Below, one piece after another: positions 1 to 64,000 of a stretch of DNA of 64,000 nucleotides. The stretch lies in NCBI RefSeq assembly GCF_009914755.1, contig NC_060943.1, one strand, 5' to 3'. The DNA comes from the human T2T-CHM13v2.0 reference genome, Homo sapiens. The position numbers and the translations under genes were made by a program. How positions within the stretch are numbered: the stretch's first letter is position 1; the number at the start of each line of letters is the position of its first letter. Below the pieces are notes generated by a model. The model had not been told where the DNA came from and did not search any database. It worked only from the letters and a program-made list of their open reading frames with translations.

Positions 1-1660
1 AAGCTCTTCCTGAACTAAAGCTAAACTGGTTATTTCTCTGTTTTGGATGATTCTGTCTCTAAAACCATGTCCCCCAATGTCATTCCCTAGTAAGCCAGAA
101 TCTGCTCACCCTCTTCTCCCAGAACGGGATAGACAGCTTGGGCTGGGAGACAGAGAGAGACCTGAGGCTGGAGGCAGAAGTTGGTGGTCCCTCTGTGCAG
201 ATCCCACCTGAAGAAACAGCCCCAATAGACTGTGTTCTTCTTTTCCACTCTGCTTGGAAAGAGTCACCTGAGGATTTATGCATTCAGCTCTCATGAATGC
301 TCAGAGACGAGTCCCCGGTAACTCATGATCCCCAAGATCTCCACTAGTTCTGCCACCCGGGATCCACATTGACATATGTGGGAAGATGCACAGCTGCTTC
401 ATCAGAGGCGCTACTGTGTGAGGAGGAACCTTCCCATGCACAGAAGGCCACATGCATGTTCACAGCTCAACACCCAGTCACATCGCAGCACACACACCCA
501 CAGTCACACAGAGCCACGCCAATCACTGAGTCACACAGGCCTGCTCACTGTGCATATAAAGATGCTCATGCACTGGTACGGCTGTGTTCACACTCACACA
601 TCACAGTCATGAAGACAAAGCACAATCACCCCCTTACATTCACTCACACACTCCCCCATCCTGGTGGGCTAATCATGTCCCACCTAAAGTCACATCGTCT
701 CAGCAGAGTTTCCTCTCCTCAGACATCATCACATGCCCACAGAGGGTTACACTGATCCAGCGTTCACACACCACACCCCACAAGCATCTCAGATACCATT
801 ACCCCAGTGTCTCTCTTCCACACCCCTACCATTCTCAGTAAATCATTCACAATGGAAATGTTCATATTTTCATCTCATAAAATCTCTCTTTCCTTTTTTA
901 GGGTGACCTGAGATTATTGAAGGCTGTGCCTTTTCAACTCATGGGTAACAGTGATATTGTTGTCTCCCTCTGGGTGACTCTTCTGAATTGTGTCCAGTAT
1001 TCTGTGTGAATCTCTTGGAGTTGAAGCATTTAAATGATCCCTGTCAGCCCTGCCCTTTGGCTTCATTCCTGATTCCAGCCACCCTCCAGCAAGATTCCCC
1101 TGCAGAGTGAGAAGGGATGGAGTGTCAGAAACAGACTCAGTCACAACCACACCTGTTTGCAACCCTATGTCTGTGATGCAGCAGAAATGACAGTGAGGGG
1201 GGTACCAGGGGAAGGAAGGGGTCACCAGGGTAATGTGCAGATCCGGATGATGGAGTTAGGGTGAGGGGTTGTGAAGTCCAGCCTCCATGCTTCTCATGAA
1301 GCCTTTCCTCCACTGTGCAGAATTCACCTGGAATGAGTGAATTTTTCTCACTTGTGCGATATTTTAAAAATGGGAATTCTTAAGGCAAAACAGCCAGCCC
1401 TGGAAAAAAAATTCTCTCATTCTCTTCCAGAGGTTCTGGGAGACCATAGACCTTGATCCTCAACAGGACCTGGGGAGAGAGGTAGAGAGAGTCTCTGTGT
1501 CATCCTGACTCCATCCAGGCCCGTTGCCTTTGCCAGGTGAGGGCCATTCATACTCCATCTCTCACACACCTGGGCTCCATCCACACTCTCTCATTTTTCT
1601 CTGGGTGTCCATGTGCAATAAAATCTCAGAGACTCAGATTCTGGGAGAAAGGTGAGATTC
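1..1660 (-). pseudogene. CLC-like galectin pseudogene, 5' part (intron 1, dead exon 1 at 943-957, promoter)
   Basis: Colinear similarity to CLC 9305-10938. The exon-1 homologue reads ATA TCA CTG TTA CCC|atgagt versus CLC ATG TCC CTG CTA CCC|gtgagt, so both the start codon and the splice donor are lost. Any further exons would lie left of the window. Confidence 0.85.
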
Positions 1661-3543
1661 CTAAGTCTAGCGCTTGATTTGTGTGCTACTTAGCTCAAAA
1701 CCTGCATGAAGACAGGGACAGGTGCAGGTGATCAGACTTCAGCTACAACGCAGTCTTCACTTGGGGTGGAGGACTCAGGACCCCTCCTCAAGTTCTCTTT
1801 TTGTTATAACAGAAAACATCCTTAAAATCTGTATAGGAATTTAAAGAAGAAATGAATTCAAATCCCTCTCCCTCCCTCCTTTCTTTTTATTTTACTCTTC
1901 AGTTTTATTGACTGTGAATTTAAACTATTTTTGAAAACTTCATCCAAGTTAACAAAAAATGTATATTATGATAAATTCATGATTAAACTAGCACTCATTT
2001 AGCCACCACAATTGTACTCGTGGCTTGTTGCTAACACACATGGACTCCTATGTGTCCCTTCCTTATCACGTGACCTTCTTGCCCCTACTGGCAACCATGC
2101 TCCTGCCTTTCTTTTTTGCTTTGCTTTCATTTTATTACTTTGTTTAATTTTGCCTGTAGGTGTTTATCTTGGATTTTTTTTATTGGGTCATGCATCTTTT
2201 CTAAAACATTTCTGTTTTTAGGATTCATCTATGTTGCCGTGTGGAGCTATAGATCCTTCCTTTTCACTTATCTCCACTCTGGAGTTTTATAAATTGGCCA
2301 AGACATACTCAGCAGTTTACTCTTGATAGATATTGAATGACTTCTAGCTTGAGGCTATTGAAACATTGCCTTCTCTGCAAAATTATCCTGATCTCCTCAT
2401 GCCGATAATTTCTTATTTCAAGGAGAGTGGCCAAAAAGCCAATTGAAACCCTGAAATGTCAAGAAAGTGTCTGCCTTTCTGACTGGTGAATAGAAATAAA
2501 TTGTCCAAAATAAGCACAGAGACCTACTGGGAAGACAGGGATCAAGACACTCTGAGGATTAAAGTCTTTAAAGCATTTCAGATGGAGGGGGCTGGCCCAG
2601 AATTCTCCCCAAATGAGACACTCCAGGGAGAACATTTACTCTCGATAAGGCTGGGGCATCCGGAGGGGTTTTCTGAGATCAATGGTTAGGATTTACTGGG
2701 TGAGGGGAGAGTGGAAATGGAGGTGTCCTAACCTTGTGTGTGTGGGTGGAGATGAATGAGGCCTACAGGAGAGACCATCAGTGAGAGCTGTCATTGTGTG
2801 CCCTGATCAAAGGGTTTGCCTTCTATCCGTCTATGACCAAGATTTACACTCTGTAAAGTAGTATCTCCCCTTTTCACTGTTTGAGCCTACAGCTTCTTCT
2901 CTGTGAGTGACTTTTTCCTTTCTCGGTTTGCAAAGAGGATGGGAGAAGGGCATGGTCACCCATGAGCATTCTTTAAATGAACAAATCAGATTTCTGCATC
3001 TGGGCTCTACCTTTCGAGAAATGGTGTTGTATACCCCTTGTTCCTGAACTGAGGGGACGAGCATATGAGTTTCTTTCTCTGGAGATTTTCTTCTTGGCAT
3101 TTTTCCTAGTAAAGTGAAGGGACATATGAGATTTGGAGTTCAGGTAGGGTAATGGGAGCCCCCAAGTGTTCCTACTCCTCTGTTTTCAGTGTAAAGAGTG
3201 AGGTTCCTACTCAGTTCTGCTCAGCTCAGACCCAGCCCCACCCACCCTGTCATGGATCAGTTATTCAAGCCCCCAGTCCCATTGCTTACACCTCAGTGAC
3301 TCATATGAAATTGGGTAGGGTTGGTTCAGAGTGTCTGACATATAGTCGATGCTATAGAAGGATGTGGTTGCTAATGCCTTCTCAGACATTTCAGTGGCCT
3401 TTTCACTTACTTTTTGTGTCTCAGGAAGATTTATCCTCCTTGACTTGTTCACACCATCTATAAAATCCCCCAAGCCCTCTTGATGATGACCACTTTTTCT
3501 CCCCATGAAAGCAAGAACCAAATTCTGTGAAGTTTGATTAAGT

Positions 3544-3549
3544 TTTAAT
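3544..3549 (-). terminator. CLC: CLC polyadenylation signal ATTAAA
   Basis: ATTAAA on the minus strand about 105 nt after the stop codon. Confidence 0.7.
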
Positions 3550-3652
3550 GAGCAGGAGTAAGGATTGAAGTGAGAAAAGATCATGCTGTTAGCTGGCTTT
3601 GGAATCCCAAGTTCACGTAGAGACAGGGATTCCTTGGCAACATGAAGTCTGG

Positions 3653-3778
<126 letters not shown>

Positions 3779-4302
3779 CTACAGAAGGAAAAAAATACAT
3801 CAGAAAGACAGTATTTCACCAAACAAGCTTTCAGCCTGCTCTCTATGGTGTCATAGTACCTGAAACATCCAACCAGAAAATGCCTCATTATATATCTGAA
3901 CCCAGTAGACACACTTCTTTTTTACAGACTACCTGTTGTAACTATCTGAGACAGTTGCTCACTGTATTTTCAATGTTTCCTCTCATTTCTCCAGTGAGGC
4001 TCTGTCACTCTGTGTCACATGGGCCATATTTGCTCAGCCTTCCCTCTATCCTGGAAGATCTCCAAGGCCAGGGACTGTGTTTCATAAACTTGAATCCCTG
4101 CATCTTGCACAGGGCCAGCCACAGGGTAAGTGCTCAACAATGTCCACTGAATGCACACATTTCAGCTACATAAATTATGACTGCTATTTGCTGCTGATGA
4201 CCCAGTTTCTCTCTGGAATTGCTCATATTTGAGCTAGTGGCGGCAAGGAATGTAACTCAAGTGTTCTTAGAGAGGTGGGGCTGGATTAATGTTACAAAAC
4301 AT

Positions 4303-5510
4303 AGGATATTATCTTTATTTATTTTTTTTATGGTTATTAAATTCTTTATTTATTTATTTTTTTTTATTATACTTTAAGTTTTAGGGTACATGTGCACATT
4401 GTGCAGGTTAGTTACATATGTATACATGTGCCGTGCTGGTGCGCTGCACCCACTAACTCGTCATCTAGCATTAGGTATATCTCCCAATGCTATCCCTCCC
4501 CCCTCCCCCCACCCCACAACAGTCCCCAGAGTGTGATATTCCCCTTCCTGTGTCCATGTGATCTCATTGTTCAATTCCCACCTATGAGTGAGAATATGCA
4601 GTGTTTGGTTTTTTTGTTCTTGCGAGAGTTTACTGAGAATGATGATTTCCAATTTCATCCATGTCCCTACAAAGGACATGAACTCATCATTTTTTATGGC
4701 TGCATAGTATTCCATGGTGTATATGTGCCACATTTTCTTAATCCAGTCTATCATTGTTGGACATTTGGGTTGGTTCCAAGTCTTTGCTATTGTGAATAAT
4801 GCCGCAATAAACATACGTGTGCATGTGTCTTTATAGCAGCATGATTCATAGTCGTTTGGGTATATACCCAGTAATGGGATGGCTGGGTCAAATGGTATTT
4901 CTAATTCTAGATCCCTGAGGAATCGCCACACTGACTTCCACAATGGTTGAACTAGTTTACAGTCCCACCAACAGTGTAAAAGTGTTCCTGTTTCTCCACA
5001 TCCTCTCCAGCACCTGTTGTTTCCTGACTTTTTAATGATTGCCATTCTAACTGGTGTGAGACGGTAAACGTTAGACCTAAAACCATAAAAACCCTAGAAG
5101 AAAACCTAGGCATTACCATTCAGGACATAGGCATGGGCAAGGACTTCATGTCCAAAACACCAAAAGCAATGGCAACAAAAGCCAAAATTGACAAATGGGA
5201 TCTAATTAAAATAAAGAGCTTCTGCACAGCAAAAGAAACTACCATCAGAGTGAACAGGCAACCTACAAAATGGGAGAAAATTTTCGCAACCTACTCATCT
5301 GACAAAGGGCTAATATCCAGAATCTACAATGAACTCAAACAAATTTACAAGAAAAAAACAAACAACCCCATCAAAAAGTGGGCGAAGGACATGAACAGAC
5401 ACTTCTCAAAAGAAGACATTTATGCAGCCAAAAAACACATGAAAAAATGCTCATCATCACTGGCCATCAGAGAAATGCAAATCAAAACCACTATGAGGAT
5501 ATTATCTTTA
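4303..5510 (-). mobile_element. 5'-truncated, 5'-inverted (twin-primed) young L1, L1PA2-like, in CLC intron 3
   Basis: 15-bp TSD AGGATATTATCTTTA (4303-4317 / 5496-5510). Minus-strand ORF2 end and 3'UTR at about 4345-5065, inverted ORF2 piece at about 5065-5497. The 3'UTR diagnostic triplet is GAG, not ACA/ACG. Confidence 0.9.
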
Positions 5511-6379
5511 ACAGCCTATAAACATAGAAAAACACCTCTGACTTTAATCTGAATAAAATGTGAATGTTTTGGCCTACCCATTTGAAACGTCAGAAAGTTT
5601 GATCACATTCTTTATTACTGAGGCTACACAGGGAGTCATATTTTAGGTTTCATTCTCAAATTTAAAATCCATACAACTTTGAACCAGTTATTCCTTTTCT
5701 TTATAATCATGTTCCAATATAAATAGGGAAAAGTTGGCAATGACAAAAGGGTTGATTAGAAAGCTTAATACAGTAACATTTGTGAGAGCAAAACATTGGA
5801 AACCAACTCAGTGCTCTTGTAAAGGGTCAAGTACAGCAAGTTGAGGAAATCCTTCTAGGGGAATATTATGTAATCCTTAAAAAAATGAGGCAGCACCATG
5901 GATAGATTATTTCTCCAATATATATTCTTTGAGTACAACTCAACTGTCATTCCTAAAGTGTAATGTGTAGGGACATTGATACCAGCATTTGTTTAAAAAC
6001 AAATAAAAGTGTATATATGGGTGTATGTATATGCTTCTATAAGGATAGACTATCTATGGAAGAAGAGTAGAGAAGCTAGTAATATTGTTCTGAGGATTGG
6101 GATTGAGGAGTGAGAAGAAGTCTTCATATTGGACTGACTAAAACAATTTTATTCATGTGTATATCTTATCCATTTAGCTACATGAAAATTTAAATAACAT
6201 CATAAGGGGAAGATAGAGGATATTCTCCATTTGGGGAAAATGGCAAGTGAACCGACATTGACCCTGGTCAGGTATGGGAAAAGAGCTGAGGATGGCAGTG
6301 CAAGGAGAGGTGATGGCAGAGCAAGCAACAACACCTGTTGAATGAGAGAGGGAAATGATAAAAGTAAAGGGAACCCCTG

Positions 6380-6894
<515 letters not shown>

Positions 6895-7274
6895 TCATTG
6901 TGGGGCTGCTTCAGCTCCTTGTGTTCTCCATGGGTGGAAAGAGATGCTCCAGCCCTCTTCCACAGATGGAAACTGAGCCATAGTCACTGACTTGGTCATA
7001 TGAATTGCCCATTTTCTGAATATTCTATGCCCTTTAATAGATAAAGTGTCACAGCCCCAAGCCTTGAGTGTCCTTTACTCCTAGACCCATGACTAGCCCC
7101 CAGTGCAGCTGCTGTAGGTTTTGTTCCTGGTGCTGGAGGGTCTCCAGGACCTGCACATTCATGGCACTTCCATCCTGCCAACTAGACTTTCCACATGATT
7201 CACACATGAGGTCACCCCCTTAGAAAATATTCTTCCTCTTCTCCACCTCCCATCTTTGCACCATGGAGTACTCA

Positions 7275-7442
<168 letters not shown>

Positions 7443-7613
7443 TCAAGCAGTAGACTCAGGCCTCCCTGCTCCCACCCTACCTCAGTCAGGACCCCTTATT
7501 TTTCAAAACAATGGGGCCCATGGTTAAGAGCAGAGCTTCAGAAACTGAGCTACCTCAATTAGATCCTTTATTGTGCTGACTACTAGCAGTGAGATGTTAA
7601 CATGTTTTGAACC

Positions 7614-7890
7614 TTTTTTTTAGACAGGGTCTAATTGAATCACCCAGGCTGTAGTGAACTGGCACAATCACAGCCCACTTCAACCTCAACCTCCCAGGCT
7701 CAAGCCATCCTCTCAATTCAGTTTCTTGAGTAGCTGAGACTATTGGTCCACACCCAGCTAATTTTATATGTATTTGGAGAGTTGGGGTTTCACGATGTTG
7801 CCCAGGCTGGTCTGGAGCATCTAGGCTCAAGGGATCCTCTTGTCTCAGCCTCCCAAACTCCTAGATTACAGGGGTGAGCCACTTTGCCCA
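7614..7890 (-). mobile_element. Alu (old, AluJ-like)
   Basis: Diverged antisense Alu dimer. Confidence 0.85.
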
Positions 7891-8704
7891 ACCAGCAAGG
7901 GGACCTTAGATCTGTTGCTTAAACTCTCCCTGCCTCAGTTTTCCCAATACAAAGATGATAATCCGAAATACCTACTTTGTATCATGTTTTCAGTTATACA
8001 GTAGTTAATAGATGTAAACCCTTTAGCCTAAACCCTGGCAAGTATAGGGCCTGTTGGGGGTCCTCTATCTGAACAAGGAGGGTCCTTGTGGAACACTGAC
8101 CTGCGATCATCTTCAATTCTGAAACTGTGAAAACAAGATGTGAGGATGTAACAGTAGAGAGATTCACTCCAGTAAGAAACAACAACTTTGGGTTAGTTTC
8201 AATTTGAGAACAGCTACACATAATGACACTATAAACATTTCTGTATAGGATTTTCCATAAACTAAAGTGTTTACTTGGCTAAAATCTGGTGAGTAAAGTG
8301 TTTCTGTTTGTTTGGTGATTTTATGTTTAATTTTATGGGAATACCAAAGGATTTTCCAATGTAGCTATATCATTTTACATCCCTCCAAGCATCGTTTGAC
8401 TGTTTCAGGTACTCTGCATCTTTTCTAACTTGAGATTGTGAGTTTTATTTTTTATTATCATTTTAACCACCAAAAAAAAAAAAAAAGAAAGAAACAACAC
8501 TTGTTGAAAGAGAGAGGGAAACGAACAGGAAAGAACAGGAAACCCCTGTGCGTGGGAGGCACATACATCACAATCATCATGGGCAATGGACATCTTTCCC
8601 AGAAGGGGCACACATTGCTGAGAGCACAACCGCAGTACTTGCACAAATGAAGATTGTGGGTCAGGGAAGTTATTGGCTAGAATCTATAAATGGATGGTAT
8701 TTTT

Positions 8705-9275
<571 letters not shown>

Positions 9276-10213
9276 CAGCAAACATCTTGATGAATATCCA
9301 CTGTAAGCTCTGCCTTGTACCTTCCTGGTTTTGGGTGATTCAGTCTCTTAAATCAAGTCCCTCAATGTCCTTCTCTAGCATCCTGGCACTCAATGGGAAG
9401 GCCAGGCTAGGGTAGGAGACAGGGAGAGACCTGAGGCTGGAGGCAGGAGCCAGTGGTCACTGTGTGCAGATTCCACCTAAGGAACCATCAGCCCCATCAT
9501 CTGTTTCTCACCCCCATTCTGCTTGGGAAAAGGCACCTGAGAATTCATGCATTCTGCTCTCATAAATGCTCAGAGATAAGTCCTCGGTAACTCAAGGGCC
9601 CCAAGATCCCACAAGTTCTGTCACCGGGGATCCACAGTGATGCACAAGGGAAGTTAGACAGAGTACTGCTATGTGGGGAGGAACCTTCACATGCACAGAA
9701 GGCCACATGCATGTTCCCAGTTCAACACCCAGTCACATTCCAGCACACACACTCACAGTCACACAGAGCCGTGCCACTCACTGAGTCACACACACCTGCT
9801 CACTGTGCATATAAAGATGCTCATGCACTGGTCCGGCTGTGCTCACACACACACTCACATCACAGTCATGAAGACAAAACACAGTCACCTGATTACAATC
9901 ACTTACACACCCACCCATATCCTGGAGGGCCATACACATCCCGTCTAAAGTCACATCATTTTTAGCAGAGTTTACTCTCATCAGACACCATCACATGCTC
10001 ACAGAGGGTCACAATGTTCCAGCATCCACACCCCCTACCCCCCTACCCCAGGAGCATCTCAGATACCATAGCCCTAGGGTCTCTCTTCCACACACCCACA
10101 ACTCTCAGTAAAGCATTCACAGTAGAAATTTTCATATTTTCATCCCATAAAATCTCCCTCTTCCCTTTTCTGTGTGACCTGAGATTATTGAAGGCTGTGC
10201 CTTTTTAACTCAC

Positions 10214-10228
10214 GGGTAGCAGGGACAT
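10214..10228 (-). CDS. CLC: Galectin-10 exon 1 coding part (MSLLP)
   Basis: acaacaATGTCCCTGCTACCC|gtgagt. Confidence 0.96.
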
Positions 10229-10294
10229 TGTTGTCTCCTTCTGGGTGGCTCTTCTGAATTGTGTCCAGACTTCTGTGTGAATCTCTGAGCTGCA

Positions 10295-10515
10295 GAATTT
10301 AAATGGCCCCTATCAGCCCTGCCTCTGGCTTTATTCCTGATTCCAAGCCCCTCCCAGGAAGGTTTCCTCACACAGTGAGAAGGGGTGGGGTGTCAGAAAC
10401 AGACTCAGTCACAACCACACCTGTTTGGAGGCCTGTGCCTGTGATGCAGCAGAAACGACAGTGAGGGAGGTACTGGAGGAGGAAGGGGTCACCAGGGAAA
10501 TGCACAGATAAAGAC
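10295..10515 (-). promoter_or_regulatory. CLC: CLC proximal promoter
   Basis: TATA-like TTTAAA 10298-10303, GATA 10310-10315 and 10506-10511, ETS CAGGAAG 10355-10361, GT-box GGGGTGGGG 10382-10390, RUNX AACCACA 10413-10419. Confidence 0.7.
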
Positions 10516-10979
10516 GATGGAGTGAGGATGAGTGGTGTGAGTTCCAGCCTCCATGCTTCTCATGAAGCCTTTTCTCCACTGTGCAGAATCTACCAGGAAG
10601 GTGTGCGTTCTCCTAACCTGTGCAATGGTAAAAAGCTGGAGATCCTGGGGGCAAGGCACTTGGCTTTGAAAGAAAATCCTCCTCCTCCTTCTCCAGTGGT
10701 TCTGGGAGAGCATAGATCTTGATCATTCGCAGGACCTGGGGACAGAAGTAGAGAAAACACTTGTGTCTTCTTTACCCACCCTCAGATCCCTTGGCTCTGC
10801 CAGGTGAGAGCCACTCCCACTCTGTCTCTCAGACACCTGGGCTTTAGGTACGCCCTCTTATTTCCCTATTTCTTTTCATGTGAATCAAAATCTGAGGCTG
10901 TCGTTCTCCTGCAGATTCTTGGAGAAAGGTGAGATTTCTCACTCATAAGTGGGAGCTAAGCGATGAGGATGCATTAGCA

Positions 10980-11400
10980 TTAATATTAGTTGTGCTTGAC
11001 CCGACAATAAATTCCACTTTCCCTGATCTAAAACCTTGACAATTGATTTCCAAGCATGCACTCCAAGATTCTGCTCATATAAATCAGCACAATCACACAG
11101 TTCTTTTGGTATATAACGTATTTCCTTAAGATTAATTTGTAATGTCATCCCACTGCATTCCTTGGGTTTTGACTCTGGGTATGGACATGGAAGCAATGAA
11201 AAGGGTCAGAGGCCACAATTAAGGAGCTTTGGAAACCCCGTTCTAGGCAACCACCCTCACACCCTGCCCAGAACTGTAGCTTGTAAGAAATTACCACAGA
11301 AGGGAAAGAGGAACTGCTTTTCCTTGCAACAGATATGCAATAGAATTTTGAGTAATATCCCAGCTATTCATCTGAACTGGGGAAGAAATATCAGTTCAGG
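10980..11400 (-). mobile_element. Degraded ERVL-family internal (gag-like) fragment
   Basis: ORF 10939..11196 peptide EIRYIPKELCDCADLYEQNLGVHAWKSIVKVLDQG resembles ERVL gag (about EVRYTPKEL...WEWILRVWDNG, from recall). Confidence 0.55.
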
Positions 11401-12998
11401 GCGTCTGGCCACCTAGTAAGCTGTGGATAAAGATGTTGATGTTATTTACTTCTCAGGCATTCCAGCAATCCTTTCAGTGATGCAGAGAGATTGATCTTCT
11501 TTAACTTCCATATCCTCTGCACAATAGCCCATACTTCTGCTGGTTGCAACTATTTCTTCAGAAATCCATTATGCCCTACGACTTGCTTTCAGTCTTTCTT
11601 TTCAACTACATCTTTCCAAGCACACACTGTTCCCCCGAAAAACTTTAGGTTTTGTGTATGAAATTATATAATATCTGGGATTTGCTCTAAAATAATCTGG
11701 GGATGACAGTTCTCTCCTTTTGCAAACATTTGAAATTTTTTACAGTACAGTTTTTAATTAAGTAGCCAGTATATAGACTATATATAAAAGAAAAACAAAA
11801 TTATCAGTACTGGCATGGCTATATCTTCAAGAAATGCTGTAGTATGAAAAGGCATGAAGAAAACATGCATAATACGAGACCAATTATTTTAACGACAAAA
11901 AAATAAAATTGATCTCATAAGTACACACAAACATTCATAAATGCACTAGAAAATGTCAAAAGAAGGCATTCCTTGTAGGGGGGGACACTGGGTTTAGAAG
12001 AAATGAGGTCAAGGTATAAATCTGTAATGTTTGAATTTTACCCACAAGAAGGTATTATATTACTTAAATGATTTGTATAAACATTTTAAAAATAAAGGTC
12101 ATAATACAGTTAAAATTTTTAAAAAATTTAATCACAGTTTGGAACCCAGCAACCATGCTTCTTGTTACAGAGCACTCTTTCTATTTTGTGTTCTGTTTTT
12201 CCTGTTCCTCCAGCGATGTTCTAACACTCTATACAGCAAGGTGGGTTTGCTCAGTCACCTCTCTATCCTGGAACATCCCTGCACCACATAAATTGCCTGT
12301 CACAAGGTAAGTGCTCAATAAATATTCATTGAATGCATAACTTTCAGTGCCATGGTTTTATGCCATGTAGTGATAACCGGTGTTTTCTTTTAAGAAGATC
12401 CGCATTTATTCCCTTTCTCCTTCCCTCCCTCCCTTCCTTTCTTTTATACAGAAACATCAGTGTGATTCCTGGCCTTTGTCTTTCCATCACACTCTTCACA
12501 TGACTGACAGGACAACCCCATGCCTCTACTCTCACAGAATAGCCATAGCATGGCCACTTCTCATTGTCTGCCAGTTCACTGACAGCAGCTTTGTGTTTAC
12601 TACTAAGTGTCTGGCTCACAGCAGATGCTCGATAACTCCATTTCTAAGAAATAAATATCTCTTCCTGTAACTTCTTCCTGCAATTCAAACCAGAGAGTAT
12701 TTCTCAGGAATTATCAGTTGATTGAGTGGCAAGGTATGTCTGGACTATGCATTTCATTTGAATCTATTAATAGTTTTATGGCTAGAAGAGAAAATGAAAC
12801 AAAAATGGATTTTCAGCTGGGTGGAAAAGTTCAGTCAGTAGAACAAGTGAGGGAACATTCTGGGGAACAGATGCAGAGTGTGGGCAGGCTGTCATTATGA
12901 GTGTGACAGTGTTTACCAGCTGAGCTGACCTTTGTTCTGATGAAAATCTTGTAATTCACTATCCAAATATCAATTATATCTTTGACATACAAAAAAAA

Positions 12999-15900
12999 CC
13001 ATCGTATCATTCTTATGCCTTTGCATCCTCATAGCTTAGCTCCCACTTATGAATGATAACATACAATGTTTGGTTTTCCATTCCTGAGTTACTTCACTTA
13101 GAATAATGGTCTCCAATTTTATCCGGGTTGCTGCGAATGCCAATAGTTTGTTCCTTTTTATGGCTGAGTAGTATTCCATGGTATACATATACACCACAAT
13201 TTCTTTATCCACTCGTTGATTGATGGGCATTTGAGCTGGTTTTATATATTTTCCAATTGCAAATTGTGCTGCCATAAACGTGTGTGTGCAAGTATCTTTT
13301 TAAAATAATGACTTATTTTCCTCGGGGTAGATACCCAGTAGTGGGATTGCTGGATCAAATGGTAGTTCTACTTTTAGTTTCCTGAAGGACTCTCCACACT
13401 GTTTTCCATAGTGTTTGTACTAGTTTACATTCCCACCAGCAGTGTAAAAGTGTTCCCTTTTCAACGCATCCCCACCAACATCTACTATTTATTTATTTAT
13501 TTTTTTATTTTGGCCATTCTTGCGGGAGTAAGGTGGTATTGCATTGTGGTTTTGATTTGCATTTCTCTGGTCGTTAGTGATGTTGAGCATTTTTTCATGT
13601 GTTTGTTGGCCATTTGTTTATCTTCTTTTGAGAATTTTCTGTTCAGGTCCTTGGCCCACTTTTTGATAGGACTGTTTGGTTTATTCATGATCATTTGTTT
13701 GAGTTCCTTGTAGATTCTGGATATTAGTTCTTTGTTGGATGTAAAGGTTGCAAAGATTTTCTGCCACTCTGTGAGTTGTGTGTTTACTCTCCTGATTGTT
13801 TCTTCTGCTGTGCAGAAGCTTTTTAGTTTAATTAAGTCCCATCTATTTATCTTTTTGCTTTTGTTGCATTTATTTTAGAGTTATTGGTCATGAGGCCTTT
13901 GCCTAAGCCAATGTCCAGAAAGGTTTTTCTGATGTTATCTTCTAGAATTTTTATAGTTTCAGGTCTTAGATTTAAGTCCTTCATCCACCTTGAGCTGATT
14001 TTTCTATGAGCTGGGAGATGAGGATCCAGTTTCATTCTTCTACATGTGGCTTGCCAATTATCCCAGCACCATTTGTTGAATAGGGTGTCCTTTCCCCACT
14101 TTATATTTTTGTTTACTTTGTCAAAGATCAGCTGGCAGTAACTATTTGACTTTATTTCTGGGGTTTCTATTCTGTTCTATTGGTCTATGTGCCTATCTTT
14201 GTACCAGTACCATATTGTTTTGGTGACTATGACCTTATATTAACAGTATAGCTTGAAGTCAGGCAATGCGATGCCTCCAGATTTGCTCTTTTTGCTGAGT
14301 CTTGCTTTGGTATGTATACTCTTTTTTGGTTCCATATGAATTTTAGGATTGTTTTTCCTAGTTCTGTGAAGAATGATGGTGGTATTTTGATGGGAATTGC
14401 ATTGAATTTGTAGATTGCTTTTGGCAGTATGGTCATTTTCATAATGTTGAAATTTTCACATGGGATGCTAGAGCATGGGATGTGTTTCCATTTGTTTGTG
14501 TCATCAACAATCTCTTTCAGCAGTGTTTTGTAGTTTTCCTTGCAGAGGTCTGTCACCTCCTTGGTGAGGTATATTCCTAAGTATTTTATTTATTTTATTT
14601 TTGTGGCTATTGTAAAAGGGGTTGAGTTCTTGATTTGTTTCTCAGTTAGTTGCTGTTGGTGTATAGCAGAACTACTAGTTTGTGAACATTAATTTTGTCT
14701 CCTGAAATTTTGCTGAATTTATTTTTCAGTTCTAGGAGCTTTTTGGAGGAGTCTTTAAAGTTTTCTAGGTATACAATCTTAGCATCAGCAAACAGCGACA
14801 GTTTGACTTCGTCTTTACTGATTTGGATGCCCTTTATTTCTTTCTCTTGTCTGATTGTTCTGGCTAGGGCTTCCAGTTCTATGTTGAATAGAAGTGGTGA
14901 GAGTGGGCACCATTGTCTTGTTCCAGTTCTCAGAGGGAATGCTTTCAACTTTTTCCCGTTCAGTATTATATTGGCTGTGGGTTTGTCATAGATGGCTTTT
15001 ATTACTTTAAGGTATGTCTCTTCTATGACTATTATGCTGAGGGTTGTAATCATAAAGGGGTGCCGGATTTTGTCAAATGCTTTTTCTGCATCTATTGAGA
15101 TGATAATCTGATTTTTGTTTATGTGGCATATCTGTTTATGTGGCATCTAATTCTGTTTATGTGGCATATCACATTTATTGATTTGTGTATGTTAAACCAT
15201 GATTGCGTTTTTTGGCATGCAGGGATGCAGTGGGTTTCACCTGATTGTGGTGGATTACCTTTCTGATAAGCTGTTGGATTTGGTTAGCTAGTATTTTGTT
15301 AAGAATTTTTGCATGTATATTCATCAGTGATATTGGTCTGTACTTTTCTTTTTTTGTTGTGTCCTTTCTTGGTTTTGGTATTAGGGTGATACTGGCTTCA
15401 CAGAATGATTTAGGGAGGATTTCCTCCTATCTTATCAATACAATTTGTACCAATTCTTCTTTGAATGTCTGATAGAATTCAGCTGTGAATCCGTCTGGTC
15501 CTGGACTTTTTTGTTGGCAATTTTAAAATTAGGATTTCAATCTTGCTGCTTGTTATTGGTCTTTTCAGAGTTTCTAATTCTTCCTGGTTTAATCTAGGAA
15601 GGTTGTATATTTCCAGGAATTTGTCCATCTCCTCTAGGTTTTCTAGTTTACGCACAGAAAGGTGTTCATGGCAGCCTTGAGTGATCTTTTTGTATTTCTG
15701 TCATACTGGTCAAAATATCTCCCATCTTATTTCTAATTGAGCTTATTTGGGTCTTCTCTCTTCTTTTTTGGTTAATATCACTAATGGTCCATTAATTTTA
15801 TTTATCTTTTCGAAGAATCAGCTTTTGGTCTCATTTACCTTTTGTATTTTTTTTTGTTTGTTTCAATTTCATTTAGTTCTGCTCTGATCTTGGTTATTTC

Positions 15901-16420
15901 TTTTCTTCTGCTGGGTTTGGCTTTGGTTTGTTCTTGTTTCTCTAGTTCCTTGAGATGTGACCTTAGATTGTCTATTTGTGCTCCTTCAGACTCTTTGATG
16001 CAGACATTTAAGGCTATGAACTTTCCTCTTAGCACTGCCTTTGCTGTATCCCAGAGGTTTCTATATGTTTTTGATATGTTGTGTCACTATTATCATTCCA
16101 TTCAAAGAATTTTTTAATTTCCATCTTGATTTCATTCTTGTCCCAACAGTCATTCAGGAGCAGGGTATTTAATTTCCATGTATTTGCATGGTTTTGAGGG
16201 CTCCTTTTGGAGTTGATTTTCAATTTTATTCCACTGTGTTCTGAAAGAGTACTTGATAGAATTTCAATTTTCTTAAATTTATTGAGACTTGTTTTGTGGC
16301 CTATCATATTGTCTATCTTGGAGAATGTTTCATCTGCTGACAAATAGAATGTATATTCTGCAGCTGTTGGGTAGAATGTTCAAATATCTGGTAAGTCCAA
16401 GCTATAGTTCAAATCCATTG
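12999..16420 (-). mobile_element. Old primate L1 (ORF2 plus 3' region), frameshifted
   Basis: Multiple broken ORF2 peptides ([35 protein letters not shown]). Confidence 0.93.
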
Positions 16421-17039
16421 TTCTATCGGCCACTGAAAATATACATACACATTTATTATTGCAATAGCAAAATGCTATAAGCTGGGTTGACCCTATAAAA
16501 TCTTCCTTTTCTGGGAAAAAATCCATTAATAATTTCAAATAACAAAATAAAAATGGACGGACAGTTAATAAAACTATAACAAGAGAATCTTGGTAGTCAT
16601 TTTTTCTTCTTCTCTTCCAATCACATTAAATCTTCAATCCAAGATATACAGTTTGCTCTTCCTTTAAAACTTATTAATATTCTGACCAATTCTACCAGCT
16701 CTACTTCCACAGTGCCAACCAAACAGGATCAAATGCATCTAATGGTTTTTTTTAAAGGGAGTAGTTTGACTGCCAGGACCTACTGAGGCCAACAATATTA
16801 AGAAAGCTTCTGAAAATACTGTAAAAGAATTTTCTTTAAATAGTGAACCAAAAAAGCCCTTCCATTTGTGTAGTTGCTTTGACAAAACTGCAAACTCACC
16901 ATCAATTAAAACTGTAAATATGGCAATAAAGGTAAGTCCATCTTTTCGTCTTATTCTTCTGTTAGCTGTGACTCCATTTCTTCGCTTCCTCTTGCCGCAA
17001 ATCTCCTTGAAAGAAGTGCCTATTCCTTAAGCATTACTA

Positions 17040-17722
17040 CTAATAAAATATCAAAAAACAACAGATGTTGGCATGGATGCAAAGAAAAGGGAATGCTAAT
17101 ACACTGTTGGTGGGAACGTAACTGGTTCTACCTCTATGGAAAACAGTATGGCAATATCTCTACGAATTAAAAAAAGACCTACCATTCCACCCAGTAATCC
17201 CAATACTGGGTATATACACCCCAAAAAAGAAATAATTATATGAAAAGACACCTTAACTCTTATGTTTATTGCAGCACTATTCACAATAGGAAAGTCACAG
17301 AATCAAAGTAAGTGTCCATCAACAGTTGATTGAATAAAGAAAATGTGCTACATATACACCAGGGAATACTAAGTAGCCATAAAAAGAATGAAATTCTGTC
17401 CTTTGCAGTGACATGGTTGGAGCTGGAGACTATTATCCTATGTGAACTAACTCAGAAGCAGAAAATCAAATACTGCATGTTCTCACTTACAAGTGGGAGG
17501 TAAACGATGGGTTCATATGGACATAAAAATAGAAATAACAGACCCTGGGGGCTTGAAAATGGGGCAGAGAGAGGAGGAAGTGAGGGTTGAAAGATTACCT
17601 ATTGAACACAATGTTCAGTATTTGAGTGATGGGTACACCAGAAGCCCAAGCCTTACCATTATGCAATACACTCAGGAAAAAAACACGCACATGTGTCCCC
17701 AAATCTAAAATTAAAAAAAAAA
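17040..17722 (+). mobile_element. L1 3' end (L1MA/L1PB-like); copies at about 21220-21908 and 25775-27085
   Basis: L1 ORF2 end and 3'UTR with A-tail, repeated in each tandem unit. Confidence 0.85.
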
Positions 17723-17884
17723 AATTTAACCCTCTTTATGGAGGGTTCAAAGGATAAAATAAAGTATAACTATACAAGCTTTCATATAATAATAGATGAA
17801 AACATATATATATTGATTACTCAAAAGGAAAAAAGAACAACATAGTCTTACTTTCTTCTAATATCTTTATTCATCTCCCCTCAA

Positions 17885-18580
17885 ACTCAGTCTGAATGGC
17901 CTTCTATCCTTCCACCTCATAGAAATGATTCTGTTAAAGGCATTAATGGCCTGCATATTGCTAAACACAGTGGTCAGCGGTCAGGCCTCATCTTACTTAA
18001 CCTGCCAGGTGATTATTCCTTCCTCCTTGATAAACTTTCTTCACTTAGCTACCAGGACACTGAACTATCTTGGTTTCTTCTCATCTCACTGTTTGCTCCA
18101 TCTCAGTGTCCCTTACTGCTTCCTCTTTTTCTCCTGACTTCTTTATCTTGGATCGACCCAATGCTGTTTCTCTTCCTTTTTTTAGCTGTACTTACGCCCT
18201 TGGTGATGGCAATCTCTCAAATTTGAAATGTTATCTATTTGTTACAACCCTCCAATTTGTATCCCCAATCCAAACCTCTCTACTAAACTCTAAACCCATA
18301 TATTCAACTCTCTGCACTTGGACATACAAAAGCATCTCAAGTTCAAGATTCCCAAAGCTGAGCTTCTGATATCCTTCCCCCTTAAACGTGCTCCATCCAC
18401 AGCTTTGCCAATCTCAGTTGATGGCTTCTTCAACAGTGCAGTGCCTTGGGCCAAATCCTGGTAGTTACTCTCAATTCTTCCCCTTTTATCACATCCCACA
18501 TCCAATCCACCAGGAAATACAGTTTGCACTTTTTTTTAAAACATATCAATATTCTGACCAATTCTACCAGATCCACTTCT
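17885..18580 (+). mobile_element. L2 fragment; copies at about 22285-22960 and 27240-28315 (last copy continues further 3')
   Basis: Matches recalled L2a motifs (attgctaaa...cctcatcttactt, aaactttcttcactt, catctcaaactc). Confidence 0.8.
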
Positions 18581-18835
18581 ATGATGCCAAAAAATCAGGA
18601 TTAAATACATCTAATGGTTGTTTTCAGAGAGAGATGTTTGTTTGTCAGGACCCATTGAAAAAGAAATGCCACTGATGTATTTTCTGGGAGCCAATATTTC
18701 TTTCCTGATGGCTGCCATAAGGACCCTTCTATTGTTCTCCACTCCAGGGAACATAATGCAATCAATGTGTGCATAAGTAAACCTAAGACACAGGTGAAGA
18801 TGTAAAGATGATTTTGTTAGTTTGAAAGCCAATTA

Positions 18836-20770
18836 CGAAGGCAGAGGAGCAAGATGGTGGAATAGAAGGCTCCACTGATCATCCCCCATGAAAGGACAAG
18901 AGGATAACAAGTACCTGCCTGGAAAAAACACCTTCATAAGAACCAAAACCTGGTGAGCACTCATAGTACCTGGTTTTAACTTCATATCGCTGAAAGAGGC
19001 ACTGAAAATATAGCAAAAACAGCCCTGAATCAGGGGCATCATCTCCGCCCACCACCACCAGCCCCCCCAAACACACTCCCTGGCAGCAACAGCGTGGTAC
19101 AGAGGGCATCTCTGGGCGGTGGCAGAGGAAGAACAGCAATTGTGAGGCAATGGACTCAGTGCTGTCCTGCTAGACTAGAAAGAAGAACTGGACCAAACTC
19201 GGCTGATGCCTGCTCTGAAAGGTAAGCTCCAGGCCAGGCAACATCCACTACAAGCTGACTTAAGGGCTTTTGGGTCCTAAGGGAACATCAGTGGTAGACT
19301 GGCAGTACTCCTCATGGCCTGGGGAGGCAATAGCTACAGAATCAGGCTTCTCTGCCTTTGGAAAGGGGACAGAAGAGTGGGAAGGACTGTGTCATGTAGT
19401 TTGAGTGCCACCTCAGCCACAATATAATAGAACACTAGGTAGACTTCTAAGGTTTTTGAGTCCAGTCCCTGACTCCCAGATGGCACTTCTGGACCCACCT
19501 GGGGCCTGGGAGATCTCCCTGATCTTATGGGAAAAACACAGGCCTGGCTGGCTTTGCCACTTGCTGATATTAGAGCCCCAGGGCCTTGAGCAAACATAGG
19601 CAGCAGCCTGGCAGTTGTTACAGCAGATGTTGGTGGAGACTCAGTGCTGTGCTGCCATCAGGTATGACCCAGCACACTTATAGTGGTGGTGGCCACAGGG
19701 GTGTCTGTGATACGTTTCCCTCAGCTCCAGGCAGCTCAGCACGGAGAGGCTCTGTATGCTTGGGAGAAATTTAGGGAAGAGAACAGAGTCTCTGCCTGGT
19801 AATCCAGAGAACTCTCCTGGATCTTGTCCAAGATCATCAAGGCCATACCTCCAACAGTCTGTAAGGACACAAATCTCCTTGAAAGAAGTGCCTATCATGT
19901 ACGTTTATTGCGGCACTATTCACAATAGCAAAGACTTGGAACCAACCCAAATGTCCATCAATAATAGACTGGATTAAGCAAATGTGGGACCTATACACCA
20001 TGGAATACTATGTGGCCGTAAAAAAGGATGAGTTCATGTCCTTTGCAGGGACATGGATGAAGCTGGAAACCATCATTCTCAGCAAACTGTCACAATAACA
20101 GAAAACCAAACAGCACATGTTCTCACTCATAAGTGGGAGTTGAACAAACAAAACACATGGACATAGGGAGGGGAACATCACACACTGGGGCCTGTCGGGG
20201 AGTGGGGGACTATGGGAAGGATAGCATTAGGAGAAATACCTAATGTAGGTGATGGTTTGATGGGTGCAGCAAACCACCATGGCACGAGTATACCTATGTA
20301 ATAAAACTGCACGTTCTGCAAATGTACCCCAGAAGTTAAAGTATAATAATAACAAAAAAGAAAGAAGTGCCTATTTCTTGAGTATTATCATGTTATTAGG
20401 CTTGGGGCATCCAGTGAAGTATATACAGCTTAGGTCACCACACCCAAGTCCTTTCAAATATCTGGAAAGCCTTCCCAGGAAGGATGGCTACAAATAAGCA
20501 CAGCCAGTGAAAACTACAATAAACACCTAACCCTCCAATGCATAGACACCAAATAACATCTGCTAGCATTAACACCAACCAGGAAAACATGACCTCACAA
20601 AATGAACTAAATAAGGGAGCAGGGACCAGTCTTGGAGAAACACAGATATGTGACCCTTCACACAGAGAATTCAAAATAGCTGTGTTGAGGAAACTCAAAG
20701 AAATTCAAGATAACATAAGAGGAATTCAGAATTCTATCAGATGTATTTAACAAAGAGATTGAAATAAAAA
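18836..20770 (+). mobile_element. Old L1 5'UTR/ORF1-start segment inserted in the orphan segment; copy at about 23213-25435
   Basis: Begins gaggagcaagatggtggaatag; ORF1-like QENMTSQNELNK...EFKIAVLRKLKEIQ; flanked by GAAAGCCAATTA at 18824-18835 and 20771-20782. Confidence 0.8.
19896..20359 (+). mobile_element. L1PA 3' fragment
   Basis: 15-bp TSD GAAAGAAGTGCCTAT at 19881-19895 and 20360-20374. Confidence 0.9.
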
Positions 20771-22048
20771 GAAAGCCAATTAAACTGCTCCATTGACATG
20801 TTTCCAGATTCAGGGTCTATAAACCACTTTTTTCAATGATTGTATGAAGCAGAAAGTTGATGTCAAGGTGACCAGCAGCGACACCCAGGTACCACATCGA
20901 GGGCTTTGAATTAACTTTCAGCAGAGTCAATCCCAGTGCTGTCAAGCAAATAAAAATAGAGTGAGGCCAACAATCTCAAGAATACTTCTGAAAATGTTGG
21001 AAAGAATTTTCTTTAAATAGTGAATAACAACAAGAAAAACCTTCCATTTGTGGAGTTGCTTCAATAAAACTGCAACCCCACCATCAATTAAAAGTTTAAG
21101 GCCACAACAATAAAGAAATGTCCATCTCTTGATCTCATTCTTCTGCTAGCTGTGGCCTCATTTCTTTGCCTCCTCTTGCCACAAATCTCCCTGAAAGAAG
21201 TGCCTATCCTTTGGGTAATATTCAAGAGTCAAAAAACAACAGATGTTGGCATGGATGCAGAGAAAAGGGAATGCTTGTACACTGCTCGTGGGAAGGTATA
21301 TTTGTTCTACCTCGATGGAAAACAGTGTGGAGATATTTCAAGGGATCAAAAATAAAGCTACATTTTGACTCAGCAATCCCACTATTGAGCACCTACCTAA
21401 AGGAAAAAAATGATTATATAAAAAAGACACCTGGACTCTTATGTTTATTACAGCACTATTCACAATAGCAAATTCATGGGACCAACCTAAGTGTCCATCA
21501 ACAGTTGACTGGATAAAGAAAATGTGCTACATATACATTGTAGAACACTATGTAGCCATAAAAAGAATAAAATCTTGTCCTTGGCAGCAACGTGGATGAA
21601 GCTGGAGTCTATTATCCTAAGTGAACTAACTAGGAAGCAGAAAATCAAATACTGCATGTTCTCACTTATACATGAGAGGTGAATGATGGGTACGCATGAA
21701 CATAAAAATGGAAATAATAGACACTGGGGACTCCAAGAGGTGCAAAGAGATGGGGGAGTGAGGATCAAAAGACTGCTTATTGAACACAATGTTCAGTATT
21801 TGGGTGATGGGTACCCCAGAAGCCCAATCCCTGCCATTATGCAGTACACCCATGTAACAAACATGCACATGTACCCCCTGAATGTAAAATGTTTGAAAAA
21901 AAAAAAAGAATCTTGACCTTCTTTATGCAGGGTTTAGAGGATAAAATCATTAAAGAATATGCAAGCTTTCTTATAGTAATAGATGATAAAATCATATCGA
22001 TTACTCGAAAGGAAAAAACTGCCTATTCTTACTTTGTTATATTTTCTT

Positions 22049-22284
22049 CATTCATTTCTTTTTTTTATTATACTTTAAGTTTTAGGGTACATATGCACAG
22101 GCAACCTACAGAATGGGAGAAAATTTTTGCAATCTACTCATCTGACAAAGGGCTAATATCCAGAATCTACAATGAACTCAAACAAATTTACAAGAAAAAA
22201 CAAACAACCCCATCAAAAAGTGGCGAAGGATATGAACAGACACTTCTCAAAAGAAGATATTTATGCAGCCATTCATTTCTTTTT
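22049..22284 (-). mobile_element. Very short twin-primed L1PA insertion
   Basis: TSD CATTCATTTCTTTTT; about 35 nt of antisense L1 3' end joined to about 175 nt of sense ORF2. Confidence 0.85.
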
Positions 22285-25200
22285 AAACTCAGTCTGAAAT
22301 GGCCTTCTCTCCTTCCACCTCATAGAAATGATTTCTATAAAAGTCGTTAATGGCCTGCGCATTGCTAAACATAATGGTCGGTTATCAGTCCTCATCTTAC
22401 TTAACCTGCCAGTTGATTATTCTTTCCCCTTGATAAACTTTCTTCACTTAGCCACCAGCACGCTGGAATCTCTTGGTTTCTTGCTCCATCTCAGTGTCCT
22501 CTACTGCTTCCTCCTTTTCTCTTGACCTCTTTATCTTGGATTGACCGATGCTGTTCCCCTTCTCTTTTTAAGCTGCACTTACTCCCTTGATAATCTCAAC
22601 CTCTCAAGTTTGAAATGTTATCTGTTACAGGCCCCAATTTACATCCCCAATTTAGACCTATCTACTAAACTCTAAACTCATATAGTAAACTGTCTGCACG
22701 TGGTCATACAACAGGCAAGTCAAATTCAAGATTCCCGAAGCTGATCTCCTAATAGTCTTCTCCTTTAATGTGTTCCATCCACAGCTTTGCCGATCTCAGT
22801 TTATGAATTCTTTGCTCCTCCAGAGTCTTGGGCAAAAATCTTGGTAGTCATTCTTTATTCTCTTTTTATCACAACCCACAACCAATTCACCAAGAAATAT
22901 AGTTTGCTCTTCCTTTAAAATATATCAGTATTCTGATCAATTCTACCATGGTCCACTTCCAGGATGCCAACAAAACAGGATTAAATACATCTAATGGTTG
23001 TTTTCAGAAAGAGTCGTTTGTTTTCTGGGACCCACTGAAGAAATGCCACTGATGTACCTTCTGGGGGCCAGTATTTCTTACCCGATTTCTGCTGTAAGGA
23101 CTCTCCTATTATTCTCCACTCCAGGGAGCATCACACAATTGGTGTGTGCATAAGTAAACCTAAGATACAGGTGGAAATGTAAATATAATTTTGCTAGTTT
23201 GAAAGCCAATTACGAAGGCAGAGGAGCAAGATGGTGGAATAGAAGGCTCCACTGATCATACCCCTGCAAAGATACCAGGTTAACAAGAATCTAACCAGGA
23301 AAAAAAAAAAAAACACCCTCAGAAGAACCAAAAATCAGGTGAGCACTCGTAGGCCCTGGTTTTAACTATATATTGCTGAAAGAGGCACTGAAGAGAGAAA
23401 AAACAGCCCTGAATCTCAGGCACCACCTCCCCCGGCACTCCCTGGCAGCAGCAGAGTGGTACAGAGATCTTCTCTGGGAGCTGGGAGAGGAAGAACAGAG
23501 CAGTCGTGAAGCACTGAACTCAGTGCTGTCCGTTAGAGCAGAAAGTAAAACTGGACCAAATTCAGCTGATGCCTGCTCATGGAGGAAGCATTTACACTAG
23601 CGCTAGCCAGAGGGGAATCACAGATCCCAGTGATCTTGAACTTGAGTGAACTTGAGTGTCTGCGAATCTCACCACTGAGAGCTACAGCATTCTGTGTCTC
23701 CAAGTAACCTGGAAAAGCAGTCTAGGCTGTAAGGACTGCAACTCTTAGGCTAGCCCTAGTGCTGAACTAGGGCCAGAAATAGCGGACTTGGGATGCACAT
23801 GACATACAAAAACACCAGCTTGGGCAGCCAAGGGAGTACTGGCATCTCCTCCCCAACTCCAAGCTGCACAGCTCACAGCTCCAAAACAGACCCCTTTCTT
23901 TCACTTAAAGAGAGGAGAGGGAAGAGTGGGAAAAGCTTTGCCTTGCATCTAGGATATCAGCTCAGCCACAGCAGGATAGGACATTGGTTGGAGTCATGAG
24001 GCCCCCGTTCCAGGCCCTAGCTCCCAGATGGCATTTCTAGACACACCCTGAGCCAGAAGGAAACTTGCTGTCTTCAAGGAAAGGACCCATTCCTGGAAGC
24101 ATTCATCACCTGCTAACTGAATAGCTATTTATCACCTTGGACCCCAAATAACCAGCAGTGATACCCAGGTACTACGTTGAGGGCCTTGGGTGAGCCTCTG
24201 AGACCTGTGACTTCAGAAGAGACTCAGCACATTCCTGTCTGTGGCTGTTATGAGGCAAGGCTCCTGCTTGAGTAAAGCAGAGGGAAAAGCAAGGGGGACT
24301 TGGTCTTGCACCTTAGGTACCAGCATGACCACAGGGAGTAGAGCACCAATCGGGGTCTTAGAGTCATTGACTCGGACTTGACTCTTGAACAGCAATTCTG
24401 AACCAGCCCTGGGCCAGAAGAGAGCCCACTGCCCTGGAGGGTGAGCCCCAGGCCAGGCAGCATTCACTACAAGCTGACCTAGGAGCTGTTGAGCCCTAAG
24501 AGAATATCAGAGGGAGTCTGGCAGTATTCCTTGTGGCCTAGAGTGGCAGTGGCTATGGGGTGACCACTGCCTTTGGAAAGAGCAAGGAAGAGTGGGAAGG
24601 ACTATGCCTTGTGGTCTGAGTGCCAGCTCAGCCACAATACAATAGAACACCAGGTAGGCTTCTAAGGTCCTTGACTCCAGTCCCTGACTCCTGGATGGCA
24701 CTTCTGGACCCACCTAGGGCCTGGGGGATATTTGCCACCTGCTGATATTGAGCCCCAGGTTCTTGAGCAAACATAGGCAGCAGCCAGGCAGTGGTTACAG
24801 AAAGCCTTTGAGGAGACCAAGTACTGTGCTGGCTTCAGGTCTGACCCAGAACAGTCATAGTGGTGGTGACCACAATGGTGTTTGTGTCACCTTTTCCACA
24901 GCTCCAGGCAGCCCAGCACAGAGAGACTCTGTGTGTTTGGTAGAAGTTAAGGGACAAGAACAAGAGTCTCTGCCTCATAACTCAGAGAATTCTCCTGGAT
25001 CTTGTCCAAGACCATCAATGCAGTACCTCTAAGAGTCTGCAAGAAGCATCATGTTACTGGACTTGGGGTATCCTCTAAAGCAGATACAGCTTAGGTCACC
25101 ACACCCAAGTTATTTCAAATATCCAGAAAGCCTTCCCAAGAAGAATGGCTACAAATAAGCCCAGACAGTGAAGATTACAACAAATACCTAATCCTCCAAT

Positions 25201-25891
25201 TCCTAGACACTGAAGAACATCTATTAGCATCAACACCATCCAGAAAAACATGACCTCACCAGATGAACTAAATAAGTCACCAGGGACCAATCTTGGAGAA
25301 ACAGAGGGATGTGACCTTTCAGGCAGAGAAAAATAGCTGTGTTGAGGAAACTCAAAGAAATTCAAGATAACACAAAGATGGAATTCAGAATGCTTTCAAG
25401 TGTATTTAACAAAGAAATTGAAATAATTAAAAAGAAAGACAGTTAAACTTCTCCACTGACATTTTTCCAGATTCAGGGTCTATAAGCCACTTCTTTCAAT
25501 TCTTGTCTGAAGCAGAAAGTCGATTTAAGGATATTAGCAAATAAAAATATAGTGAGGCCAACAATCTTAAGAATGCTTCTCAAAAAATGGTGAAAAATTT
25601 TTCTTCAAATAGTGAACAAAAAATAAAAGCCTTTCTATTTGTGCAGCTGCTTCAATAAAACTGCAACTTCTCCGTCAATTAAAACTTTTAATCCAGACAA
25701 TAGAGAGAAGTCCATCTTTTGATCTCATTCTTCTGCTAGCTGTGATTCCATTTCTTTGTTTCCTCTTGGGTGTTATTAATAAAATGTCAAAAAAACAACA
25801 GATGTTGGCATGGATGCAGAGAAAAGGGAATGCTTGTACACTGTTCATGGGAAGGTAGATTGGTTCTACCTCTACGAAAATCAGTATGTAG

Positions 25892-26299
<408 letters not shown>

Positions 26300-26402
26300 T
26301 GCACTCCTATGTTTATTCCAGCACTATCCACAATAGAAAGTTCATGGAACCAATCTAAGTGTACATTAACAGTTGATTGGATAAAGAAAATATGCTACAT
26401 AT

Positions 26403-26812
<410 letters not shown>

Positions 26813-28318
26813 TCAGAAGCAAAAAAATCAAATTCTGCATGTTCTCACTTAAAATGAGAGGTAAACGATGGATACATATGGACATAAAAAATGGAAATAA
26901 TAAACACTGGAGACTCCAAAAAAGGGCAGAGAGAGGAGGGAGTGAGGATTGAAAGATTACCTATTGAACACAGTGTTCAGTTTTTGAGTGACAGGTACAC
27001 TAGAAGCCCAATCCCTACCATTGTGCAATACCCCCATGTAACAAACATGCACAGGTACCCCCAAATCTAAAGTTTTTGAAAAAAAGAATCTTGAGCATCT
27101 TTGTAAAGGATTTAAAGGATAAAATAAAGAACAGCCACGCAAGTTTTCTTATAATAGATGAAAAAATTATATTGATTACTTAATATGAAAAATAAACTGC
27201 ATAGTCTTACTTTCTTCAATTTCTTCACTCATTTGTCCTTAAACTGAGTCTGAAGTGGCCTTCTATCCTTCCACCTCATAGAAATGATTCTGTTAAAGTC
27301 ATTAATGGCCTGCATATTGCTAAACACAATGGTCAGTTATCAGGTCTCATCTTACTTAACCTGCCAGTTGATTATTTCTTCCTGCTTGATAAACTTTCTT
27401 CACTTAGCCACCAGGACACTGAACTCTCTTAGTTTCTTCTCATCTCGCTGTTTGCTCCATCTCAATGTCCTTTACTGCTTCCTCCTTTTCTCTTGACTTC
27501 TTTATCTTGGGTTGACCCAATGCCGTTTCCCTTCTCTTTTTCAGCTGTACTTACTCTTTGGTGATCTCAGCCTCTCACGTTTTAAATGTTATCTATCTGT
27601 TACAAGCTCCAAATTTATATCCCCAATCCAGACTTCTGTACCAAACTCTAAACTCATGTATTCAACTCCCTGCACTTGGACATACAACAGGCATCTCAAA
27701 CTCAAGATTTCCAAAGCTGAGCTCCTGATATTCTTCCCCCTTAAACATGCTCCATCCACAGCTTTGCCAATCTTAATTTATGACTTCCTCACCCGCCCAG
27801 TGTCTTGGGCCAAAATCCCGGTAGTCATTCCTGATTCTTCTCTTTTTATCACATCTCACATCTAATTCACCAGGAAATACAGTTTGCTTTTCCTGTAAAA
27901 CATATAAATATTCTGACCAATTCTACCAGCTCTACTTCCACAAATCTGATCTGAGTTACCATTGTCACTGGAGGATTACTGTCATAGCCTTACAAATACT
28001 CTTTCTTCTGTCCATGCCTATCCGTAGTCCATTCTGTACACAGCAGCAAGGCGGATCCTTTTAAAATATAAGCATGATCATATCTGTCCTCTGTCCATGC
28101 CTCCCATCTTTCACTTACAGCCAAATTCCTTAATAATGGTCCATAAGTTTCTCTGTGATCTATTTTTCCATATTCTCTTCAATTTCATCTCCTACCTCTT
28201 TCCCCCTCTACTCCAGACACAGTGGCCTCCTTGTTGCTCCTTAAAACTTCTATTGACACTTCCTCATAATGGTCCTTGTCAGTAGCTAATATCTCTGTCT
28301 GGAACCTTTTTCTCCAAG

Positions 28319-28382
28319 GTTCACTGACTGTTTCCCTGAGTCATTTGATAAAGTTCAAGGCAAATCCTACATCTCCCTCTGA
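28319..28382 (+). pseudogene. Galectin exon-2-like remnant, copy A (LTVSL-SHLIKFKANPTSPS)
   Basis: Homologous to 29238-29302 with a 6-nt deletion; phase-2 end followed by an intact gtgagg donor; 5' end abuts L2. Confidence 0.7.
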
Positions 28383-28418
28383 GTGAGGAGGTCACCCGGG
28401 CACAAATCATTGAACACA

Positions 28419-28919
28419 TGTAACAGTGAAACAGCAAAGGAACTACCAAAACAAACTCCACTTTTGTTTAAGAGGCATTTACCCATTCCTGCATGTAAGT
28501 TAAGATAATTTTAAAGCACTGAGATAAAACACAAAAGCAACCATGTAGTTTTTTAAGTAAACTGTACAATTAAAGGGGAGATATGGAAACAACTAACTAT
28601 GTTTTCCTAAAGATTTATAGAAGCATTGTGACTTGACCAAGGACAAAGAAGTTCCCAATCTTCTCAGAGCCTCACTGGTACCCAGATGTCTGCAGACTTC
28701 AGTCACCTCTTGATCCCAACCCCTGAGCATAGTTTCCTCATATCGCCCTCCCATAAGAACCCTCCAGCCAGCCTAAGAAACTTGAGATGGTCTTTGCAAC
28801 CCTAGCCTGCCACCTCCTTGGGTTGCTGCTTCCCGATAAACCTGCTTCTCCTCACACCAACTCTCGTCTCTTGACTTTGGCTTTTGAGTGGCGAGCAGCT
28901 GAACCTAGATTTGGTTACA
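28419..28919 (+). mobile_element. Solo LTR (ERV1-class)
   Basis: TGTAAC...GTTACA termini, 4-bp TSD CACA, 501 bp. Confidence 0.85.
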
Positions 28920-29225
28920 CACATACTGGCCTATAGTGCAAAAGAGAATATGTATATGTTTGTCAATGAGAATGGCTGGATTTGCCTAATTCTCTGTTTT
29001 TTTGTATTTTTATTTAAGTTTGGAATTAGTTGTATATAAAATGTGTGTCTGTGCCCCTGAGTGTGTGTGTCTGGATTCAGATTAATATCTCCTTGTCAGG
29101 GGCATGCCTGCGTCTCTTAGCTGCAAGAGGAAACCATGCTCTGTGTCCTGATTCTACCTGGGCATCAATGTAGGAAACAAAGTCTTGGCTTTCACCTACT
29201 GATGCATCCATCTCTCCCACATCTC

Positions 29226-30703
29226 AACCCCTGCTGACTGTCTGTTTCCCTGATTGTGGGTCATATGATGAAGATCATGATAAATCTCATGTCCCCCTCT
29301 AATGGAGTAGACTGCAGTTTGTGTGTAATGGAGGGTGATGGGAAAAGGGGAAGTATTAGCATGCCTTGGGACCCACAATAGAGACAACTCAGACTTCTCC
29401 AGTCACCAAAATGAGCAGAGGTGGCTGATGTAAGAGCCTGAGATACACTCCAGGCAGGATTTCCTTTCCACATGTGTGTGCCTGTGTGTGTTGGGGTGGG
29501 GGCAAACTAATAAAGGTAAGTAGATGTTTGAGACAGAGAGAGCAAGAAGGACTGTGTTTGCTCTCAGGAGGTTACATTTCCTATAGTAATGGCTTTATGG
29601 AGAAAGTCGTTTTCCTGTCTCTGCAGAAGGAGTCCAGAATTCCAGGTGGATTTCTGTGAATATCCCAAGGAAGGCGCCACCATGACATTCCACTTCCCAG
29701 TGTACTCGAGCAATGTGGTAGTGATGAACAGCATCCAGAAAGGGTTATGGAATGAGAAAAACATGTTTCTCTGGCTCCTTTGTGACAGGGAAGTCTTTTG
29801 AGCTGTGAGTTTTGGTGCTGGACAATCAGTACCAGGTATGTGGGCCCTAAGGGGTGAGGGGCATGGACCTCAGTGGCTGGGGTGGGGCTGCTGTGGAGGA
29901 ACTGAGTCCAAATCTGATCTGGTCTCAGTAGAAAAATTGGATTCCATATCCTACCATGCCCTTTGCTGCACACAAGCCCCAGCCACAAAAGCTGACCTCT
30001 GGTTCTGGTGCTCTCCTTGTCTTCTCCATAAAACATGCTCATTCTTGCAGATGGAGCTGAAACATCAAAACTCTGAACCTTATTGGTCACTGTCTCTTTC
30101 TCATTGAGAAAACACAGATCACAGACACATTCCCCACTGCAGTCCTTCATCCCTGAGGGCGGAGGACATGTCTCCTGTGCATGGCAGCAGTCTTGACCCT
30201 GAGGAAAATATTGAAGACAACTTTTTAAGCACTGCAGTGTGTGCTGTGCAAGTAAAGATTCAGAGGTGAATCCAACACATCTCCTGCCCTCAAGGACAGT
30301 CAGGAATGTTGAGGGAAAATTACAGGCTTGCTGTCATCAGGGTAGACCAGGGATGAGAAGCTCTGGAAGCAAAGAAGTGGGACAATGGAGGATGATTTAC
30401 TGCAGCCAAGGCTTGGCCATGTTTCCTGGAGAAGGAGATATTTGAGCTGTTTTGTTTTGAGGGAGAATAGAAATTTTTACAGGCAATGAGAGGAAAGGCA
30501 TTTGAGGAAAGGGAAGGTGGAGGTCTGAATGTTCTGAGCTCACAAGCAGTACATCTCTTTCCCCAGGTGTTTGTGAATGGGAAGTCCACCTATATGTTTG
30601 CCCACTCCCTTTCACCACAGTCTGTGAAAATGGTGCAGGTGAAGGGAGATACTTTCCTGACTTCAGTGGATATATTGTAAGGGGCAGAGAATCTTGCAAT
30701 AAA
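29226..30703 (+). pseudogene. Diverged prototype galectin pseudogene, galectin-15/11-like: exon 2 29226-29302, exon 3 29627-29835, exon 4 30567-30680, AATAAA 30698-30703
   Basis: Exon sizes 77/209/114 versus CLC 77/211/126. Peptides NPC*LSVSLIVGHMMKIMINLMSPS, SPEFQVDF...FHF...VVMNS...W...SFVTGKSFEL*VLVLDNQYQ and VFVNGKSTYMFAHSLSPQSVKMVQVKGDTFLTSVDIL*. Net 2-nt deletion in exon 3 and stops at 29235 and 29806. Confidence 0.92.
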
Positions 30704-31639
30704 AATATCCACCTCATTACACTCTTTTATAATGTGCATGATCACAGCATCTCCCAGAAGGTGCCAGAGTGTCTCCCAATCCCCACACTTAAGCTAATGA
30801 TAGTAAAATCTTCCTAGTATTAGCCAGGACTTGGCTCTCGCTAATAGGAAAGATCCCAAGGGAAGATTTGGCACATGTGGAAATTCATCCTGGGTAGGGT
30901 GTACAGAGTGTGGCTTGGGAAAGGTGCAGGTGGTTAAAATGTCAATGGTTGCCCCTGAAATAGAGACAGAGCCAAAGCATCTCATGATATTATGCAGAAG
31001 ATGGAAGGGTGTTGGGCTATGGAAGGAAGAAATATGGCTTTGGGCGTGTGACTCTCTTTTGAGTTGTTTGTTCATTCAACACATAGTTATTGACCCCTTA
31101 CTGTCATATACCTCTATGTATGCCAGACATTCCCATATCACTGGTGTAAGGAGCTGAGAGGACCAGGAAATGATCCTATTGGCAAAAGGAACTCGATACT
31201 GATGAGTTAGGGATGAAGTTGTTCTTAGAGGGGCTCCTTAACTCAGGAGTTAAGTGTCAGTTGGTCAGGCAGATGTACCTTGAACCCTGATGCATGGCTT
31301 TCTGGAGGTCTATCTCCCCTCCCTCCACTCAGGACCACTCAGGGTGCACCCAAAAGCTTTCAGGGGTCACAAAGTGTGATCCAGGAGACTGGGCTCAGAC
31401 CTTTCCAGACCTCTCTAGCCTGAGGTCCTCTGGAGACATACAGAAAAGCCAAAACCTGTAGACCTAATTATCCTCCAAGTTTCTGTGGTCCCTGAGTTTC
31501 CACAAACTCCCAGACACTTCATGTAAAAAGAATGGTTGCTTTTGTCATCTTTAGGCCCTCAGAGTGTTCTTCCATGATTTTCCTCGGAAAGTTTTGTTCA
31601 TGTTTTTTTTGTGTTTTTGGTTGTTGTTTGTTTGTTTTG

Positions 31640-31960
31640 TGTTTTAGAGACAAGCTCTTTCTCTGTCACCCAGGCTGGCTTGCAGCAGTGTGATCACAGC
31701 TCACTGAAGCCTCGAACCCCAGGGCTAAAGTGATCCTCCTGCCTCAACCTTCTTAATAGCTGGTACTACAGGCACATGTCACCATGCCCAGCTAATTTTT
31801 TTTATCTTTGTAGAGACAGTCTTTCTATGTTGCCCAGGCTGGAATGCACTGGCAGGATCATACCTCACTGCAGACTCAACCTTCTGGACTCAAGCAATCC
31901 ACCTACCTCAGCCCTTGAAAGTGCTGGTATTACAGGAGTGAGCCACTACGTCTGGCTCCC
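31640..31960 (-). mobile_element. Old Alu (AluJ-like)
   Basis: Diverged antisense Alu. Confidence 0.8.
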
Positions 31961-32224
31961 CAAGAAGTTTTGATATTGCTTACGTGTCTATCTATTACCA
32001 CAATAATAACCATGAAAAGATGCTGAATCAAAACAAACAAAAATAGTTCAGGTTCTGGAGCAAGCCTGGTTCAAACCTCTGCTGTCTTAATTCTTAGCTC
32101 TGTGACCTTGTGCAAGTTTCTTAAACTCTCTATACCTCAGTTTCCTTTTTTGAAAAATGAGGATAGTTGTATCTATCTCATAAAGTTGTTGTGAGCATCA
32201 GGTGAATCGATACTTTTTTTAAAA

Positions 32225-34090
32225 GATGCTGAATCACCAGGGAAATGCAAATCAAAACCACAGTGGGATATTACCTCACATCTGTTAGCATGGCTATTTT
32301 CGAAAGAACAAAAGATAACAAGTGTGGGCAATGATGTGAAGAAATTGGAGGCCTTGTGCACTGTGGGTAGGAATGCAAAATGGTGCAGCCACTATAGAAA
32401 ACAGTATGGAACTTCTGCAAAGAATTACAAATATAACTACCATATGACCCAGGAATCCCACTCCTGGGAATATAGCAAAGAAGTTGAAATCGGGATTTCA
32501 AAAAGATATTAGCATCCCATTGTTCATTGCAGCACTATTCACAATGGCCAAGATATGGAAACAACCTAAATGACTATAGACAGATGATTCAATAAAAAAA
32601 ATGTGGTGTATACACACAATGGAAAATTATTCAGCCTTTAGAAAGAAGGATATCCTGCAATATGCAACCACATGGATGAACCTTAAAGACATTATGCTAA
32701 GCAGATAAGCCAGCCACAGAAGGACAAATACTGCAGGATTCCATTTATATGAGGTGATTGAAATAGTCAAAATTAGAGAAGCAGAGAGTAAAATCGTGGT
32801 TACTGGGGGTCGGGAGGAGGGGTAAATGGGATATTGCTAACCAGCGGACATAAAGTTTCACTTACACAAGATGAATAAGTTCTAGAAATTGTCTGTACAA
32901 CACTGTGCCAATAGTTAACAACACTGTACTGCAAACATAAAAAATGTGTTAAGAGGGTAGATGTCATGTCAAGCATTTTTACCACAGTAAAGTAAAATTT
33001 TGTTAAAGAATACATGTAAATTAGTACAAACACTATGGAGAACAGTTTGGTGATTCCTCAAAAAACTAAAAATGGAAATCCAGCAATCTCACTGCTGGGT
33101 ATATATCCAAAAGAAAGGAAATCAGTATGTTGAAGAGATATCTGCACCCCCATGTCTACTGCAGCACTGTTCACATCAGCCAAGATTTGGAAGCAACCTC
33201 AGTGTCCAGCAACAGATGAATAGATAAAGAAAATGTGGTGCTTATACACAAGGGAGTATTATTCAGCCATAAAAAAGAATGCGATCCTGCAATTTGTAAC
33301 AACATAAATGGAAGTGAAGTTCATTACGCTAAGTGAAATAAGCCAGGCACCGAAAGACAACCATCACATGTTGTCACTTGTTTGTGGATCTAAAAATCAA
33401 AAACAATTGAACTCATGAAAATGGTGAGTACAAGGACGGTCACCAGAGGCTGGGAAGGATAGTAGAGGGCTGGGGATGAGAGATGCAGATGGTTAATGGG
33501 TACAAAAAATAGTTAGCATGAATGAATAATGCCTAGTATTTGATAACACAACCAGGTGGCTATAGTCAATAACTGTACATTTAAAAATAACTAAAAGAGG
33601 CCGGGCATGGTGGCTCACATCTGTAATCCCAGCACTTTGGAAGGCCAAGGTGGGTGGATCACTTGAGGCCAGGAGTTCAAGACTAACCTGGCCAGCATGG
33701 TGAAACCCCGTATCTACCAAAAAATACAAAAATTTCACTGGGCGTGGTGGCGCATGTCTGTAGTCCCAGCTACTCAGAAAGGTTGAGGCACAAGAATCCC
33801 TTGAACCTGGGAGGCAGAGGTTGCAGTGAGCTGAGCTTGTGCCACTGCACTCCAGCCTGGGCAACAGAGCAAGACTCTGTCAAAAAAAAAAAAAAAAAAA
33901 AAAACCCTAAACTAAAAGAGTATAATTGGATTGTTCATAACAGAAAGCATAAATGTTTGAGGGGATGTAAACCCCAATTTCTATGATGTGATTATTATGC
34001 ATTGCATGCCTGGATCAAAATATCTCATGAACCCCATAAATATATACACCTACAATGTTCCCATATAAATAAAATTAAAAATTAAAAACA
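32225..34090 (+). mobile_element. L1MA/MB 3' fragments with nested AluS (about 33599-33904)
   Basis: L1 3'-end motifs (ggaaatgcaaatcaaaaccac, caacctaaatg); Alu with poly(A). Confidence 0.8.
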
Positions 34091-34289
34091 ATACAAAAAA
34101 GGCATGTGCTATTCTATTGGTCCTGGCATACTGGCTTTGATAGACACATCCATCTTTTCTCACTGGTAGTGTCAATCACCTACTTTTATGAACCATTCTT
34201 AAATCAATTTGAGACAGCATCCCACATTAAATTGTACATCCAAGGAGTCAATACCAGTTTCAAAGGAGATAGAAATAGACCAGATTTTT

Positions 34290-34620
34290 CTTTTTTCTTT
34301 TTTTATTTTATTTATTTATTTATTTATTTATTTATTTTGAGATGGCGTCTCATTCTGTTGCCAAGACTGGAGTATAGTGGCACAATCTTGGCTCACTGCA
34401 ACCTCTGCCTCTCAGGTTCAAGTGATTCTCCTGCCTCAGCCTCCTGAGTATCTGGGACTACAATCATGTGCCACCACACCTGACTAATTTTTGTATTTTT
34501 AATAGAGATAAGTTTTCACCGTGTTGGTCGAACTGGTCTTGAACTCCTGACCTCAAGTGATCCACCTGCCTCAGCCTCCCGAAATGCTGGGAATACAGGC
34601 TTGAGCCACCACGCCCAGCC
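34290..34620 (-). mobile_element. AluS
   Basis: TSD aatagaccagattttt. Confidence 0.9.
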
Positions 34621-35451
34621 AATAGACCAGATTTTTGAAACATTTACATGTTAAAAAAAGAGAGAGAGAAAGGGAGAGAGCAGGATTTATATTTATTCAA
34701 TGTGAGGGAGAGTATGTCAAAGATTACTCCCGTTCAGGAACAGCTAAGTGGAGAGGGTTTCCATATTGGTACAGGGAAAAATGGAGGAGAACCTGATTTG
34801 CATTAATAGTGACAGGTGTCCAGAAGAAATGTGAGTAGTGATGTTAAGGCAGAAATTACATGTTAATATGTCTGGAGCTCCAGTAGAAAAGGTTGAGGTC
34901 TATGGTAGAGATAAACTTGGCATATTCAGCACATATCTTAAACACGTGCAGACTTGATATGGCCTAAAGGAAACTAACACAGATGTGGAAACATGGGGAA
35001 CCCAAGACTAAGCCCTTCAAAAGTCTGATCCTTAAGAATTGAATAGAAGAAGCATGAGAAGGCTCTAGGAATGAGAAATTCCATCCCCCACCCCCTCCCC
35101 CACCACAACATCAAATAACAACCATACTTGGAACCCGCAGAATCAGTGTTGGGACTCACAGCAGACAGCAGCATGACAAGGATGCAATGATATTTGCAGC
35201 AGGGAACATCTGGGAATACAGAAAGGGCCTTGCAAAAGCAGAACCCAAAAAATATATACCCTTAGAAGGTAAAAAACCCACCCTCGAGGCAACTGTTAAG
35301 ATTGAGACAAAGAAATGGGATGGCACAGAATTGCTGAGCACCAGCAGAAAAGAGGAGAAAGAGCAATATCTTTTAAATTAAACATCAGTGTAGCAACTGA
35401 AAAAAGAACTCTTCCTCAAGATAATTTATTTTCATCTGATAGAAAATTGTC

Positions 35452-35556
35452 ATAGGCTGGGCATGGTGGCTCACGCTTGTCATCCCAGCACTTTGGGAGG
35501 CCGAGGCACTCCCAAAGTGGTGGGATGAGAGGCGTGAGCCAATGGGCCCAGCCTAT
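35452..35556. repeat. Alu-derived fold-back palindrome (48-bp arms, 9-nt loop)
   Basis: 35452-35499 is the reverse complement of 35509-35556 at 41/48 positions. Confidence 0.85.
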
Positions 35557-35781
35557 TAGCATGTTTTGAAAGTATACAATGTTATGTTACTGATGATAAG
35601 TCTGTGTCCCTTCCCAATGAGGCAGTTATATAGGACACAACCTACCACTACACATACAGCCTCAAAGCACTGGCCCAGGCTCTGCCTCACCTTACAGCTG
35701 ACCCATGAGGGTTCATCTGACAACTTCAGGCTCCAGAGGCGTTGAAGAACAACAAATTGTTGATTGTCTACACACAGAGAT

Positions 35782-37046
35782 TGTTGACGGCTGTTGTGAT
35801 AACTCAGTTCTTGTCTTCTTAGTTTAAAAGAATTTAAACAAGATGCAGAAAAAAAGGAATGCTTTTATGCTGTTGGTGGGAATGTAAATTAGTTCAACCA
35901 TTGTGGAAGACAGTGTGGCGATTCCTCAAAGATTTAGAACCAGAAATATCATTCGACCCAGCAATACCATTGCTGGGTATATACCCAAAAGAACATAAAT
36001 TATTCTTATTATAAAGATACATGCACACGAATGTTCACTGCAGCACTATTCACAATAGCAAAGACATGGAATCAACCCAAATGCCTATCAATGATAGACT
36101 GGATAAAGAAAATGTGGTACATATACACCATAGAATACTATGCCACCGTAAAAAGGAACGCGATCATGTCCTTTGCAGGGACATGCATGGAGGTAGAAGC
36201 CGTTATCCTCAGCAAACTAATGCAGGAACAGAAAACACCGCATGTTCTCAGTTATAAGTGGGAGGTAAATGATGAGAACACACGGACACAGGGGAGGGAA
36301 CAGCACACACTGGAACCTGTCAGGGGGGCAGGGGAAGGGAGAGCATCAGGAAGAATAGCTAATGAATGCTGGGCTTAATACTTAGGCAATGGGATTATCC
36401 CTGCAGCAAACCACCACGGCACACATTTACCTATGCAACAAACCTGCACTTCCTGCACATGCACCCCGGAACTTAAAATAAAAGTTGATTTAAGAAAAAA
36501 GAATTTAAACAAGAGACACACAGCAAAAGAGATGCAGCATAGAGTAATCTATTGCAAAAGAATACTTTGAAGGTTAAGTGCAGAATAGACAGTACACCCT
36601 AAGAGAGAGAGGTCAGAGTAGTTTGCTCATGAGAATGAGACAGTGTTGCGTTTTGCTGGAGAAACCTCATTTCTGGGAAACTTACATGATTATTCATAAG
36701 GAGGTGGGAAAAGGTGTTACTAATAAGCATGTTCTGGGTGGTCTTCTGGGTGCACACGCACAGTAGCTGTACATGCCTGTTCATACATCATGTGTCTCAT
36801 TAGCATCTTAAATCTCCACCCAGAGATGTGTTTTTTACTATTATAATGAGCAACAGATCTGCTTGAGGACAGGTAAAATTAAAATGCACATTCTTTCTAG
36901 AAACGAAATCCTCTACTGAAGGGAGCTTTGCTTGAATGAGCTCTATTACAATGTGAATGCTGAGGCTTACTGTGTTGATTGTATGGCCACCAAGGTTGCT
37001 GCATCCCAAAAACATGGTCTCTTCCTTGACTACCTGTCTTGCCTCA
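35782..37046 (-). mobile_element. Solo ERV1-class LTR interrupted by an L1PA 3' fragment (35844-36496, plus)
   Basis: TG...CA termini with TSD AGAT; inner L1 has an 18-bp TSD AAAAGAATTTAAACAAGA. Confidence 0.8.
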
Positions 37047-37394
37047 AGATTATCACATGGATTTCCTCAAGCAAATAGCATTTATGGGACTAGGATGTGG
37101 ACATCAGAAGACATCCAGGAAGCACTTGGAAAAAGTTTTCTCCTTGTTTCTACAGACACGCCGATTGTGCTAGATGCCTTGGGGTCAATAAAGACCCATG
37201 TATCTCTTGGTCATCTGAGCAGAGTTAAATTAGGAATTCAGGACTGGCTTTTCAGGTAAAAGAAGTGGGCACTGACAGCTTGGCTGGATTTCCCAGGTCC
37301 CCATTTAATTATTGTAATAAAAGCTCAGGCTCATTCACTCCCTCATTTAATGTCTCAGCTCATAAGATGAATATCTAAGGTATGGCAACGGTCT

Positions 37395-37765
37395 GCAATA
37401 AACAGAATGCTTGTGTCCCCTCATATTTATATTGAAATCGTAACCCCCCCGGCAATGTCACGGCATAAAGAGGTAGGGTCTTAGGGTGGTGATTAACTCG
37501 TGAGGGTGGGGCCCTTATGAATGGGATTAGTGCCCTTCTAAAAAGTACCCCAAGGAGCTCTCTCGCCCTCTCTCTACCATGTGAGGATACAACAAGGAAT
37601 CAGCAGCGTGCAACCTGGAGGAGGCCTTTCAGCAGAACCCAGCCATGCTGGCACCCAGATCTCAGACCTCCAGCCTCCAGAACTGTGAGAAATAAATTTC
37701 TGTTGTTTATAAGACACTGAGTCTGTGGTATGATGTTGTAACAACCTGAATTGACAAAGACATAG
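37395..37765 (+). mobile_element. MaLR LTR (MLT1-type)
   Basis: aatgggattagtgccctt...ccagcctccagaactgtgagaaataaatttctgttg. Confidence 0.8.
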
Positions 37766-37896
37766 TCTAAGTAAGAAATAATTATAAGACAACTTTATGC
37801 CTTGGAGAGGCATCACTGGACAGACAGTCTGTCTTATTAAGTATAGGACACAGTTTCTTTTCCAAGGCTGGAAATGGATGGAGCCTGAAGATGTCT

Positions 37897-39470
<1,574 letters not shown>

Positions 39471-39486
39471 GCATCAGCGATATTTT

Positions 39487-40510
39487 GACCAGCCTGGTCA
39501 ACAGGGCGAAACCTTTTCTCTACCAAAAATGCAAAAATTAGCTGAGTGTGTTGGTGTGCACCTGTAATCTCAGCTATTCAGGAGGCTGAGGTAGGAGAAT
39601 CGCTTGAACCTAGAGGCGGAAATTTGCGGTGAGCGGCGATCACGCCACTCTGCACTCCAGCCTGCACGACAGAGTGAGTGAGACTCCCCTTAAAAAAAAA
39701 AAGATGTGGAATGCATGTTTACAACAGCACAATTTGAAATTGCAAAGATACGGAACCAACCTATGCATCTATTGACCAACGGGTGAATAAAGATAATGTG
39801 GTATATATGCACCATCGAATACTACGCAGCCATAAAAAGCAATGAAATCATGTTTTTTGCAGCAACTTGGATAGAGCTGGAGGCCATTATTCTAAGTGAA
39901 GTAACTCAGGAACGGAAAACCAAATATTGCATGTTCTCGCTTATAAGTAGGAGCTAAGCTATGGGTACACAAAAGCATACATAGTGATATAATGGACTTT
40001 GGGGTCTCGGGGGTGGGGAAGTTGGGAGAGGGGTGAGGGATGAAAGACCACGTATTGGGCTGGGGGTAGTGGCTCATGCCTGCAATCCCAGCACTGGGAG
40101 GCCGAGGCAGGCAGGTCACCTGAGGTCAGCAGTTCAAGGCCAGCCTGGCTAACATGGTGAAACCCCATCTCTACTTAAAAAAAAATTACAAAAATTAGCT
40201 GGGCATGGTGGTGGGTGCCTGTAGTCCCAGCTACTCGGGAGACTGAAGTGGGAGAATCACTTGAACCCAGGAGGCAGAGGTTGCAGTAAACTGAGATCAC
40301 AGTAAGCTGAGTGCAGTGGTGCACTCCAGCCTGGGCAACAGAGCGAAACTCCGTCAAAAAAAAAAAAATGACTACAAAGACTACATACTGGGTACAGTGT
40401 ACACTGCTTGGGTGATGGGAGCACCAAAAATCTCAGAATTCACCACTAAAGAACTCATCTATGTAACCAAAAACCACGTGTACCCCCAAAACTATTGAAA
40501 TTTAGAAAAC
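39487..40510 (+). mobile_element. Partial Alu, then L1 3' end with nested AluS (about 40058-40368)
   Basis: Alu and L1PA/PB 3'UTR motifs. Confidence 0.8.
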
Positions 40511-40539
40511 ATTCTAAAAATGAATAAAATAAAATACCA

Positions 40540-41480
40540 GTAAGACATGTGATGTATGTACTCATATGTAGAGCAATAGCACATGCGCATCCAGGAGACC
40601 ACCCACAACATGCTTAAAAACAATACCCCTTTCCATGCCCTCATGAATAATCGTGGAAGACTTCCATAAAGGGAGTTTCCCAGTGCCAGTCTGGGCTGTC
40701 TCATTCTCAAGCTGCCGCCTCTGACCTAGCTTTCAGAGTGCACTTTCGCTCTGCAATAAACTCCTTTGCCGACTTTTACTCTGCACTTGACTCTGAAATT
40801 CTTTTGTGCGGTGAAGTCAAGAACCTGAACTGGCCAGCCAACAACAATAGCAGCGTCAGGCTCCGCAAGTTAAAGGGCTCAGACCCACCTAATTGCTGCC
40901 ACTTCAGGTGGCAGTCGCAAGGTCTCAACTGCCACCTGCACTTCTGACCAACTGGCTATAAATTGGGGAGTTCCCATGACCCTCTCCAAAGGTTGAATAA
41001 TTTGCTAAAATGGTTGCAGAACTCAGAAAACACTTTACTTAGATTGTTGGTTTATTATAAAGGATACGACTTAGGACAGCCAAATGAAAGAGATGTATAG
41101 AGCAAGAAATGGGGGGCTGGGTGGATGGTGCAGAACTCTCAGGCCCTGAGTGTGCCATGCTCCCAGTACTTTAAAGTGTTAGCCCACCCGGAAGCTCACT
41201 GACAGGTTTTATTCCTTAGGCATAATTGATTAAATCATTGGTCATGGGTGATTAACTCAATCTACAGTCCCTCTTGCCTCCCTGGAGGTCGGGGTGGAGC
41301 TAAAAATTCCAACCCTCTAATCACGTCTTGGTCTTTCCAGTGAGCAGCCCTCATCCTGAAGCTACCTAGGGGCCCCCAGCCACCAGTCATCTCATTCACA
41401 TGTAAAAGACACTCCTTACTCCAGAGAATCCAAGGATTTTGGAGCTGTGTGCCAGGAACCTGGACAAAGACCAAGTCTTT
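40540..41480. mobile_element. LTR fragments (ERV1-like, then MER21-like)
   Basis: LTR-type motifs (ctctgcaataaactc, ggctataaattggggagttccc); subfamily uncertain. Confidence 0.5.
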
Positions 41481-42097
41481 ATTTTTTGTTTTGTCACAAC
41501 AGGCAATATAGTCTTCTGGTTAACAGCCCAGGCTCTGGAGACACACTGCCTGGGTACAGTTCCATGTCATCTTCTAAAATGTGCCCTTAGCAAGTTATTT
41601 CTTAACATATCCATGCTAATTCCTCATCTGTAAAATGGGGATAATACCAACTACCTCTTAGTTATGTTATGAAATTACATACATTGATTTTTTATTGTTC
41701 AAAAAAGACCATGTACATGTCTTTTGTTAATAAAATAAATTGAATGTCATTAATTGTTTTCTTGTCCAGATTAGAATTTCATATCTGAGCTTTATCCACC
41801 CTCTTCTCTCCGTAATGCTGAATTTTACAACCTATACAACCGACATAACTACAGCTCCAGGAAATCCAGAAAAAGGGTGGGACTGCTCTAACCTCAGCTG
41901 CTGATGGCCTCTTTGTAGATTGTCTTAGCTGATGCCTTTACTCTGGAAGATGGCACAGTTTCTCATTCCGTTCCCAGGAAAGGAAGATCCAATAGAAATT
42001 TACCCATCCTCTCGCCCTTGATGGCTACAACCTGAAAATGTCTTCAATGCATATGACCTCACTCCTAGAGGGTCGCGTTTTGAGAATGCATAAAAGC

Positions 42098-42354
42098 TCA
42101 CTTTGGGACGCCAAGGCGGGCGGATCACGAGGTCAGGAGATCGAGACCATCCTGGCTAACATGGTGAAACCCCATCTCTACTAAAAATACAAAAAATTAG
42201 CTGGGCACCTGTAGTCCCAGCTACTCAGGAGGCCGAGGCAGGAGAACGGCGTGAACCCTGGAGGCGGAGCTTACAGTGAGCCGAGATTGGGCCATGGTAC
42301 TCCAGCTTGGGTGACAGAGCAAGACTACATCTCAAAAAAAAAAAAAAAAAAAAA
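42098..42354 (+). mobile_element. 5'-truncated AluY
   Basis: gagatcgagaccatcctggctaac, gcgtgaaccc; flanked by aaaagctca. Confidence 0.85.
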
Positions 42355-42764
42355 GCTCAAAGCTATTCTTTGTGGGCCGATGATGGATATAATAAACCCC
42401 TCAAACTTATTCTCAGATCCACAGGAAACTTGAGCGACTCCCTATGTTCTGATATTTTCTAAATACAATGTACTGCATTCCTTTTGACTTCCCCAAGCCC
42501 AAACATTCCAGAGAATTTTACAGAAATTCTATTTTTGATCTGAATTTGGGGGCCTGCACATGAGACTTTCTCTCAAATTACCCTCTATTTTGTCCAGAAA
42601 TCCCTTATAGTTCATGTCCTTGGGACTCTGTTGAAGGGGAGAAGGAGGAAAGTCCTCCCTACTGTTTCTCATGCCTTCTTGAGCTCTGTGTCCTGCATCT
42701 GTAGTGCATGCTATTAACTTTGCTCCCAGATCTTCTTACCCATCAGGGCACTCATCCCTCAGAT

Positions 42765-43975
<1,211 letters not shown>

Positions 43976-44473
43976 AACCCAGAAGGCAGAATGCAGTCAA
44001 TGACTTGGTGATATGGGGGTACAGAAGACCACTCCCATACCTCAAAGAGCCACTGTGAGGTGCAGTTCAACCTCCAGTGCTTCTCCCTGGAATTAGACTA
44101 AGCTACATCCAGCTGAGACCACATTCCAGCTCAGCTCCCTTTGCTGTATTTCAGTTTTCTCACATCTCTATTTCTGGAAGCTCTGTTTCAATAAATCACT
44201 TGAACAAGAATCCCTGTCTGAGGCTGTGCTTCAGGAATCTAATCTGTAACACCATCTCTCCAAGGGAGAACATTTACCTTGTTAGTCTCAGTCCAGAAGG
44301 AAACCTTGTTATTCCAGGCCACCTGTGTTGCAAATCCCTTCAGTCTCTCACCCAGGGCATTGCATTTGAATTTCAATGCTAAATCAGATGTATCTTTCTT
44401 CAATATTCTGTATATGAAGGTTCACAGGGAAGAAACTCATACAGATCATTTGATAATACTGTCAAGCAAAAGT

Positions 44474-44908
44474 TGTAGAAGGCCATTGTTTTGGACTGAG
44501 CTCCTATACTAGACCCAACGGACCAGACCAAACCAAAATAAAGTCACTCATGCTAAATGCCACATTATCCAACTGAAACTTTAAGATGGCAGAAAAATCC
44601 CCAAACAGATCAGTTTTTCCTGACAATAGGAGATCCCACTTTACCTCAGTCAGTGTAAGAAGGAAGTCCCCTCTGCTTTAACCCTTATTTAAAAAGTAAC
44701 CGGAAGTAATTTGACATGAACCAATCAGCTTTTTTTCCTATTTTTCTGTTTCCTTTTTCCCACCTTACAAAATTCACTGTTCTGCCACTGGCCAGTGGGA
44801 GCTCTCATTCTATTTCATAGAATGAAGGATGAATAAAAGGATTCATGAATTACGAATAAAAGCCAATAAGATCTTTATCTAAATGTGCTGTAATTTTGTC
44901 TTTCAACA
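44474..44908 (+). mobile_element. Solo LTR (ERV1-class)
   Basis: tgtagaaggccattgttttggactgagctcct...aataaaagccaataagatc...ttcaaca. Confidence 0.65.
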
Positions 44909-44989
44909 TGATTTGCCTTAAATTGATATTCCTCACACTTATTTTCATCCACATACAACTTCTTATCATATCTTATCCTAAAGTATCTT

Positions 44990-45150
44990 ATCCTAAAGTA
45001 TAATGAATACCACAGACTGGACAATTTTTAATGAAAAGAAACTTACTGCTTACAGTTATGGAGGCTGGGAAGTACAAGGTCAAGGGGCTCACATATGGGG
45101 AGGGTCTTCTTGTTTCATCAGCCCACGGTAGAAGGCAGAAGAAAGGGAAG

Positions 45151-45182
<32 letters not shown>

Positions 45183-45366
45183 CACTCGATGTTATAACAA
45201 ACTCACTCCCGAGATACTGAGATAATGACATTAATCCATTAATCCAGTCAGGCAAGCCGAGCTCTCCTAACCTAATCACCTTTGATTAGGCCCCATCTCC
45301 CAACACTGTTGCATTAGGGATTAACTTTTCAACCCATGAACTTTGGAGAACATATTCAAAGCATAA
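44990..45366 (-). mobile_element. MaLR LTR (MLT1A/MST-type) with (GA)n and a DUX4 motif at 45268-45278
   Basis: ataccacagactgg...ggaggctgggaagtacaag...cctaatcacc...catattcaaa. Confidence 0.8.
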
Positions 45367-45742
45367 CAAGAAGGGAAAACTAGTTTGCTTTTTAAATACA
45401 TGTTGATGCACGTAGCACACATCTGGACACCAGGCAACATTTTTCTAAGGAGCCTCCTACTCATCAATTCTTCTCTACCCCACCCATGACAAACATATTG
45501 CCACTTTCTATAAGTGGCATTAATAGGAATGTAAATTATGAGTGCAGAGGTACCCAGCAATTCTAAATGGAAGGACCATGACACATATCAATAAGAACAA
45601 GATAGAATGACAACCTGGCTTAACAAGATGCCGTGACTTTATAAACCTATAGTAATTTAAGGCATATGAGATATACAAGTCTTAAGCTCAGAGGAGAGGC
45701 TGATGACAATTACACCACTACAGTTAAAGACTGCAAACTTTA

Positions 45743-46063
<321 letters not shown>

Positions 46064-46687
46064 TCAGGCTGGCTGGATTCAAAGCCTGATTTTGCCACTT
46101 GTTAGCCCATGAATAGTAACAAGATGCTTAAATTCTCTGTGCTTGAAAGTTTTCATCTGTAAACTAGAGATAATATTAGGACTTGCATCACAGGGTTTCT
46201 GTGAAGATCAAAAGAAATATGTGAAAATCACCTTAGCGTTAGAACTGTGCCTTGCACAAAGTAAACACTCAGTAAATATTAACTCTTATTATAGAAGAGT
46301 GTGTGTTATCTCCTCAACTAGATAAAATAATCATAGAATGATGGTTTCAGAGTTGTGAGGCCGTTTAATGCAATTAGATTTTATAAATCTAATCTGTACA
46401 AGTAGACTTGTGAAATAAATCTGGAATGCCTGCTAAATTTTATTGAAAGCAATCGCGTGTTTAATGGTGCATAATATATCAAAGTACATGCATATTTAAT
46501 GCTCAAAAGACATTATCTGCTTCTAGAGTGGATTAACATTTCAGGCAGTGAGAATGGGGGTTTATTACTTTAATCTAAATAGGGATTAAGTTGATTAGAT
46601 TCAGAGTTTGGTTGATTTAAGTACTGATTGGTACACCTGTTCGTGTAGGGCACAGTCCTTTCATCGCTCCCACTAAAAGTTTAACAC

Positions 46688-47215
46688 GGGAACTAAGCTA
46701 TGAGGATGCAAAAGGATAAGGATGATACAATGGACTTTGGGGAATTGGGGGAAAAGGCAGGAGGATGAGGGATAAAAGACCACACATTGGGTACAGTGGA
46801 CACTGCTGCAGTGATGGGTGCACCAAAATCTCAGAAATCACCACCAAAGAACTTATTCTTGTAACGAAAAACCACCTGCTCCCCAAAAACCTATTGAAAC
46901 AAATATTTAAACATAAATAAATAGGCCGGGCACAGTGGCTCACACCTGTAATCACAGCACTTTGGGAGGCTGAGGTGGGTGGATCACCTGAGGTCAGGAG
47001 TTTGCTACCAGCCTGGCCAACATGGCGAAACCCAGTCTCTACTAAAAACACGAAAAACTAGCTGGGCGTCTTGGCAGACACCTGTAGTCCCAGCTACCTG
47101 GGGGGCTAAGGCAGGAAAATCTCTTGAACCCAGGAGGTGGAGGTTGCAGTGAGCCAAGATCACGCCACTGCACTCCAGCCTGGGTGAAAGGGCGAAACTC
47201 CACCTCAAAAAAACA
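46688..47215 (+). mobile_element. L1 3' end followed by AluS
   Basis: ctaagctatgaggatgcaaaagg... L1 3'UTR; Alu from about 46923. Confidence 0.85.
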
Positions 47216-48861
47216 AATTTAATTAATTGAATAAATAAATACATAGACTTTGAATAATCATCATCCAAAAAGAAAATTAAATTAAAAGGATTTCCCTTTG
47301 AGGGAGCTATCTGTGAAAGGAAATTGCTTAATATAGGTGAGCACAAAAAGAGAAAGCACCCTCTTATTTCATATTTTATTTTTCAATTTGTTAAAGATTA
47401 TATTTTCGAGCTACTCTCCTAAACTAGAAACCCACCAGCTCTAACTTAGTATTCTTCTCCAAGACAAAGGGTGTCATTTGTAAGGAATGACAAGATCTAC
47501 AGGGAATGTTAAAATGATAAATTTAATACATCAGTGTGACTTAGTTAAAGCAAAATCTTCCAGAGTCTCAAACTTTGCGTGTTATTTTCTGGTAGCTCCT
47601 GAAAGCAGTCTGAGAAGAATACAACAGAAAAGATGAAGAATTGTTTTAAAACAAAAATTCAAAGTAATAATAATAAATAAAAGCCTAATATTCCCTCTCG
47701 CACTTGGCAGGCACCAACCTACCATTTTTGTACATTCAGCTCCACAAGACTGTTAGGTTCTACTCTGCCATCTCTTAAAAGTTAGCATCTAATTCACAGT
47801 ACTATTTAAATTTCCCCAGTTGTCCAAAAGCATGTCCTTTATAGCTGTTTTAAAATCCATCATCCAATCAGATTTCATGCCTTTCATTGTTATGCTTCTT
47901 TAGTCTCCTTTGTCACCATGCCTATAGACTCAGGGGCTGAGGCGGGAGGCTTGCTTGAGCCCAGGAGGTCAAAGCTGCAGTGAGCTGAGATGGTGCCACT
48001 GCACTCCAGCATGGGTGACAGAGTGAGACCCTGTCTCAAAAAAAAAAACAAAACACTCTGTATTCTATAAATATAATATGTACAATTATTCCATGTCAAT
48101 TAAAAATAAAAGAGAAAAAAGTCTTTATAATCCATGTATATGAAGTTCAAAAGCTGGCATTACTGATCTGCGATGACATAGTCAGGCAAGTTGGTACCAT
48201 TGCATAGGCAGAGATGGAAAGAAGCTTGTGGGATGCTGGAAATATTCTGTTTCTGGATCTGGGTGCTGGCTACATGGGGGCTTAAAATCGCTGGTGTTAC
48301 ACTAATCACTCATGAACTTTTCTGCATGTATGTGCAACTTAGAATAAGAAAATGGAATTACGGTTCACATGCTAGGCATGCCTGGATCAGGCTAGTGGAC
48401 AGCATCCTGTACCACCGTGTCCCATCCTAAGTGCTGTAGAAACATGTTCCTAATACTTCAGTGCATGCCAAAATAGGCAAATATTTTATTTACATTTGAA
48501 ATCTCACAGTAGCAAGGTCAACTACAGCCACTTTCCCCCAGGGAGAGTCCAATATTTTATTCATGTCTCCTAAACTCTTATAATGAGCAACTACCATGGG
48601 CCAGGTCCTGTGCAGGGCTCTGAGGATCACAGGGAAAGACCCACAACCTCCCTCATGGAGACCAACATTCCCAGAAAACCCACGCAAATAAACATAGCGA
48701 GGTATGGTGAAGCTCCGGGAGTGCTGCCGCACCACACAGAAGTTCTGACCTGGCCTGGGGCGTATGAGAGAAGCCTTTGATGAGAAAGTAGGGAATGAGG
48801 CCTCTGAAAGTAAGGGGAGGGTGTGCTCCAAACAAATGCAACAAAAAGAGAAACTGTAACT

Positions 48862-48940
48862 GCACACGGTTTTCAGCCTCATGCCTCCGTGGAACCTGCC
48901 TGTCAGGCGGGCACCTGGAATCTCAAGCAACTTTCTCAAG
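48862..48940 (+). other. LEUTX: Putative upstream alternative first exon of LEUTX (isoform with a truncated homeodomain)
   Basis: Strong donor AAG|gtgagg at 48940/48941. Splicing to 56789 leaves ATG 56872 (Met31) as the first in-frame start, giving 168 aa, the length I recall for the short LEUTX isoform. 5' end approximate. Confidence 0.55.
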
Positions 48941-51009
48941 GTGAGGCGATTTTTTTCTTTCATTTCTCAAGTAGCTTGTGGTAAGAAAAGTGAGCTGAGA
49001 CTGGGTGCAGTTGCTCATTCCTGTAGTCCCAGCTGCTTGGGAGGCTGAGGCGGGAGGATCCCTTGAGCCTGGGAGGCGGAGGTTGCACTGAGCCGAGATC
49101 ACACCACTGCCTGGGTGATAGAGCGAGACCCCATCTCAAAAAAAGAAAGAAAAAAGGGAAAGAAAGTGAACTGAGTGTTCTGTGTCTCCCAAGGCCCCTT
49201 GAATGGCTTTGTCCTTCACTTGGAATAAAATTCAAACTTCTTCACCTTGCCCCGACCTTGGTTGGCCTTTCCAGTTTGAGCTTTTCCTGATATTCCTCTC
49301 CCACAACACACCTCAACTACAGTGGCCTCTTATCTGCACCTCAGACATGAAAAGGTTTTTCATGTCTCTGGGCCTTTGCACTTGATGTTCCCTTTGCTTA
49401 GAACACTCTTCCCTCTCCTTCAGTGAAAATGATACTTCCTCAGAGACATCTTACCTTACCTTAAAACTACTGCACATCCTCTGAATCAGTGCTGTTGGTG
49501 GCATTCATAACACCAGTAGTATCATAATCAGAACTGCGTATTGTCTTGTTTCCTTTTTTATTTCCTGCTTCCCTCCCTAGAATGCCAGCACTTGGGAAGG
49601 CGGCAGTGAGTTCTATTTTTGTAAATCCCAATTTCCTAGTCACTGGAACAAATCTTAGCAGAGCAGGCATTCAAATAATTAAGCAAACAAATGAAGAAGT
49701 GTCAGGGGTGTTTTAACGTTAAGTTCTGCAAAATTCCCTGCTATTGGGGAGGTCATACCCTTTGAATATATCACTCTCTTTCCATCCTCATTAGTGTCAT
49801 AGGGCAACTCCAGGGACTGATTCTAACATTTAAACGGAAAATTTGAGGCCCACTTTATCCTTTCCGATAGGATTTGGGAGTTTCTACCCTTGACTGTGTT
49901 AGAAGTGTTCCTGAATTTTATTCCTGTAAAAGACATAGATGGGGCCAGGTGCAATGGCTCACTAGCACTTTGGCAGGCCAAGGCTGGACGATCTCTTGAG
50001 CCCAGGAGTTGAAGGCTGCAGTGAGCTATGATGGCACCACTGCACTCTAGTCTGGGCAACAGAGTGAGACCCTAAAACAAAACGTAAAAAGATACAGATG
50101 GGTCCTTCAATCATTTGGCCTTCAGGCTACCTGCAATGTTCCCAGAGACAGAGTTCTTTCGCTAGTCCAAGACTTTTCCAAACCAACCTGGTGGGGGTGT
50201 GGAGGTTGCGGGAGAGGACAGAGTTGAGGGGTAGTATAAGATGGGCCAAGACCAGAGTCCCATCTCTGCTTCAGAAAGCTTGGGTCCACATTGAGTGTGG
50301 GGAGGCCATATCTCATGGATAGAGACTAGATCTGTCTAGTGAATTACACTCACCCCACAAATAAGACCCATCATGGAGAAGAACGTTAGGGGGAGGAATA
50401 AATAAATGAGTTAATAAGGTGCCTGAAAGGTGGAGTAAATGAGTAACAGAGGGACAGAGAGAGGGATGCTCAGAGGAAAGAAAGAAGCATGATTCTTTTA
50501 ATGCAATTTATATTTTAAGTTTCCTTGCTGAAAACTCGTTATGGGCTCCCCAGCTGCCCCCAAATCCATACTCAAGAGAAGATACAAGATCCCCTATGGT
50601 TTAGGCTCTGCCAAGTTCTTCACTGTCATCCATTGCTGTCTCAACTGGAAGAGGTTGAACCGAGATGGGCGGGTGAAGGGCTTAACTCCCATCATCCCAA
50701 ACTCCTAGCAGGATGCCTCCTGCTGCACTCCGGGTCTCACTGGAAGCCGTCCACGCACAGGGCACCTCCTTCACCTTCCAGTTTGAATCATCTTACCAAC
50801 TTATTTTTCTCTCAGCGCCTTGTTTATTTACTCATTGATCCCAAGTGACATTTTTGAACATTTTATCCATTTTCAGTTCGCTCCACTTTCTTTTGTTTTC
50901 TTCCACTCTCTGGAGTCAAGGATCAGTCTTTTTTTTTTTTTTTTTTTTAAACATAGTTTTATTCCCAGTGCCCTACACAGCATCAGGCATATAATAGGTT
51001 CTAAATAAA

Positions 51010-51120
51010 CAGATATTGAATGGATTATTGGAGGGCGTGGTATTAGGGTAGGACAGGGTGGGGACATGATTACATTAAAATTCTGCTTAAATAAGCAGGT
51101 CTTTTAGCCCAGCAGTCACA
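51010..51120 (+). promoter_or_regulatory. LEUTX: LEUTX embryonic promoter with DUX4-type motifs and TATA-like box
   Basis: TGATTACATTA 51067-51077 (rc TAATGTAATCA), TGAATGGATTA 51017-51027, TTAAATAA 51087-51094. Confidence 0.7.
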
Positions 51121-51184
51121 TAGACTCAGCTCAGGAGCTCTGCAGCACACAGCTGATCGAACCCACTCATTTCTAGAGGACACC

Positions 51185-51191
51185 ATGTTTG
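51185..51191 (+). CDS. LEUTX: LEUTX exon 1 coding part (ATG TTT G)
   Basis: Kozak-like CACCATG, donor G|gtaagt; phase 1 joins exon 2 to give MFEGPRRYRRPRT. Confidence 0.9.
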
Positions 51192-51982
51192 GTAAGTTGG
51201 GCGAAGGCAAGAGGCTGGGGTTTCAGTGATTGGGTTGCAGACAAATCAAGTGAGAGGTGTGGGACCTTGTGGTGGCTTCTTAGAAACCACTGGGTAAATT
51301 TAGAAACCACTGGGTTATACCAACAAGGATTGTTTGAAAAACACTTTGCAAGGGATTCTAGTAACTTAGGAATTTGTTTCTCCACATCTCTTTTTTAAAG
51401 AGATGGGGTCTTGGTATGTTGCCCAGGCTGGCCTCGAGCTCCTAGGCCCTAGTGATCCTCCCACCTCACCCTCAGGAGTAGCTGGGACTTATAAGTGTGT
51501 GCCACCATGTCCCGCTAATTTTTAAATTTTTTGTAGAGACAGGATCTCACTCTGTTGCCTAAGGTCGTCTTGAACTCACATCCTTTTTAATGCCTGGTAA
51601 CTTTCATACTTTTTAAATGTCAGTCCATTGATGGGTATAAAATAGTATGTGATCTTTAATTCCCATTTCTTTACTAACCCGTGTGATTGAATCTGTTCAC
51701 TCTATTTTAAAGGCCATTCTGTTTTTCCCCTATGCTAATTTTTATATTTATATCATTTCCCAGTTTTTAGTATGTTTTTTTTCTTGAGGCTTAGTAGAAT
51801 ATTTTTGTTGTCTTCTAGACACTAATAATTTATCTCTTATATGTGTTGCAAATATATTCTCCCAGCCTGGCTTGTGTTTTTCAATTTACTTATGAGTACC
51901 GTTGTACAAATATTCTAAAAGTTGTCATTGTGATATTTATCAACATTTTCCTTTTATAATTGTACTTGTAAAACGTAGTTTA

Positions 51983-52327
<345 letters not shown>

Positions 52328-53121
52328 TTACATTTTATTTTAACTTCTTAAAATGATTTGATTCTAATAGAAAAATTATGCATCAACAAGCTCACTTATC
52401 AAAACTTGTACCTGGCTCTTCTAATACATTTTCCTATTGTTTAATACTAAACTTACAAAAATACTAATTAGTCGATTTTACATATTGACCTCTCAGCTTG
52501 GTAGATGATTTTAAACTCAAAGCCACATCCTTCCTCGATTTTACCTCCTATAACTTATCAATGTGCAGTGTTGCTTTTCTAAAGACCAGTAGAATTCTAA
52601 TTACCATTCCTTTGATGGAAATTCTACTTCCCTTTAGAAGCTTCTGGAAATTTCTATATATTCCTGGTATTCTGATATTTTTGCAACAACGATCCTTTTG
52701 TTCATTTATTGTGCTCATCGTGGAATGTCTTCATTCTGGAAACCCCTGTGCCTCATCTCTCAAATCTTGAATTTTTTTTAATAAATACTTTCATGATACT
52801 CTCTGAAACATTTTTTAGTCAGAGATATTTTTAGTCACATAAATATTGCTAGTGCTGGACATCCCTGAGCAGAGATCTTATTTTTTTCCGACCTTTTCAC
52901 TCTTTTTGTCCACTTTTGTATACTTTTTCTACTTCCTGGAATAGCTTTGTCTTCCAACTCTTCTATTATTGCCTAAGGGTTTCTTTTTAGCTACTGATTT
53001 CAAAGAACATTTGTCTTATCAGATTTTCCTTTCTTTTCAAGACTTTCTTGATGTATGAGTGCAATATCTTTTATCCGAGCATATTAATTTTAACATTTAT
53101 AGATTTTCTTTTTTTTTGTAA

Positions 53122-53280
<159 letters not shown>

Positions 53281-53686
53281 TAAGAAAAAATGTGGTTATT
53301 TGCTGCTTTCCTCCTCTTCTTTCTTTTTCTCTTCCACTTTCCCTTTCTTTTTTCTCTCTTTCTCTCTGTCTCTCCCTCTCTCCCTTTCTTGCTGTCCCCT
53401 TCCTGTTTGAGAATTTTTCTTCAATGTCCTGTAAATTTTTGTTCTCCCTTTGTGTCTAAACAAATGCTGAGACACTAAGAGAAACCCATGTGCCCGATCA
53501 CTTGTCTTCACTGTGCGATAATTGGGCAGCATGTTGGCTTCTGTTTTTCCATGTATTTGCATGAGGAATAAGAGCATCCTGAAAATAGAAACTTTCCTAT
53601 AAAATAGATGACCATGAGAATCAGGTTTTACTAGATGATGAGGTCTTATTTATATTCTAAACCATAGTAAAAACTCCCATTATGCA

Positions 53687-54100
53687 CTAATACAGTTTGC
53701 ATATTTGTCCCCTCCAAATCTCATGTTGAAATGTGATCCCCAGTGTTGGAGGTGGGCCTGGTGGAAGGGGTTTGGATCATGAGAGCAGATCCCTCTGAAT
53801 GGCTTAGTGCCATCCTCATGGTAATGAGTGGGTTCTCTATCTCTAAGTTCACCTGAGATCTGGTTGTTTAAAAGAGTCTGGGACCTTCCCCTGCTGTCTC
53901 TTGCTCCCACTCTCACCATGTAACACCTTGGCTCCCCTTCGCCTTCTGTCATGAGTGGAAGCTTCCTAAGGCCCTCACCAGAAGCAGATGCCAGCACTAT
54001 GCTTTGTGTATAGCCTGCAGAGCTGTGAACCAATTAATTCCTCTTTTCTAATTTACCCAGTTTTAGGTAATTCTTTATAAATGCAAAGTGGACTAACACA
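53687..54100 (+). mobile_element. MST-type MaLR LTR
   Basis: gtcccctccaaatctcatgttgaaatgtgatcccc...ggactaaca. Confidence 0.85.
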
Positions 54101-54489
54101 TGCACCAAGCCTGTAATTAACAGACTTGCTTCTTTGGTTACTCACATCTTCCCTAAAGGAGTGAGCTTTCTGGGACCATGTTATTGTTAAAGATACGGAG
54201 GCAAACAGTATAAGTGTACTGATGCTGCCAAAGTCACAGAGCTAGTAAATGAGAGAATCGACATTCATTCTTAGGTCACTAAGCTTCATATCTCCTTCCC
54301 TACAGACCCCATTAATAAATGGCCAAACCAATAGCTTCAGGGTCTCACAAGCCAATCAACATAGACAGCAGTGCCACTGAGTCTATGACCGGTTAGGATA
54401 ATAGGGCCTCAAATACTCTTATGAATCTTATAGACTCATATAAACCTGGTGTCAACATCATGCCACTATTCTATTCTATCTCAATAAGG

Positions 54490-54830
54490 ACTCACCCAAA
54501 TCTCATCTTGAATTGTAGCTCCCATAATTCCCATGCGTTGTGGGAAGGATCCGGTGGGAGATAACTGAATCATGGGGCGGTTTCCCCCATACGGTGCTCA
54601 TGGTAATGAATAAGTCTCATAAGATCTGATGGTTTTATAAGAGGTTTCCCCTTTTGCTTAGGTCTCATTCCCTCTCTTGCTTGCCACCACGTAAGATGTG
54701 GCTTTGCTCCTCCTTGCTTTCCACCATGATTGTGAGGCCTCCCCAGCCATGTGGAACTGTGAGTCCATTAAACTTCTTTCCTTTATAAATTACCCAGTTT
54801 CAGGTATGTCTTTATTAGCAGCATGAGAAA
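54490..54830 (+). mobile_element. THE1-type MaLR LTR with DUX4 motif TAACTGAATCA (54562-54572)
   Basis: cacccaaatctcatcttgaattgtagctcccataattccc...gtggaactgtgagtccattaaac. Confidence 0.85.
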
Positions 54831-55139
54831 CAGAAAGATGTCCCCAAGTTGCTAGGAAAACATATTGGTGCCCAATGTCATGGAGAGGTTGATGTTCCTC
54901 CTCCAGGGGCTGTAGGATGAGGCCACCAAAATAAGCTTATCCCATTTGTGGCTTAAAAACATGTCCTGCTCAGTGGAAGTTGGCACTGATTTTCTAGGAA
55001 TGCAGAACACTCCCAGCAAGAGAGTGAGGAGTGGGTCTCGTGAGTCAAATGTTTAGCCTAAGCTCTTGATTCACAGGTCAAGCTTAGGAAAGAAGCTTAC
55101 CTTTGGAATATACATATTTGCATTCTAATAAAACATTTT

Positions 55140-56745
55140 TAAATTTTTTTTTGTATTTTCGTAGGCTATTGGGGAACAAGTGGTGTTTGGTTACATGAGT
55201 AAGTTCTTTAGTGGTGATTTGTGAGATTTTGGTGCACCCACCAACCGAGCAGCATACACTGCACCATATTTGTAGTCTTTTATCCCTCACCCCCTTCCCA
55301 CCCTTTCCCCCGAATCCCCAAAGTCCATTGTGTCATTCTTATGCCCTTACATCCTCATAGCTTAGCTCCCACTTATGAGTGTGAACATATGATGTTTGGT
55401 TTTCCATTCCTGAGTTACTTCACTTAGAATAATGGTCTCCAATCTAATCCAGGTTGTTACAAATATCATTAATTCATTTTTATGGCTGAGTGGCATTCCA
55501 TCATATAATTTATATATATATAAATTATATATATATAAATTATAATATTTGTATTATATATAATTATATACAATATAATTTATATACATTATACATAAAT
55601 TATTATATATATATACATATATATATATACACACACACACACACACCACAGCTTATCCACTCAATTGATGGACATTTGGGTTGGTTCCACATTTTTACAA
55701 TTGCGAATTGTACTGCTATAAACATACATGTGCAAGTATCTTTTTTGTATAATGACTTATTTTCCTCTGGGTAGATAGCCAGTAGTTGGATTGCTGGATC
55801 GAATGGTAGTTCTACTTATAGTTCTTGAAGGAATCTTTACACTGTTTTCCATAGTGGCTGTACTAGTTTACACTGCCACCAGCAGTGTAGAAGTGTTGCC
55901 TGTTCACTGCATCCACGCCAACATCTATTTTTTTTTATTTTTTTTATTATGGCCATTCTTGTGGTTTCGATTTGCATTTCCCTAATCATTTGTGATGTTG
56001 AGCATTTTTTCATGTTTGTTGGCCATTTGTATATCTTTTGAGAATTATCTATTCATGTCATTCATGTCCTTAGCCCACTTTTTGATGGAATTGTTTGGTT
56101 TTTTTCTTGCTAATTTGTTTGAGTTCGTTGCAGATTCTGGATATTAGTCATTTGTCAAATGTATAGATTGTGAAGATTTTCTTCTAGACTGTGGGTTGTC
56201 TAGAACTCTGCTGTTCCTTTTGCCATGCAAAATCTCTTTAGTTTAATAAAGTCCTAGCTATTTATCTTTGTTTTTATTGCATTTGCTTTTGGGTTCTTGG
56301 TCATTGTGTTGCTGTCTATCTCATTTCTTAGGTCTAGTGGATAAAAGGGCGTCCATTGTCTCCTAAAGTTTTTATTATTTTTTATTTATGCTCTCTATTT
56401 CACTGAAGATTTCTCCCCTCATTTCTTGTATCTTTTTTTTTAATTTCCTTAAATTGGGCTTCACTTTTCTCTGGTGCCTCCTTGATTAGCTTAATAACTG
56501 ACCTTCAGAATTCTTTTTCAGGTATATCACAGATTTCTTCTTGGTTTGGATCCATTGCTGATGAACTAATGTGATTTTTTGGGGATGTTAAAGAACCTTG
56601 TGTTGTCATATTACCAGATTTGGTTTTCTGGTTCCTTCTCATTTGTGTAGGCTCTGTCAGAGGGACGGTCTAGGGCTCAAGGCTGTTGTTCAGATTCTTT
56701 TGTCCCACAGGTGTTCCCTTGATGTAGTACTCTCCTCATTTCCTT
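55140..56745 (-). mobile_element. Antisense L1 fragments with an AT-rich/(TA)n(CA)n expansion at about 55500-55645
   Basis: L1 3'UTR/ORF2 motifs, then an ORF1/5' region piece ending just upstream of the exon-2 acceptor. Confidence 0.8.
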
Positions 56746-56788
56746 CCGAATTTTTTTAATGAAAGCCTTTTATCTGTTCCCTCTGCAG

Positions 56789-56940
56789 AAGGGCCAAGGC
56801 GTTATCGTCGGCCACGCACAAGATTTCTCTCCAAACAACTCACAGCATTGAGAGAATTGCTTGAAAAGACCATGCACCCAAGTTTGGCTACAATGGGGAA
56901 ACTGGCTTCAAAGCTACAACTTGATCTATCCGTAGTAAAG
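56789..56940 (+). CDS. LEUTX: LEUTX exon 2 (homeodomain residues 1-46, Leu at position 20)
   Basis: ctgcag acceptor; EGPRRYRRPRTRFLSKQLTALRELLEKTMHPSLATMGKLASKLQLDLSVVK; AAG|gt donor at the PRD-class 46/47 intron position. Confidence 0.95.
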
Positions 56941-57419
56941 GTCTGTTCCCAAGTGTGTCTGTAGGTAGCACGCCTAACCCAGAGCTTCACACACACTTTT
57001 GATCATTGTTATAACAGTTCCTATTTATTGGCAATTGCTATGTGTAAGGACAGATGTTAAGCACTTTATATTTTTATTGTCATGAGCACCCACTTTATTG
57101 AGGAACACTAAAGCTCACATAGAAGAGCTGTCTTCCAAGCATTATAAACACAAGAGTTGGAATTTGAACCCAGACCTTTCCAACTCCAGACCCACCATGC
57201 TACACAGGACTCTTTGAGGCTGGATCTCAGATACTCCCATTTGGGTCTGTTCTTGTGTATTCAGGATGGGTTCTGCTTAATCAGGACCATCACAGTCATC
57301 CAGATGCCTGTCACTAAGTTCCCACAAAGTATTCATGGGAGAACACCTGGATGAACCCTAAAGATGACCCAAGCTAAACTCTCACCCCATACTCTGACTT
57401 TAAAATACTTTCTCTGGGC

Positions 57420-57712
57420 ACCAGGAATGGTGGCTCACACTTGTAATCCCAGCACTTTGGGAGGTGGAGGCAGGAGGATCGCTTAAGCCCAGTTTAAGAC
57501 CAGCCTGGGCAACATAGCAAGACCATGTCTTTACAAACAAAAATTAAAAATTAACCAGACATGGAGGCACATGGCTGTAGTCCCAGCTACTTGGGAGACT
57601 GAGATAGGAGGATTGCTTAAGCCCAGGAGTTCAAGGCTGCAGCGAGCTATGATTGCAGCACTGCACTCCAGGCTGGGTGACAGAGTGGTAGCTTGTCTCA
57701 AAAAAAAAAAAA
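57420..57712 (+). mobile_element. AluJ in LEUTX intron 2
   Basis: Diverged Alu with poly(A). Confidence 0.85.
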
Positions 57713-57960
57713 TACACCACTAATAAAAACACCCTTCTATTTAATACATCACAATCTAGGTCATATTCCACCCATTGCTAGTACAATCCTACACCCACTT
57801 TTCCCTTGAAACCCAGGACAGCAGAGAGTAGAAAGGGCTTCCCTTGTTCCAATAAATGTGAGACTCTCTCTCACACCAAAAAACCGAATTCCTGAGGAAC
57901 ATGAGGATGCCCCTTTATACTCAACATCCATTATTAACCTCCCCCCTCCTCCCTCCTTAG

Positions 57961-58398
57961 ATCTGGTTCAAGAACCAGCGTGCCAAATGGAAGAGGCAGC
58001 AGCGGCAGCAAATGCAGACACGGCCATCACTAGGGCCAGCAAACCAGACAACTTCAGTGAAGAAGGAGGAGACTCCCTCAGCCATAACTACTGCAAACAT
58101 TCGTCCAGTAAGTCCTGGAATCTCTGATGCAAATGACCATGATCTACGTGAGCCTTCTGGTATCAAGAATCCTGGAGGAGCCAGCGCCTCTGCGAGGGTT
58201 TCATCCTGGGATTCTCAGTCATATGACATTGAACAGATATGTCTGGGGGCTTCAAATCCTCCTTGGGCCTCCACTCTCTTTGAAATAGATGAATTTGTAA
58301 AGATCTATGACTTGCCAGGGGAAGATGACACCAGCAGCCTAAATCAATATCTTTTTCCAGTATGCCTTGAGTATGACCAGCTCCAATCTTCAGTGTAA
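57961..58398 (+). CDS. LEUTX: LEUTX exon 3 (IWFKNQRAKWKR with K50; acidic C-terminal Leutx domain)
   Basis: Polypyrimidine tract and ttag acceptor; 7+152+438 nt = 198 aa plus TAA. Confidence 0.96.
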   Translation: MWFKNQRAKWKRQQRQQMQTRPSLGPANQTTSVKKEETPSAITTANIRPVSPGISDANDHDLREPSGIKNPGGASASARVSSWDSQSYDIEQICLGASNPPWASTLFEIDEFVKIYDLPGEDDTSSLNQYLFPVCLEYDQLQSSV

Positions 58399-58529
58399 CT
58401 TCTTACACATCACTTCTAGGGGAGGTCTGGATCTGACCCACTGAGACATATTTCCACACATCTTTAATGGTTTGACCCCAGTCTAAGTAGATCAGGGGCT
58501 GGGAATTTATCTTTTTCTGTAGAAAAAAC

Positions 58530-58685
58530 AATAAAGGAACTCCCCTACCTTTCATCATTGCCTGCATTTTCTGAACTCCATTTGAGTGCCTCCTCACCCA
58601 AATTTCAGCATTAAAGATTGTATTCAGAGAAGTGACGCCAGGAACACAGTGACATAGGAGGTTCCTGATTGATGGACTGAATAAA
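58530..58685 (+). terminator. LEUTX: Candidate LEUTX polyadenylation signals (AATAAA 58530, ATTAAA 58610, AATAAA 58680)
   Basis: Hexamers downstream of the stop; which one is used cannot be read from sequence. Confidence 0.55.
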
Positions 58686-58777
58686 CGTCTGTGCCTACAT
58701 CAGTTCTCTCTGGAAGAAAGTCAGAAGTGAGTGGAGAGACTCCTACACACCAGGCAACTAAGAAAATGTCTTAGCAG

Positions 58778-59075
58778 GCCAGTCGCGGTGGCTCACGCCT
58801 GTAATTCCAGCACTTTGGGAGGCCAAGGTGGGTGGATCACGAGGTCAGGAGATCAAGACCATCCCGGCTAACATGGTGAAACGCTGTCTCTACTAAAAAT
58901 ACAAAAAATTAGCTGGGTGTGGTGGTGGGCACCTGTAGTCCCAGCTGCTTGGGAGGCTGAGGCAAGAGAATTGCTTGAACCCGGGAGGCGGAGGTTGCGT
59001 GAGCCAAGATTGCACCACTGCACTCCAGCCTGGGCGACAGAGTAAGACTCCATCTCAAAAAAAAAAAAAAAAGAA
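58778..59075 (+). mobile_element. AluS/Y
   Basis: Full Alu with poly(A). Confidence 0.9.
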
Positions 59076-59149
59076 AAGGAAGAAAAGACAAGAAAAAAAA
59101 TGTCTTATCAAACAGGCAGCAAAAGCTGAAGCACTCAGAAACACTAAAC

Positions 59150-63925
<4,776 letters not shown>

Positions 63926-64000
63926 CTAGCTTGATCTTAAAGGAATGAATGATTCCCTAAGAGAACTTAGTGAGGGCTGGAGCCCTTGAGTTCCACCAGC

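What the first reader, a model, noticed from the sequence alone, without database searches (positions are those of the whole stretch)
29226..30703. Human fossil of a galectin-15-like ancestral galectin, distinct from the CLC/placental clade
Seen: exon phases match a prototype galectin, exons 3-4 keep intact splice sites and AATAAA, and the reconstructed protein is far from CLC. From recall, ruminant galectin-15/11 reads about NPYQQSVSLTVCYMVKIKANLLS...KNPELQVDF...FVPGQPFELQFLVLENEYQ|VFVNNKPICQFAHRLPLQSVKMLDVRGDIVLTSVDTL*. The fossil has NP..LSVSL.V..M.KI..NL.S, SPEFQVDF, FVTGKSFEL.VLVLDNQYQ and VFVNGK...FAH.L..QSVKM..VKGD..LTSVDIL*, with the same C-terminal end point and KGD in place of RGD. 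Inference: a galectin type usually described as ruminant-restricted existed in the boreoeutherian ancestor at this locus and may be the sister or progenitor of the anthropoid cluster. Exon 4 is still fully open.
Basis: partly seen in the sequence, partly recalled or inferred. Interest (0 to 1): 0.8.

Follow-up and report, generated by a model that had tools for sequence, protein, structure and literature searches.

The report
Old dead galectin gene beside CLC
This is a single-copy, long-dead galectin gene between CLC and LEUTX that split off long before the primate placental galectin cluster arose and most resembles sheep galectin-11/15, which hints that this "ruminant" type is older than its name suggests.

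Summary
Window 29226-30703 (+) carries an exon 2-like, an exon 3 and an exon 4 of a prototype galectin. Introns are retained. Exons 3 and 4 have AG/GT splice sites, exon 4 is open, and AATAAA follows. There are two in-frame TGA stops and a 2-nt loss.

It is an unprocessed pseudogene, single copy in the genome and absent from the RefSeq rows supplied. Gene models in three other catarrhines cover it.

"Distinct from the CLC/placental clade" is well supported by DNA. The other cluster units compared keep 70-79% identity to each other in introns. The fossil's introns match them no better than unrelated sequence (37-47% against 40-45%). Its exons are 56-60% identical to theirs, against 77-78% within the cluster. 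Synonymous distance is 0.8-1.4, against 0.16-0.50. The protein tree alone cannot exclude nesting (AU p 0.24-0.46).

"Galectin-15-like" is only partly supported. Sheep galectin-11 (PDB 6N3R) is the best solved match for exons 2 and 4, and about 51% identical overall by hand count, against 37-43% for cluster proteins. Exon 3 is nearer to galectin-10. The shared C-terminal end and the GD motif also occur in human LGALS7 and LGALS4, so they are ancestral traits. No ruminant sequence could be put in a tree.

The parts
29226..29306 (+). Exon 2-like remnant. In-frame TGA at 29235-37. No AG acceptor (29224-25 is TC). GT at 29307. It is 81 nt, against 77 nt in the cluster genes, so it is out of phase with exon 3.
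   Evidence: Sequence read. The stretch 29238-29306 has one PDB hit at E<=10, sheep galectin-11 residues 13-32, 12 of 20 identical. CLC exon 2 gives 42 hits, none of them 6n3r.
29307..29626 (+). Intron 2 (320 nt), retained.
   Evidence: 38.8% mean identity to 10 cluster units, against 73.6% within the cluster. Unrelated controls give 39.6-44.8%.
29627..29835 (+). Exon 3, the core of the carbohydrate-recognition domain. It is 209 nt. A 2-nt loss near 29763-29766 shifts the frame. In-frame TGA at 29806-08. AG and GT splice sites are intact.
   Evidence: PF00337 match of 19.7 bits. 56.0% nt identity to cluster exon 3. Siamang, douc and colobus models read NEKN[IV]AFS in frame.
29836..30566 (+). 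Intron 3 (731 nt; 1.8-2.8 kb in LGALS13 and CLC), retained.
   Evidence: 37-47% identity to cluster introns, which is control level. nhmmer finds only the exons with short flanks, plus Alu/L1 outside the locus.
30567..30680 (+). Exon 4 coding part. 37 open codons plus TAA.
   Evidence: PF00337 match of 23.2 bits. Best PDB hit is 6n3r at 31.3 bits, 23 of 37 identical, running to the last residue of both. 36 of 37 residues identical to colobus P0008 (my count; tblastn 97.4% over 38).
30698..30703 (+). AATAAA polyadenylation signal, 18 nt after the stop.
   Evidence: Sequence read.

Best explanation
It is an unprocessed (intron-bearing) galectin pseudogene and makes no galectin. It has two in-frame stops and a 2-nt frameshift. 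Exon 2 is out of phase and lacks an acceptor, and no exon 1 is recognisable.

It sits at the LEUTX edge of the chr19 galectin cluster but is not one of that cluster's recent duplicates. It separated from the ancestor of CLC/LGALS13/14/16/17A and their six pseudogene neighbours long before those units separated from each other.

The stop after ...FEL is shared with siamang, whose model ends exactly there. The douc and colobus models are consistent with it. So the gene was probably dead before the catarrhine radiation. The 2-nt loss is younger than the human-gibbon split.

Inferred, about even odds: it is the primate remnant of the old gene lineage of the EID2-DYRK1B interval that survives in ruminants as galectin-11/LGALS15.
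For: Anatomy.

Single copy: a DNA search of the whole genome finds only itself.

Galectin family: PF00337. The precomputed Pfam domain of P0008-P0011 is PF00337.

Old split:
- blastn aligns the other 11 units to each other over 0.5-6 kb at 71-86%. It aligns the fossil to them over only 47-66 bp, inside exon 3.
- In anchored MAFFT segments the fossil against 10 units gives exon 3 56.0%, exon 4 59.8% and introns/flanks 37-47%. Within the cluster these are 77-78% and 70-79%.
- Eight unrelated controls per segment give 39.6-44.8%.
- NG86 dS is 0.80-1.39 for 5 fossil-cluster pairs and 0.16-0.50 for 10 within-cluster pairs.
- In the ML tree the four catarrhine fossil rows form a clade (100/99) on a 1.57 stem. 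That clade is sister to the cluster (73/72) and groups with it against LGALS4/7 (97/96).

Age of death: P0010 ends at ...KSFEL. P0011 leaves the exon there. P0008/9 skip that stretch. All read through the human frameshift site in frame.

Link to sheep galectin-11: see per-exon scores. By hand count, the human fossil matches 6n3r at 63 of 123 positions (51%). It matches 10 cluster proteins at 47-55 of 128 (37-43%). CLC matches 6n3r at about 48 of 129 (37%, hand count).
Against: The protein tree alone does not exclude nesting. AU tests holding the fossil with galectin-10, with LGALS13/14/16, or with galectin-10 plus 17A give p 0.46, 0.24 and 0.24, with a log-likelihood difference under 1. Cluster monophyly has only 73/72 support.

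Gene conversion among cluster units could make them look younger than they are, exaggerating the contrast.

The link to LGALS15 rests on one solved sheep protein and on hand counts. Exon 3 favours galectin-10 (40.8 against 30.3 bits). With the colobus counterpart, 6n3r and a monkey galectin-10 tie (70.2 against 69.8 bits). Several shared traits are ancestral.

Shared stops in other primates are inferred from gene models, not from their DNA.
Confidence: 0.8

Rival explanations
1. It is an old lineage, but not specifically of the LGALS15 type. The fossil is the little-changed remnant of the ancestral gene of the locus, or a sister of the cluster's founder. It resembles sheep galectin-11 only through retained ancestral residues. 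On this view ruminant genes are equally related to the fossil and to the primate cluster.
For: The GD motif and the short C-terminal end also occur in human LGALS7 and LGALS4. The fossil's exon 4 is close to both 6n3r (31.3 bits) and CLC (27.6 bits), while CLC exon 4 is far from 6n3r (12.8 bits). That is the pattern of a short fossil branch. Exon 3 is nearer to galectin-10. Ely et al. 2019 (passages read) propose one ancestral gene with independent duplications in primates and in artiodactyls.
Against: Intron homology with the cluster is erased and dS is 0.8-1.4. This puts the fossil-cluster split far deeper than any split within the cluster, so a founder copied from it within primates is unlikely. 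In exon 2 the fossil and sheep galectin-11 share residues (S.....M.K...NL.SP) where the cluster proteins and LGALS4/7 differ (alignment). Both have also lost the G that the others keep after I-K/R/Q.
Confidence: 0.35
2. It is an ordinary, heavily decayed member nested within the anthropoid CLC/placental cluster.
For: AU tests on 139 protein columns cannot reject such placements. It lies next to CLC.
Against: Neutral decay cannot explain the pattern. The other pseudogenes of the cluster compared keep about 70-79% mean intron identity with the genes, while the fossil's introns are at control level. The four catarrhine copies differ little from each other (83-91% aa identity), so decay since the catarrhine ancestor is small.
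Confidence: 0.03
3. The locus is still used, for example as exons of a non-coding or chimeric transcript.
For: Splice sites of exons 3 and 4 and the AATAAA are intact. The siamang model P0010 joins an upstream exon (counterpart of window 12209-12307) to exon 3. The douc model P0011 joins exon 3 to LEUTX exons. Exon 4 differs from colobus at 1 of 37 residues (my count).
Against: RefSeq lists no transcript here (the rows supplied with the finding; one search lists none between CLC and LEUTX). Such gene models can be artefacts. About 7 aa differences in about 83 residues between human and colobus (hand count) were not tested against neutral drift. No reads were available.
Confidence: 0.05

Closest known systems
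Sheep galectin-11 (LGALS-11; the same protein as LGALS15/OVGAL11 by my recall), PDB 6N3R/6N44
   Same: It is the best solved match for exon 4 and the only one for exon 2, and it ties for best with the colobus counterpart. It ends at the same residue. About 51% identity by hand count. Goat and cow galectin clusters, goat's including LGALS15, lie in the same EID2-DYRK1B interval (Ely 2019 passages).
   Different: The sheep gene is intact and expressed. It has the LDV and RGD sites (PMC7442640 passage) where the fossil reads VQV and KGD. Its exon 3 is more derived, with a one-residue gap and a glycine-rich loop. Orthology was not tested by a tree or by alignment of the genomic loci.
Human CLC/galectin-10 and the anthropoid chr19 cluster (LGALS13, 14, 16, 17A)
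   Same: Same subfamily against LGALS4/7 (97/96). Same exon plan, with a 211-nt exon 3 and exon 4 starting in phase 0. Same chromosomal interval. Non-canonical sugar-site residues: the FHF..V motif, with N and R replaced.
   Different: 37-43% aa identity. Exons 56-60% identical at nt level, no intron homology, dS 0.8-1.4. Introns are shorter (320 and 731 nt).
Cluster pseudogenes (LGALS17A, LOC100129935 and four unannotated units)
   Same: Unprocessed galectin pseudogenes with premature stops. Than et al. counted 38 pseudogene variants across primates (review passage).
   Different: Those units are recent duplicates that align with the genes along their whole length. This one does not. Its stops are not at the recurrent residue-55 site described in that passage.

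Membership tests
Galectin (Pfam PF00337, Gal-bind_lectin) | Significant match to the carbohydrate-recognition domain profile | tested here: met
   Exon 4 scores 23.2 bits (cut-off 22.1). Exon 3 scores 19.7 bits, collinear with it. P0008-P0011 carry PF00337. PDB galectin hits down to E 1.5e-18.
Galectin (Pfam PF00337, Gal-bind_lectin) | Canonical sugar-binding residues (the H-x-N-x-R ... V-x-N ... W-x-x-E-x-R scheme is recalled) | tested here: not met
   The fossil reads FHFPVY...VVMNS...LWNEKN. LGALS7 and LGALS4 read HFNPR...VVFN...W-G-x-E-E-[RK]. H, N and W are kept. The N and R of the first motif and the E/R after W are replaced. The cluster proteins deviate in a similar way.
Anthropoid chr19 galectin cluster | Four-exon prototype plan with a 77-nt exon 2 and a 211-nt exon 3, inside the EID2-DYRK1B interval | tested here: met
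   Exon 3 is 209 nt with a 2-nt loss. Exon 4 starts in phase 0. The location is chr19:42.561 Mb, between CLC and LEUTX/DYRK1B. Exon 2 is 81 nt, so it deviates.
Anthropoid chr19 galectin cluster | Descent from the cluster's duplication units (alignable introns and flanks) | tested here: not met
   Introns and flanks 37-47% identical, against 70-79% within the cluster and 40-45% for unrelated controls. blastn gives only 47-66 bp.
LGALS15 / galectin-11 type | Closer to LGALS15/11 than to any other galectin | tested here: inconclusive
   6n3r is top for exon 4 and the sole hit for exon 2. It ranks 42nd of 55 for exon 3. It ties overall. Hand count gives 51%, against 37-43% for cluster proteins.
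LGALS15 / galectin-11 type | LDV and RGD cell-attachment motifs | tested here: not met
   The fossil and colobus read VQVKGD where 6n3r reads LDVRGD.
LGALS15 / galectin-11 type | Orthology shown by a tree and by syntenic alignment with ruminant loci | not testable with these tools
   No ruminant genome or stored ruminant protein was available. Three word searches returned only primates.
Unprocessed pseudogene | Introns retained plus disabling mutations | tested here: met
   Two introns retained. TGA at 29235 and at 29806. A 2-nt loss. Exon 2 out of phase and without an acceptor.

The most novel reading that the evidence does not exclude
The EID2-DYRK1B interval already held two galectin lineages before the boreoeutherian (perhaps eutherian) radiation. 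One lineage gave the anthropoid CLC/placental cluster. The other is the galectin-11/15 type, so far treated as ruminant-specific, which was present in primate ancestors and died before the catarrhine radiation, leaving this fossil. That would replace the 'one ancestral gene, independent clusters' picture. It predicts intact orthologues of the fossil in some non-catarrhine mammals.
Probability: 0.45. Interest if true: 0.5.

Novelty: new member of a known kind. Interest (0 to 1): 0.4.

Why it matters
Reviews list galectin-15 as a ruminant gene and galectins 10, 13, 14, 16 and 17 as primate inventions (table in PMC4440931). The one comparative study I could read proposes a single ancestral gene at this locus (PMC6751361).

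A deep-branching fossil in the human copy of the locus gives a fixed point for rooting the cluster. It also helps decide what the primate and ruminant clusters descend from.

It has a practical side too. Annotation pipelines in other primates turn this fossil into 'galectin' proteins, one of them fused to LEUTX. Those models can contaminate galectin family analyses.

It has no evident bearing on human physiology, because the gene is dead.

Tried and rejected
Ruminant and other non-primate relatives. I sought them with all three protein word searches. The queries were a CLC exon 3 open frame, the fossil's exon 3 frame with the region option, and the colobus counterpart. Only primates came back: 7, 3 and 4 named proteins. 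Another 9, 2 and 4 candidates of unnamed source were left out by the tool. The word filter is strict. Human LGALS16 shares 7 five-letter words with the first query and was not returned, while the weakest hit shared 9. A blank for non-primates therefore means little.

Atlas search. It gave only generic galectin clusters and no usable ids.

Profile of the fossil clade. MAFFT misaligned the fragments and the junk ends of the gene models, so I abandoned it (alignment A1 not used).

Protein tree. It could not settle nesting, so I relied on DNA.

Absolute dating. I rejected dating from dS or intron identity, because the local rate and gene conversion are unknown. Only relative depth is claimed.

Exon 1. 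A strict pattern did not find it.

Literature. Than 2009, Than 2012, Than 2014 and Gray 2004 are not held. I saw nothing of them beyond citations and summaries in other papers. Than 2009's lists of pseudogenes and Ely 2019's supplementary table 8 may already include this unit. Searches for it in print gave these results:
- (galectin, chromosome 19, pseudogene, LGALS13, LGALS15): 14 papers, 13 listed.
- (LGALS15, human, pseudogene, ortholog): 3 papers, 2 listed.
- (LGALS15, LGALS13, synteny, DYRK1B): 2 papers, 1 listed.
- (LEUTX, galectin, pseudogene): 0 papers.
None of the passages I read mentions a galectin remnant between CLC and LEUTX.

Full report
WHAT IS THERE

On the + strand of the window there are three collinear galectin exon remnants separated by retained introns.

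Exon 3 (29627-29835):
- It has a pyrimidine tract and AG before it, and GTATGT after it.
- It is 209 nt, two short of the 211 nt seen in all five annotated cluster genes or transcripts.
- It reads RSPEFQVDF...WNEKN, loses the frame near 29763-29766, resumes as FSGSFVTGKSFEL, meets TGA at 29806, and ends VLVLDNQYQ.

Exon 4 (30567-30680) follows an AG. It is open for 37 codons to TAA, and AATAAA follows at 30698.

The exon 2-like stretch (29226-29306):
- It has TGA at 29235.
- The acceptor AG is missing.
- It is 81 nt up to the first GT, against 77 nt in the cluster genes, so it would not join exon 3 in frame.

A strict scan for a five-codon first exon found CLC's exon 1 but none upstream of the fossil.

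The 1.5-kb locus is single copy in the genome. The RefSeq rows supplied show no gene here, and one search lists none between CLC and LEUTX. No masked repeat of 100 bp or more lies between 26763 and 31589.

IT IS A GALECTIN, AND OTHER CATARRHINES HAVE IT

A six-frame Pfam search of the genome gave 70 matches at E<=10. Of these, 22 lie in chr19:42.357-42.563 Mb and make up 12 units. The fossil is the last of them: exon 4 scores 23.2 bits and exon 3 scores 19.7 bits.

Word searches with the fossil's exon 3 frame and with its colobus counterpart returned only four named proteins:
- two Ensembl-type 'Galectin' models of Piliocolobus (P0008, P0009);
- 'galectin-10 isoform X3' of siamang (P0010);
- a 'hypothetical protein' of Pygathrix (P0011).

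They are 83-91% identical to the human reading and map to the fossil's exons. Parts of them are intron-derived or borrowed from elsewhere:
- P0010 starts in the counterpart of window 12209-12307.
- P0011 runs on into the LEUTX coding exons.

WHEN IT DIED

P0010 ends exactly at ...KSFEL, where the human sequence has TGA. P0011 leaves the exon at that point. P0008 and P0009 splice out the stretch that holds it. All four read NEKN[IV]AFS in frame where the human sequence lacks two bases.

I infer that the stop at 29806 predates the human-gibbon split, and probably the catarrhine ancestor. I infer that the 2-nt loss is later. These inferences come from gene models, not from the other species' DNA.

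IT IS NOT A MEMBER OF THE ANTHROPOID DUPLICATION CLUSTER

I fetched the other ten units (L001-L010). CLC is in the window.

- blastn aligned the eleven other units to each other over 0.5-6 kb at 71-86% identity. It aligned the fossil to three of them over only 47, 62 and 66 bp, all inside exon 3. Some of the cluster-to-cluster cover may be shared interspersed repeats.
- nhmmer with CLC, LGALS13 and the L001 pseudogene as queries found only the fossil's exons with short flanks, plus Alu/L1 outside the locus.
- In MAFFT alignments anchored on exon 3 and exon 4, the comparison was:

| Region | Fossil vs 10 units | Within cluster |
|---|---|---|
| Exon 3 | 56.0% (53.6-61.2) | 77.2% |
| Exon 4 | 59.8% (56.1-62.3) | 78.3% |
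| Introns and flanks | 37-47% | 70-79% |

- Eight unrelated window stretches put in the fossil's place gave 39.6-44.8% and 40.4-43.7%. The fossil's introns are therefore indistinguishable from unrelated DNA.
- NG86 synonymous distances over 102-105 codons are 0.16-0.50 for the ten pairs among CLC, LGALS13, 14, 16 and 17A. For the five pairs with the fossil they are 0.80-1.39, and four of those five are 1.33-1.39.

Neutral decay since the gene died cannot explain this. The cluster's own pseudogenes that were compared keep their intron homology, and the four catarrhine copies of the fossil differ little from each other.

THE PROTEIN TREE AGREES BUT IS WEAK

The tree had 17 rows and 139 columns under LG+C20+F+G4.
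- The four fossil rows form a clade (100/99) on a stem of 1.57.
- That clade is sister to the cluster (73/72).
- Together they group against LGALS4 N-domain, LGALS4 C-domain and LGALS7 (97/96).
- AU tests do not reject trees that hold the fossil with galectin-10 (p 0.46), with LGALS13/14/16 (p 0.24), or with galectin-10 plus 17A (p 0.24).

Rows I left out: the six cluster pseudogenes other than LGALS17A, plus P0001, P0007 and P0009. No non-primate row was available.

HOW 'GALECTIN-15-LIKE' IS IT?

Chain 6n3r_A is sheep LGALS-11 (PMC7442640, passages). That galectin-11 is the same protein as LGALS15 is my recall. The per-exon phmmer scores against it are:

| Exon | Fossil | Human CLC |
|---|---|---|
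| Exon 2 | 12.1 bits; the only PDB hit at E<=10, collinear, 12 of 20 identical | No 6n3r hit among 42 hits |
| Exon 3 | 21.6 bits for the human 57-residue frame; 30.3 bits for the in-frame douc version | 36.4 bits |
| Exon 4 | 31.3 bits; top of 75 hits, aligned to the last residue of both | 12.8 bits, below galectins 8 and 4 |

With the colobus counterpart, 6n3r (70.2 bits) and a monkey galectin-10 (69.8) tie. Behind them come human galectin-10 (about 65), galectin-13 (55-59), galectin-16 (52-54), galectin-14 (51) and galectin-4 (35).

A full macaque galectin-10 scores only 82.6 bits with 6n3r. It scores 149-166 bits with cluster paralogues and 77 bits with galectin-4.

Identity counts:
- Human fossil against 6n3r: 12/20 + 28/66 + 23/37 = 63/123 (51%), counted by hand from the printed alignments.
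- CLC against 6n3r: about 48/129 (37%), counted by hand.
- Fossil against ten cluster proteins: 47-55 of 128 (37-43%), counted by script.

So the fossil is nearer to the sheep protein than to any primate cluster protein, and nearer than the cluster is.

Part of this closeness is shared ancestry of the whole family:
- Human LGALS7 ends with GD plus nine residues, as the fossil and 6n3r do.
- Both LGALS4 domains have GD.
- FAH, L-P-L-Q-type residues also recur there.
- Saimiri galectin-10 keeps GD too.

The fossil's exon 4 is close to both the sheep protein and CLC, while those two are far from each other. That fits a fossil that has changed little.

The best candidates for shared derived residues are in exon 2. 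There the fossil and the sheep protein share S, M, K, NL and SP. Both lack the glycine that the cluster proteins and LGALS4/7 keep. This stretch is short.

The sheep LDV and RGD sites (PMC7442640) are VQV and KGD in the fossil.

WHAT IS KNOWN

- Review passages describe the cluster as arising by birth-and-death evolution in anthropoids, with many pseudogenes (PMC4138504; PMC4440931). A table in the latter lists galectin-15 under ruminants.
- Ely et al. 2019 (passages) place pig, goat, sheep, cow and opossum relatives outside the primate LGALS13/14/16 clade. They note that the cow and goat clusters lie between EID2 and DYRK1B, and they propose a single ancestral gene with independent duplications. 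The words CLC and LGALS10 do not occur in that text.
- Four literature searches and the passages I read mention no galectin remnant between CLC and LEUTX.
I cannot say that the unit is unrecorded.

VERDICT

The object is a dead, unprocessed galectin gene of a lineage much older than the anthropoid cluster (confidence about 0.8). Whether it is specifically the primate counterpart of ruminant galectin-11/15 is about even odds. It may instead be an ancestral-looking sister of the cluster. Only non-primate genomic sequence can decide.

It is a new member of a known kind. It is of moderate interest for galectin evolution, and of practical interest as a source of spurious gene models.

Noticed in passing
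window 56790-58395 (LEUTX coding exons) and 29589-29805: The Pygathrix 'hypothetical protein' P0011 is a chimeric gene model. Its residues 1-73 come from the galectin fossil's exon 3 and the intron before it. Residues 74-213 map to the LEUTX coding exons.
   Followed up: partly
window 12209-12307 (+): Residues 21-53 of the siamang model 'galectin-10 isoform X3' (P0010) map here at 91% identity. This is about 2 kb beyond the CLC start, on the opposite strand, and the model joins it to the fossil's exon 3. It may be an unannotated upstream exon or a model artefact.
   Followed up: no
L001 2405-2615 and 4499 onward (chr19:42357404-42357614, 42359498-42359942; outside the window): Exons 2 and 3 of the lncRNA LOC105372399 coincide with a galectin exon 3 (exactly 211 nt, with one TGA) and a galectin exon 4. 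The lncRNA is therefore a transcribed cluster pseudogene.
   Followed up: partly
L002 (chr19:42373313-42375061, -), L003 (42388372-42390742, +), L008 (42498141-42500507, +), L010 (42530303-42530546, -; about 1.5 kb before the window start): These are four further galectin pseudogene units of the cluster with no gene row in the RefSeq table. The L010 unit shows only an exon 3-like piece.
   Followed up: partly
window 26763-31589: About 4.8 kb around the fossil has no masked repeat of 100 bp or more, while Alu/L1 lie on both sides.
   Followed up: no
P0007 (Cercocebus atys 'Galectin', 108 aa): This looks like a truncated or mis-spliced galectin-10 model. Its first residues match the frame that runs from the intron into CLC exon 3, and part of exon 3 is missing.
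   Followed up: no
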